A stretch of DNA of 59,951 bases, from the NCBI RefSeq assembly GCF_003334335.1, contig NZ_QOWQ01000031.1; one strand, given 5' to 3'. Position 1 is the first letter of the stretch. Each line of letters begins with the position of its first letter. The DNA comes from Escherichia coli. GTDB lineage: Bacteria > Pseudomonadota > Gammaproteobacteria > Enterobacterales > Enterobacteriaceae. Positions 1 through 59,951 of the stretch are shown here, piece after piece. The notes beneath the pieces are model-generated. The model ran no database searches. It was given only the letters and a program-made list of their open reading frames with translations, and was not told the origin of the DNA. The position numbers and the translations under genes were made by a program.

Positions 1-99
1 AGTTATCGTGAGAGTAATTCATCGGCACGTTAAATCATATCAGGCGTAATACCACAACCCTTAAGTTAGCGCTTATGGGGTTTTTCCCCACCGTTCAGG
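1..99 (+). promoter_or_regulatory. Putative CRISPR leader, partial (cut by window edge)
   Basis: Lies immediately upstream of the first canonical repeat, at the opposite end from the degenerate terminal repeat. Type I-E leaders sit at the cas-proximal end. Promoter elements not mapped. Confidence 0.4.
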
Positions 100-494
100 G
101 TGTTCCCCGCGCCAGCGGGGATAAACCGGTCATCACGATGAATCAAAATTTCGCCCGGCTGTGTTCCCCGCGCCAGCGGGGATAAACCGCTTCTCCACCG
201 TTTGGCGAATCGGTGTGAGGGGTGTTCCCCGCGCCAGCGGGGATAAACCGATTGTTATAATTATTTATTGAAATATCATTCCGTGTTCCCCGCGCCAGCG
301 GGGATAAACCGAATCTATTGTGAATTTGAAATGGTCCAGCACTGTGTTCCCCGCGCCAGCGGGGATAAACCGGGTAAAAACACGGTCTGAACCGACATTC
401 ATGTGTGTTCCCCGCGTCAGCGGGGATAAACCGGGCGCACTGGATGCGATGATGGATATCACTTGGAGTTCCCCCGCCCCTGCGGTAGAACTCC
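100..494 (+). CRISPR. Type I-E CRISPR array: 7 x 29-bp repeats (GTGTTCCCCGCGCCAGCGGGGATAAACCG), 6 x 32-bp spacers
   Basis: Repeats at 100-128, 161-189, 222-250, 283-311, 344-372, 405-433 (one C>T variant) and 466-494 (degenerate terminal repeat GAGTTCCCCCGCCCCTGCGGTAGAACTCC). Strict 61-bp periodicity. Spacers at 129-160, 190-221, 251-282, 312-343, 373-404, 434-465. Confidence 0.95.
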
Positions 495-515
495 CAGCTC
501 CCATTTTCAAACCCA

Positions 516-1553
516 TCAAGACGCCTTCGCCAGCTCCTTCACCAACGGTAGCATTATCCGCATAACGTCACGGCAGCGACGTTCTATTCTTCCAGGAAGT
601 GCCTTATCAATATGCTGTTGATTATCCAGTCTTACGTCATGCCAGCTATTTCCCGCAGGGAATGCGGCTGTTTTTGCGCGTTGCTGATAACCATCCTTAT
701 TCCCAAGATTCCAGTTAGTCGCTTCCACCGAAAGTACAGCAATGCCCGCTTTGTCGAATATTTCTGCGTCATTACAACACCCAGTGCCTTTCGGATAATT
801 TTTATTCAAACCCGGATTGGTCGTTGCGGCTATTCCGTGACTGCGCGCAATTGCCAGCGCCCTGTCGCGCGTTAATTTCCTTACTGCTTCAGGGGTTTTT
901 ACACCGCTGTTGAAATACAATTTATCGCCAACAATTAAGTTATCGAGATTAATCACCAGCAGCGTATTTTTCTTTTCGGTGTCACTCATCCGCTTGAGTA
1001 AATTCTCAGCGCCTAATTTCCCTTCCTCTTCGCCGCTGGTCGCCACAAATCGAATACCATACTCGGTAGGCGTATTTTTCAGGCGTTCTGCCAATTCCAG
1101 CATGACACCTAAACCTGCGGCGTTATCATCCATTCCTTGTAACGTCAGCCCGCCGAGATTGGCATCGGCGTCAGCATCGCTCAGCGGGGCGTAAGTATCC
1201 AGATGCGCCATAATGATGATCTGCTGCGGCGCTTTGCCTTCATGAGCGGCAATCACCGTACTTCCTGTCACGTTATGCCAGTTCTTGCGATTATCGCGGG
1301 CGGTATAAATATACCGACTATTAAATGTCCGAATATCACTGCGATAACCCATTTGCTGAAACTGTTGGCGAATATAATCGGCAGATAACATTTCTGCTGG
1401 AGTTCCGGTCATGCGTCCCGGAAAGAAAGTAGCAATATGTCGTGCCTGGGTATTAGCAAAATCGCCAGGTTTAGGTGACGAGGCGTGTACGGGGAGAATA
1501 AAGCATACGCCGAGCGCTAGGGCAGCGGTACGGTGGCGCAATGCGGAAAACAT
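516..1553 (-). CDS. iap: Aminopeptidase Iap (M28 family; alkaline phosphatase isozyme conversion)
   Basis: 345-aa ORF with signal peptide and M28 peptidase-like sequence; sits between the CRISPR array and cysD as in E. coli. Confidence 0.85.
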   Translation of the reverse strand: MFSALRHRTAALALGVCFILPVHASSPKPGDFANTQARHIATFFPGRMTGTPAEMLSADYIRQQFQQMGYRSDIRTFNSRYIYTARDNRKNWHNVTGSTVIAAHEGKAPQQIIIMAHLDTYAPLSDADADANLGGLTLQGMDDNAAGLGVMLELAERLKNTPTEYGIRFVATSGEEEGKLGAENLLKRMSDTEKKNTLLVINLDNLIVGDKLYFNSGVKTPEAVRKLTRDRALAIARSHGIAATTNPGLNKNYPKGTGCCNDAEIFDKAGIAVLSVEATNWNLGNKDGYQQRAKTAAFPAGNSWHDVRLDNQQHIDKALPGRIERRCRDVMRIMLPLVKELAKAS

Positions 1554-1804
1554 AGTGAGTCCTTAAATACCATGCAAATTTTTTTACCGCCATAGTATGA
1601 AACTGCCGCTGCGCTAAAACAATTTCAAATCTTCCTAAACGCCCGAAATCCGGTGCCTTAAGCACTTTTTGATATTAGCTTTGCCAAATCGTTATTCCGT
1701 TAAGGAACTACTCATTCTAATTGGTAATTTCATTCGTTCTCTTACGCTCCCTATAGTCGAAACATCTGATGGCAAGAAAATAGCGGTATTGCAAAGGAAC
1801 GGTT

Positions 1805-2713
1805 ATGGATCAAATACGACTTACTCACCTGCGGCAACTGGAGGCGGAAAGCATCCACATTATTCGCGAGGTGGCGGCAGAATTCTCAAATCCGGTGATG
1901 CTCTACTCTATCGGTAAAGATTCCAGCGTCATGCTGCATCTGGCGCGCAAGGCGTTTTATCCAGGTACGCTGCCTTTCCCGTTGCTGCATGTCGATACCG
2001 GCTGGAAATTCCGCGAGATGTATGAGTTCCGCGATCGTACGGCGAAAGCCTACGGCTGCGAGCTGCTGGTGCATAAAAACCCGGAAGGCGTGGCGATGGG
2101 GATTAATCCATTCGTGCACGGCAGCGCGAAACATACCGATATTATGAAAACTGAAGGCCTGAAACAGGCGCTGAACAAATACGGTTTTGATGCCGCCTTC
2201 GGTGGTGCGCGCCGTGACGAAGAGAAATCCCGCGCTAAAGAGCGAATCTACTCTTTCCGTGACCGCTTCCATCGCTGGGATCCGAAAAATCAGCGCCCAG
2301 AGCTGTGGCACAACTACAACGGGCAAATTAACAAAGGCGAAAGCATCCGCGTCTTCCCGCTCTCTAACTGGACCGAGCAGGATATCTGGCAATACATCTG
2401 GCTGGAAAATATCGACATTGTGCCGCTGTATCTCGCTGCGGAACGTCCGGTTCTGGAACGCGACGGTATGTTGATGATGATTGATGACAACCGTATCGAC
2501 CTGCAACCGGGCGAAGTGATTAAAAAACGGATGGTGCGTTTCCGTACGCTGGGCTGCTGGCCGCTGACCGGTGCGGTGGAGTCAAATGCACAAACACTAC
2601 CGGAGATCATCGAAGAGATGCTGGTTTCTACCACCAGTGAACGTCAGGGCCGCGTGATTGACCGCGACCAGGCGGGGTCTATGGAGCTGAAAAAACGTCA
2701 GGGGTATTTTTAA
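1805..2713 (+). CDS. cysD: Sulfate adenylyltransferase subunit 2
   Basis: 302-aa ORF with PAPS-reductase-like N-terminus; immediately followed by cysN and cysC. Confidence 0.93.
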
Positions 2714-2714
2714 G

Positions 2715-4142
2715 ATGAACACCGCACTTGCACAACAAATCGCCAATGAAGGCGGCGTCGAAGCCTGGATGATTGCGCAACAACATAAAAGCCTGCTGCG
2801 TTTTCTGACCTGTGGTAGCGTCGATGACGGCAAAAGTACCCTGATTGGTCGCCTGCTGCACGATACCCGCCAAATCTACGAAGATCAGCTCTCATCGCTG
2901 CATAACGACAGTAAACGTCACGGCACCCAGGGCGAAAAGCTGGATCTGGCACTGCTGGTGGACGGCCTGCAAGCTGAGCGCGAACAGGGCATCACCATTG
3001 ACGTGGCTTACCGCTATTTCTCTACCGAGAAGCGTAAATTTATTATCGCCGACACCCCAGGGCACGAGCAGTACACCCGCAATATGGCGACTGGCGCATC
3101 GACATGTGAACTGGCGATCTTACTGATCGATGCCCGTAAAGGCGTGCTCGATCAAACCCGTCGTCACAGTTTTATCTCCACACTGTTGGGGATCAAACAT
3201 CTGGTCGTGGCGATCAACAAAATGGATCTGGTGGATTACAGTGAAAAGACGTTCACCCGTATTCGTGAAGATTATCTGACCTTTGCCGGGCAGCTGCCGG
3301 GTAATCTGGATATCCGCTTTGTGCCGCTCTCTGCACTGGAAGGCGACAACGTGGCTTCGCAAAGTGAAAGTATGGCGTGGTACAGCGGTCCAACACTGCT
3401 CGAAGTGCTGGAAACCGTGGAGATCCAGCGAGTGGTGGATGCTCAGCCAATGCGCTTCCCGGTGCAGTACGTTAATCGCCCGAATCTCGATTTTCGTGGT
3501 TACGCCGGAACGCTGGCATCCGGTCGCGTAGAAGTCGGGCAACGAGTCAAAGTGCTGCCCTCTGGTGTGGAATCAAACGTCGCCCGGATCGTGACTTTTG
3601 ATGGCGATCGCGAAGAAGCCTTTGCCGGAGAAGCGATCACCCTGGTGCTGACGGATGAGATCGACATCAGCCGTGGCGATCTGCTGCTGGCGGCAGACGA
3701 AGCGTTACCAGCTGTGCAGAGCGCGTCGGTGGATGTGGTATGGATGGCGGAACAGCCGCTTTCCCCGGGCCAGAGTTATGACATCAAAATTGCCGGTAAG
3801 AAGACGCGTGCTCGTGTTGATGGCATTCGTTATCAGGTTGATATTAATAACCTTACCCAACGCGAAGTTGAAAACCTGCCGCTGAACGGCATCGGCCTGG
3901 TGGATCTCACTTTTGACGAGCCACTGGTGTTAGATCGTTATCAGCAAAACCCGGTTACCGGTGGGCTGATTTTTATCGATCGCCTGAGCAATGTGACCGT
4001 AGGTGCCGGTATGGTGCATGAGCCAGTTAGCCAGGCAACTGCTGCGCCATCTGAATTTAGTGCATTCGAACTGGAATTGAATGCCCTGGTTCGCCGCCAC
4101 TTTCCACACTGGGGCGCGCGCGATTTGCTGGGGGATAAATAA
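2715..4142 (+). CDS. cysN: Sulfate adenylyltransferase subunit 1 (GTPase)
   Basis: 475-aa ORF with GTPase P-loop GSVDDGKST; 1-bp gap after cysD. Confidence 0.93.
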
Positions 4143-4747
4143 TGGCGCTGCATGACGAAAACGTCGTCTGGCATAGCCATCCGGTCACTGTGCAACAACG
4201 CGAGCTACACCACGGTCATCGTGGTGTAGTGCTGTGGTTTACCGGCCTCTCCGGGTCCGGTAAATCAACGGTCGCCGGGGCGCTGGAGGAGGCGTTACAT
4301 AAACTCGGCGTCAGTACGTATCTGCTGGATGGCGATAATGTTCGCCACGGATTATGCAGCGATCTCGGTTTTAGCGATGCCGATCGTAAAGAGAATATCC
4401 GTCGCGTCGGTGAAGTGGCGAATTTGATGGTTGAAGCCGGACTGGTGGTGCTGACCGCATTTATCTCGCCACACCGCGCCGAACGCCAGATGGTTCGTGA
4501 ACGCGTAGGAGAAGGGCGCTTTATCGAAGTGTTTGTCGATACGCCGCTGGCGATTTGCGAAGCCCGCGATCCAAAAGGCTTATATAAGAAAGCGCGTGCC
4601 GGTGAACTGCGCTACTTTACGGGAATAGATTCCGTTTACGAAGCGCCTGAATCGGCAGAAATTCATCTCAATGGTGAACAATTAGTAACAAATTTGGTAC
4701 AGCAATTATTAGATCTGTTGAGACAGAACGATATTATCAGATCCTGA
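4142..4747 (+). CDS. cysC: Adenylylsulfate (APS) kinase
   Basis: 201-aa ORF with P-loop GLSGSGKST; start overlaps the cysN stop. Confidence 0.93.
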
Positions 4748-4796
4748 GACACCACCGGGTTTCCATGCCCGGTTCGTCAAAGTAACAGGATCAAAT

Positions 4797-5120
4797 ATGC
4801 GTAATAGCCATAACATTACACTAACAAATAACGACAGCCTTACTGAGGATGAAGAAACCACATGGTCACTGCCTGGTGCCGTGGTCGGTTTTATCTCCTG
4901 GTTATTTGCGCTGGCGATGCCGATGTTGATTTATGGCTCTAACACGCTGTTCTTCTTTATCTACACCTGGCCTTTCTTTCTTGCGCTGATGCCCGTCGCG
5001 GTAGTGGTGGGGATTGCGCTGCATTCATTGATGGACGGAAAGCTACGCTACAGTATTGTTTTCACCCTGGTGACAGTAGGCATTATGTTTGGCGCACTGT
5101 TTATGTGGCTACTGGGCTAA
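4797..5120 (+). CDS. ygbE: Small inner-membrane protein YgbE
   Basis: 107-aa hydrophobic ORF at the conserved position between cysC and ftsB. Confidence 0.75.
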   Translation: MRNSHNITLTNNDSLTEDEETTWSLPGAVVGFISWLFALAMPMLIYGSNTLFFFIYTWPFFLALMPVAVVVGIALHSLMDGKLRYSIVFTLVTVGIMFGALFMWLLG

Positions 5121-5313
5121 TTTGTACTTTCCCGTCTCCTCTGTTCATAATTCAAACCGTAACTAATAATGAGATTATGTTCTGCACGCCCTGGGTATAC
5201 GTAACAATGGACAAATGTGGTACATTTGCCCGCGTTGTCGCGGTATCCCCAACAGAGGATGTAGAGTCGTCTTCGGATGCATGGGATGATGATGCCGTTT
5301 TTCAGGGGGCAGG

Positions 5314-5625
5314 ATGGGTAAACTAACGCTGCTGTTGCTGGCTATTCTGGTCTGGCTACAGTATTCGCTGTGGTTCGGTAAGAACGGTATACATGACTAT
5401 ACCCGCGTCAATGATGATGTGGCGGCACAGCAAGCTACAAACGCGAAACTTAAAGCGCGAAACGATCAACTTTTTGCCGAAATTGACGATCTCAATGGCG
5501 GCCAGGAGGCGCTCGAAGAGCGTGCGCGTAATGAACTCAGCATGACCAGGCCGGGCGAAACTTTTTATCGTCTGGTGCCTGACGCGTCGAAGCGCGCACA
5601 GTCTGCGGGGCAAAACAATCGATAA
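5314..5625 (+). CDS. ftsB: Cell division protein FtsB
   Basis: 103-aa ORF with N-terminal transmembrane segment and coiled coil; precedes ispD. Confidence 0.88.
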
Positions 5626-5643
5626 ATCAGCCCGGGAATTAAC

Positions 5644-6354
5644 ATGGCAACCACTCATTTGGATGTTTGCGCCGTGGTTCCGGCGGCCGGATTTGGCCGT
5701 CGAATGCAAACGGAATGTCCTAAGCAATATCTCTCAATCGGTAATCAAACCATTCTTGAACACTCGGTGCATGCGCTGCTGGCGCATCCCCGGGTGAAAC
5801 GAGTCGTCATTGCCATAAGTCCTGGCGATAGCCGTTTTGCACAACTTCCTCTGGCGAATCATCCGCAAATCACCGTTGTAGATGGCGGTGATGAGCGTGC
5901 CGATTCCGTGCTGGCAGGTCTGAAAGCCGCTGGCGACGCGCAGTGGGTATTGGTGCATGACGCCGCTCGTCCTTGTTTGCATCAGGATGACCTCGCGCGA
6001 TTGTTGGCGTTGAGCGAAACCAGCCGCACGGGGGGGATCCTCGCCGCACCAGTGCGCGATACTATGAAACGTGCCGAACCGGGCAAAAATGCCATTGCTC
6101 ATACCGTTGATCGCAACGGCTTATGGCACGCGCTGACGCCGCAATTTTTCCCTCGTGAGCTGTTACATGACTGTCTGACGCGCGCTCTAAATGAAGGCGC
6201 GACTATTACCGACGAAGCCTCGGCGCTGGAATATTGCGGATTCCATCCTCAGTTGGTCGAAGGCCGTGCGGATAACATTAAAGTCACGCGCCCGGAAGAT
6301 TTGGCACTGGCCGAGTTTTACCTCACCCGAACCATCCATCAGGAGAATACATAA
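5644..6354 (+). CDS. ispD: 2-C-methyl-D-erythritol 4-phosphate cytidylyltransferase
   Basis: 236-aa ORF with N-terminal [12 protein letters not shown] motif. Confidence 0.93.
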
Positions 6355-6833
6355 TGCGAATTGGACACGGTTTTGACGTACATGCCTTTGGCGGTGAAGG
6401 CCCAATTATCATTGGTGGCGTACGCATTCCTTACGAAAAAGGATTGCTGGCGCATTCTGATGGCGACGTGGCGCTCCATGCGTTGACCGATGCATTGCTT
6501 GGCGCGGCGGCGCTGGGGGATATCGGCAAGCTGTTCCCGGATACCGATCCGGCATTTAAAGGTGCCGATAGCCGCGAGCTGCTACGCGAAGCCTGGCGTC
6601 GTATTCAGGCGAAGGGTTATACCCTTGGCAACGTCGATGTCACTATCATCGCTCAGGCACCGAAGATGTTGCCGCACATTCCACAAATGCGCGTGTTTAT
6701 TGCCGAAGATCTCGGCTGCCATATGGATGATGTTAACGTGAAAGCCACTACTACGGAAAAACTGGGATTTACCGGACGTGGGGAAGGGATTGCCTGTGAA
6801 GCGGTGGCGCTACTCATTAAGGCAACAAAATGA
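6354..6833 (+). CDS. ispF: 2-C-methyl-D-erythritol 2,4-cyclodiphosphate synthase
   Basis: 159-aa ORF starting [12 protein letters not shown]; overlaps the ispD stop. Confidence 0.93.
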
Positions 6834-7859
6834 TTGAGTTTGATAATCTCACTTACCTCCACGGTAAACCGCAAGGCACCGGGCTGCTGAAAGCCAATCC
6901 GGAAGACTTTGTGGTGGTGGAAGATTTGGGCTTTGAGCCTGATGGTGAAGGTGAGCATATTCTGGTTAGAATCCTCAAAAACGGCTGCAATACCCGTTTT
7001 GTGGCGGATGCACTGGCGAAATTCCTGAAAATTCATGCCCGTGAAGTCAGCTTCGCTGGGCAAAAAGACAAACATGCTGTTACGGAACAGTGGTTATGCG
7101 CTCGCGTGCCGGGCAAGGAAATGCCCGATCTGAGCGCCTTTCAACTGGAAGGCTGCCAGGTGCTGGAGTATGCGCGGCACAAGCGCAAGCTGCGTTTAGG
7201 GGCGCTGAAAGGAAACGCCTTTACCCTGGTTCTGCGCGAAGTGAGCAATCGCGATGACGTTGAACAACGTCTGAACGATATTTGCGTAAAAGGTGTACCG
7301 AACTACTTCGGTGCCCAACGTTTTGGGATTGGCGGTAGCAACTTGCAGGGGGCGCAGCGCTGGGCGCAAACCAATACTCCGGTGCGCGATCGCAATAAAC
7401 GGAGTTTTTGGTTGTCGGCAGCCCGCAGTGCGTTGTTTAATCAGATTGTTGCTGAGCGCCTCAAAAAAGCAGACGTTAATCAAGTTGTTGACGGCGATGC
7501 GCTACAATTAGCCGGACGTGGTAGCTGGTTTGTCGCAACCACCGAAGAACTGGCGGAATTACAGCGTCGCGTTAACGATAAAGAGCTGATGATAACCGCC
7601 GCATTGCCGGGCAGTGGCGAATGGGGAACTCAGCGTGAAGCGCTGGCATTCGAACAAGCAGCTGTCGCCGCAGAAACTGAATTACAAGCTTTACTGGTGC
7701 GCGAAAAAGTTGAAGCCGCGCGCAGAGCGATGCTGCTGTATCCGCAACAATTAAGCTGGAATTGGTGGGATGACGTCACCGTAGAGATCCGTTTCTGGCT
7801 TCCGGCGGGTAGTTTTGCAACCAGCGTTGTCAGGGAACTTATCAACACAACAGGTGATT

Positions 7860-7879
<20 letters not shown>
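6830..7879 (+). CDS. truD: tRNA pseudouridine(13) synthase
   Basis: 349-aa ORF overlapping the ispF end by 4 bp; conserved synteny. Confidence 0.88.
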
Positions 7880-9241
<1,362 letters not shown>

Positions 9242-9380
9242 AACGTGAGGAAATACCTGGATTTTTCCTGGTTATTTTGCCGCAGGTCAGCGTATCGTGA
9301 ACATCTTTTCCAGTGTTCAGTAGGGTGCCTTGCACGGTAATTATGTCACTGGTTATTAACCAATTTTTCCTGGGGGATAA

Positions 9381-10520
9381 ATGAGCGCGGGAAGCCCAAA
9401 ATTCACCGTTCGCCGCATTGCGGCTTTGTCACTGGTTTCGCTATGGCTGGCAGGCTGTTCTGACACTTCAAATCCACCGGCACCGGTCAGCTCCGTTAAT
9501 GGCAATGCGCCTGCAAATACTAATTCTGGTATGTTGATTACGCCGCCGCCGAAAATGGGGACGACGTCTACAGCGCAGCAACCGCAAATTCAGCCGGTAC
9601 AGCAGCCACAAATTCAGGCTACTCAACAACCGCAAATCCAGCCAGTGCAGCCAGTAGCTCAGCAGCCGGTACAGATGGAAAACGGACGCATCGTCTATAA
9701 CCGTCAGTATGGGAACATTCCGAAAGGCAGTTATAGCGGCAGTACCTATACCGTGAAAAAAGGCGACACACTTTTCTATATCGCCTGGATTACTGGCAAC
9801 GATTTCCGTGACCTTGCTCAGCGCAACAATATTCAGGCACCATACGCGCTGAACGTTGGTCAGACCTTGCAGGTGGGTAATGCTTCCGGTACGCCAATCA
9901 CTGGCGGAAATGCCATTACCCAGGCCGACGCAGCAGAGCAAGGAGTTGTGATCAAGCCTGCACAAAATTCCACCGTTGCTGTTGCGTCGCAACCGACAAT
10001 TACGTATTCTGAATCTTCGGGTGAACAGAGTGCTAACAAAATGTTGCCGAACAACAAGCCAGCTGCGACCACGGTCACAGCGCCTGTAACGGTACCAACA
10101 GCAAGCACAACCGAGCCAACTGTCAGCAGTACATCAACCAGTACGCCTATCTCCACCTGGCGCTGGCCGACTGAGGGCAAAGTGATCGAAACCTTTGGCG
10201 CTTCTGAGGGGGGCAACAAGGGGATTGATATCGCAGGCAGCAAAGGACAGGCAATTATCGCGACCGCAGATGGCCGCGTTGTTTATGCTGGTAACGCGCT
10301 GCGCGGCTACGGTAATCTGATTATCATCAAACATAATGATGATTACCTGAGTGCCTACGCCCATAACGACACAATGCTGGTCCGGGAACAACAAGAAGTG
10401 AAGGCGGGGCAAAAAATAGCAACCATGGGTAGCACCGGAACCAGTTCAACACGCTTGCATTTTGAAATTCGTTACAAGGGGAAATCCGTAAACCCGCTGC
10501 GTTATTTGCCGCAGCGATAA
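9381..10520 (+). CDS. nlpD: Lipoprotein NlpD (LysM domain plus degenerate M23 peptidase domain)
   Basis: 379-aa ORF with lipoprotein signal (LAGCS), Q/P-rich repeats and a C-terminal M23-like domain. The main rpoS promoter is known to lie inside this gene; not mapped here. Confidence 0.9.
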
Positions 10521-10582
10521 ATCGGCGGAACCAGGCTTTTGCTTGAATGTTCCGTCAAGGGATCACGGGTAGGAGCCACCTT

Positions 10583-11598
10583 ATGAGTCAGAATACGCTG
10601 AAAGTTCATGATTTAAATGAAGATGCGGAATTTGATGAGAACGGAGTTGAGGTTTTTGACGAAAAGGCCTTAGTAGAAGAGGAACCCAGTGATAACGATT
10701 TGGCCGAAGAGGAACTGTTATCGCAGGGAGCCACACAGCGTGTGTTGGACGCGACTCAGCTTTACCTTGGTGAGATTGGTTATTCACCACTGTTAACGGC
10801 CGAAGAAGAAGTTTATTTTGCGCGTCGCGCACTGCGTGGAGATGTCGCCTCTCGCCGCCGGATGATCGAGAGTAACTTGCGTCTGGTGGTAAAAATTGCC
10901 CGCCGTTATGGCAATCGTGGTCTGGCGTTGCTGGACCTTATCGAAGAGGGCAACCTGGGGCTGATCCGCGCGGTAGAGAAGTTTGACCCGGAACGTGGTT
11001 TCCGCTTCTCAACATACGCAACCTGGTGGATTCGCCAGACGATTGAACGGGCGATTATGAACCAAACCCGTACTATTCGTTTGCCGATTCACATCGTAAA
11101 GGAGCTGAACGTTTACCTGCGAACCGCACGTGAGTTTACCTGCGAACCGCACGTGAGTTGTCCCATAAGCTGGACCATGAACCAAGTGCGGAAGAGATCG
11201 CAGAGCAACTGGATAAGCCAGTTGATGACGTCAGCCGTATGCTTCGTCTTAACGAGCGCATTACCTCGGTAGACACCCCGCTGGGTGGTGATTCCGAAAA
11301 AGCGTTGCTGGACATCCTGGCCGATGAAAAAGAGAACGGTCCGGAAGATACCACGCAAGATGACGATATGAAGCAGAGCATCGTCAAATGGCTGTTCGAG
11401 CTGAACGCCAAACAGCGTGAAGTGCTGGCACGTCGATTCGGTTTGCTGGGGTACGAAGCGGCAACACTGGAAGATGTAGGTCGTGAAATTGGCCTCACCC
11501 GTGAACGTGTTCGCCAGATTCAGGTTGAAGGCCTGCGCCGTTTGCGTGAAATCCTGCAAACGCAGGGGCTGAATATCGAAGCGCTGTTCCGCGAGTAA
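10583..11598 (+). pseudogene. rpoS: rpoS (sigma-S) disrupted by a 23-bp tandem duplication causing a frameshift
   Basis: ATG at 10583 after an AGGAG RBS. ORF1 (to 11272) carries sigma regions 1.2-2 and then 45 out-of-frame residues. ORF2 (11158..11598) carries regions 3.2-4 in a different frame. The span is 1016 bp, i.e. 993 + 23. Confidence 0.85.
11112..11157 (+). repeat. Perfect 23-bp tandem duplication (TTTACCTGCGAACCGCACGTGAG x2) inside rpoS
   Basis: Copies at 11112-11134 and 11135-11157, flanked by a GTT microhomology. Confidence 0.9.
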
Positions 11599-11615
11599 GT
11601 AAGCATCTGTCAGAA

Positions 11616-11646
11616 AGGCCAGTCTCAAGCGAGGCTGGCCTTTTCT
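11616..11646 (+). terminator. Rho-independent terminator downstream of rpoS
   Basis: GC-rich hairpin (AGGCCAG...CTGGCCT) followed by TTTTCT. Confidence 0.6.
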
Positions 11647-11659
11647 GTGCACAATAAAA

Positions 11660-11687
11660 GGTCCGATGCCCATCGGACCTTTTTATT
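11660..11687. terminator. Bidirectional hairpin terminator between convergent rpoS and ygbN
   Basis: GGTCCGATG-CCC-ATCGGACC stem flanked by an A-run upstream and a T-run downstream. Confidence 0.6.
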
Positions 11688-11691
11688 AAGG

Positions 11692-13056
11692 TCAAATTAC
11701 CGCCCATACGCACCAGGTAATTAAGAATCCGGTAAAACCGAGAATGGTCGTTAACACTGTCCAGGTTTTCAGACCGTCTGCTACCGATAACCCCAGATAT
11801 TTGGTCACAATCCAGAACCCTGAGTCATTAATATGTGACGCACCAAGCCCACCAAAGCAGGCTGCCAGCGTCACCAATACGCACTGAATCGGATTCAATC
11901 CCATCACCGCTTCTGAGAGTAACCCGCCGGTTGTCAGTATTGCTACGGTTGCTGACCCCTGCGATGCACGCAGCGCCAGTGAAATAATAAATGCGGCTGG
12001 TAACAGAGGCAGGTCAATCATTTGTAGCATGTTGGCAAGGGCTTTGCCGACGCCCGATTCCACCAGCACTTTGCCAAATACCCCTCCAGCACCAGTAACC
12101 AAAATCACTACCGCCGCAGTAGGAAGCGCTGAGCCCATAATGTCGCTGGTGTGTTGTAAGCTCCAGCCGCGACGTAAAGCCAATAACCAGAATGCCAGCA
12201 CCAGCGCAATCATTAGAGCTACCATTGGTGAGCCGATCAGCTGTAGCGTACCAAGCAGGGGATGCGAAGGCGGCATCAGTGTTGCGGAAACCGTACCCGC
12301 CATGATAATCGCGATAGGAATAACAATTAGCGAGGTGACCAGCGCGACGCCCGGTGGATTTATTTTATCGCTTAATTTTGTCGCGCCTTCCTCACTGGCC
12401 GGAGCCAGTTGCATCTGTTCCAGTACTTCTACTGACATCGCATATTGGCGCTTATTGATTATTTTCGCTGCAAAGTAGCCAACAACCCCTACGGGAATAG
12501 AAATCGCAATACCGATGATGGTTAGCCAGCCGATGTCTGCGTGGAGTAACCCCGCTGCGGCGACAGGGCCTGGATGCGGCGGTACCGCCACGTGAACAGT
12601 GAGCATGATCCCAGCGACAGGCAGGCCAAATTTGAGTGGCGATATTTTGGCAACCTTGGCAAAACCGTAAATGATTGGCGCAAGAATAATAAAGCCGACA
12701 TCAAAGAAGACGGGAATACCGAGGAAGAACGCTGCCAGAGTCAGCGCAGCGATAGTTCGTTTGTCACCTAACTTGCGACTGAAATAATTAGCCAGTGACT
12801 CTGCACCACCAGAGTGTTCGATCATACGCCCCAGCATAGCGCCCAGACCAATAATAATAGTGACGGAACCAAGCACACCGCCCATCCCGGCGATCATCAC
12901 TTTACCCACTTCGCCCGCCGGTATACCCGCCGCAAGTGCGACTAACAGGCTGACGAGGAGCAGAGCAACGAATGGTTGTACCTTTGCCTTGATGGCCAGC
13001 AGCAACAGCATGATTACGCCAGTTAACGCAATGCATAACAATGTAATTGTGGACAT
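11692..13056 (-). CDS. ygbN: GntP-family acid-sugar:H+ symporter
   Basis: 454-aa polytopic membrane ORF; last gene of the ygbJKLMN cluster. Confidence 0.85.
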   Translation of the reverse strand: MSTITLLCIALTGVIMLLLLAIKAKVQPFVALLLVSLLVALAAGIPAGEVGKVMIAGMGGVLGSVTIIIGLGAMLGRMIEHSGGAESLANYFSRKLGDKRTIAALTLAAFFLGIPVFFDVGFIILAPIIYGFAKVAKISPLKFGLPVAGIMLTVHVAVPPHPGPVAAAGLLHADIGWLTIIGIAISIPVGVVGYFAAKIINKRQYAMSVEVLEQMQLAPASEEGATKLSDKINPPGVALVTSLIVIPIAIIMAGTVSATLMPPSHPLLGTLQLIGSPMVALMIALVLAFWLLALRRGWSLQHTSDIMGSALPTAAVVILVTGAGGVFGKVLVESGVGKALANMLQMIDLPLLPAAFIISLALRASQGSATVAILTTGGLLSEAVMGLNPIQCVLVTLAACFGGLGASHINDSGFWIVTKYLGLSVADGLKTWTVLTTILGFTGFLITWCVWAVI

Positions 13057-13144
13057 GGGAAACCCTGTCTGAAAGTTATAGTTAACCTACCCCATCCGTA
13101 GATGGGGGGATGTATGGGTACGTTGTAATTAGGGATTTAACGAA

Positions 13145-13921
13145 TTAGCGCCAGGCGTCAAACCAGCCAAGCCCTTCTTCGGTGAGGCCACGAGGTTTAT
13201 ATTCACAACCGATCCAGCCCTGATATCCCACCTCATCGAACAGGCGGAACAGCCACGGATAGTTGATTTCTCCATCGTCCGGTTCATGTCGATCAGGTAG
13301 TCCGGCAATTTGTACGTGCGCATATTTCCCGGCGTAGTCGCGGATTAAATGCGTCAGGTTGCCATCTACTTTTTGCGCATGAAAAGTATCTAGTTGAATA
13401 AACACGTTATCTCGCGCAACTTCTTCAACAATAGCCAGTGCCTGATACTGGCTGGAGAAGAGATAATGAGGCTTAACGCCGGGGCTGAGTGCTTCAACTA
13501 ATATTCGCTTGCCGTGTGGCGCAAAGCGGTCGGCAGCGTAGCGGAGATTATCGATAAATACTGCCCGGTACCGTTCAGCATCTTCGCCAGCGGGCACGAC
13601 GCCTGCCATCACATGGACTTGTTCACAATTGAGCGCCAATGCATATTCCAGTGCCAGGTCGATGTCTGCGTGTGCTTCGTGCTCACGTCCGGGAAGGGCG
13701 GATAATCCCCATTCCCCCGCATTAATATCTCCGGGAGCGGTATTGAACAGCGCCAGTGTCAGATGGTTTTGCTCCAGTTGCTTTTGGATTTGCAGGGTGG
13801 AGTAGTCATAGGGAAACAGAAATTCCACAGCATCGAACCCGGCTTTTCGCGCTGCGGCGAAGCGTTCAATAAAAGGCACTTCGGTGAACATCATGGATAA
13901 ATTAGCTGCAAAACGAGGCAT
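13145..13921 (-). CDS. ygbM: 2-oxo-tetronate isomerase (hydroxypyruvate-isomerase-like TIM barrel; OtnI)
   Basis: 258-aa ORF; xylose-isomerase-like fold family; conserved synteny. Confidence 0.8.
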
Positions 13922-13925
13922 TGCA

Positions 13926-14564
13926 TTAACTCCTTAATTCCGCAATTTCACCTGCGGTCAGATAACGGATCGGGCGGTCACCGAGAATAAAAATCAGCTT
14001 TGCCGTTTCCTCCAGCTCTTCCATATTGTTGGCGGCTTCTTGCAGGCTTTCACCGCAAACCACTGGGCCATGATTTGCCAGTAAAAAAGCCTGATTGTCT
14101 GCTGCCAGTTCCGCCAGATCCTGTGCGATGCGTTTATCGCCCGGTCGGTAATAAGGCACCAGCGGGACATTTCCCATCCGCATCACCACGTATGGTGTGA
14201 ACGGACGAATAACGTTGCTGCTGTCCAGCCCTTGCAGGCAGGAAAGCGCCGTCGACCATGTGCTGTGCAAATGCACCACCGCTTTACAACGCGGATTGTT
14301 GCGATACAGCGCCAGATGAAAGAGCACCTCTTTCGAGGGTTTGTCACCACTTAACCATTCGCCATCCGCGGCGACTTTGGAAAGCCGCTGCGGATCGAGA
14401 TTGCCCAGGCATGAACCTGTCGGTGTCGCCAGTAAATTCCCGTCAGGTAAAAGCAGCGACAGATTGCCAGCCGAACCGGTTGCATAGCCGCGCTGAAAGA
14501 ATGAACTGGCAATCCGCGTCATCTCCTCTCGCAAAGACTGCTCTACTTTTGCGAAATCGCTCAT
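13926..14564 (-). CDS. ygbL: 3-oxo-tetronate 4-phosphate decarboxylase (class II aldolase/adducin family; OtnC)
   Basis: 212-aa ORF; class II aldolase family. Confidence 0.8.
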
Positions 14565-15823
14565 GATAAAAACTCTCTTTGGGCTCGTGAAAAAAAGGCG
14601 TCATCACCGAAGTTGCCAGATTTAAGGGCGAGTGAGACAGGCTTATCCAGTGCGTTTACCCACGGCACGCCGGGGGAAATGGTTGGGCCAATATGAAACC
14701 CTTTTATTCCCAGGCTCTGTGTGACTACGCCGGAGGTCTCACCGCCTGCGACAATAAAGCGTGTCACGCCTTCCGCTGCTAACCGCGCCGCTAGTTGAGA
14801 AAACAGTGTTTCTACTGCCTGACTGGCTTTTTGTGCACCGTATTGCTGTTGAATTGCTGCCAATGCGTCAGTGCTGGCGGTGGCAAAAACCAGTGGAGCA
14901 AGTACACTTTCCTGGCCCAGAACCCACTCTGCCAGTTCGTGTGCATAAGCGGCCAGAGTTTCAATTGAGAGGCAGCGTGCCACATCAACTTCACGGGCTG
15001 GTGCAATTTGACGGTAATGTGCTACCTGGCGGTTGGTCATTTGAGAGCATGAACCGGAGAGCACTACGCCGCGCCCAGCGAGCGGACGCCCTGCTTTGCG
15101 AGCCTGGTTACCGTTTTCTTGCGCCCACTGCCGGGCCAGGCCAATCGCCAGACCAGAACCGCCCGTTACCAGTGGGGCATCGCGCAAGGCTTCTCCCTGA
15201 ATTTCCAGATGGTGTTCGGTCAGCGCATCAAGCACCGCGTAGCGGTAGCCCTCTTGCTGTAAGCGAGCCAGCTCTTGACGAACGGCATCCACACCTTGTT
15301 CGAAAACATGTGCCGAAACGACGCCGCAGCGCCCTGTGGATTGCGCTTCAACCAGACGGGGAAGATAGCTGTCGGTCATGGGATTTACCGGGTGATGGCG
15401 CATCCCGGATTCGGCCAGCAGTTGATTCATTACGAACAAATACCCCTGATAAACCGTACGTCCGTTGACCGGCAGGGCCGGAGAGAAGACCGTAAACGGC
15501 GTGTCGAGAGCATCCATTAAGGCATCGGTAACCGGGCCAATATTACCTTTCGCCGTACTGTCGAAAGTAGAGCAGTATTTGAAATAGATCTGTTTGCAAC
15601 CTTGCTGTTGCAACCAGCTCAGAGCCGCCAGCGATTGCTGTGTGGCTTCAACCACTGGACAGGAGCGCGTTTTCAGGCTGATCACCAGTGCGTCGATTGC
15701 TTCCGGCATTTTACCTGTTGGAACACCGTTAATTTGTACCGTTGGTAGACCGTTTTCCACCAGAAAACTGGCGATATCCGTCGCGCCGGTAAAATCATCG
15801 GCGATAACGCCAATCTTGATCAT
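14561..15823 (-). CDS. ygbK: 3-oxo-tetronate kinase (DUF1537 four-carbon acid-sugar kinase family; OtnK)
   Basis: 420-aa ORF starting MIKIGVIADDFTGATD; overlaps ygbL and ygbJ by 4 bp each. Confidence 0.8.
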   Translation of the reverse strand: MIKIGVIADDFTGATDIASFLVENGLPTVQINGVPTGKMPEAIDALVISLKTRSCPVVEATQQSLAALSWLQQQGCKQIYFKYCSTFDSTAKGNIGPVTDALMDALDTPFTVFSPALPVNGRTVYQGYLFVMNQLLAESGMRHHPVNPMTDSYLPRLVEAQSTGRCGVVSAHVFEQGVDAVRQELARLQQEGYRYAVLDALTEHHLEIQGEALRDAPLVTGGSGLAIGLARQWAQENGNQARKAGRPLAGRGVVLSGSCSQMTNRQVAHYRQIAPAREVDVARCLSIETLAAYAHELAEWVLGQESVLAPLVFATASTDALAAIQQQYGAQKASQAVETLFSQLAARLAAEGVTRFIVAGGETSGVVTQSLGIKGFHIGPTISPGVPWVNALDKPVSLALKSGNFGDDAFFSRAQREFLS

Positions 15824-16728
15824 GATTTCGCTCCCGGTAGAGTGATGCCAGAGAAAATCTTGATAACTGCGCTATCGTCTTCTTTCCCGTAACCCGCGTT
15901 ACTGGCGCTGGTGAACATATTCAATGCTGTTGAGGCCAATGGCAGCGGGAAGTGCAGGGCTTTGGCTGTATCGGCAACCAGACCAAGATCCTTAACAAAA
16001 ATATCGACGGCTGAATGCGGGGTGTAATCGCCATCCACCACATGACGCATCCGGTTTTCGAACATCCAGGAATTTCCGGCGGCATTGGTCACGACGTCAT
16101 ACATCACATCCAGCGGGATCCCCGCACGGGCTGCAAGTGCCATCGCTTCGGCTCCGGCAGCAATATGTACGCCCGCTAACAACTGGTGAATAATTTTTAC
16201 GGTCGAACCTAGTCCCGGTTCTGCACCTATGCGATAAACTTTTCCGGCAACGGCTTCCAGCACGGGTGCCAGTCGTTCAAAGGCAATATCGCTACCGGAG
16301 GCCATGATAGTCATTTCACCGTTAGCGGCTTTTACTGCACCACCAGAAACTGGCGCATCCAGCATTTCCAGATCGAATCCAGCCAGAGCGGTAGCAATTT
16401 CTTGCGCATCAGCACTAGCGATAGTGGAAGAAACCATTACTGCCGTACCGGGTTTCAGATGTTGTGCAACGCCTGTTTCACCAAACAGCACCTGTTTAAC
16501 CTGGGCCGCATTGACCACCAGCACCAGCAGTGCGTCCAGTTTTTCGGCAAACGTCGCGGCGTTATCAGAAACCCCGCAAGCACCTGCCTCTTTCAACGTA
16601 GCGCAGGCATTGCTGTTCAGGTCTGCGCCCCAGGTAGAAAGACCTGCGCGGACACATGACAGTGCTGCTCCCATTCCCATTGACCCTAAGCCAACGATAC
16701 CGACATGAAACTCAGATCCCGTTTTCAT
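15820..16728 (-). CDS. ygbJ: L-threonate dehydrogenase (3-hydroxyisobutyrate dehydrogenase family; LtnD)
   Basis: 302-aa ORF with N-terminal Rossmann motif GIVGLGSMG. Confidence 0.8.
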   Translation of the reverse strand: MKTGSEFHVGIVGLGSMGMGAALSCVRAGLSTWGADLNSNACATLKEAGACGVSDNAATFAEKLDALLVLVVNAAQVKQVLFGETGVAQHLKPGTAVMVSSTIASADAQEIATALAGFDLEMLDAPVSGGAVKAANGEMTIMASGSDIAFERLAPVLEAVAGKVYRIGAEPGLGSTVKIIHQLLAGVHIAAGAEAMALAARAGIPLDVMYDVVTNAAGNSWMFENRMRHVVDGDYTPHSAVDIFVKDLGLVADTAKALHFPLPLASTALNMFTSASNAGYGKEDDSAVIKIFSGITLPGAKS

Positions 16729-16893
16729 CTGCTCTCCTTGTTAATTTAAGTGATATTTTGTTTGATATTGTGAATATAAGCGCTGGAAGATAACGATATG
16801 GTGATCTGATTCACATAAATTAACATTGTGTGTTATTTTATGTGAACTAAGCGTTAGTTGCGCCGCGCACGTTTCGCAGGCAAATAGCGTAGA

Positions 16894-17691
16894 ATGTCAG
16901 CAGGACAAAGGAAGGAGCAAAAGTTGATACCCGTAGAGCGTCGCCAAATCATCCTTGAGATGGTAGCTGAAAAAGGCATTGTCAGTATTGCTGAACTAAC
17001 GGACAGAATGAATGTGTCACATATGACCATTCGTCGGGATTTACAAAAACTGGAGCAGCAGGGAGCCGTTGTGCTGGTGTCCGGAGGCGTCCAGTCTCCG
17101 GGACGCGTGGCGCATGAACCTTCTCATCAGGTAAAAACTGCGCTGGCAATGACGCAAAAAGCGGCTATTGGCAAGCTGGCGGCAAGTCTTGTTCAGCCGG
17201 GAAGTTGTATCTATCTGGATGCGGGAACGACCACGTTAGCGATAGCACAGCATCTGATTCACATGGAGTCACTGACTGTGGTCACAAACGATTTCGTTAT
17301 TGCGGACTACTTGCTCGACAACAGTAATTGCACAATTATTCACACTGGCGGTGCAGTGTGTCGGGAAAACCGTTCCTGTGTCGGGGAAGCCGCTGCGACC
17401 ATGCTGCGCAGCCTGATGATTGATCAGGCTTTTATTTCTGCATCGTCATGGAGTGTGCGGGGGATTTCTACGCCAGCGGAAGATAAAGTCACGGTGAAAC
17501 GGGCGATTGCCAGTGCCAGCCGCCAGCGAGTTTTGGTCTGTGATGCGACGAAATATGGTCAGGTGGCGACATGGCTGGCGTTACCATTAAGCGAGTTTGA
17601 TCAGATTATTACAGACGACGGTTTGCCGGAGAGTGCCAGTCGCGCGCTGGTGAAGCAGGATCTCTCTTTGCTGGTAGCGAAAAATGAATAA
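16894..17691 (+). CDS. ygbI: DeoR-family transcriptional regulator
   Basis: N-terminal HTH and C-terminal DeoR sugar-binding domain; divergent from ygbJ. The true start may be the TTG at 16924 (255 aa). Confidence 0.8.
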   Translation: MSAGQRKEQKLIPVERRQIILEMVAEKGIVSIAELTDRMNVSHMTIRRDLQKLEQQGAVVLVSGGVQSPGRVAHEPSHQVKTALAMTQKAAIGKLAASLVQPGSCIYLDAGTTTLAIAQHLIHMESLTVVTNDFVIADYLLDNSNCTIIHTGGAVCRENRSCVGEAAATMLRSLMIDQAFISASSWSVRGISTPAEDKVTVKRAIASASRQRVLVCDATKYGQVATWLALPLSEFDQIITDDGLPESASRALVKQDLSLLVAKNE

Positions 17692-17741
17692 TGGCCTGCA
17701 ATAACACCGGGTTACTCATGCTTCACAGAAGAAGCATGAGA

Positions 17742-18398
17742 CTACTTTATTTTATAAAATGACAGCCGCCCGCTGTTCGGCGATCCGGTATCAATATAAA
17801 TCTGGTTAGCGAACGTCTGAATGTTATCAAACATCATATGTCCAAATATAAAATAATCAGCGCCGTTTATTTGTTGTAACTCGCCATTAAGCGATTTCTG
17901 CACACGATCAACAGGCCAGAGTAATTCGCTCTCCGCTATTTCTTTACCAAAGAGATATTCACTCCCCGGATAATCTGCATGTGCGATGGCATATTTTATG
18001 TTGTCGTTAGTGATTTCAATAATATGTGGAAGGTGATGGAATTTCAGCAACAGATCTATTGCCTCTTGTTGCTCTGAATCATTTAAATCGAAAAACCAGT
18101 CACCACCGCTGGCAAGCCACATATTGCCATCGCCAGTTTCGAATGCCTCAAGCGCCATCGCTTCGTGGTTGCCTTTAACCGACGTAAACCAGGGTTGGTT
18201 TAGCAGGCGCAGGACGTCAAGACTCTCCGGTCCACGATCAATATTATCGCCGACAGAAATAAGTAAGTCGATTTCGGGGAAAAAAGAGAGTTGATGTAAG
18301 CGGGATTGTAATAACTGATATTCACCATGAATATCACCAACGACCCATATATGGCGATAGTGATGGGCATTGATTTTTTGATAGCGTGTAGATGGCAT
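17742..18398 (-). CDS. pphB: Serine/threonine protein phosphatase 2 (metallophosphatase)
   Basis: 218-aa ORF with GDIHGE motif. Confidence 0.85.
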   Translation of the reverse strand: MPSTRYQKINAHHYRHIWVVGDIHGEYQLLQSRLHQLSFFPEIDLLISVGDNIDRGPESLDVLRLLNQPWFTSVKGNHEAMALEAFETGDGNMWLASGGDWFFDLNDSEQQEAIDLLLKFHHLPHIIEITNDNIKYAIAHADYPGSEYLFGKEIAESELLWPVDRVQKSLNGELQQINGADYFIFGHMMFDNIQTFANQIYIDTGSPNSGRLSFYKIK

Positions 18399-18503
18399 GG
18401 TTTTACCCTGTAAAATAAGCTTTCCTATTATACAGGGTGTTTTTATTTTATTCGTCAGTTGTCGTTAATATTCCCGATAGCAAAAGACTATCGGGAATTG
18501 TTA

Positions 18504-21065
18504 TTACACCAGGCTCTTCAAGCGATAAATCCACTCCAGCGCCTGACGCGGGGTGAGTGAATCCGGATCAAGATTTTCCAGAGCTTCGACCGCAGGCGAA
18601 GTTTCTTCTGGTACTGACAGCAAAGACATTTGCGTACCATCCACTTGCGTAGCGGCGGCGTTCGGCGAAATGCTTTCCAGCTCACGCAGCTTTTGCCGTG
18701 CGCGCTTAATAACCTCTTTTGGCACGCCTGCCAGAGCTGCAACCGCCAGGCCGTAGCTTTTGCTCGCCGCGCCATCCTGCACGCTGTGCATAAAGGCAAT
18801 GGTGTCGCCGTGCTCCAGTGCATCGAGATGCACGTTAGCGACGCCTTCCATTTTCTCCGGTAACTGGGTCAGCTCGAAATAGTGGGTAGCAAATAACGTC
18901 AATGCCTTAATCTTATTCGCCAGATTTTCCGCGCACGCCCACGCCAGCGACAGACCATCGTAGGTGGACGTTCCACGCCCGATCTCATCCATTAACACCA
19001 GACTGTATTCGGTGGCGTTATGTAAAATATTGGCGGTTTCAGTCATCTCCACCATAAAGGTTGAGCGCCCGGACGCCAGGTCATCTGCCGCGCCTACGCG
19101 GGTAAAGATGCGATCGATAGGTCCAATCTCGACTTTTTGTGCCGGTACATAGCTGCCGATGTAGGCCATCAGCGCAATCAGTGCGGTCTGGCGCATATAG
19201 GTACTTTTACCGCCCATGTTCGGACCGGTGATGATCAACATGCGGCGCTGCGGCGACAGATTCAGCGGGTTGGCGATAAATGGCTCATTCAGTACTTGTT
19301 CAACTACCGGATGGCGACCTTCGGTAATGCGAATGCCCGGTTTATCAATGAAGGTCGGGCAGGTGTAGTTCAGGGTATAGGCCCGTTCCGCCAGGTTAAC
19401 CAGCACGTCGAGTTCCGCCAGCGCGCTCGCGCTCTGTTGCAACGCTTCCAGATGCGGCAACAGCAGGTCGAACAGCTCTTCATAAAGCTGTTTTTCCAGT
19501 GCCAGTGCTTTGCCTTTTGAGGTGAGAACTTTATCTTCGTACTCTTTTAGCTCTGGAATGATGTAGCGCTCGGCGTTTTTCAGCGTCTGGCGACGCATGT
19601 AGTTGATGGGTGCCAGATGGCTTTGCCCACGGCTGATTTGAATGTAGTAGCCGTGCACCGCATTAAAGCCAACTTTCAGCGTGTCCAGGCCGGTACGTTC
19701 ACGCTCGCGGACTTCCAGACGCTCCAGATAATCGGTCGCGCCGTCAGCCAGCGCGCGCCACTCATCCAGCTCTTCGTTATAGCCCGATGCGATAACACCA
19801 CCGTCGCGTACCAGCACCGGCGGTGTGTCGATGATTGCTCGCTCCAGCAGATCGCGCAGCTCGGCAAACTCGCCCATCTTCTCACGTAGCGCCTGTACCG
19901 GTGCACTATCGACAGTTTCTAACTGCGCACGCAGCTCCGGCAGTTGCTGGAAAGCGTGGCGCATACGGGCCAGATCGCGTGGGCGAGCAGTTCGTAAAGC
20001 CAGACGTGCCAGAATACGTTCCAGGTCGCCGACCTGACGCAGTACCGGCTGTAGCCCGGCGGTGAAATCCTGCAATGCGCCAATAGTTTGCTGGCGCTCA
20101 AGCAACACGCGGGTATCGCGCACTGGCATATGCAGCCAGCGTTTCAGCATACGGCTGCCCATCGGCGTGACGGTGCAGTCGAGCACAGAAGCCAGCGTAT
20201 TTTCCGCACCACCCGCCAGGTTCTGGGTGATTTCCAGATTACGACGCGTCGCGGCATCCATAATGATGCTGTCCTGCTCACGTTCCATGGTGATGGAACG
20301 AATATGCGGCAGAGTCGTACGTTGGGTATCTTTCGCATACTGCAACAGACAACCGGCAGCACAAAGTCCGCGCGGCGCGTTCTCGACGCCAAAACCGACC
20401 AGATCGCGGGTCCCAAATTGCAGATTCAACTGCTGGCGCGCGGTGTCGATTTCAAACTCCCACAGCGGGCGACGGCGCAGGCCGCGACGGCCTTCAATTA
20501 ACGACATTTCAGCAAAATCTTCTGCATACAGCAGTTCCGCAGGATTAGTGCGTTGCAGTTCTGCCGCCATCGTTTCGCGGTCAGCCGGTTCGCTCAGGCG
20601 AAAACGCCCGGAACTGATATCCAGCGTCGCGTAGCCGAAACCTTTGCTGTCCTGCCAGATAGCCGCCAGCAGGTTGTCCTGACGCTCCTGCAACAGGGCT
20701 TCATCGCTGATGGTGCCTGGCGTAACGATACGTACAACTTTGCGCTCAACCGGACCTTTGCTGGTCGCCGGATCGCCAATTTGTTCGCAGATGGCAACGG
20801 ACTCTCCCTGATTCACCAGTTTGGCGAGATAGTTTTCCACCGCATGGTAGGGAATCCCCGCCATCGGGATCGGCTCTCCCGCCGAAGCACCGCGTTTGGT
20901 CAGTGAAATATCCAGCAGTTGCGACGCGCGTTTTGCGTCGTCATAAAACAGTTCATAAAAATCACCCATCCGGTAAAACAGCAGGATCTCGGGATGCTGG
21001 GCTTTCAGCCTGAGATACTGCTGCATCATGGGCGTATGGGCGTCGAAATTTTCTATTGCACTCAT
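18504..21065 (-). CDS. mutS: DNA mismatch repair protein MutS
   Basis: 853-aa ORF with Walker [14 protein letters not shown]; appears intact. Confidence 0.95.
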
Positions 21066-21311
21066 GGGGTTATGTCCGGTTCCCTGATATTAAATGGGGT
21101 GTGATGGTTTTTATTTTCGTTGTAATCACATAAGGCGCACATGATACCGGAGTTAATCATTTCAGGGGAAGAAGCGAACGGCGAGTTCTTGATGCTGGTT
21201 CCGGGAAAGATGCTGTTTTGCAGCTTTTGCGTGATGCTTATGAAGCAAGTACGCAAAATTGTATCGGTTGGCTAACCCTTCTTCTTTGGAGTCATAGTGC
21301 CCTTTAAGATT

Positions 21312-21334
21312 AAGATGTAATATAAATACATCTT
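21312..21334. promoter_or_regulatory. NsrR-type operator (AAGATGTAATATAAATACATCTT) upstream of ygbA
   Basis: Inverted repeat with AAGATG/CATCTT arms, 18 bp upstream of the ygbA ATG; ygbA is a known NsrR target. Confidence 0.6.
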
Positions 21335-21351
21335 AATGAGGTGGAGGCAGC

Positions 21352-21705
21352 ATGTCCGGCAAGCGTATCTCTCGTGAAAAACTGACGATTAAAAAAATGA
21401 TCGATCTTTATCAAGCGAAATGCCCGCAGGCGTCAGCGGAGCCGGAGCATTACGAGGCGTTGTTTGTTTACGCGCAAAAGCGGCTGGATAAATGTGTGTT
21501 CGGCGAAGAGAAACCAGCCTGTAAGCAGTGTCCGGTGCACTGTTACCAGCCTGCAAAGCGTGAAGAGATGAAACAGATTATGCGTTGGGCCGGGCCGAGA
21601 ATGCTGTGGCGTCATCCGATCTTAACCGTGCGTCATCTCATCGATGACAAGCGTCCGGTGCCAGAACTGCCGGAAAAATATCGTCCGAAAAAACCTCATG
21701 AATAG
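21352..21705 (+). CDS. ygbA: NsrR-regulated protein YgbA (function unknown)
   Basis: 117-aa ORF with cysteine-rich region; conserved position between mutS and fhlA. Confidence 0.8.
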   Translation: MSGKRISREKLTIKKMIDLYQAKCPQASAEPEHYEALFVYAQKRLDKCVFGEEKPACKQCPVHCYQPAKREEMKQIMRWAGPRMLWRHPILTVRHLIDDKRPVPELPEKYRPKKPHE

Positions 21706-21708
21706 TAT

Positions 21709-21732
21709 GCCGGACAGGCAGATCTGTCCGGC
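21709..21732. terminator. Hairpin between convergent ygbA and fhlA
   Basis: GCCGGACAG-GCAGAT-CTGTCCGGC, a 9-bp perfect stem in a 36-bp intergenic gap; weak flanking T/A runs. Confidence 0.45.
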
Positions 21733-21741
21733 AATTTGCAG

Positions 21742-23820
21742 TTAAATCAATGCCGATTTATCAATTCCCAGCCGCTTCATCCGTGACAGCAGGGTCGTGC
21801 GTTTCAGCCCCAGACGTTGCGCAGCGCCTTTAGGCCCGGCAACCACGCCGTTGGTTTCTTTCAGCACGCGCACAATCAACTGATATTCATCTTCGCCCTC
21901 CAGGGCGACAACCGTTGCGGCAGGCGGCGTTTCAGGTTCCGGTAAAACAATATCTGGCAATGACAGCTGCAGCACGTTACCGCGTGTTAGCAATACCGCG
22001 CGCTCAATGACGTTTTCCAGTTCGCGTACGTTACCCGGCCACTCCATGTTGCTCAAGGTGCGCAGCGTCTCGGCAGGAATGCTGTCGATATTGCGCCCCA
22101 GACGACGGGCAATTTTGAAGGTAAAGGCTTTCGCCAGCAGCGGAATATCTTCCGGACGCTCGCGTAGTGGCGGCAGGTGAATCGGGAATACGTTCAGGCG
22201 GTAATAGAGATCGCTACGGAACTCACGGTCGGCGACCATTTTTTTCAGATCGCGGTTAGTCGCGGCGATTAGACGCACGTCCGTCTGAATGATTTTGTTG
22301 CTGCCGAGACGTTCAAACTCCTGTTCCTGCAATACACGCAGCAACTTCGGCTGTAACTCCAGTGGCATATCGCCCACTTCGTCGAGGAACAGGGAGCTTT
22401 TATCCGCCAGTTCAAAACGACCGATACGCTGGGCGCTGGCACCGGTAAAAGCCCCACGCTCATGACCAAACAGATCGCTTTCCAGCAATCCGGCAGGCAT
22501 CGCCGCGCAGTTCATTTTGACCATGCGGCGATTATTACGCCCACTGAGATTATGGATCGCACGGGCAATCAGCTCTTTACCCGTGCCAGTTTCACCGAGG
22601 ATCAGCACGGTACTGTCACTTTGCGCCACCATTTCAACTTGTTTAAGCACGCTGTACATGGCTTCGCTGCGGCCAATAATCTCGCCAAATTCACTATCAA
22701 CATTGTTGAGCTGCTCGGTCAGGGCGAGGTTTTCATCAACCAGCCGTTCTTTCAGACGATGGATTTCCTGATAGGCGAGGGCGTTATCGACAGCGATTGC
22801 CACACGTTCGGCAATCTGGCGCAGTAAATTCAGATTGGTAGTGGTAAACACTTTCTCTTCGCATTGCGCCAGTTTCAGCACGCCCAGCATGGTGTCGCCA
22901 GACATCAGCGGTAACAGGCACAAGGTTTGAATCTGGTTGCCCCAGGTGTCGAACAACATGCGTTCATAGGGGGCTAAATCGTCCCGCTCGTGGAGATTGA
23001 TCAGCAGCATCTCTTTACTTTTGAACACGCGTTCGGTGAGGGTTCCGGCTTCATCGACTTCGCTCTGTTCGTGGGCGGGATGCTGTTTATCAAGATAGTG
23101 AGTGGAGTAGATGTTGAGTTTGTTTTTACGGTGGCTGCGTAAGACGATACTGATATCGTCAATGTCGAAATAGTAATGGATTTCTTTGGCGACTTCGCTG
23201 ACCAGTTCGTCCATATCCAGGCGGGAAAGCACCGCGTTGGTGATGGCGACCAGGATGCGGAAGTTATCGCGTTCCCGGCATAACAACTCATAGTCGACAT
23301 TGTTAACGACGCGGCTCTGGATTTGTTCGGTGACGACAGAAACGATCTGCGTAAATGTTTGCAGACGATTGAACTCTTTTTCGCTCCAGGGGCGATCGTC
23401 ATAACGAATAAATTCACAGCCACCAAAAATATGCCCTTCCGCCGCCAGTGGCATCAGGCAATAGTGACCAAATTTTGGGTATAGCCCACCTGCGTCCAGC
23501 TGCGGCCAGGTTTCACAAAATTCTTCGTAACTGCAATGCAGCGTATCAGGGCGCGACAAAATGCTGCGTACCGGACCGTGTGCCAGAACAGTTTCGTCTT
23601 CATATTTAATGGGGGTGTCTTTTTCACGCGACGCGTAATAAGACGCACGTTGAGTCTGCGCTTGCCACAACACAATAGCCGCGTTGTCGGCGAGCGCAGA
23701 ACGCTTTACCAGTTGCGAAAGAGCCTCACACAGCGAGGCCAGATCGGGCTGCTGCAATAGTGTCCGAGTGATGTCGAACAACCCTTGTTGTCCGAGATCA
23801 CTCATCGGTGTATATGACAT
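21742..23820 (-). CDS. fhlA: Formate hydrogenlyase transcriptional activator (sigma54-dependent)
   Basis: Start trimmed to MSYTPMSDLG (692 aa). GAF domains, AAA+ GETGTGKE and GAFTGA motifs, C-terminal HTH. Confidence 0.9.
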   Translation of the reverse strand: MSYTPMSDLGQQGLFDITRTLLQQPDLASLCEALSQLVKRSALADNAAIVLWQAQTQRASYYASREKDTPIKYEDETVLAHGPVRSILSRPDTLHCSYEEFCETWPQLDAGGLYPKFGHYCLMPLAAEGHIFGGCEFIRYDDRPWSEKEFNRLQTFTQIVSVVTEQIQSRVVNNVDYELLCRERDNFRILVAITNAVLSRLDMDELVSEVAKEIHYYFDIDDISIVLRSHRKNKLNIYSTHYLDKQHPAHEQSEVDEAGTLTERVFKSKEMLLINLHERDDLAPYERMLFDTWGNQIQTLCLLPLMSGDTMLGVLKLAQCEEKVFTTTNLNLLRQIAERVAIAVDNALAYQEIHRLKERLVDENLALTEQLNNVDSEFGEIIGRSEAMYSVLKQVEMVAQSDSTVLILGETGTGKELIARAIHNLSGRNNRRMVKMNCAAMPAGLLESDLFGHERGAFTGASAQRIGRFELADKSSLFLDEVGDMPLELQPKLLRVLQEQEFERLGSNKIIQTDVRLIAATNRDLKKMVADREFRSDLYYRLNVFPIHLPPLRERPEDIPLLAKAFTFKIARRLGRNIDSIPAETLRTLSNMEWPGNVRELENVIERAVLLTRGNVLQLSLPDIVLPEPETPPAATVVALEGEDEYQLIVRVLKETNGVVAGPKGAAQRLGLKRTTLLSRMKRLGIDKSALI

Positions 23821-23893
23821 TTTGTTCTTCCAGGAAAGCACCGCAAAGCGGTGCAAAAGGTCATTGACTAACTATAGGAGATTTAGAATTTTA

Positions 23894-24904
23894 TTAGCAT
23901 ATACGCGGAAGCGGTTCGGCGTGTGGTAAATCGAGGGTTCGTTTCACGCCATACAGACCGGCAAGACGAACACCTTTACGTTCCACCACTTCACCAATCA
24001 GCGCCGCGTCTTTCCCCAGTGGATGGGAATGTAACGCTGCCAGCACTTGCTCTGCCGCGTTGCGTTCAACAGCTATTACTAGTTTGCCTTCGTTGGCAAA
24101 GTTCAGGGCGTCCAGTCCCAGCAATTCGCAAACGCCACGCACGGCAGGTTTAACAGGCAGTGCCGCTTCTGAAAGTTCAATACCACAACCGCAGGCTGCC
24201 GCGAACTCATGAACCACCGCGTTTACACCACCACGGGTGGCATCACGCAGCGCTTTCACGCCGGGAATGTCACGCAGCGTCTGAATAAGCGGCGTCAGCA
24301 CCGCGCAGTCGCTGACCAGTTCGCCATCCAGCCCCAGCTGCTCACGCAGGTTAAGGATAGTCGCCCCGTGGTCGCCGAGTGTACCGCTCACCAGCAATAC
24401 ATCGCCTGCGGTTAGCGTCTGTGCGCCCCAGTGAATATTCGCCGGAATTGCGCCCATGCCAGCGGTGTTGATAAACAGTTTATCTACCGCGCCGCGCTGC
24501 ACCACTTTAGTATCGCCAGTAACGATGGCAATGCCTGCCGCGCGGGCGGTTTCTGCCATGCTGGTCACTACGGCTTTCAGTGTCTCCATCGGCAATCCTT
24601 CTTCGAGGATAAAGCCACAGGAGAGATAGCGCGGAATAGCGCCACTGACCGCAACGTCATTGGCTGTGCCGCAAATCGCCAGCTTGCCGATATTACCGCC
24701 AGGGAAGAACAGCGGGTCAATAACGTAACTGTCGGTGGAGAACGCCAGACGGTCGCCTTCCGCTACCAGCTGCGCCAGATCAAGACGTGCCTGATCTTCC
24801 TGCTCTGCCAGCCACGGGTTGGCAAAGGCTTCCATAAACAGGCTGTTGATTAATTGCTGCATCGCTTGGCCGCCGCTACCGTGGGCGAGTTGGATATTAT
24901 TCAC
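23894..24904 (-). CDS. hypE: Hydrogenase maturation protein HypE
   Basis: 336-aa ORF; conserved hyp operon order. Confidence 0.9.
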   Translation of the reverse strand: MNNIQLAHGSGGQAMQQLINSLFMEAFANPWLAEQEDQARLDLAQLVAEGDRLAFSTDSYVIDPLFFPGGNIGKLAICGTANDVAVSGAIPRYLSCGFILEEGLPMETLKAVVTSMAETARAAGIAIVTGDTKVVQRGAVDKLFINTAGMGAIPANIHWGAQTLTAGDVLLVSGTLGDHGATILNLREQLGLDGELVSDCAVLTPLIQTLRDIPGVKALRDATRGGVNAVVHEFAAACGCGIELSEAALPVKPAVRGVCELLGLDALNFANEGKLVIAVERNAAEQVLAALHSHPLGKDAALIGEVVERKGVRLAGLYGVKRTLDLPHAEPLPRIC

Positions 24905-26022
24905 GCTTCACTCTCCTGCTGACGATACTGATACCACGCGGCGCACGCTCCTTCGGAGGAAACCATCAGCGCACCAAACGCGGTTTGAGGATTACAGGTG
25001 TTACCAAACAGCGGGCATTGATGCGGCTTACATTTGCCCGTTAATACCTCACCACAACGCGCGCGCGGGTCATCGCAGACCTGCTGCGGTGCCGGGCGGA
25101 AATGTGCTTCGGCATCGAATCGTTGATAATCCGGCGTCAGGTGCACGCCAGAAGATTCAATCACGCCTAAGCCGCGCCATTCGCTGTCGCCGTTGACACA
25201 GAACACATCGGCAATCGCCTGTTGCGCCAGCAGGTTACCGGCATCCGGTACCACTCGACGATACTGATTCTCTACCTTGCTGTGGGCCGCTATTTTCTGC
25301 TGCACCAGCATGACCACGCCTTGTAGTAGATCAAGGGGTTCGAATCCAGCAACCACCAGCGGACGATGAAAATCGCTGGCGATAAAATTATAGGCGTCGG
25401 TGCCGATAACCATACTGACGTGACCCGGCGCGAGGAACGCATCGATACCGTTATCCGGCTGTTCCAGCAAACTGCGCAACGTCGGGATAAGCGTAATGTG
25501 CTGGCAGAAGAAGTAAAAATTCTGCACATCACGCGCTTTCGCCTGTTGCAGAGTGATAGCGGTGGTCGGCATAGTGGTTTCAAAACCTAAGCCGAAGAAC
25601 ACCACTTTGCGGGTTGGATTCTCCTGCGCCAGTTTCAACGCATCCATCGGCGAGTAAACGATGCGCACATCGGCACCGCGTGCTTTTGCCTGCAACAGCG
25701 ATCCCTGTTTCCCCGGCACGCGCATGGCGTCGCCAAAGGTACAGAAGATGACTTCCGGATGGCTGGCAATCTCCACGCAGGTGTCGATTCTACCCATCGG
25801 CAGTACGCACACCGGGCACCCCGGACCGTGGATAAACTCAACGTTTTCCGGCAGTAACTGGTCGAGGCCGAATTTAAAGATAGCGTGGGTATGACCGCCA
25901 CACACTTCCATAATCCGCAGAGGGCGTTCGGCGGTGTAAGAGAGATGTGAAGCACGTTCGCGCAGATGCTCAATTAACTGCATCACCTGTTCCGGCGCGC
26001 GATATTCATCAACAAAACGCAT
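24901..26022 (-). CDS. hypD: Hydrogenase maturation protein HypD
   Basis: 373-aa ORF; overlaps hypE by 4 bp. Confidence 0.9.
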   Translation of the reverse strand: MRFVDEYRAPEQVMQLIEHLRERASHLSYTAERPLRIMEVCGGHTHAIFKFGLDQLLPENVEFIHGPGCPVCVLPMGRIDTCVEIASHPEVIFCTFGDAMRVPGKQGSLLQAKARGADVRIVYSPMDALKLAQENPTRKVVFFGLGFETTMPTTAITLQQAKARDVQNFYFFCQHITLIPTLRSLLEQPDNGIDAFLAPGHVSMVIGTDAYNFIASDFHRPLVVAGFEPLDLLQGVVMLVQQKIAAHSKVENQYRRVVPDAGNLLAQQAIADVFCVNGDSEWRGLGVIESSGVHLTPDYQRFDAEAHFRPAPQQVCDDPRARCGEVLTGKCKPHQCPLFGNTCNPQTAFGALMVSSEGACAAWYQYRQQESEA

Positions 26023-26294
26023 TATTTTTCCTCGCCATACAACAGCGCGCCGACATCCGGCTCAACGTCAAACATGTTTTGTAAGGCGTCGAGAGTGTCG
26101 CGTGCTTCGGCTTCATTAATTACGCTCATGGCAAAGCCAACGTGTACCAGTACCCACTGGCCCACGCGCGGCTGACCGTTTTCATCGCAGCTGCCGACTA
26201 ACGTTAAATCGACATCGCGCTGAATGCCGCAGACGTCGACTTTCGCCTGGTTGCCGTCAATGGTGCGGATCTGGCCGGGAACGCCTATGCACAT
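26022..26294 (-). CDS. hypC: Hydrogenase maturation chaperone HypC
   Basis: Start trimmed to MCIGVPG (90 aa). Confidence 0.85.
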
Positions 26295-27157
26295 CGCTGT
26301 GTCTCCAGCCAGTTCAGCCACTGGTCCATCCCTTCGCCGCTGGTGGCGGAAATAAGGATGATTTCAATTTCTGGATTGACTTCGCGGGCGCAGGCGATGC
26401 ACTTTTCAACGTCAAAGTTGAGATACGGCAACAGGTCAACTTTGTTGAGCAGCATCAGCGAGGCGGCGGCAAACATATGCGGATATTTCAGCGGTTTGTC
26501 TTCACCTTCGGTAACGGAAAGCACCGCCACTTTGTGTTTTTCACCGAGATCGAAGCTGGCCGGGCATACGAGGTTGCCAACGTTTTCGATAAACAGAATA
26601 CCGTTATCGTCCAGTGGCAGACGCGGTGCGGCGTCGGCAATCATCTGTGCGTCAAGATGGCAGCCTTTACCGGTGTTCACCTGAATCGCTGGTGTGCCGG
26701 TAGCGCGAATGCGTGCGGCATCGTTCACGGTTTGCTGGTCGCCTTCAATAACTGCGCACGGAACGCTGTCTTTCAGGCGCATTAGGGTTTCCGTCAGCAG
26801 GGTGGTTTTACCGGAACCAGGGCTGGAAACCAGGTTGAGCACCAGTTGCTTGCGGGCAGCAAAGCGCGCGCGGTTGCGTTCAGCCAGACGGTTATTTTTG
26901 TCCAGCACGTCAATTTCGACTTCCAGCATCCGACGCTGGCTCATGCCCGGTGCGTGAGTGCCCGCTTCGCCATGACCGTAATGCAGGTCGCCTTCTTCAG
27001 TCTGGCTGGGGGTAAATTCAGGCGCTTTAATGCCGGTGATTTTCATCTTCGGGCGTGCCGCCGGGGCAAATGGCGCGCTACGAAACGCGGAATGAGGGTT
27101 ATGTTCATCACCCTCGATATACAGGTTGCCTTCACCGCAACCGCATGTTGTACACAT
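26285..27157 (-). CDS. hypB: Hydrogenase nickel-incorporation GTPase HypB
   Basis: 290-aa ORF with N-terminal MCTTCGCG metal-binding motif and GSGKTT P-loop. Confidence 0.92.
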
Positions 27158-27160
27158 CGC

Positions 27161-27511
27161 TCACTCCTGGTCTATTTCTATCCGCCGAATCTGTAAACCG
27201 TCGTCTGCCACAATCTGCAGCATGTCACCATGACACTGTGGACAGCGGCGGACGCGCTGGGTCAGTAGCGTCACATACTGTTGGCATGTTTCACACCAGC
27301 ATTCGGCCTCTTGTTCTTCGAGGTGCAGTTTACAACCTTCCGCCACGCTGCCGCGGCAAACCAGATCAAAACAAAAGGCAAGAGAGCTGGTTTCGACACA
27401 AGAAAATGCGCCAATTTTGAGCCAGACCCCAGTTACGCGTTTTGCGCCGTGTTTTGCGGCCTGCTGTTCGATCAATTCCAGTGCCCGTTGGCAGAGGGTT
27501 ATTTCGTGCAT
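27161..27511 (-). CDS. hypA: Hydrogenase nickel-insertion protein HypA
   Basis: Start trimmed to MHEITL (116 aa); CxxC...CxxC zinc site. Confidence 0.88.
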   Translation of the reverse strand: MHEITLCQRALELIEQQAAKHGAKRVTGVWLKIGAFSCVETSSLAFCFDLVCRGSVAEGCKLHLEEQEAECWCETCQQYVTLLTQRVRRCPQCHGDMLQIVADDGLQIRRIEIDQE

Positions 27512-27541
27512 ATCGCCTCCCATTAACTATTGCCAGCTACA

Positions 27542-27557
27542 AGCAATAATTGTGCCA
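27542..27557 (-). promoter_or_regulatory. Sigma54 -24/-12 promoter for the hyp operon
   Basis: Minus strand reads CTGGCACAATTATTGCT (GG-N10-GC), about 30 bp upstream of the hypA start. Confidence 0.55.
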
Positions 27558-27670
27558 GTGTTGATTATCCCTGCGGTGAATAATGTCGATGATGTCGAAA
27601 TGACACGTCGACACGGCGACGAAATTCATCTTTAGCTTAAAAATCTCTTTAATAACAATAAATTAAAAGT

Positions 27671-27686
27671 TGGCACAAAAAATGCT
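27671..27686 (+). promoter_or_regulatory. Sigma54 -24/-12 promoter for the hyc operon
   Basis: TGGCACAAAAAATGCT (GG-N10-GC), about 37 bp upstream of the hycA ATG; FhlA-dependent in E. coli. Confidence 0.6.
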
Positions 27687-27722
27687 TAAAGCTGGCATCT
27701 CTGTTAAACGGGTAACCTGACA

Positions 27723-28184
27723 ATGACTATTTGGGAAATAAGCGAGAAAGCCGATTACATCGCACAGCGGCATCGTCGCCTACAGGACCAGTGGCACATC
27801 TACTGCAATTCGCTGGTTCAGGGGATCACGTTATCGAAAGCGCGCCTGCATCACGCCATGAGCTGCGCGCCGGACAAAGAACTCTGTTTCGTCCTTTTTG
27901 AACATTTTCGCATTTACGTCACCCTGGCGGATGGCTTTAACAGCCACACCATCGAGTATTACGTCGAAACAAAAGATGGCGAAGACAAACAGCGGATTGC
28001 GCAGGCGCAACTGAGCATTGACGGCATGATTGATGGCAAGGTCAACATCCGCGATCGCGAACAGGTTCTGGAACACTATCTCGAAAAAATCGCTGGCGTT
28101 TACGACAGCTTATACACCGCTATTGAAAACAATGTGCCGGTGAATTTAAGCCAACTGGTAAAGGGACAAAGCCCGGCAGCATGA
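27723..28184 (+). CDS. hycA: Formate hydrogenlyase regulatory protein HycA
   Basis: 153-aa ORF; first gene of the hyc operon. Confidence 0.88.
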   Translation: MTIWEISEKADYIAQRHRRLQDQWHIYCNSLVQGITLSKARLHHAMSCAPDKELCFVLFEHFRIYVTLADGFNSHTIEYYVETKDGEDKQRIAQAQLSIDGMIDGKVNIRDREQVLEHYLEKIAGVYDSLYTAIENNVPVNLSQLVKGQSPAA

Positions 28185-28308
28185 GCTGAGGCTTTGCCCG
28201 TTTTGCAGGCGTTACGCCTGTTTGGGGATGGGCGTGTCGATGAGTGTCGAAAATGACATTTCATCGGCATGTTTTCGTCAAAAATGACAATCACCTGAGG
28301 AATGCCTG

Positions 28309-28920
28309 GTGAATCGTTTTGTAATTGCTGACTCCACGCTCTGTATCGGCTGCCACACTTGTGAGGCCGCCTGTTCAGAGACGCATCGCCAGCACGGCCT
28401 GCAATCAATGCCGCGCCTGAGAGTGATGCTGAATGAAAAAGAATCTGCGCCGCAGCTCTGTCACCACTGTGAAGATGCACCCTGCGCGGTGGTCTGCCCG
28501 GTTAACGCCATCACCCGCGTCGATGGGGCCGTGCAGTTGAATGAAAGCCTGTGCGTAAGCTGCAAGCTGTGCGGCATCGCCTGCCCGTTTGGCGCAATTG
28601 AATTTTCCGGCAGCCGTCCGCTGGATATTCCGGCAAACGCCAATACCCCGAAAGCGCCACCGGCACCGCCTGCTCCGGCGCGTGTCAGCACATTGCTTGA
28701 CTGGGTGCCAGGTATTCGCGCGATCGCCGTCAAATGTGACCTTTGTAGCTTTGATGAACAAGGTCCGGCCTGCGTGCGGATGTGCCCGACTAAAGCCCTG
28801 CATCTGGTGGATAACACCGATATCGCCCGCGTCAGCAAACGTAAGCGTGAGCTGACCTTTAACACGGACTTTGGCGATCTCACCTTGTTTCAGCAGGCTC
28901 AAAGTGGAGAGGCTAAATGA
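28309..28920 (+). CDS. hycB: Formate hydrogenlyase subunit 2 (4Fe-4S ferredoxin)
   Basis: 203-aa ORF with several CxxCxxCxxxCP motifs. Confidence 0.9.
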   Translation: MNRFVIADSTLCIGCHTCEAACSETHRQHGLQSMPRLRVMLNEKESAPQLCHHCEDAPCAVVCPVNAITRVDGAVQLNESLCVSCKLCGIACPFGAIEFSGSRPLDIPANANTPKAPPAPPAPARVSTLLDWVPGIRAIAVKCDLCSFDEQGPACVRMCPTKALHLVDNTDIARVSKRKRELTFNTDFGDLTLFQQAQSGEAK

Positions 28921-30743
28921 GCGCAATTTCCCTGATCAATAGCGGCGTGGCGTGGTTTGTCGCCGCCGCTGTTCTGGCATTTCTCTTTTCTTTTCAAAAA
29001 GCGTTAAGTGGCTGGATAGCTGGAATTGGCGGCGCGGTTGGTAGTCTGTATACGGCAGCCGCGGGCTTCACTGTACTGACTGGCGCGGTTGGCGTGAGCG
29101 GTGCGCTGTCGCTGGTAAGCTACGATGTGCAAATCTCTCCGCTTAACGCGATTTGGCTGATTACGCTCGGTCTGTGCGGTCTGTTTGTCAGCCTCTACAA
29201 CATTGACTGGCATCGCCACGCGCAGGTGAAGTGCAACGGCTTGCAGATCAATATGTTGATGGCTGCCGCCGTCTGCGCCGTCATTGCCAGCAACCTCGGC
29301 ATGTTCGTGGTAATGGCCGAAATCATGGCCCTGTGCGCGGTGTTCCTCACCAGCAACAGCAAAGAGGGCAAACTGTGGTTTGCGCTGGGGCGTCTTGGCA
29401 CTCTGCTGCTGGCGATTGCTTGCTGGCTGCTGTGGCAGCGTTACGGCACGCTGGATCTGCGCCTGCTGGATATGCGTATGCAACAGCTGCCGCTCGGTTC
29501 CGATATCTGGCTGCTCGGAGTGATTGGCTTTGGCCTGCTGGCCGGGATTATTCCGCTGCACGGCTGGGTGCCGCAGGCACATGCGAACGCCTCTGCGCCA
29601 GCTGCCGCGTTGTTTTCTACGGTAGTCATGAAAATTGGCCTGCTGGGCATTTTAACCCTGTCACTGCTGGGCGGTAATGCACCGCTGTGGTGGGGGATCG
29701 CGCTGCTGGTGCTCGGCATGATCACCGCGTTTGTCGGTGGTCTGTATGCGCTGGTGGAGCACAACATCCAGCGCCTGCTGGCTTACCACACCCTGGAAAA
29801 TATCGGCATCATCCTGCTGGGGCTGGGCGCTGGCGTAACGGGTATCGCGCTCGAACAACCGGCGCTGATTGCTCTTGGCCTGGTCGGTGGTCTGTACCAT
29901 CTGCTTAACCATAGCCTGTTCAAAAGCGTACTGTTCCTCGGGGCGGGGAGCGTCTGGTTCCGTACCGGTCATCGCGATATCGAAAAACTCGGTGGTATTG
30001 GCAAGAAAATGCCGGTTATCTCCATCGCCATGTTAGTCGGGCTGATGGCAATGGCTGCGCTGCCGCCGCTGAATGGTTTTGCCGGGGAATGGGTTATCTA
30101 TCAATCATTTTTCAAACTGAGCAATAGTGGCGCGTTTGTTGCCCGTCTGCTGGGGCCGCTGCTCGCTGTGGGGCTGGCAATTACCGGTGCGCTGGCGGTG
30201 ATGTGTATGGCGAAAGTCTATGGCGTCACGTTCCTCGGCGCGCCGCGCACCAAAGAAGCCGAAAACGCCACCTGTGCGCCGCTCCTGATGAGCGTAAGCG
30301 TAGTGGCACTGGCGATTTGCTGCGTAATTGGCGGTGTTGCTGCGCCGTGGCTACTGCCGATGCTCTCTGCTGCTGTACCTCTGCCGCTGGAGCCTGCTAA
30401 CACCACCGTTTCTCAACCGATGATCACGTTGCTGCTGATTGCCTGCCCGCTGCTGCCATTCATCATTATGGCGATTTGCAAAGGCGATCGTTTGCCATCG
30501 CGTTCCCGCGGTGCGGCCTGGGTGTGCGGTTACGACCACGAAAAATCAATGGTGATTACCGCTCACGGTTTTGCCATGCCGGTGAAACAGGCGTTTGCGC
30601 CGGTGCTGAAACTACGCAAATGGCTGAATCCGGTGTCTCTGGTGCCGGGCTGGCAGTGCGAGGGGAGTGCGTTGCTGTTCCGCCGGATGGCGCTGGTTGA
30701 ACTGGCGGTACTGGTGGTGATTATTGTTTCACGAGGAGCCTGA
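28917..30743 (+). CDS. hycC: Formate hydrogenlyase subunit 3 (NuoL-like membrane subunit)
   Basis: 608-aa polytopic membrane ORF; overlaps hycB by 4 bp. Confidence 0.9.
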   Translation: MSAISLINSGVAWFVAAAVLAFLFSFQKALSGWIAGIGGAVGSLYTAAAGFTVLTGAVGVSGALSLVSYDVQISPLNAIWLITLGLCGLFVSLYNIDWHRHAQVKCNGLQINMLMAAAVCAVIASNLGMFVVMAEIMALCAVFLTSNSKEGKLWFALGRLGTLLLAIACWLLWQRYGTLDLRLLDMRMQQLPLGSDIWLLGVIGFGLLAGIIPLHGWVPQAHANASAPAAALFSTVVMKIGLLGILTLSLLGGNAPLWWGIALLVLGMITAFVGGLYALVEHNIQRLLAYHTLENIGIILLGLGAGVTGIALEQPALIALGLVGGLYHLLNHSLFKSVLFLGAGSVWFRTGHRDIEKLGGIGKKMPVISIAMLVGLMAMAALPPLNGFAGEWVIYQSFFKLSNSGAFVARLLGPLLAVGLAITGALAVMCMAKVYGVTFLGAPRTKEAENATCAPLLMSVSVVALAICCVIGGVAAPWLLPMLSAAVPLPLEPANTTVSQPMITLLLIACPLLPFIIMAICKGDRLPSRSRGAAWVCGYDHEKSMVITAHGFAMPVKQAFAPVLKLRKWLNPVSLVPGWQCEGSALLFRRMALVELAVLVVIIVSRGA

Positions 30744-30745
30744 GA

Positions 30746-31669
30746 ATGAGTGTTTTATATCCGTTAATTCAGGCGCTGGTGTTATTTGCCGTTGCGCCGC
30801 TGCTCTCCGGTATAACCCGCGTGGCGCGCGCCCGCTTGCATAACCGTCGCGGGCCGGGCGTGTTGCAGGAGTATCGCGACATTATCAAACTGCTGGGGCG
30901 TCAGAGCGTCGGCCCGGATGCCTCCGGCTGGGTGTTCCGCCTGACGCCGTATGTGATGGTGGGCGTCATGCTGACTATCGCTACTGCGCTGCCGGTGGTG
31001 ACCGTCGGTTCTCCGCTGCCGCAACTGGGTGATTTGATCACCTTACTGTATCTCTTTGCCATCGCGCGTTTCTTCTTTGCCATTTCTGGTCTGGATACCG
31101 GTAGCCCGTTTACCGCTATCGGCGCGAGCCGTGAAGCGATGCTTGGCGTGCTGGTCGAACCGATGCTGCTGCTTGGTCTGTGGGTTGCCGCACAGGTTGC
31201 CGGTTCCACCAACATCAGCAACATCACCGACACCGTTTATCACTGGCCGCTGAGCCAGAGCATCCCGCTGGTACTGGCGCTTTGTGCCTGTGCGTTCGCC
31301 ACCTTTATCGAAATGGGCAAACTGCCGTTCGACCTGGCGGAAGCCGAGCAGGAGCTGCAGGAAGGCCCGCTCTCTGAATACAGCGGCAGCGGCTTTGGCG
31401 TCATGAAATGGGGTATCAGCCTGAAACAGCTGGTGGTGTTGCAGATGTTCGTCGGGGTGTTTATTCCGTGGGGACAAATGGAAACCTTCACCGCCGGTGG
31501 ACTGCTGCTGGCGCTGGTGATTGCCATCGTAAAACTGGTGGTCGGCGTCCTGGTTATCGCGCTGTTCGAAAACAGCATGGCCCGTCTGCGTCTTGATATT
31601 ACTCCGCGCATTACCTGGGCTGGGTTTGGCTTTGCATTTTTAGCGTTCGTCTCCTTGCTGGCGGCGTGA
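30746..31669 (+). CDS. hycD: Formate hydrogenlyase subunit 4 (NuoH-like membrane subunit)
   Basis: 307-aa membrane ORF. Confidence 0.9.
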   Translation: MSVLYPLIQALVLFAVAPLLSGITRVARARLHNRRGPGVLQEYRDIIKLLGRQSVGPDASGWVFRLTPYVMVGVMLTIATALPVVTVGSPLPQLGDLITLLYLFAIARFFFAISGLDTGSPFTAIGASREAMLGVLVEPMLLLGLWVAAQVAGSTNISNITDTVYHWPLSQSIPLVLALCACAFATFIEMGKLPFDLAEAEQELQEGPLSEYSGSGFGVMKWGISLKQLVVLQMFVGVFIPWGQMETFTAGGLLLALVIAIVKLVVGVLVIALFENSMARLRLDITPRITWAGFGFAFLAFVSLLAA

Positions 31670-31686
31670 TTAAAGAGAGTTTGAGC

Positions 31687-33396
31687 ATGTCTGAAGAAAA
31701 ATTAGGTCAACATTATCTCGCCGCGCTGAATGAGGCATTTCCGGGCGTCGTGCTGGACCACGCCTGGCAGACCAAAGATCAGCTGACTGTCACCGTAAAG
31801 GTGAACTACCTGCCGGAAGTGGTGGAGTTTCTTTACTACAAACAGGGTGGCTGGCTGTCGGTGCTGTTTGGTAACGACGAACGCAAACTGAATGGTCATT
31901 ACGCCGTTTACTACGTGCTGTCGATGGAGAAGGGCACTAAGTGTTGGATTACGGTTCGCGTCGAAGTTGACGCCAACAAACCGGAATATCCGTCCGTGAC
32001 GCCGCGCGTTCCGGCGGCGGTGTGGGGCGAGCGTGAAGTGCGCGATATGTACGGTTTGATTCCGGTTGGTCTGCCGGATGAACGTCGTCTGGTGCTGCCG
32101 GATGACTGGCCGGATGAACTTTATCCGCTGCGTAAAGACAGCATGGATTATCGTCAGCGTCCGGCACCGACCACCGATGCTGAAACCTACGAGTTCATCA
32201 ACGAACTGGGCGACAAGAAAAACAACGTCGTGCCGATTGGTCCGCTGCACGTCACTTCTGATGAACCGGGCCACTTCCGTCTGTTCGTCGATGGCGAAAA
32301 CATTATCGACGCCGACTACCGTCTGTTCTACGTCCATCGCGGCATGGAAAAACTGGCGGAAACCCGTATGGGTTATAACGAAGTGACCTTCCTCTCTGAC
32401 CGTGTGTGCGGGATCTGCGGCTTTGCCCACAGCACCGCCTACACCACGTCGGTGGAAAACGCGATGGGTATTCAGGTGCCAGAACGTGCGCAGATGATCC
32501 GCGCCATTCTGCTGGAGGTAGAACGCTTGCACTCGCATCTGCTCAACCTTGGCCTGGCCTGTCACTTTACCGGCTTCGACTCCGGCTTTATGCAGTTCTT
32601 CCGCGTGCGTGAAACCTCCATGAAAATGGCAGAGATCCTTACCGGTGCGCGTAAAACCTACGGCCTGAACTTGATCGGCGGGATTCGTCGCGATCTGCTG
32701 AAAGACGACATGATCCAGACCCGCCAGCTGGCACAACAGATGCGTCGTGAAGTGCAGGAGCTGGTGGATGTGCTGCTGAGCACTCCGAACATGGAACAGC
32801 GCACTGTCGGCATTGGTCGTCTGGACCCGGAAATCGCTCGCGACTTCAGTAACGTCGGCCCGATGGTCCGTGCCAGCGGTCACGCCCGTGATACCCGCGC
32901 CGATCACCCGTTTGTCGGCTATGGCCTGCTGCCAATGGAAGTCCACAGCGAGCAGGGCTGCGACGTTATTTCCCGTCTGAAAGTGCGTATCAACGAAGTC
33001 TATACCGCGCTGAACATGATCGACTACGGTCTGGATAACCTGCCGGGTGGCCCACTGATGGTGGAAGGCTTTACCTACATTCCGCACCGCTTTGCGCTGG
33101 GCTTTGCCGAAGCGCCGCGCGGCGATGATATCCACTGGAGCATGACCGGCGACAACCAGAAGCTGTACCGCTGGCGCTGCCGTGCCGCGACCTACGCGAA
33201 CTGGCCGACCCTGCGCTACATGCTGCGCGGCAACACCGTTTCCGATGCGCCGCTGATTATCGGTAGCCTCGACCCTTGCTACTCCTGTACCGACCGCATG
33301 ACCGTGGTCGATGTGCGTAAGAAGAAGAGCAAAGTGGTGCCGTACAAAGAACTCGAGCGTTACAGCATTGAGCGTAAAAACTCGCCGCTGAAATAA
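31687..33396 (+). CDS. hycE: Hydrogenase 3 large subunit [NiFe]
   Basis: Start trimmed to MSEEKLGQHY (569 aa); C-terminal DPCYSCTDR nickel-binding motif. Confidence 0.9.
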   Translation: MSEEKLGQHYLAALNEAFPGVVLDHAWQTKDQLTVTVKVNYLPEVVEFLYYKQGGWLSVLFGNDERKLNGHYAVYYVLSMEKGTKCWITVRVEVDANKPEYPSVTPRVPAAVWGEREVRDMYGLIPVGLPDERRLVLPDDWPDELYPLRKDSMDYRQRPAPTTDAETYEFINELGDKKNNVVPIGPLHVTSDEPGHFRLFVDGENIIDADYRLFYVHRGMEKLAETRMGYNEVTFLSDRVCGICGFAHSTAYTTSVENAMGIQVPERAQMIRAILLEVERLHSHLLNLGLACHFTGFDSGFMQFFRVRETSMKMAEILTGARKTYGLNLIGGIRRDLLKDDMIQTRQLAQQMRREVQELVDVLLSTPNMEQRTVGIGRLDPEIARDFSNVGPMVRASGHARDTRADHPFVGYGLLPMEVHSEQGCDVISRLKVRINEVYTALNMIDYGLDNLPGGPLMVEGFTYIPHRFALGFAEAPRGDDIHWSMTGDNQKLYRWRCRAATYANWPTLRYMLRGNTVSDAPLIIGSLDPCYSCTDRMTVVDVRKKKSKVVPYKELERYSIERKNSPLK

Positions 33397-33405
33397 GGAA
33401 TCGCC

Positions 33406-33948
33406 ATGTTTACCTTTATCAAAAAAGTCATCAAAACCGGCACGGCGACCTCGTCTTATCCGCTGGAGCCGATTGCGGTTGATAAAAACTTCCGTGGTAA
33501 GCCAGAGCAGAACCCGCAGCAGTGCATCGGCTGCGCGGCCTGCGTCAATGCCTGCCCGTCAAACGCCTTAACGGTTGAAACTGACCTCGCCACAGGAGAG
33601 CTTGCCTGGGAGTTTAATCTTGGGCACTGCATCTTCTGTGGACGCTGCGAAGAAGTCTGCCCGACGGCGGCGATCAAACTGTCGCAAGAGTACGAACTGG
33701 CGGTGTGGAAGAAAGAAGACTTCCTGCAACAGTCCCGCTTCGCGCTGTGCAACTGCCGCGTCTGCAATCGTCCTTTCGCCGTCCAGAAAGAGATCGACTA
33801 CGCCATTGCGCTGCTTAAGCACAACGGCGACAGCCGCGCGGAAAACCACCGCGAAAGCTTTGAGACTTGCCCGGAATGTAAGCGCCAGAAATGCCTGGTG
33901 CCGTCCGACCGTATTGAACTGACTCGCCATATGAAAGAGGCCATCTGA
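33406..33948 (+). CDS. hycF: Formate hydrogenlyase subunit 6 (ferredoxin)
   Basis: 180-aa ORF with two 4Fe-4S motifs. Confidence 0.9.
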
Positions 33949-34715
33949 TGAGCAATTTATTAGGCCCCCGTGACGCCAACGGCATTCCGGTCCCCATGAC
34001 GGTGGATGAATCCATCGCCAGCATGAAGGCGTCGTTACTGAAAAAAATCAAACGTTCTGCCTATGTTTACAGCGTGGACTGCGGCGGCTGCAACGGTTGC
34101 GAAATCGAAATTTTCGCCACGCTTTCGCCGCTGTTTGATGCAGAACGCTTCGGCATTAAAGTCGTTCCTTCACCGCGTCATGCGGATATTTTACTGTTTA
34201 CCGGCGCGGTCACCCGTGCAATGCGATCCCCTGCGCTGCGTGCGTGGCAGTCCGCGCCGGACCCGAAAATTTGTATCTCCTACGGTGCCTGCGGTAACAG
34301 TGGCGGGATCTTCCACGATCTCTACTGCGTGTGGGGCGGTACGGATAAAATTGTCCCTGTGGATGTTTATATCCCTGGCTGCCCGCCAACGCCTGCCGCC
34401 ACGCTGTACGGCTTTGCAATGGCGCTCGGCCTGCTGGAGCAGAAAATTCACGCCCGTGGGCCGGGTGAACTGGATGAACAACCGGCGGAGATCCTGCATG
34501 GTGATATGGTGCAGCCGCTGCGCGTGAAAGTGGATCGCGAAGCACGTCGCCTGGCGGGTTATCGTTACGGTCGTCAGATTGCCGATGATTACCTTACACA
34601 GTTAGGGCAGGGCGAAGAACAGGTTGCACGCTGGCTGGAAGCGGAAAACGATCCGCGTCTGAACGAGATTGTCAGCCATCTGAATCATGTTGTTGAAGAG
34701 GCGCGTATCCGATGA
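33948..34715 (+). CDS. hycG: Hydrogenase 3 small subunit (NuoB-like)
   Basis: 255-aa ORF with CGGCNGCE motif. Confidence 0.9.
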
Positions 34716-35122
34716 GTGAAAAGGTGGTGTTCAGTCAACTGAGCCGTAAATTTATTGATGAGAACGATGCCACGCCCGCCGAGGCGCAGCAGGTGGTCTA
34801 TTACAGCCTGGCGATTGGTCACCACCTTGGGGTTATCGATTGCCTGGAAGCGGCGCTCACCTGCCCGTGGGATGAATATCTGGCATGGATTGCCACTCTG
34901 GAGGCAGGCAGTGAAGCCCGCCGCAAAATGGAAGGCGTGCCGAAATATGGTGAGATCGTCATCGACATTAACCATGTGCCGATGCTGGCCAACGCATTCG
35001 ATAAAGCCCGGGCAGCGCAAACTTCGCAGCAGCAGGAATGGAGTACAATGCTGTTAAGTATGCTGCATGATATTCATCAGGAAAACGCCATCTATTTGAT
35101 GGTGAGGAGACTGCGTGACTGA
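34712..35122 (+). CDS. hycH: Formate hydrogenlyase maturation protein HycH
   Basis: 136-aa ORF; overlaps hycG by 4 bp. Confidence 0.85.
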
Positions 35123-35585
35123 CGTTTTACTCTGTGTTGGCAATAGCATGATGGGCGATGATGGCGCAGGTCCGCTGCTGGCGGAAAAGTGCGCCGCCGC
35201 GCCGAAAGGTAACTGGGTGGTGATTGACGGCGGTAGCGCACCGGAAAACGACATCGTCGCTATCCGTGAACTGCGCCCGACACGACTGCTGATTGTCGAC
35301 GCCACGGATATGGGGCTAAACCCCGGCGAGATCCGCATCATCGACCCGGATGATATCGCCGAGATGTTTATGATGACTACCCATAACATGCCGTTGAATT
35401 ACCTTATCGACCAGTTGAAAGAAGATATTGGCGAAGTGATTTTCCTCGGCATTCAGCCGGATATCGTCGGCTTTTACTACCCGATGACCCAGCCGATTAA
35501 AGATGCGGTAGAAACCGTTTATCAACGACTGGAAGGCTGGGAAGGAAATGGCGGCTTCGCGCAGTTAGCGGTGGAAGAAGAGTAG
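35115..35585 (+). CDS. hycI: Hydrogenase 3 maturation endopeptidase HycI
   Basis: 156-aa ORF; overlaps hycH by 8 bp. Confidence 0.88.
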   Translation: MTDVLLCVGNSMMGDDGAGPLLAEKCAAAPKGNWVVIDGGSAPENDIVAIRELRPTRLLIVDATDMGLNPGEIRIIDPDDIAEMFMMTTHNMPLNYLIDQLKEDIGEVIFLGIQPDIVGFYYPMTQPIKDAVETVYQRLEGWEGNGGFAQLAVEEE

Positions 35586-35656
35586 TTTTTCATTAAGGAA
35601 TCAGGACAGGGATGTTCTTGATGGGGTGAACCAGCTCTGATGCCAAATGCTAAATT

Positions 35657-35736
35657 GCCCGATGCGCTGCGCTTATCGGGCCTTCATGGTTCGTGCGACA
35701 TGTAGGCCGGATAAGGCGTTCACGCCGCATCCGGCA
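35657..35736. repeat. REP/BIME elements (two palindromic units)
   Basis: GCCCGATGCGCTGCGCTTATCGGGCC and GTAGGCCGGATAAGGCGTTCACGCCGCATCCGGCAC between hycI and ascB. Confidence 0.8.
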
Positions 35737-35743
35737 CTGTTAC

Positions 35744-38634
<2,891 letters not shown>

Positions 38635-38717
38635 CGGATTTTATCCTGTTATCAGTAGGGTAGATGTAGTTGTTATCAGTCGACGTGACGGAAAAATGCC
38701 GATGCTGAAACGGAATT

Positions 38718-38807
38718 AAGAAACCGGTTTCACAAAATCATGAATAGTTGTCACTAAATAAGCAAGAGAGTGAATTGTTCATTTTTTATATTTGTGAAAC
38801 CGGTCAC
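38718..38807. promoter_or_regulatory. Candidate AscG operators: two inverted copies of TGTGAAACCGGT in the ascF/ascG divergent promoter region
   Basis: 38720-38731 is the perfect palindrome GAAACCGGTTTC; 38793-38807 is TGTGAAACCGGTCAC. Resembles LacI/GalR-type operators. Confidence 0.5.
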
Positions 38808-38890
38808 CTGAATATTTTTCCCGCCGATTGTGCAAGGACAATCGGCAAACGGTGCAGTACACTGCGTTGATTGCGTGTAAAGGGATGAAA

Positions 38891-39904
38891 ATGATGACGA
38901 CGATGCTGGAAGTGGCGAAGCGCGCCGGGGTTTCAAAAGCGACCGTTTCCCGCGTGCTTTCAGGTAATGGCTACGTCAGCCAGGAGACTAAAGATCGCGT
39001 GTTTCAGGCGGTAGAAGAGAGCGGTTACCGTCCAAACTTGCTGGCGCGCAATCTGTCGGCGAAGAGTACTCAGACGCTGGGGCTGGTAGTGACCAACACG
39101 CTTTACCACGGCATTTATTTTAGTGAATTACTCTTTCATGCCGCGCGAATGGCGGAAGAGAAAGGGCGGCAGTTGCTATTGGCAGATGGTAAACACAGCG
39201 CAGAAGAAGAGCGCCAGGCGATTCAGTATCTGCTGGATCTGCGCTGCGACGCGATCATGATTTACCCGCGTTTTTTAAGCGTGGATGAGATCGATGACAT
39301 CATTGACGCGCACAGTCAGCCGATAATGGTGCTTAATCGCCGCCTGCGCAAAAACAGCAGCCATAGCGTCTGGTGCGATCATAAACAGACCAGTTTTAAC
39401 GCCGTGGCAGAGTTGATAAACGCCGGGCATCAGGAGATTGCTTTCCTTACCGGCTCGATGGATTCCCCCACCAGCATTGAACGTCTTGCCGGGTATAAAG
39501 ACGCGCTGGCGCAGCATGGTATTGCGCTCAATGAAAAACTTATCGCTAACGGTAAATGGACGCCTGCCAGCGGGGCCGAAGGGGTAGAAATGTTGCTCGA
39601 ACGTGGGGCTAAATTTAGCGCGTTAGTTGCCAGTAACGACGATATGGCGATAGGTGCGATGAAAGCGTTACACGAGCGCGGCGTAGCGGTGCCAGAGCAG
39701 GTGTCAGTTATCGGATTCGATGATATCGCTATTGCCCCCTACACCGTTCCGGCGCTCTCCAGCGTAAAAATTCCGGTGACTGAGATGATTCAGGAAATTA
39801 TTGGACGGCTGATTTTTATGCTCGATGGCGGGGATTTCTCACCGCCGAAAACCTTCAGCGGAAAACTGATCCGCCGCGACTCACTCATTGCTCCTTCGCG
39901 ATAA
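38891..39904 (+). CDS. ascG: LacI-family repressor of the asc operon
   Basis: Start trimmed to MMTTMLEVAKRAGVSKATVSRVL (337 aa); appears intact, with no IS insertion. Confidence 0.88.
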   Translation: MMTTMLEVAKRAGVSKATVSRVLSGNGYVSQETKDRVFQAVEESGYRPNLLARNLSAKSTQTLGLVVTNTLYHGIYFSELLFHAARMAEEKGRQLLLADGKHSAEEERQAIQYLLDLRCDAIMIYPRFLSVDEIDDIIDAHSQPIMVLNRRLRKNSSHSVWCDHKQTSFNAVAELINAGHQEIAFLTGSMDSPTSIERLAGYKDALAQHGIALNEKLIANGKWTPASGAEGVEMLLERGAKFSALVASNDDMAIGAMKALHERGVAVPEQVSVIGFDDIAIAPYTVPALSSVKIPVTEMIQEIIGRLIFMLDGGDFSPPKTFSGKLIRRDSLIAPSR

Positions 39905-40052
39905 ACATTGTCATCACATGTCATCGTCACTAGTGTCGATGACATCGTTTTTCCTGCATTACAGAAATTAATTTCCTTAAATAACAGTAAATTAAAAACT
40001 GGCATGATTTGTGAATGTATCGGCGCATTAACTGTCATTGCTGGAGAATTTG

Positions 40053-40580
40053 ATGAACCGTTTCATCATTGCTGACGCGAGTAAATGTATTGGTTGCCGT
40101 ACCTGTGAAGTAGCGTGCGTGGTTTCTCATCAGGAAAATCAGGACTGTGCATCGCTGACCCCGGAAACTTTTTTACCGCGTATCCATGTCATTAAAGGTG
40201 TGAACATTTCCACGGCGACAGTTTGCCGTCAGTGTGAAGATGCACCGTGCGCTAACGTCTGCCCGAATGGTGCTATCAGCCGTGATAAAGGGTTTGTTCA
40301 TGTGATGCAGGAACGTTGCATTGGTTGCAAAACCTGCGTTGTGGCTTGCCCGTATGGTGCGATGGAAGTGGTGGTACGTCCGGTGATCCGCAACAGCGGC
40401 GCGGGTCTGAATGTACGGGCTGACAAAGCCGAAGCCAATAAATGCGACCTGTGCAACCATCGTGAAGACGGCCCGGCGTGTATGGCGGCTTGCCCGACTC
40501 ATGCGCTGATTTGTGTCGATCGTAATAAACTTGAACAACTGAGCGCAGAAAAACGCCGCCGTACGGCGCTGATGTTCTAA
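40053..40580 (+). CDS. hydN: Electron-transfer 4Fe-4S ferredoxin HydN
   Basis: Start trimmed to [15 protein letters not shown] (175 aa); several Cys clusters. Confidence 0.88.
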
Positions 40581-40732
40581 AAATCTTACAGAACTGTTCT
40601 GGCATCAAAGGAATTCCCGGAAATATTCGTAGAATACGGAGCGGGCGGTATCGCCGACCTGTGACTGCCGGATGCGACGCTGTCGTGTCCGGCAGGGCGG
40701 GTTACGCAATTCATGATGGCGGGAATAACTCA

Positions 40733-42985
40733 ATGGCAAAAAACACATCTTGCGGTGTCCAACTGCGTATTCGTGGCAAAGTGCAGGGCGTCGGTTTTCG
40801 TCCGTTTGTCTGGCAGCTGGCACAGCAATTAAATCTTCACGGCGATGTCTGTAATGACGGCGATGGCGTAGAAGTCCGGCTGCGGGAAGACCCGGAAACG
40901 TTTCTTGTTCAATTGTATCAGCACTGCCCGCCGCTGGCGCGTATTGATAGCGTCGAGCGTGAGCCGTTTATCTGGTCACAACTGCCCACCGAGTTCACTA
41001 TACGCCAGAGCACAGGCGGCACCATGAATACGCAAATTGTTCCCGATGCCGCTACTTGCCCTGCTTGCCTTGCCGAAATGAATACCCCAGGCGAACGGCG
41101 TTATCGTTATCCGTTTATCAACTGTACCCACTGCGGCCCGCGTTTCACCATTATTCGCGCCATGCCTTACGACCGCCCGTTTACCGTGATGGCGGCGTTT
41201 CCGCTATGTCCGGCCTGTGACAAAGAGTACCGTGACCCGCTCGATCGTCGCTTCCACGCCCAGCCGGTGGCCTGCCCGGAGTGTGGCCCGCATCTTGAAT
41301 GGGTAAGTCATGGTGAACATGCGGAACAAGAGGCGGCATTACAGGCAGCTATCGCACAGTTAAAAATGGGCAAAATTGTCGCCATCAAAGGGATTGGCGG
41401 ATTTCATCTTGCCTGCGATGCACGTAACAGTAACGCGGTGGCGACACTTCGGGCGCGCAAACATCGCCCGGCGAAACCGCTGGCGGTCATGTTGCCAGTG
41501 GCTGACGGTTTACCAGACGCTGCGCGCCAGTTGCTTACCACGCCCGCCGCGCCGATTGTGCTGGTGGATAAAAAATACGTTCCTGAGCTTTGTGATGATA
41601 TCGCCCCTGACCTTAACGAAGTCGGGGTAATGTTGCCTGCGAACCCGCTCCAGCATTTGCTGTTACAGGAACTGCAATGCCCGCTGGTGATGACCTCCGG
41701 CAACCTGAGCGGTAAACCACCAGCTATCAGCAACGAACAGGCGCTGGCGGATTTGCAGGGCATTGCCGACGGATTCTTGATACATAACCGCGACATCGTG
41801 CAGCGGATGGATGATTCGGTGGTGCGCGAAAGCGGCGAAATGCTGCGCCGTTCGCGGGGGTATGTGCCGGATGCGCTGGCTTTGCCTCCGGGCTTTAAAA
41901 ATGTTCCGCCTGTGCTGTGTCTCGGCGCGGATCTGAAAAATACCTTCTGCCTGGTGCGCGGTGAACAAGCGGTGTTGAGTCAGCATCTGGGCGATTTAAG
42001 TGACGATGGCATCCAGATGCAGTGGCGCGAAGCGTTACGCCTGATGCAAAACATCTACGATTTTACCCCGCAATACGTTGTGCATGACGCGCATCCGGGC
42101 TATGTCTCCAGCCAGTGGGCGCGTGAAATGAATCTGCCGACGCAAACGGTACTGCATCATCATGCCCATGCAGCGGCGTGTCTGGCAGAGCATCAGTGGC
42201 CGCTGGATGGCGGTGATGTCATTGCTTTGACGCTCGACGGTATCGGTATGGGGGAGAACGGCGCTTTGTGGGGCGGCGAGTGCCTGCGGGTGAACTATCG
42301 CGAATGTGAGCACCTGGGCGGCTTGCCTGCAGTGGCGCTTCCGGGTGGCGATTTGGCAGCGAAGCAGCCGTGGCGAAACCTGCTGGCGCAGTGCCTGCGC
42401 TTTGTGCCGGAGTGGCAGAATTACTCTGAAACAGCAAGTGTGCAACAGCAAAACTGGAGCGTGCTGGCGCGGGCCATTGAGCGTGGAATTAACGCGCCGC
42501 TGGCGTCATCGTGTGGGCGTTTTTTCGATGCAGTGGCGGCGGCACTGGGCTGTGCGCCAGCCACGTTAAGTTATGAAGGTGAAGCGGCTTGTGCTCTGGA
42601 GGCGCTCGCAGCCTCATGCCACGGAGTGACGCATCCGGTGACAATGCCGCGGGTGGACAATCAACTGGATCTCGCCACTTTCTGGCAGCAGTGGCTGAAC
42701 TGGCAGGCACCGGTTAATCAACGCGCGTGGGCGTTTCATGATGCGCTGGCGCAGGGTTTTGCCGCGTTGATGCGTGAGCAGGCCACGATGCGTGGTATCA
42801 CTACGCTGGTATTTAGCGGCGGGGTTATTCATAACCGTTTGCTGCGTGCACGTCTGGCGCATTATCTCGCTGATTTCACATTGCTCTTTCCACAGAGTTT
42901 ACCGGCGGGTGATGGCGGTTTGTCTCTGGGGCAGGGGGTTATTGCTGCGGCGCGTTGGTTAGCGGGTGAAGTCCAGAACGGATAA
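40733..42985 (+). CDS. hypF: [NiFe]-hydrogenase maturation carbamoyltransferase HypF
   Basis: Start trimmed to [25 protein letters not shown] (750 aa); acylphosphatase domain, two CxxC zinc fingers, YrdC-like and Kae1-like domains. Confidence 0.9.
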
Positions 42986-43009
42986 AACGTGTTGCATTTG
43001 GACACCATT

Positions 43010-43092
<83 letters not shown>

Positions 43093-43112
43093 TTTTAGGC
43101 ACAGTAGCCCAC

Positions 43113-44246
43113 CTACATCGGCAATGTTTTCAACAATCCAAATGCCTCTTTCATCCGATCCTCACTGACCACAAAGGCGCGAAGCTGGTCAGCATCGTCA
43201 ACGCCGCGCGCCACCATTCCCTGGCGTTCGGTATTAATTTGCCAGCGTAAATCCTGACGCTGGGTTTCGCCTGCCAGATGCAGCGGTAATTCCGGCGTTT
43301 TGATTTTCACCAGCATCGCCGGGAGTTTCAGCGGCGTGTTATTGCCGAGAAGATTTTTTGCCAGCACCATCGCGCTAAGTTGAATCGGCTGGAGGAACGG
43401 CAATACCTGACCGTTAATTTCCGCGCAATCGCCCAGCGCGTAAATATCGGTATTACTGGTTTGCAGATAACTATCGACGCAAACGCCGCGATTAATCGTC
43501 AGCCCGGCGCGTCGTGCCAGGGCGGTTTCCGGGCGCAGTCCGGTGGCGGCAATTACCGCATCCACTTCGATGCTACGCTGGCGGTCCAGCGTTGCCAGAA
43601 TGCCAGAATCCGTTTTTTCCAGCCCCTGCAACTGAGATTTCAACAGCAGATGAACACCCATCTCCGTCAACCGATGCTGCAAGCGGCTGCTTACTTCCGG
43701 TGGCATTAACGACGCCAGAATACTGGCAGCGTTGTCGATTAGCGTGACCGCTTTGCCTGCACGACAAAAATCCATCGCCAGTTCGCTACCAATCAAACCA
43801 CCGCCAACAATCAACACGCGTCGGGCATCCCGCAGTTGCGTTTCACAGGCGCGATACTCTTGCTGACTATTTAACGTCAGCATTAACTCACGCCCAGGCA
43901 CAGGCGGGACAAAGGCGCTGGCACCGGTTGCCAGCACTAACTTGTCGTATTGCCACTGATTATTCTGGCTTTTCACCACATGGGCTTCGGCATCGATATC
44001 CGTCACCCAGGTGTGCGGAAACAGGCGCAGATTAAACTGCTCGGCAAATTCACCCGCCGTCTGGCGGGTAAGGTCGTCGGCACGTTGCCCCTGACTGATA
44101 ACATGGCTGAGGTCAGGTTTGTTGTACTCATCTATGCTGTCGGCGGCAATCAAGGTTAATGGAATAGTGGCGTCCTGTTTGCGAATATTTTTCACCAGTT
44201 GTCGGGCGGCGAAGCCCGAACCAATGATCACAATGCCGTTGCTCAT
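43113..44246 (-). CDS. norW: NADH:flavorubredoxin oxidoreductase
   Basis: 377-aa ORF with FAD/NAD(P)-binding GxGxxG motifs. Confidence 0.9.
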
Positions 44247-45682
44247 TTTGCCTCCGATGCCAGTTCGTCAAAGACGTCTTTGCCGAGGGAGCATTCCGGG
44301 CACAGGAAGTTATCCGGGACTTCACTCCACGGCGTTCCTGGTGCAACGTCCTGCATTGGCTCGCCTTTTGCCGGATCGTAAATCCACCGGCAGACGCTGC
44401 ACTGCATCCGTGGGCCGAGGTCAGCCGTCGTGGCGGCAGAGGTTTCTTCTTTAACTACCGTATTCACCGTGCTCTGCGGCAGCGGCGCGAGCGCCCACTG
44501 ACGGGCGATTTCGCGACCGTGTTCACGGCATAACTCCAGAGCGTCCTGGTCTGGTCGCCATTTGGCTTTCAGGCTGAGCGACATTTCGAAACCCGCATCC
44601 TGCAGGCGCGTGGAAAGACGATCCACCGCACCGCCGCTCCAGCCGTGAGAGCCGAAAGCACTGGCGCGTTTGTTACGGAAGCGTAAACCAGTCATCTCCT
44701 CCACCAGCCCGGCGATTTTCGGCATCATCACGTTATTCATCGTCGAAGTGCCGACCAGCACGCCTTTTGAGCGGAAGACATTGGTCAGGATTTCGTTTTT
44801 ATCGCTTCGGGCGACGTTGAAAATTTTCACCGCCACGCGTGGGTCGGTTTCCGCAATCCCCTGGGCGATAGCGTCAGCCATCATGCGGGTGTTATTCGAC
44901 ATGGTGTCGTAGAAAATGGTGATTCTGTCTTCCTGATAATCAGCCGCCCATTTCAGGTACAGCTCGACAATTTGCGTCGGGTTATCGCGCCAGACCACGC
45001 CGTGGGAGGTCGCTATCATATCGACTGATAAGTTAAAGCCCAGGATCTCGGTAATTTTCGGCGTTACCAGGCGGCTGAACGGCGTCAGGATATTGGCGTA
45101 GTAACGCTGGCACTGCTCGAAAAGCTCCGTCTGATCCACTTCATCGTTGAACAGATGCTCGTCACAGTAGTGCTGACCGAAAGCATCGTTACTGAACAGC
45201 ACCGCGTCGCCTGTCAGGTAAGTCATCATGCTGTCCGGCCAGTGCAGCATTGGTGTTTCGACAAAAATGAGCTGTTTGCCGTTGCCGATATCCAGCGTGT
45301 CGCCAGTTTTCACCACATTAAAATTCCACTCCGGATGATGGTGATGACCATTTATCGAGTCGATAGCGTTGGCAGTACAGTAGATCGGCGTATCGGGAAT
45401 TTGTGCCATCAGTTCGGTCAGCGCCCCAGCGTGGTCCTCTTCTGCATGGTTAATCACGATGTAATCGATATCCGCCAGATCGATTTCATTACGCAGGTTC
45501 TGCACAAATTCGCGGCTGAATTTATGGTCGACGGTGTCGATCAGCACGTTTTTTTCTTCGCGGATGAGGTAGCTATTGTAGCTGCTGCCGCGCAGCGTTT
45601 TATATTCCGTGCCGTGAAAATCACGCACTTCCCAGTCACGTTGACCAACCCAATGAATGTTATTTTTCACCACAATAGACAT
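44243..45682 (-). CDS. norV: Anaerobic nitric oxide reductase flavorubredoxin
   Basis: 479-aa ORF: metallo-beta-lactamase-like and flavodoxin domains plus C-terminal rubredoxin (CSVC...CPEC). Confidence 0.92.
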
Positions 45683-45729
45683 AGCAACCTCAATTTATTC
45701 AGCGTGTTCTAAAAAGATGTCTTGCTAAT

Positions 45730-45745
45730 TGCAGATTGCGTGCCA
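45730..45745 (-). promoter_or_regulatory. Sigma54 -24/-12 promoter for norVW
   Basis: Minus strand reads TGGCACGCAATCTGCA, about 48 bp upstream of the norV start. Confidence 0.65.
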
Positions 45746-45800
45746 GTTTTTTATCTGATTGTTTTTACTCTATAAATAAAATTATGCCCATTAATGAGTA

Positions 45801-45856
45801 GTCAAAATGACTATCAATCAAATGGTCGATATGACAATATCTATAGTCAAATTGAC
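45801..45856. promoter_or_regulatory. Three NorR enhancer boxes (GT-N7-AC)
   Basis: GTCAAAATGAC (45801-45811), GTCGATATGAC (45825-45835), GTCAAATTGAC (45846-45856), between the divergent norR and norV starts. Confidence 0.7.
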
Positions 45857-45868
45857 AGTGAGGCAAAG

Positions 45869-47383
45869 ATGAGTTTTTCCGTTGATGTGCTGGCGAATAT
45901 CGCCATCGAATTGCAGCGTGGGATTGGTCACCAGGATCGTTTTCAGCGCCTGATCACCACGCTACGTCAGGTGCTGGAGTGCGATGCGTCTGCGTTGCTA
46001 CGTTACGATTCGCGGCAGTTTATTCCGCTTGCCATCGACGGTCTGGCAAAGGATGTACTCGGTAGACGCTTTGCGCTGGAAGGGCATCCACGGCTGGAAG
46101 CGATTGCCCGCGCCGGGGATGTGGTGCGCTTTCCCGCAGACAGCGAATTGCCCGATCCCTATGACGGTTTGATTCCTGGGCAGGAGAGTCTGAAGGTTCA
46201 CGCCTGCGTTGGTCTGCCATTGTTTGCCGGGCAAAACCTGATCGGCGCACTGACGCTCGACGGGATGCAGCCCGATCAGTTCGATGTTTTCAGCGACGAA
46301 GAGCTACGGCTGATTGCTGCGCTGGCGGCGGGAGCGTTAAGCAATGCGTTGCTGATTGAACAACTGGAAAGCCAGAATATGCTGCCAGGCGATGCCACGC
46401 CGTTTGAAGCGGTGAAACAGACGCAGATGATTGGCTTGTCCCCTGGCATGACGCAACTGAAAAAAGAGATTGAGATTGTGGCGGCGTCCGATCTCAACGT
46501 CCTGATCAGCGGTGAGACTGGAACCGGTAAGGAGCTGGTGGCGAAAGCGATTCATGAAGCCTCGCCACGGGCGGTGAATCCGCTGGTCTATCTCAACTGT
46601 GCTGCACTGCCGGAAAGTGTGGCGGAAAGTGAGTTGTTCGGGCATGTGAAAGGAGCGTTTACTGGCGCTATCAGTAATCGCAGCGGGAAGTTTGAAATGG
46701 CGGATAACGGCACGCTGTTTCTGGATGAGATCGGCGAGTTGTCGTTGGCATTGCAGGCCAAGCTGCTGAGGGTGTTGCAGTATGGCGATATTCAGCGCGT
46801 TGGCGATGACCGTTGTTTGCGGGTCGATGTGCGCGTGCTGGCGGCGACTAACCGCGATTTACGCGAAGAGGTGCTGGCAGGGCGATTCCGCGCCGATTTG
46901 TTTCATCGCCTGAGCGTGTTTCCACTTTCGGTGCCGCCGCTGCGTGAGCGGGGCGATGATGTCATTCTGCTGGCGGGGTATTTCTGCGAGCAGTGTCGTT
47001 TGCGGCAGGGGCTCTCCCGCGTGGTATTAAGTGCCGGAGCGCGAAATTTACTGCAACACTACAGTTTTCCGGGAAACGTGCGCGAACTGGAACATGCTAT
47101 TCATCGGGCGGTAGTTCTGGCGAGAGCCACCCGCAGCGGCGATGAAGTGATTCTTGAGGCGCAACATTTTGCTTTTCCTGAGGTGACGTTGCCGACGCCA
47201 GAAGTGGCGGCGGTGCCCGTTGTTAAGCAAAACCTGCGTGAAGCGACAGAAGCGTTCCAGCGTGAAACTATTCGTCAGGCACTGGCACAAAATCATCACA
47301 ACTGGGCTGCCTGCGCGCGGATGCTGGAAACCGACGTCGCCAACCTGCATCGGCTGGCGAAACGTCTGGGATTGAAGGATTAA
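45869..47383 (+). CDS. norR: Nitric-oxide-responsive sigma54-dependent activator NorR
   Basis: Start trimmed to [12 protein letters not shown] (504 aa); GAF domain, AAA+ GETGTGKE and GAFTGA motifs, C-terminal HTH. Confidence 0.9.
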
Positions 47384-48345
47384 ATAATCCCGGCCTGATA
47401 GAAATCCTGCAGGTTTATTGCGCCGGTGAGTTTGCCGTTTTCATCCACCACCGGTGCGGCAGTGATTTTGCGCTTCATCAGGATCTCTTTGGCGTCGATG
47501 GCGCGACTTTGCGATTGCAACGTGGTGCCGCCGACCGTCATCGCTTCATTGACTGGCGTGGTGAGTGCGCCGCCGCCAACCAGCCAGCGACGTAAATCGC
47601 CGTCGGTAAAGACGCCTTGTACCTGTTGTTGAGCGTCACATACCGCCACCAGCCCCAGACCGGTGCGGCTGAGTTCCAGCATCGCATCCATCACGCTGGC
47701 GGTTAACGCCACCTGTGGGATGGCATCGTCACGGCGCATCAGATGATGCACTTTATTCAGCAAGCGAGCGCCCAGTGCCCCGGCTGGGTGGGAGCGGGCA
47801 AAATCTTCTTCATTAAATCCGCGCGCCTGCATGACCGCCATCGCCAGCGCGTCACCCATCATCAGGGTATTGACGGTGCTGGAGGTCGGCGCAAGGTGCA
47901 TCGGGCAGGCTTCGCGTTCTACGGAGATATCCAGCACCGCTTTTGCCGCCAGGCCCAGCGGTGACGTCGGTTTGCCGGTCATCGCCAGCAGCGCGATAGA
48001 TTTATCTTCCAGACGCGGAATAATCAGATCCAGTTCCTTCGCGCCACCGGAGTAAGAGATAAACAGCATCACATCGCGGCTTTCGATCATCCCCAGATCG
48101 CCGTGCAGCGCTTCTGCCGGATGGACAAAAAAAGCCGGAGTGCCGGTACTGGCAAGCGTTGCGGCGATTTTCTTACCAATGTGGCCCGATTTGCCAATTC
48201 CCGAAACCACCACTTTGCCTTCACAGTGCAGGATGATATTGGCGGCGCGAACAAAATCATCGCCCAGACGTTCCGGTAAACGGCTTGCTTCCTGCAACTC
48301 CAGCATTAACGTCTGACGTCCCGCGTTCAGTAGTGCTTCACTCAT
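47380..48345 (-). CDS. gutQ: D-arabinose 5-phosphate isomerase (SIS + CBS domains)
   Basis: 321-aa ORF; last gene of the srl/gut operon. Confidence 0.88.
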
Positions 48346-49111
48346 TGCTCTCTCCGGTTATGATCACATCGATCCCTTTCTCTTCCAGCGCCTGACGAAA
48401 CGCCGGATCGATACCTGCGTCGGTAATCAGCTTATCGACGCTTTCAAGACTGCAAACTACGTTGGGGCTTTTACGGCCAAACTTTGATGAGTCCGCCATC
48501 AAAATCACTTCGCGCGCGGCATTGCACATTGCCTTACTGACGGTATAAACCTCGTTAAAGGTGGTTACGCCCGCATTGAGATCGATGCCGTCGGTGCCCA
48601 TAAACAATTTATCGAAGGTGAAATGCTCGAAGGCATTCTCTGCCAGTTGCCCGTGAAATGAGGCCGATTTTTTGCGAAACGTTCCGCCTGGCATCAGGAT
48701 AGTTTGTTCGTTATCCAGTTCGGATAGCGCATTGACGATATGCAGGCTGTTGGTCATCACCGTGATGTTATTAAAGCGCGAGAGCAGGGGAACCATCTGC
48801 AAAACGGTACTGCCAGCATCAAGAATGATCGAATCGCCATCATGGATAAAACTAACGGCAGCTTCTGCAATCAGCTCTTTCTTGTGGGTGTTGATGAGTG
48901 TTTTATGATCGATAGGCGGATCGGATTCCTCTTTATTCAACACCACTCCGCCATAAGTACGAATGACGGTTCCGGCATGTTCCAGAATGACCAGATCTTT
49001 GCGAATGGTTGTGCCTGTGGTGTCAAAGTATTGCGCCAATTCTTCAACCGAGCATTTACCCTGCTTTTGCAGATACTCCAGAATGGCGGCCTGACGCTGA
49101 CGAGGTTTCAT
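48338..49111 (-). CDS. srlR: Glucitol operon repressor (DeoR family)
   Basis: 257-aa ORF with N-terminal HTH. Confidence 0.88.
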
Positions 49112-49177
49112 GGGCGTGATTACCTGATTTAGGTTTCAAAATGATAACTTCGCAAGCAAGTAACATTCACAACGAAA

Positions 49178-49537
49178 TTATCCACGTTTCAGTTTAAGCG
49201 CCAATGATAGAGCATTCTGTGATAGTGGATCATGGGGAAAGATCACATCGGGCTGTAAATCACCCGCATGCATACCGGTAATTGCGGGAATTTTTTGCGG
49301 TCGGGCGAAGACGGTCAGTCCTTTCATAAACAAGGTGTCGACGATGCGCTGCTGATCGTCCAGCGCGATGGCGACCACGACCCGCGGTTTAAAGCGCCCG
49401 CTGGAACGGCCCACGCCAACCCGCCCTTGCTGGCATAGTGTGTCGAAGGCACGGTTAAAACGAGAAATTTGCCAGCCGCCTAAGGCCAGTTGCGCACACC
49501 AGGCGATAACGGCGACGGTGATGAGTGCGGATACCAT
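49178..49537 (-). CDS. gutM: Glucitol operon activator GutM
   Basis: 119-aa ORF with N-terminal hydrophobic segment. Confidence 0.82.
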   Translation of the reverse strand: MVSALITVAVIAWCAQLALGGWQISRFNRAFDTLCQQGRVGVGRSSGRFKPRVVVAIALDDQQRIVDTLFMKGLTVFARPQKIPAITGMHAGDLQPDVIFPHDPLSQNALSLALKLKRG

Positions 49538-49641
49538 AACTTTTCCTTAATGTAGTGGCGGAAGTCCTGTATGCCTGATGAGCGTAGCGCATCAGGCATT
49601 CTATAGTCTCACGGAGATCCTTAATGGATCTCCGCTGTTGA

Positions 49642-50796
<1,155 letters not shown>

Positions 50797-50806
50797 GTTT
50801 CAGCCT

Positions 50807-52344
<1,538 letters not shown>

Positions 52345-52581
52345 TTATTGTTTTATTACCAAACGGCAACCTAATCTAATCAGATTGAAAGATTTAAAAG
52401 TGTTATTTTGATCGCAAAATGAAAGATAAATATTTTAATTTGAAAGTTTGAATAAAAGGATAGCGAGGGGAATGAGTTGAGTTATGTAAAGTCCGTATCG
52501 GGCAGTGACTACCGCTTCCTTGTGCGGGGCGTGATGCTTTACCATACTTGCCCCTGGTTGAATCTGTTAAATGGACCCCTC

Positions 52582-53667
52582 ATGTTCAAGCGTCGTTATG
52601 TAACATTGCTTCCCCTTTTTGTGTTGCTTGCCGCCTGTAGCAGCAAGCCAAAACCTACTGAGACTGATACGACCACCGGAACGCCGTCTGGCGGCTTCCT
52701 GCTTGAGCCGCAGCACAATGTGATGCAGATGGGCGGCGATTTCGCTAATAACCCGAATGCCCAGCAGTTCATCGACAAAATGGTGAACAAACACGGTTTC
52801 GATCGTCAGCAGTTGCAGGAAATTCTCTCCCAGGCGAAGCGTCTGGATTCGGTACTGCGGCTGATGGATAACCAGGCACCAACCACATCGGTGAAACCGC
52901 CATCAGGTCCGAACGGCGCATGGCTCCGTTATCGCAAAAAATTTATTACGCCGGACAACGTGCAGAACGGTGTGGTTTTCTGGAATCAGTATGAAGATGC
53001 GTTGAATCGCGCGTGGCAGGTGTATGGAGTACCGCCGGAAATTATCGTCGGGATTATCGGCGTTGAAACCCGCTGGGGGCGCGTGATGGGGAAAACTCGC
53101 ATCCTCGATGCGCTGGCAACGCTGTCATTTAACTACCCACGCCGCGCGGAGTATTTCTCTGGCGAGCTGGAAACCTTCCTGTTGATGGCGCGCGACGAGC
53201 AGGACGATCCGCTCAATCTGAAAGGTTCCTTTGCCGGGGCGATGGGCTACGGACAGTTTATGCCGTCGTCTTACAAACAATATGCGGTAGATTTCAGCGG
53301 CGACGGGCATATCAACCTGTGGGATCCGGTTGATGCGATCGGTAGCGTGGCGAACTATTTCAAAGCGCACGGCTGGGTGAAAGGCGATCAGGTCGCGGTA
53401 ATGGCAAACGGTCAGGCTCCAGGCTTGCCAAATGGCTTCAAAACTAAGTACAGCATTTCGCAGCTTGCCGCCGCAGGTTTAACGCCACAGCAGCCGCTGG
53501 GCAACCATCAACAAGCCAGCCTGCTGCGTCTGGATGTTGGCACCGGCTACCAGTACTGGTACGGTCTGCCGAACTTCTACACCATCACCCGTTACAACCA
53601 CAGCACCCATTACGCAATGGCGGTCTGGCAGTTAGGACAAGCCGTGGCGCTGGCGCGAGTACAGTAG
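52582..53667 (+). CDS. mltB: Membrane-bound lytic murein transglycosylase B
   Basis: Start trimmed to MFKRRYVTLLPLFVLLAACSS (361 aa) with lipoprotein signal. Confidence 0.88.
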   Translation: MFKRRYVTLLPLFVLLAACSSKPKPTETDTTTGTPSGGFLLEPQHNVMQMGGDFANNPNAQQFIDKMVNKHGFDRQQLQEILSQAKRLDSVLRLMDNQAPTTSVKPPSGPNGAWLRYRKKFITPDNVQNGVVFWNQYEDALNRAWQVYGVPPEIIVGIIGVETRWGRVMGKTRILDALATLSFNYPRRAEYFSGELETFLLMARDEQDDPLNLKGSFAGAMGYGQFMPSSYKQYAVDFSGDGHINLWDPVDAIGSVANYFKAHGWVKGDQVAVMANGQAPGLPNGFKTKYSISQLAAAGLTPQQPLGNHQQASLLRLDVGTGYQYWYGLPNFYTITRYNHSTHYAMAVWQLGQAVALARVQ

Positions 53668-53811
53668 CTATTTACAAGAGGGGGGCGTGAGCTTCCCTCT
53701 GGCTAATCAGCTTTTTTCTGAATCCTCCTCGTAAAATTGCAACGCCAACACCATCTTCCTGACGAAAGTGCTATCTTGTCCGGCATAAATTTTTGACTGA
53801 CAGAGGTTGTG

Positions 53812-54309
53812 ATGACTGACAGTGAACTGATGCAGTTAAGTGAACAGGTTGGGCAGGCGCTGAAAGCCCGTGGCGCAACCGTAACAACTGCCGAGTCTTG
53901 TACCGGTGGTTGGGTAGCGAAAGTGATTACCGATATTGCCGGTAGCTCCGCCTGGTTTGAACGCGGATTTGTCACCTACAGTAACGAAGCCAAAGCGCAG
54001 ATGATCGGCGTACGCGAAGAGACGCTGGCGCAGCATGGCGCGGTGAGTGAACCCGTCGTGGTGGAAATGGCGATAGGCGCACTGAAAGCGGCTCGTGCTG
54101 ATTATGCCGTGTCTATTAGTGGTATCGCCGGGCCGGATGGCGGCAGTGAAGAGAAGCCTGTCGGCACCGTCTGGTTTGCTTTTGCCACTGCCCGCGGTGA
54201 AGGCATTACCCGGCGGGAATGCTTCAGCGGCGACCGTGATGCGGTGCGTCGTCAGGCTACTGCGTATGCATTGCAGACCTTGTGGCAACAATTTCTACAA
54301 AACACTTGA
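53812..54309 (+). CDS. pncC: NMN amidohydrolase (CinA C-terminal-domain protein)
   Basis: 165-aa ORF immediately upstream of recA. Confidence 0.85.
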   Translation: MTDSELMQLSEQVGQALKARGATVTTAESCTGGWVAKVITDIAGSSAWFERGFVTYSNEAKAQMIGVREETLAQHGAVSEPVVVEMAIGALKAARADYAVSISGIAGPDGGSEEKPVGTVWFAFATARGEGITRRECFSGDRDAVRRQATAYALQTLWQQFLQNT

Positions 54310-55450
<1,141 letters not shown>

Positions 55451-55518
55451 TCGTCTTGTTTGATACACAAGGGTCGCATCTGCGGCCCTTTTGCTTTTTT
55501 AAGTTGTAAGGATATGCC

Positions 55519-56019
55519 ATGACAGAATCAACATCCCGTCGCCCGGCATATGCTCGCCTGTTGGATCGTGCGGTACGCATTCTGGCGGTGCGCGATCACA
55601 GTGAGCAAGAACTGCGACGTAAACTCGCGGCACCGATTATGGGCAAAAATGGCCCAGAAGAGATTGATGCTACGGCAGAAGATTACGAGCGCGTTATTGC
55701 CTGGTGCCATGAACATGGCTATCTCGATGACAGCCGATTTGTTGCGCGCTTTATCGCCAGCCGTAGCCGCAAAGGTTATGGACCTGCGCGTATTCGCCAG
55801 GAACTGAATCAGAAAGGTATTTCCCGCGAAGCGACAGAAAAAGCGATGCGTGAATGTGACATCGACTGGTGCGCACTGGCGCGCGATCAGGCGACGCGAA
55901 AATATGGCGAACCTTTGCCAACTGTCTTTTCAGAAAAAGTTAAGATCCAGCGTTTTCTGCTCTATCGTGGCTATCTGATGGAAGATATCCAGGAGATTTG
56001 GCGAAATTTTGCCGACTGA
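55519..56019 (+). CDS. recX: RecA regulator RecX
   Basis: 166-aa ORF directly downstream of recA. Confidence 0.9.
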
Positions 56020-56146
56020 ACGCATACGGTATTTTACTTCCCAGTCAAGAAAACTTATCTTATTCCCACTTTTCAGTTACCAGCCCGGCGGTTAAGACAC
56101 GCTGGAGCTGGTGGCGATATTTCGTTAGCTTGATTTCAGGATAATT

Positions 56147-58777
56147 ATGAGCAAGAGCACCGCTGAGATCCGTCAGGCGTTTCTCGACTTTTTCCATAGT
56201 AAGGGACATCAGGTAGTTGCCAGCAGCTCCCTGGTACCCCATAACGACCCAACTTTGTTGTTTACCAACGCCGGGATGAACCAGTTCAAGGATGTGTTCC
56301 TTGGGCTCGACAAGCGTAATTATTCCCGCGCTACCACTTCCCAACGCTGCGTGCGTGCGGGTGGTAAACACAACGACCTGGAAAACGTCGGTTACACCGC
56401 GCGTCACCATACCTTCTTCGAAATGCTGGGCAACTTCAGCTTCGGCGACTATTTCAAACACGATGCCATTCAGTTTGCATGGGAACTGCTGACCAGCGAA
56501 AAATGGTTTGCCCTGCCGAAAGAGCGTCTGTGGGTTACCGTCTATGAAAGCGACGACGAAGCCTACGAAATCTGGGAAAAAGAAGTAGGGATCCCGCGCG
56601 AACGTATTATTCGCATCGGCGATAACAAAGGTGCGCCATACGCATCTGACAACTTCTGGCAGATGGGTGACACTGGTCCGTGCGGCCCGTGCACCGAAAT
56701 CTTCTACGATCACGGCGACCACATTTGGGGGGGCCCTCCGGGAAGCCCGGAAGAAGACGGCGACCGCTACATTGAGATCTGGAACATCGTCTTCATGCAG
56801 TTCAACCGCCAGGCCGATGGCACGATGGAACCGCTGCCGAAGCCGTCTGTAGATACCGGTATGGGTCTGGAGCGTATTGCTGCGGTGCTGCAACACGTTA
56901 ACTCTAACTATGACATCGACCTGTTCCGCACGCTGATCCAGGCGGTAGCGAAAGTCACTGGCGCAACCGATCTGAGCAATAAATCGCTGCGCGTAATCGC
57001 TGACCACATTCGTTCTTGTGCGTTCCTGATCGCGGATGGCGTAATGCCGTCCAATGAAAACCGTGGTTATGTACTGCGTCGTATCATTCGTCGCGCAGTG
57101 CGTCACGGTAATATGCTCGGCGCGAAAGAAACCTTCTTCTACAAACTGGTTGGTCCGCTGATCGACGTTATGGGCTCTGCGGGTGAAGACCTGAAACGCC
57201 AGCAGGCGCAGGTTGAGCAGGTGCTGAAGACTGAAGAAGAGCAGTTTGCTCGTACTCTGGAGCGCGGTCTGGCGTTGCTGGATGAAGAGCTGGCAAAACT
57301 TTCTGGTGATACGCTGGATGGTGAAACTGCTTTCCGTCTGTACGACACCTATGGCTTCCCGGTTGACCTGACGGCTGATGTTTGTCGTGAGCGCAACATC
57401 AAAGTTGACGAAGCTGGTTTTGAAGCTGCAATGGAAGAGCAGCGTCGTCGCGCGCGCGAAGCCAGCGGCTTTGGTGCCGATTACAACGCAATGATCCGTG
57501 TTGACAGTGCATCTGAATTTAAAGGCTATGACCATCTGGAACTGAACGGCAAAGTGACTGCGCTGTTTGTTGATGGTAAAGCGGTTGATGCCATCAATGC
57601 AGGCCAGGAAGCTGTGGTCGTGCTGGATCAAACGCCATTCTATGCGGAATCCGGCGGTCAGGTTGGCGATAAAGGCGAACTGAAAGGCGCTAACTTCTCC
57701 TTTGCGGTGGAAGATACGCAGAAATACGGCCAGGCGATTGGTCACATCGGTAAACTTGCTGCGGGTTCTCTGAAAGTGGGCGACGCGGTGCAGGCTGATG
57801 TTGATGAGGCTCGTCGCGCCCGTATTCGTCTGAATCACTCCGCAACGCACCTGATGCACGCTGCGCTGCGCCAGGTTCTGGGTACTCATGTATCGCAGAA
57901 AGGTTCACTGGTTAACGACAAGGTGCTGCGCTTCGACTTCTCACACAACGAAGCGATGAAACCAGAAGAGATTCGTGCGGTCGAAGACCTGGTGAACACA
58001 CAGATTCGTCGCAATTTGCCGATCGAAACCAACATCATGGATCTCGAAGCGGCGAAAGCGAAAGGTGCGATGGCGCTGTTCGGCGAGAAGTATGATGAGC
58101 GCGTACGCGTGCTGAGCATGGGCGATTTCTCTACCGAGTTGTGTGGCGGTACTCACGCCAGCCGCACTGGTGATATTGGTCTGTTCCGCATCATCTCTGA
58201 ATCGGGTACTGCTGCAGGCGTTCGTCGTATCGAAGCGGTAACCGGAGAAGGTGCTATCGCCACCGTTCATGCAGACAGCGATCGCTTAAGCGAAGTCGCG
58301 CATCTGCTGAAAGGCGATAGCAATAATCTGGCTGATAAAGTGCGCTCAGTACTGGAACGTACGCGTCAGCTGGAAAAAGAGTTACAACAGCTTAAAGAAC
58401 AAGCTGCCGCACAGGAGAGCGCAAATCTTTCCAGTAAGGCAATTGATGTTAATGGTGTTAAGCTGTTGGTTAGCGAGCTTAGCGGTGTTGAGCCGAAAAT
58501 GTTGCGTACCATGGTTGACGATTTAAAAAATCAGCTGGGGTCGACAATTATCGTGCTGGCAACGGTAGTCGAAGGTAAGGTTTCTCTGATTGCAGGCGTA
58601 TCTAAGGACGTCACAGATCGTGTGAAAGCAGGGGAACTGATTGGTATGGTCGCTCAGCAGGTGGGCGGCAAGGGTGGTGGACGTCCTGACATGGCGCAAG
58701 CCGGTGGTACGGATGCTGCGGCCTTACCTGCAGCGTTAGCCAGTGTGAAAGGCTGGGTCAGCGCGAAATTGCAATAA
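56147..58777 (+). CDS. alaS: Alanine--tRNA ligase
   Basis: 876-aa ORF with class II aaRS catalytic, editing and C-terminal domains. Confidence 0.95.
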
Positions 58778-59011
58778 TATAAGCGTCAGGCAATGCCGTG
58801 GACTCGCTTCACGGCATTCGCATTAACGCTATCGACAACGATAAAGTCAGGTTGAAGTTGTGTATATCGGCTAAACTTAGGTTTAACAGAATGTAATGCC
58901 ATGACTGCTTAGATGTAATGTGTTTGTCATTGCTTACTTTTTGGCGTTATATGATGGATAATGCCGGGATACAGAGAGACCCGACTCTTTTAATCTTTCA
59001 AGGAGCAAAGA

Positions 59012-59197
59012 ATGCTGATTCTGACTCGTCGAGTTGGTGAGACCCTCATGATTGGGGATGAGGTCACCGTGACAGTTTTAGGGGTAAAGGGCAACCAGGT
59101 ACGTATTGGCGTAAATGCCCCGAAGGAAGTTTCTGTTCACCGTGAAGAGATCTACCAGCGTATCCAGGCTGAAAAATCCCAGCAGTCCAGTTACTAA
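59012..59197 (+). CDS. csrA: Carbon storage regulator CsrA
   Basis: 61-aa ORF: [61 protein letters not shown]. Confidence 0.97.
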
Positions 59198-59512
59198 TCT
59201 TTCCGCGTCTCATCTTTATCGGTGAGACGCACCCTCAAAATTTCTCCTTCACTCTATAGTCTTTTCGCTTTACTCCCGTTCATTCAACTTAAGTCTCCAT
59301 TTTTTTGCATTACTACTATCTGTCAGACCTCCATTCTTCTGTTGATAAAACACTCTTTTTGACGTTTTTACAGACTAATTGAACGTGAAGTGTGCAAACG
59401 ATAAAAGTGTAGGAAAAATTGTTTGACTTATAAGTCTCAGAAAGTAATATGTGCGCCACGCAGCGACGATGAGCGATAAACAAGTTCTTCGAAGCACTCG
59501 TAAGAGGCGTGT

Positions 59513-59605
59513 GGTGAGGTGGCCGAGAGGCTGAAGGCGCTCCCCTGCTAAGGGAGTATGCGGTCAAAAGCTGCATCCGGGGTTCGAATCCCCGCCTCAC
59601 CGCCA
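59513..59605 (+). tRNA. serV: tRNA-Ser (anticodon GCU)
   Basis: GGTGAGG/CCTCACC acceptor stem, long variable arm, T-arm GGTTCGAATCC, 3' GCCA; anticodon loop CTGCTAA. Confidence 0.9.
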
Positions 59606-59608
59606 TTT

Positions 59609-59685
59609 GCATCCGTAGCTCAGCTGGATAGAGTACTCGGCTACGAACCGAGCGGTCGGAGGTTCGAATCCTCCCGGATGCACCA
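59609..59685 (+). tRNA. argV: tRNA-Arg (anticodon ACG)
   Basis: GCATCCG/CGGATGC acceptor stem, anticodon loop CTACGAA, T-arm GGTTCGAATCC, 3' ACCA. Starts 3 bp after tRNA-Ser. Confidence 0.9.
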
Positions 59686-59800
59686 TATTCTACGTACTTT
59701 CAGCGATGAAGGTATGGAAGAGGTGGCGGTAATAACCGCAGGCACCAGGGAGGATAACGTTGCTTTAGCAACGGCCCGAAGGGCGAGCCGCAAGGCGAGT

Positions 59801-59819
59801 AATCCTCCCGGATGCACCA
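59801..59819 (+). repeat. 19-nt direct copy of the tRNA-Arg 3' end (AATCCTCCCGGATGCACCA) in the inter-tRNA spacer
   Basis: Identical to 59667-59685 (T-arm 3' half, acceptor 3' strand and CCA). Confidence 0.85.
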
Positions 59820-59883
59820 TCTCTTACTTGATACGGCTTTAGTAGCGGTATCAAAAAATCTGCAGTAAAGTAAGTTTCCCGAT

Positions 59884-59951
59884 GCATCCGTAGCTCAGCT
59901 GGATAGAGTACTCGGCTACGAACCGAGCGGTCGGAGGTTCGAATCCTCCCG
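59884..59951 (+). tRNA. argY: tRNA-Arg (anticodon ACG), 3' end cut by window edge
   Basis: Identical to the first 68 nt of the tRNA-Arg at 59609. Confidence 0.85.

Follow-up and report, generated by a model that had tools for sequence, protein, structure and literature searches.

Two stem-loops without a U-tract between srlD and gutM of Escherichia coli K-12 and the 3' end of the srlAEBD transcript

REPs, or palindromic units, were defined by Ton-Hoang et al., 2012 as imperfect palindromes of 30-40 nt that carry one or more mismatches in the stem. The hallmark of these elements is the tetranucleotide GTAG/CTAC; the REP transposase needs both it and the stem mismatch in order to bind and cleave (Ton-Hoang et al., 2012). 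One REP locus, REP325, both causes partial Rho-dependent termination and stabilises the cistron that precedes it (Harris et al., 2026, preprint). At the ends of Rho-dependent transcripts, protective stem-loops shield the RNA from PNPase and RNase II and are closely followed by rut sites, and 24% of the stem-loops are annotated REPs (Dar and Sorek, 2018). The element that separates srlD from gutM in E. coli probably belongs to this long-known class of REP stabiliser and partial Rho-dependent attenuator; its RNA 3' end is already in a public table, and as a kind of element it is ordinary and understood and brings no new principle. We propose that the spacer encodes two stem-loops on the srl mRNA, neither followed by a U-tract, and that the second of them, a REP, determines where the abundant srlAEBD transcript ends in the steady state, a reading to which we give a probability of roughly 0.7.

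The window analysed here is a stretch of 59,951 nt that corresponds to the reverse complement of MG1655 ~2.818-2.878 Mb; in a sequence comparison the region was 100% identical to E. coli K-12 strains. Coordinates are converted as MG1655 coordinate = 2878158 - window coordinate, which was verified on the MG1655 locus (L001). The srl/gut (sorbitol) operon lies on the minus strand of the window, according to the ORF list and the MG1655 annotation, and the features needed here are given in the order of the mRNA.

51763-52326, minus strand: srlA
50807-51766, minus strand: srlE
50425-50796, minus strand: srlB
49642-50421, minus strand: srlD (ORF list, MG1655 annotation)
49642-49644, minus strand: srlD stop codon UGA (ORF list, sequence, MG1655 annotation)
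49611-49635, minus strand: locus-specific hairpin GCGGAGAUCC-AUUAA-GGAUCUCCGU (sequence, fold energy)
49569-49599, minus strand: single REP (palindromic unit, z1-like) AUGCCUGAUGCGCUACGCUCAUCAGGCAUAC (mRNA-strand sequence, match to a z1 query)
49544-49548, minus strand: gutM Shine-Dalgarno sequence AAGGA (sequence and alignment)
49178-49537, minus strand: gutM (ORF list, MG1655 annotation)
48338-49111, minus strand: srlR
47380-48345, minus strand: gutQ

The srlD-gutM spacer of 104 nt (49538-49641) reads, on the mRNA strand, as the srlD UGA (49644-49642), 6 nt, the hairpin (49635-49611), 11 nt, the REP (49599-49569), 31 nt and the gutM AUG. The srlD stop lies 6 nt 5' of the first paired base of the hairpin, and the gutM Shine-Dalgarno sequence, which is AGGAG in most other Escherichia alleles, sits within the 31 nt between the REP and the gutM AUG.

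An earlier note on this DNA had described, on the plus strand, a palindrome TGCCTGATGAGCGTAGCGCATCAGGCA at 49572-49598 and a hairpin CGGAGATCC-TTAAT-GGATCTCCG at 49612-49634, and both were found at those positions with that sequence. The former gains one pair per side to give a perfect 10-bp stem (49571-49599). The latter, whose 9-bp stem begins at the 8th nt past the srlD stop, just as the note had it, gains a G.U pair on the mRNA (minus) strand and then spans 49611-49635. The hairpin has nine Watson-Crick pairs and a closing G.U pair in K-12, the closing pair being G-C in most alleles; it holds two GATC sites, and it folds at -17.7 kcal/mol in K-12 and at -20.8 kcal/mol in the majority allele. 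The REP, 31 nt overall, folds into a 10-bp stem, a C.U mismatch, two further pairs and a UAC loop. Taken as a whole, the 121-nt spacer RNA has a fold energy of -44.4 kcal/mol, a value that lies at z = -4.9 relative to dinucleotide shuffles. A count of perfect hairpins with stems of 9 bp or more gave 19 entries at 12 loci in the window, as opposed to 1.6 +/- 1.1 in dinucleotide shuffles, an excess of about 10-fold, and two of them lie within 40 nt at srlD-gutM; both palindromes at this junction are not chance.

Other palindromes in the window deserve mention in their own right. At 54309-54330 (MG1655 ~2823849), ~60-80 bp upstream of recA, lies the perfect palindrome ATACTGTATGAGCATACAGTAT, which is presumably the recA SOS (LexA) box, as it has the position and sequence that we would expect of that site. 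At 11656-11683 a perfect 12-bp stem stands between A4 and T4 (AAAAGGTCCGATGCCCATCGGACCTTTT) and resembles a bidirectional intrinsic terminator.

That neither srlD-gutM palindrome carries a U-tract had also been stated in the earlier note, and it is borne out by the tails that follow the two stems, GUGAGACUAU and ACAGGACUUC. Given the missing U-tract, a terminator scan that returned 0 sites over 49100-50000 and a published intrinsic score of 1.51, below 3.0, an intrinsic terminator is ruled out. Several other identities were considered and rejected. The sole Rfam match, to the NiCo-AnGGAG riboswitch at 49604-49680 on the minus strand, takes in the end of the srlD coding sequence together with the hairpin and, at 27.3 bits against a gathering threshold of 64.5 (E = 0.011), is a chance match. 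An operator for GutM or SrlR is not indicated, since the window holds no second copy of the hairpin with up to three mismatches, the srlA promoter region included, and since the hairpin sequence is missing from other genera that retain both regulators. An RNase III site is unsupported because the stems are just 10 bp and the YmdB/RNase III paper gives whole-operon changes only, and a link of the UhpU sRNA to srlD is irrelevant here, the reported change being ~1.1-fold.

The label REP-like, used for the first palindrome in the earlier note, was too weak for the element, which is a genuine REP by descent. It matches a z1-type query at 27 of 29 positions, and we take z1 to be its subtype, by a consensus that matched real copies exactly. 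With 31 nt and a mismatch in the stem it has the size and shape of a REP, and it is extragenic, lying between the srlD stop and the gutM start. A 32-nt query with the canonical allele was found at at least 27 places per genome in every one of the E. coli genomes searched (5426/5426), with a median of at least 40, and copies 100% identical to the canonical allele occur at unrelated places in the genome: strain E2865, for instance, has one at 3485234 and its srl spacer at 3688181. Since the canonical form is multi-copy and has identical copies elsewhere, the palindrome at 49569-49599 is, as judged from its sequence, a single REP by descent. In supplementary Table 10 of Harris et al., 2026, gutM is marked 'REP-adjacent: Yes', a mark that draws on a curated set of 697 MG1655 palindromic units; the MG1655 record itself has zero repeat features anywhere over 50 kb and is therefore silent on REP status.

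The K-12 copy has not kept the conserved tetranucleotide. On the plus strand it reads GTAT for GTAG (49568-49571), and on the mRNA strand its foot reads ...GGCATAC, that is, ATAC for the canonical CTAC. On the mRNA strand, two substitutions separate it from the canonical form. T->C replaces a G.U pair by G-C, and C->A converts the U.C mismatch into a U-A pair, upon which the adjoining A-U pair can form. Jointly they take the fold energy from -13.2 kcal/mol in the canonical allele to -18.2 kcal/mol in K-12 and the foot from CTAC to ATAC. Among 18 Escherichia alleles sampled, 13 keep the CTAC foot ...CAGGCCTAC, 10 of these with the full canonical tail TTATCAGGCCTAC / CTTATCAGGCCTAC, whereas the foot change is present in five; the GU-to-GC change is found in eight. 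By analogy with other GTAG mutants (Ton-Hoang et al., 2012), the foot change probably makes the K-12 copy a poor substrate for the REP transposase.

Published RNA maps place the end of most srl operon transcripts at this REP, and the relevant features are as follows.

49568 (MG1655 2828590), minus strand: mapped steady-state RNA 3' end (Adams et al., 2021 Term-seq; coordinate verified on L001)
49501-49580, minus strand: C-rich, G-poor stretch (sliding-window composition: C 31%, G 19%, C/G 1.67)
48812 (MG1655 2829346), minus strand: Rho termination peak inside srlR (Adams et al., 2021, supplementary file 2; Rho score 3.7)

In the Term-seq data of Adams et al., 2021 (eLife), obtained from MG1655 in LB at OD 0.4 (supplementary files 1 and 3), a 3' end is recorded at MG1655 2828590 (+) with an average count of 4666 and the flanks ...CATCAGGCATAC[A]GGACTTCCGC. 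It falls 3 nt past the end of the REP stem, with 31 nt left to the gutM AUG. Within 2828500-2828599 it is the sole entry, and the foot of the upstream hairpin accordingly has no listed end (Adams et al., 2021). DirectRNA-seq counts from the same study, taken in 800-nt flanking windows, were 585 upstream and 197 downstream of the end without bicyclomycin (BCM) and 309 upstream and 199 downstream with it, so that coverage drops 3-fold without the inhibitor and read-through past the REP site is 34% without and 64% with bicyclomycin. The site was flagged as a significant Rho termination region with a Rho score of 1.91 (Adams et al., 2021), a score whose 800-nt windows take in the stronger Rho site inside srlR (score 3.7). 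At that internal peak, counts fell from 697 to 76 without BCM and from 386 to 156 with BCM (Adams et al., 2021), and it is a likely place for polymerases to stop further downstream, from which transcripts would be trimmed back. The C/G ratio of 1.67 in the 80 nt after the REP is a local maximum, in a short stretch that overlaps the gutM RBS and first codons; by analogy with the rut placement of Dar and Sorek, 2018, this stretch may tentatively be put forward as a candidate Rho loading region.

RNA density along the operon was taken from the DESeq2 baseMean values of Harris et al., 2026, each a mean over every sample of a single study, after normalisation by gene length on our part. It is 9.0 for srlA, 10.3 for srlE, 9.6 for srlB and 19.0 for srlD, and 1.6 for gutM, 3.2 for srlR and 2.6 for gutQ. 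Across the spacer, from srlD to gutM, the density is therefore ~12-fold lower. The ~2-fold excess of srlD over srlA, srlE and srlB could have other causes, such as an internal promoter, and an RpoN SELEX peak has been reported between srlB and srlD. An srlAEBD-sized transcript has been seen by Maes et al., 2017, who also found gutM down 3-fold in a pcnB mutant, with srlR less affected; Northern-blot evidence counts in favour of the explanation proposed here. The earlier note had suggested that the palindromes act as a partial terminator or RNA-stability element and had named a fall in RNA-seq coverage and 3'-end mapping as checks. For the REP the suggestion is supported: RNA-seq is ~12-fold lower from srlD to gutM and 3-fold lower between the 800-nt windows, the Term-seq end lies 3 nt past the REP stem, and Rho inhibition partly relieves the drop. 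This is the reverse of the even coverage without 3' ends at the junction that the note had named as its refutation. A further Term-seq 3' end, internal to srlA, is found in the published data at window position 52100 on the minus strand (MG1655 2826058); together with the strong Rho region in srlR, it indicates that srl/gut transcription is attenuated at several points.

A rival proposal is that the spacer mainly harbours a weak constitutive promoter for gutM-srlR-gutQ, with palindromes that overlap this promoter or modulate it at the DNA level and a 3' end that is incidental. A genomic-SELEX peak of the sigma-70 holoenzyme has been placed in the srlD>gutM spacer without details of the hexamers, the filtering rule of Adams et al., 2021 implies a transcription start in the 200 bp before the 3' end, and the spacer contains one weak match to a promoter.

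49598-49624, minus strand: weak sigma-70-like TTAAGG-15-TAGAAT, candidate weak gutM promoter (custom scan, 8/12, short spacer)

This match overlaps the hairpin loop, the 3' arm of the hairpin and the start of the REP. However, nothing in the spacer passes a standard promoter threshold, the best match reaches just 8/12 with a 15-nt spacer and would begin transcription inside the REP, and the spacer sequence is not conserved beyond Escherichia, though gutM is. Moreover, the RNA density of gutM is the lowest in the operon, and coverage upstream of the 3' end far exceeds that downstream, which means that most RNA at the site comes from srlD. We regard this proposal as quite improbable as the main account of the spacer, while a weak internal gutM promoter may coexist with the attenuator.

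Based on these observations, we propose the following model for the srlD-gutM junction. Most transcription from the srlA promoter would yield no stable gutM-srlR-gutQ RNA. Polymerases that pass the spacer would in part be terminated by Rho, either just past the REP or, more strongly, within srlR. Exonucleases would then shorten the untranslated or cleaved tails in the 3' to 5' direction until the REP hairpin stops PNPase and RNase II at its foot. The outcome would be a protected srlAEBD mRNA and a minority read-through transcript, with the regulators expressed at a low level relative to the transporter and dehydrogenase. The upstream hairpin would most likely form a second barrier to exonucleases, and terminating ribosomes would transiently melt it, as it starts 7 nt past the stop. 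The REP behaves as an exonuclease-blocking stem-loop would, with the 3' end just past its stem and a density of 19.0 for srlD against 1.6 for gutM. The 3' end and the coverage drop are correlated with the palindromes; a causal role of the REP in setting the end, the origin of that end by trimming and any role of the upstream hairpin are steps that we infer. The finding that terminal REPs are not generally tied to longer mRNA half-lives (Harris et al., 2026) counts against the model.

The closeness of the upstream hairpin to the stop codon could be read differently, in terms of translation. By analogy with REPs, for which a distance of up to about 15 nt from the stop codon is taken as the limit, the hairpin might hinder terminating ribosomes and so lead to mRNA cleavage, trans-translation and less SrlD; such an effect of REPs was reportedly found by Liang, Rudd and Deutscher, 2015, and is attested through a secondary citation. 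The 5' arm of the hairpin is within the footprint of a terminating ribosome, the hairpin starts 7 nt past the UGA, inside the ~15-nt limit, and in 97% of the 67 spacers compared below the first hairpin likewise starts no more than 15 nt from the stop, with a median of 6 nt. The REP itself, which starts 43 nt past the srlD stop, lies outside that limit. Against such an effect, srlD has the highest RNA level in the operon and gives no hint of destabilisation, and closeness to the stop may simply mirror compact spacers. On balance, an effect on translation seems to us very improbable beside the end-defining role proposed for the REP.

In contrast to the multi-copy REP, the upstream hairpin is peculiar to this locus, being single-copy in 5409 of 5426 E. 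coli genomes and confined to Escherichia among the 67 Enterobacteriaceae spacers. Over 18 Escherichia alleles (alignment A2) its loop varies freely between AUUAA, GUUAA, UUUAA and UUAAA, and its stem has four variable positions. Read on the mRNA strand, three of the changes give a G.U wobble, where the opposite strand would have an A.C mismatch; the fourth, in strain HS, disrupts a pair, and the HS hairpin has a fold energy of -12.3 kcal/mol. Compensatory double changes were not seen in the 18 alleles, and since shuffle controls equalled the observed values as well, covariation is uninformative within Escherichia. The chance that all three transitions are wobble-compatible is ~1 in 8, and such changes lean towards a constraint at the RNA level, short of proof. 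Changes that favour pairing on the mRNA strand are thus found in both elements, three G.U-compatible ones in the hairpin and two stem-strengthening ones in the K-12 REP.

To place the junction in a wider context, we compared srlD-gutM spacers from 67 loci that encode GutM relatives. Outside Escherichia neither of the E. coli palindromes is present, yet each spacer has some strong, mostly unrelated palindrome, and a hairpin of -9 kcal/mol or stronger occurs in 67 of 67 spacers. The median distance from the srlD stop to the first hairpin is 6 nt (within 15 nt in 97%), and that from the last hairpin to the gutM AUG is 15 nt. Of the 65 spacers scored, two long REP arrays having been left out, 88% have a z below -2 (median -4.05) in spite of their unrelated sequences. 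Among the palindromes of other genera are genus-specific REP types, which occur singly, in pairs or in arrays; the spacers of Enterobacter and Lelliottia contain CCCTCTCCC...GGGAGAGGG palindromes, and those of Trabulsiella, Kosakonia and others have short GC hairpins, some of them followed by T-rich runs. Tandem REP/BIME arrays at the junction reach 612 nt in Kosakonia cowanii (L058) and 550 nt in Phytobacter ursingii (L071), which, set against the single REP of E. coli, is extreme copy-number variation at one orthologous site. The gutM-srlR spacer of the same loci, taken as a control, is conserved in sequence and weakly structured, with a median z of -1.6 and 26% below -2.

This pattern is consistent with selection for 'a hairpin here' and also allows for a permissive landing site for mobile palindromes. 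The latter would make both elements selfish or neutral passengers, the REP a mobile element in a permissive gap, the hairpin a lineage accident and the effects on RNA ends an unselected by-product. The type and number of REPs at the junction do vary by genus, from one REP to arrays of 550-612 nt, as is typical of repeat turnover, REP positions differ among strains, their effects are context-dependent, and there is no covariation within Escherichia; as REPs are mobile, their recurrence may mean tolerance of insertion and not selection. What speaks against passengers is that all 67 spacers carry a strong hairpin, including non-REP hairpins in genera with spacers of 41-46 nt, that the neighbouring gutM-srlR spacer of the same loci rarely gains such elements, and that the changes in the K-12 lineage strengthen the stem while abolishing the tetranucleotide that the transposase recognises. 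We consider a purely neutral origin unlikely.

The alternative, that the junction might be a selected 'hairpin slot' that is always filled by unrelated stem-loops, whether REP types, arrays, boxC-like palindromes or unique hairpins, and that the REP of K-12/O157 might have been domesticated in it, is a tentative idea that we hold to be possible and still doubtful. The K-12/O157 REP seems domesticated in that it has lost the GTAG recognised by the transposase and has gained, through two substitutions, a stem ~5 kcal/mol stronger. If the idea were true, the locus would show cleanly, in nature, how mobile repeats can be recruited and later fixed as dividers of expression within an operon that contains its own regulators. 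The mildly new part of the present work is this cross-genus pattern of always a hairpin, together with an apparently immobilised but stronger K-12 REP allele.

The gutM-srlR spacer showed features of its own. At 49112-49177 on the minus strand, it is 66 nt long and highly conserved in sequence over 66 Enterobacteriaceae loci (L007-L073). In most genera it contains an inverted repeat, TTGCGAAAT-TATC-ATTTCGCAA, of which the E. coli version, TTGCGAAGTTATCATTTTGAAA, is degenerate, and a promoter-like TTGGCG-16-GATAAT is found at 49204..49177 on the minus strand. The conserved repeat, the promoter-like match and the srlR/gutQ RNA at ~2x gutM point to an operator or promoter of srlR. In three Citrobacter loci (L019, L021, L029) this spacer is 137-206 nt long, as against the usual ~68 nt, and the added sequence (...GCAGCTTGAAGTATGACGGGTA) is one that we take to resemble ERIC/IRU elements.

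The proposed role of the REP at the end of srlAEBD would explain how one promoter gives a high level of sorbitol transporter and dehydrogenase and a low level of the activator GutM and the repressor SrlR. This balance between the structural and the regulatory genes lies at the heart of the unusual gut regulatory circuit. The locus is also a handy natural test case for the dual model of REPs as stabiliser plus partial Rho terminator, because it has a single unit, an adjoining non-REP hairpin, alleles that differ in stem strength and counterparts in other genera with unrelated hairpins.

Among known systems, intrinsic terminators share with srlD-gutM a GC-containing hairpin right after a stop codon. 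They differ in that the srlD-gutM stems have no U-tract and fall below the terminator threshold (1.51 < 3.0), although in a few other genera (e.g. L046, L050) the junction hairpin is followed by a T-rich run and is more terminator-like. BIMEs, the REP pairs that bind IHF or gyrase, are built of the same palindromic units. In E. coli the junction has one unit, with no inverted partner and no linker motif, and there is therefore no basis for BIME-specific functions at the DNA level in this species; in several other genera REP pairs or arrays do occupy the site.

Closer are the protective 3' stem-loops of Rho-dependent transcripts (Dar and Sorek, 2018; Peters et al.). The srlD-gutM structure is likewise stable and lacks a U-rich tail, with a precise 3' end directly downstream, a stretch in which C exceeds G and a Rho region further on, in srlR. 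Unlike those ends, the element is internal to its operon, and a fraction of polymerases must read through for gutM, srlR and gutQ to be expressed. Closest are the malE-malF REP (Newbury, Smith and Higgins, 1987) and REP325 in yjdMN (Harris et al., 2026), in which, as here, a REP without a U-tract lies between co-directional cistrons, the upstream cistron is far more abundant, the 3' end is at the REP foot and read-through appears partly Rho-sensitive. REP325 comprises 12 units, whereas srlD-gutM has a single palindromic unit. The srlD-gutM junction also differs from both in that a unique non-REP hairpin precedes the REP, in that the foot of the K-12 REP is mutated and its stem more perfect, and in that the genes downstream are the operon's own activator and repressor.

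Follow-up and report, generated by a model that had tools for sequence, protein, structure and literature searches.

The free-standing tRNA-Arg 3'-end copy in the argV-argY spacer of Escherichia coli is the terminus of the tRNA-linked repeat raV

The window (the whole stretch of Escherichia coli DNA that was analysed, 59,951 nucleotides) breaks off within a tRNA operon, on the upstream side of which lies csrA (59013–59198, read from the sequence). The following were located on the + strand: serV, tRNA-Ser(GCU), the first gene of the operon, 59513–59605 (ARAGORN, Rfam); argV, tRNA-Arg(ACG), 59609–59685 (ARAGORN, Rfam); a spacer of 198 bp, 59686–59883; and argY, tRNA-Arg(ACG), of which the first 68 of 77 nt are present (59884–59951) before the window edge cuts it. 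These 68 bases of argY are the first 68 bases of argV with no difference, and both the pair of identical tRNA-Arg(ACG) genes and the spacer of about 200 bp reported in the first-pass annotation were thus recovered. A promoter-like site, TTGACT-16-TAATAT, was found 5' of serV (59423–59450, +; consensus match only); its window coordinates were obtained from the L001 numbering minus 55000 (argV, 4610–4686 in L001, corresponds to 59609–59685, with a 1-nt difference in the ARAGORN end), and no other + strand promoter-like match lies between csrA and yqaB. ARAGORN and Rfam gave no tRNA call within the argV-argY spacer; a minus-strand "tRNA-Arg(tcg)" at 59629–59700 mirrors argV, looks artefactual and was set aside.

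The csrA-serV-arg region of the window was matched in 5426 of 5426 complete E. coli genomes. In K-12 the order is serV, argV, 198-bp spacer, argY, 62-bp spacer, argZ, 198-bp spacer, argQ, yqaB, yqaA, gshA, luxS; this layout agrees with the earlier recognition of the locus as E. coli serV-argV-argY with tandem arg tRNA genes, and with the earlier statement that no island is inserted here, the genes downstream of the operon in K-12 being yqaB, yqaA, gshA and luxS, with no integrase.

The repeat that drew attention to the spacer, AATCCTCCCGGATGCACCA, occurs twice in the window in exact form: at 59667–59685, as the last 19 nt of argV, which are the template of the repeat, and at 59801–59819 (+), free-standing, as had been reported; no further copy with up to 2 mismatches was found in the window, and the chance expectation of a 19-mer match is 0 (100 shuffles, 0 matches). 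The free-standing copy corresponds to tRNA positions 58–76 and holds the last 3 nt of the T loop, the 3' strand of the T stem, the 3' strand of the acceptor stem, the discriminator A and CCA. Upstream of these 19 nt the identity between argV and the free copy breaks off at once, the 20th base being G in argV and T in the spacer copy.

The K-12 operon was resolved by repeat analysis into the modules serV-argV-[TLR+B]-argY-[B]-argZ-[TLR+B]-argQ-[TLR], where TLR denotes a tRNA-linked repeat. The tRNA-Arg 3' end is present seven times, 4 times within tRNAs and 3 times free (after argV, argZ and argQ). A long spacer is built of a body of ca. 115 nt, the 18/19-mer and a B module of 62–65 nt; in the short argY-argZ spacer only the B module is present. 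In the window, the complete TLR unit (59686–59819, +, 134 nt) begins directly 3' of the argV CCA and closes with the free-standing CCA, and the B module follows at 59820–59883 (+). Both the free CCA and the argY CCA are followed by the sequence TCTCTTACTTGATA(C/T)GGCTTTAGTAGCGGT. Since every long spacer repeats the body, the 18/19-mer and B, the free 19-mer is the tail of a 134-nt unit and not a lone fragment; the same unit recurs after argZ and after argQ.

The segment 59686–59819 is the catalogued TLR raV of the E. coli arg operon, an already known element. In K-12 there are 22 TLRs at 10 loci; the first sighting was that of Egan and Landy (1978), and the catalogue is that of Rudd (1999). 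[quoted passage not shown] The unit between argV and argY lies directly 3' of a tRNA gene within one operon; its end is identical to the 3' end of the upstream gene at 19 of 19 nt; it is similar to other TLRs (the tyrT, Lys, Pro, Gln and 5S-linked cores); and it is listed among the 22 TLRs of K-12 by way of the PMC8144298 supplement. The strain table of that supplement gives delta(argY/Z/Q, raQ/Z/V) inside the delta-22-TLR strain, and since the table names raQ/Z/V together with argY/Z/Q, the units of the arg operon are those catalogued as raV, raZ and raQ; the name raV was assigned to the unit of the argV-argY spacer by the published deletion coordinates and the gene order. Searches of the literature on the argV/argY spacer, on RttR and on the core sequence yielded no useful result. 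What was noticed in the window is a rediscovery: the class goes back to 1978, its catalogue to 1999, and a name already exists for the copy at this locus.

Relation of the arg unit to the Rfam family RtT (RF00391): 59686–59819 gave 34.7 bits (E 1.8e-5) and the three arg units of K-12 gave 31.0, 29.2 and 22.8 bits; the 4 RtT units of the tyrT locus, on whose repeats the model was built, gave 133–137 bits. The gathering score of RF00391 is 45 bits; membership of the arg unit is ruled out by scores below this value, and the unit is a relative of the family only. The core AACGTTGC-loop-GCAACGGCCCGAAGGGCGA-hairpin-GAGTA is common to the arg unit, the RtT repeats of tyrT and the element between T1 and T2 of rrnB. 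A small protein like tpr was also considered for the arg unit and rejected: the sole ORF has 8 codons (MKVWKRWR) and, as judged by eye, is apparently unconserved in other genera.

Predicted structure of the 134-nt raV RNA: MFE −60.3 kcal/mol, z −5.41; the three-hairpin core (59758–59796, +; RNAalifold consensus, common to other TLRs) consists of H1, CGTTGC-TTTA-GCAACG, 59758–59773; H2, CCC-GAA-GGG, 59775–59783; and H3, GCC-GCAA-GGC, 59787–59796. The first 14 nt of the free 18-mer (59801–59814) are predicted to pair with GCACCAGGGAGGAU (in DNA letters GCACCAGGGAGGAT, the 5' strand of the closing helix, 59742–59755, +); the duplex has −19.8 kcal/mol versus a shuffle mean of −11.9, and one as good was reached in 0 of 200 shuffles. 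The strand 59742–59755 resembles two 5' strands joined together, that of the acceptor stem (GCAUCCG in the tRNA) and that of the T stem (GGAGG), and in the predicted fold the closing helix encloses H1, H2 and H3 at the place where the T loop would be.

The fold was compared over alignment A1, which contains 15 arg-type units from eight species, six of them outside E. coli; RNAalifold gave a consensus structure with 96.9% of cells paired. Double-sided changes were found in 3 pairs and 9 cells, a value reached by 0 of 500 shuffles; with 3 such pairs, covariation inside the arg type by itself is modest. For the closing helix, which beats shuffled controls in most units, z is about −3 in the arg and tyr types; it is weakened by mismatches in raZ and raQ of K-12 (z −0.5 and −1.4), and in a Hafnia copy a compensatory change is seen within it (GGGAAGAT/ATCTTCCT; compensated pair GGGAAGAU/AUCUUCCU). 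The sequences of H1 and H2 hardly vary between loci and genera; for H3, at least 12 distinct stem sequences, all able to pair, were counted over the Arg, Tyr, Lys, Pro, Gln and 5S types. The unit of Yersinia nurmii carries, directly before the core, a 37-nt copy of tRNA-Arg positions 22–59 (score 50 versus a shuffle maximum of 25), and this copy points to a tRNA duplicate that carried the core in its T loop as the origin of the TLR; the body of the E. coli unit compared with tRNA-Arg gave a score of 14, equal to the shuffle mean, and its likeness to a tRNA can no longer be recognised.

Relatives were scanned for the 18-nt core in one genome per species, and at least 120 stretches were retrieved, each of which was analysed for its context. 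In Enterobacterales the core is followed, among the matches listed, by the 3' end of tRNA-Arg, -Tyr, -Lys, -Pro or -Gln or of 5S rRNA, and in 53 of the 63 informative TLRs at other loci and in other species, again among the matches listed, the last 18–19 nt are those of the nearest upstream tRNA. Variants of the local tRNA are tracked by the TLR: ...CCCCCGCCACCA for Tyr in L025 and L099; ATCTTCCTGGGTGCACCA for Arg in Yersinia and Hafnia; ATCCCGCACG... for Lys in Hafnia. This tRNA identity of the 19-mer could be kept by selection on processing or by gene conversion; either could have the effect. The constraint on the 19-mer is not absolute, because the arg-linked free copies of Salmonella houtenae match the tRNA at just 18/19 and 17/19 positions; decayed TLR copies were found in L021, L029, L061 and L066.

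The csrA-serV-arg-yqaB locus with a TLR was found in Salmonella, Enterobacter, Kosakonia, Phytobacter, Brenneria and Hafnia, and the spacer of the serV-arg operon that holds the TLR varies among these genera; in Yersinia nurmii a TLR stands after a tRNA-Arg on a short contig. Because relatives have the unit at the syntenic locus with no mobile element, the TLR at the arg locus is ancestral. A comparison of the spacers across relatives had been set in the first-pass annotation as the check on its own proposal, and the outcome (the unit at the syntenic locus of six genera and at a tRNA-Arg of Yersinia, with no mobile element) went against that proposal.

Within E. coli the first spacer contains 0 TLRs (L082), 1 (the window and K-12) or 2 identical ones in tandem (strain EC13, in which this spacer is 332 bp); in strain SCPM-O-B-8794 the first two spacers are without a TLR. 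With the serV-argV-TLR junction as query, the contiguous layout of the window was found in 12 of 24 rows spread evenly through the ranking; the figure of 3761/5426 genomes returned for this query is not the frequency of the window layout, BLAST pieces from neighbouring units having been joined in it. Since the number of TLRs in the first spacer differs between strains, unequal recombination in the arg operon occurs; it reshuffles an existing module and makes no scar. Unequal recombination among tandem copies, as proposed earlier, thus stands as a process at this locus (0, 1 or 2 units by strain) and is not supported as the origin of the 19-mer. The 19-mers, the TLR bodies and the B spacers would serve as the DNA substrates of such exchanges, by which the copy number of TLRs and of tRNA-Arg genes may shift from strain to strain. 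In strain IH5, argV abuts truncated phage tail genes, and use of the gene as an att site was considered; there is no adjacent integrase, the CDS is flagged incomplete, and the case was taken as a rearrangement or an assembly issue.

The arg unit was compared with further known systems. With RtT/RttR of the tyrT-tyrV operon it shares the string AACGTTGC-loop-GCAACGRCCCGAAGGGYGA-hairpin-GAGTAAT and the combination of a 19-nt copy of the local tRNA end with an upstream complement to that end; it differs in length (134 nt versus 178), is without the segment of ca. 45 nt between the strand of the closing helix and H1, ends in tRNA-Arg and not in tRNA-Tyr sequence, and has no tpr-like ORF. With RrA, RrB and RrF, which lie between T1 and T2 of the rrn operons, it has in common the H1/H2 sequence and the terminal copy of the 3' end of the upstream gene, whereas those elements are linked to 5S rRNA, flanked by terminators and equipped with GGA motifs. 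The tRNA att sites of integrative elements are similar in that a direct repeat, from T loop to CCA, flanks a foreign-looking segment at argV; they differ in that the "insert" at argV is 115 nt, conserved and structured, with no integrase, island, or phage or plasmid counterpart. The 3'ETS of leuZ arises, as the arg TLR would, from the processing of a polycistronic tRNA precursor and may survive as an RNA (PMC8144298), but it is not a repeat family and has no tRNA 3'-end copy, and a sponge function has been shown for the 3'ETS, not for the arg TLRs.

The explanation that accounts for these observations jointly, and to which a probability of roughly 0.65 is assigned, is that raV, one of three TLRs of serV-argVYZQ, ends on its 3' side in the 19-mer and that the 19-mer has a role in tRNA-like 3'-end processing and in stability. 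tRNA maturation in E. coli proceeds by RNase E and exonucleases. The repeat raV would be transcribed together with the tRNAs from the serV promoter, because the sole promoter-like site lies 5' of serV and no + strand terminator-like site was found before the end of the last TLR; none lies inside raV, in which an internal + strand promoter-like site was not found either. Processing of the precursor would then cut raV out as a by-product RNA of ca. 134 nt; by analogy with RttR and RrB, we infer the release of such a discrete arg TLR RNA. In it, the opening 8–14 nt of the 19-mer would pair with the upstream acceptor/T-stem-like GCACCAGGGAGGAU, and the three-hairpin core, closed off by this pairing, would stand in for the T loop of a minihelix-like domain. 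The ...GCACCA end, together with the A/U-rich sequence after it, which is also the one found after genuine tRNAs, would act as a tRNA 3'-processing signal: RNase E would cut just downstream of the 19-mer, exonucleases would trim back to the protected CCA, and this would give the raV RNA a defined and stabilised 3' end. The model takes up one put forward for RrB: there the 3' end was mapped 3 nt past the repeat, and recognition of the repeat by RNase E is proposed by the authors (PMC8144298). The TLR is evidently unneeded for the maturation of the tRNAs themselves, because the short TLR-less argY-argZ spacer is evidently processed normally; any TLR function is dispensable in the laboratory, because a K-12 derivative without all 22 TLRs could be built (PMC8144298).

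The first-pass annotation preferred a recombination scar. On such a reading the 19-mer would be a leftover tRNA fragment from unequal crossing-over or slippage among tandem tRNA-Arg genes, with no significance of its own. The variable number of TLRs (0, 1 or 2) in the first spacer within E. coli, the likeness of the sequence after the free CCA to that after a real tRNA, and the 37-nt tRNA-Arg copy of Yersinia nurmii, which suggests that the units descend from a tRNA duplication, all speak for it; they are countered by the finding that a 134-nt TLR, conserved and structured, has the 19-mer as its constant 3' end. Among the matches listed, the 19-mer is always joined to one conserved core, also at Tyr, Lys, Pro, Gln and 5S loci, and the boundary of the 18–19 nt always falls at tRNA position 58/59; the unit is kept across several enterobacterial families, follows species-specific changes of the tRNA and has a stable predicted fold with compensatory changes. 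These properties are unexpected of a random scar. The scar is largely refuted by this conservation and by the common core, and is regarded as quite unlikely. A duplication of an att site by an integrase, the other option named there, would make the 115-nt body a small integrated element or the descendant of one, and the two 19-mers blocks of attL/attR type, placed in the stretch from T loop to CCA that is a common target of tyrosine integrases. The X-Y-X layout with an identity block at tRNA positions 58–76 fits it, this region being the one that, as Williams reportedly described in 2002, is used by integrases of the T-loop type; homologous bodies on non-homologous targets (tRNAs and 5S rRNA) suggest that the core once reached new 3' ends, and presence or absence of the TLR differs by spacer and by strain. 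Against this stands the absence of any integrase, cargo or island at the locus, with only 115 nt between the repeats and then the core genes yqaB, yqaA, gshA and luxS in K-12; in Salmonella, too, yqaB lies downstream of the arg locus, with core genes only. A BLAST search of argV and its spacer against phage and plasmid records gave no genuine phage or plasmid with the unit: phage matches cover the tRNA only, the one full-length match being a mis-filed Salmonella chromosomal contig, and full-length matches in the plasmid collection are Mb-scale and probably chromosomal records, with one short match on a 14-kb Klebsiella plasmid record. The body, moreover, is structured non-coding sequence and, across the TLRs, parts of the bodies stem from the local tRNA, something not accounted for by a simple attR; the TLR subtypes are tRNA-type-specific and vertically inherited across genera, and any insertion would be ancient. 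An att duplication at argV is thus considered very improbable, and the option was dropped; an ancient insertion-like origin of the TLRs may have taken place, given the homologous cores on non-homologous genes.

The arg TLR RNA might instead act in trans, as a sponge or a protein binder in the manner of RrA/B/F or of the leuZ 3'ETS, in which case the 19-mer would matter only for making the RNA. The conserved structure, with H1 and H2 invariant across loci and genera, and the very stable predicted fold are compatible with such a role, and the rrn-linked RrA, RrB and RrF bind Hfq and CsrA in vitro (PMC8144298). On the other hand, the 19 TLRs of tRNA operons have scores below 0.01 in a predictor of CsrB/C-type RNAs, and the earlier phenotype of RtT has been retracted (both PMC8144298); the strain lacking the 22 TLRs could be built, no target or partner is known, and TLR copies decay in some lineages. 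A trans-acting RNA is accordingly judged unlikely, and processing and stabilisation of the raV 3' end by its tRNA-like terminus is retained as the preferred explanation.

A further proposal, put forward tentatively and held to be possible at best, is suggested by the occurrence of the core away from tRNA and rRNA genes: the core of the TLRs would be one form of a wider, uncurated structured repeat of Gammaproteobacteria, and the TLR itself a mimic of the 3' domain of tRNA or 5S rRNA, born when the element entered duplicated tRNAs. The core, flanked by acceptor-like and T-stem-like strands, would then take the position of the T loop, and the invariant H1 and H2 would mark a conserved RNA- or DNA-binding partner, e.g., a processing enzyme or a recombinase. 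The value of the class lies in 3' ends that follow the local tRNA across species and in a core apparently present beyond tRNA operons, in other Gammaproteobacteria. The terminator region T1-T2 of rrnB, including the rrnB version of the TLR, is carried by many cloning vectors, and a partner or a role, if found for the TLRs, would bear on the processing of tRNA operons, on the dynamics of tRNA gene copy number and on a sequence present in widely used vectors.

Outside the tRNA operons, no tRNA or rRNA was found within several hundred bases of the units of ca. 73 nt in which the core hairpins also occur, and at threshold no Rfam family was found in their loci other than one tRNA (L055, Pseudomonas), ca. 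1.4 kb off. These units consist of H1-H2 and a covarying H3, are intergenic, and stand in 1–4 tandem copies in Pseudomonas, Alloalcanivorax, Stenotrophomonas and Pectobacterium (among the matches listed); they are flanked by A-tracts and terminator-like hairpins.

At the first arg spacer of E. coli strain EC13 (stretch L125, 1887-2218), the 134-nt unit of the tRNA-linked repeat (TLR) was found twice in tandem, the copies being identical; the spacer measures 332 bp because both units lie within it. The doubled unit is a tandem duplication of recent date, like that of the tyrT array. At the same locus of E. coli strain IH5, argV adjoins phage tail genes (L124, 2570-2980): a truncated CDS annotated as 'phage minor tail protein L' abuts and overlaps argV, and more tail genes lie there on the opposite strand; no integrase was seen within the L124 stretch. 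The IH5 arrangement has three readings: the DNA was rearranged at argV, a prophage joins the tRNA there, or the assembly is at fault.

The TLR body in the window contains an 8-codon ORF (59706-59732; ATG AAG GTA TGG AAG AGG TGG CGG TAA, encoding MKVWKRWR). Since it is shortened in the K-12 copies raZ and raQ and its conservation in other genera is not apparent, this ORF is probably non-coding, in which it differs from the tyrT repeat with its annotated tpr ORF.

Two arg-linked TLRs were located in Salmonella enterica subsp. houtenae (L126, 1578-1773 and 1851-1990); their copies of the tRNA 3' end deviate from the tRNA at 1/19 and 2/19 positions, and therefore the repeat has drifted in that lineage. 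The source record of L126 is a 691-kb Salmonella chromosomal contig that is filed among a 'phages' collection. A further arg-linked TLR was located in Yersinia nurmii (L088, 2034-2195, minus strand), where tRNA-Arg positions 22-59 are near-copied over 37 nt immediately before the core; the whole looks like a pseudo-tRNA with an insert of ~60 nt in the T loop. A terminator-like hairpin stands at its start.

A core of hairpins H1 and H2 identical to that of the TLR was observed in units of ~73 nt (L054, L055, L077-L079, L100, L102, L109, L007 and L036), arranged as hairpin-TTTTT-AACGTTGCGCAGCAACGGCCCGAAGGGTG-hairpin-CCATAAAAAA. These units are intergenic in Pseudomonas, Alloalcanivorax, Pectobacterium and Stenotrophomonas, single or 2-4 in tandem (e.g., L054, about 3540-3800, and L102, about 950-1170, both minus strand), and some have a stop codon on one side and a terminator on the other. 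They adjoin neither tRNA nor rRNA genes; Rfam gave no family at threshold on these loci except a tRNA in L055, its only call, ~1.4 kb from the units there.

Two kinds of call opposite tRNA-Arg genes appear to be mirror-image artefacts of the real tRNAs: the ARAGORN tRNA-Arg(tcg) overlapping argV (window 59629-59700, minus strand), and weak antisense Rfam 'Plastid-ycf2' matches, which occur opposite every tRNA-Arg.

The B spacer, between the TLR and the next tRNA-Arg, carries an imperfect hairpin, GATACGGC-TTTAGTA-GCGGTATC (window 59831-59856; also L126, about 1720-1745), that may act in processing the spacer between the tRNAs; it is present in all B modules, in an altered version in Salmonella.
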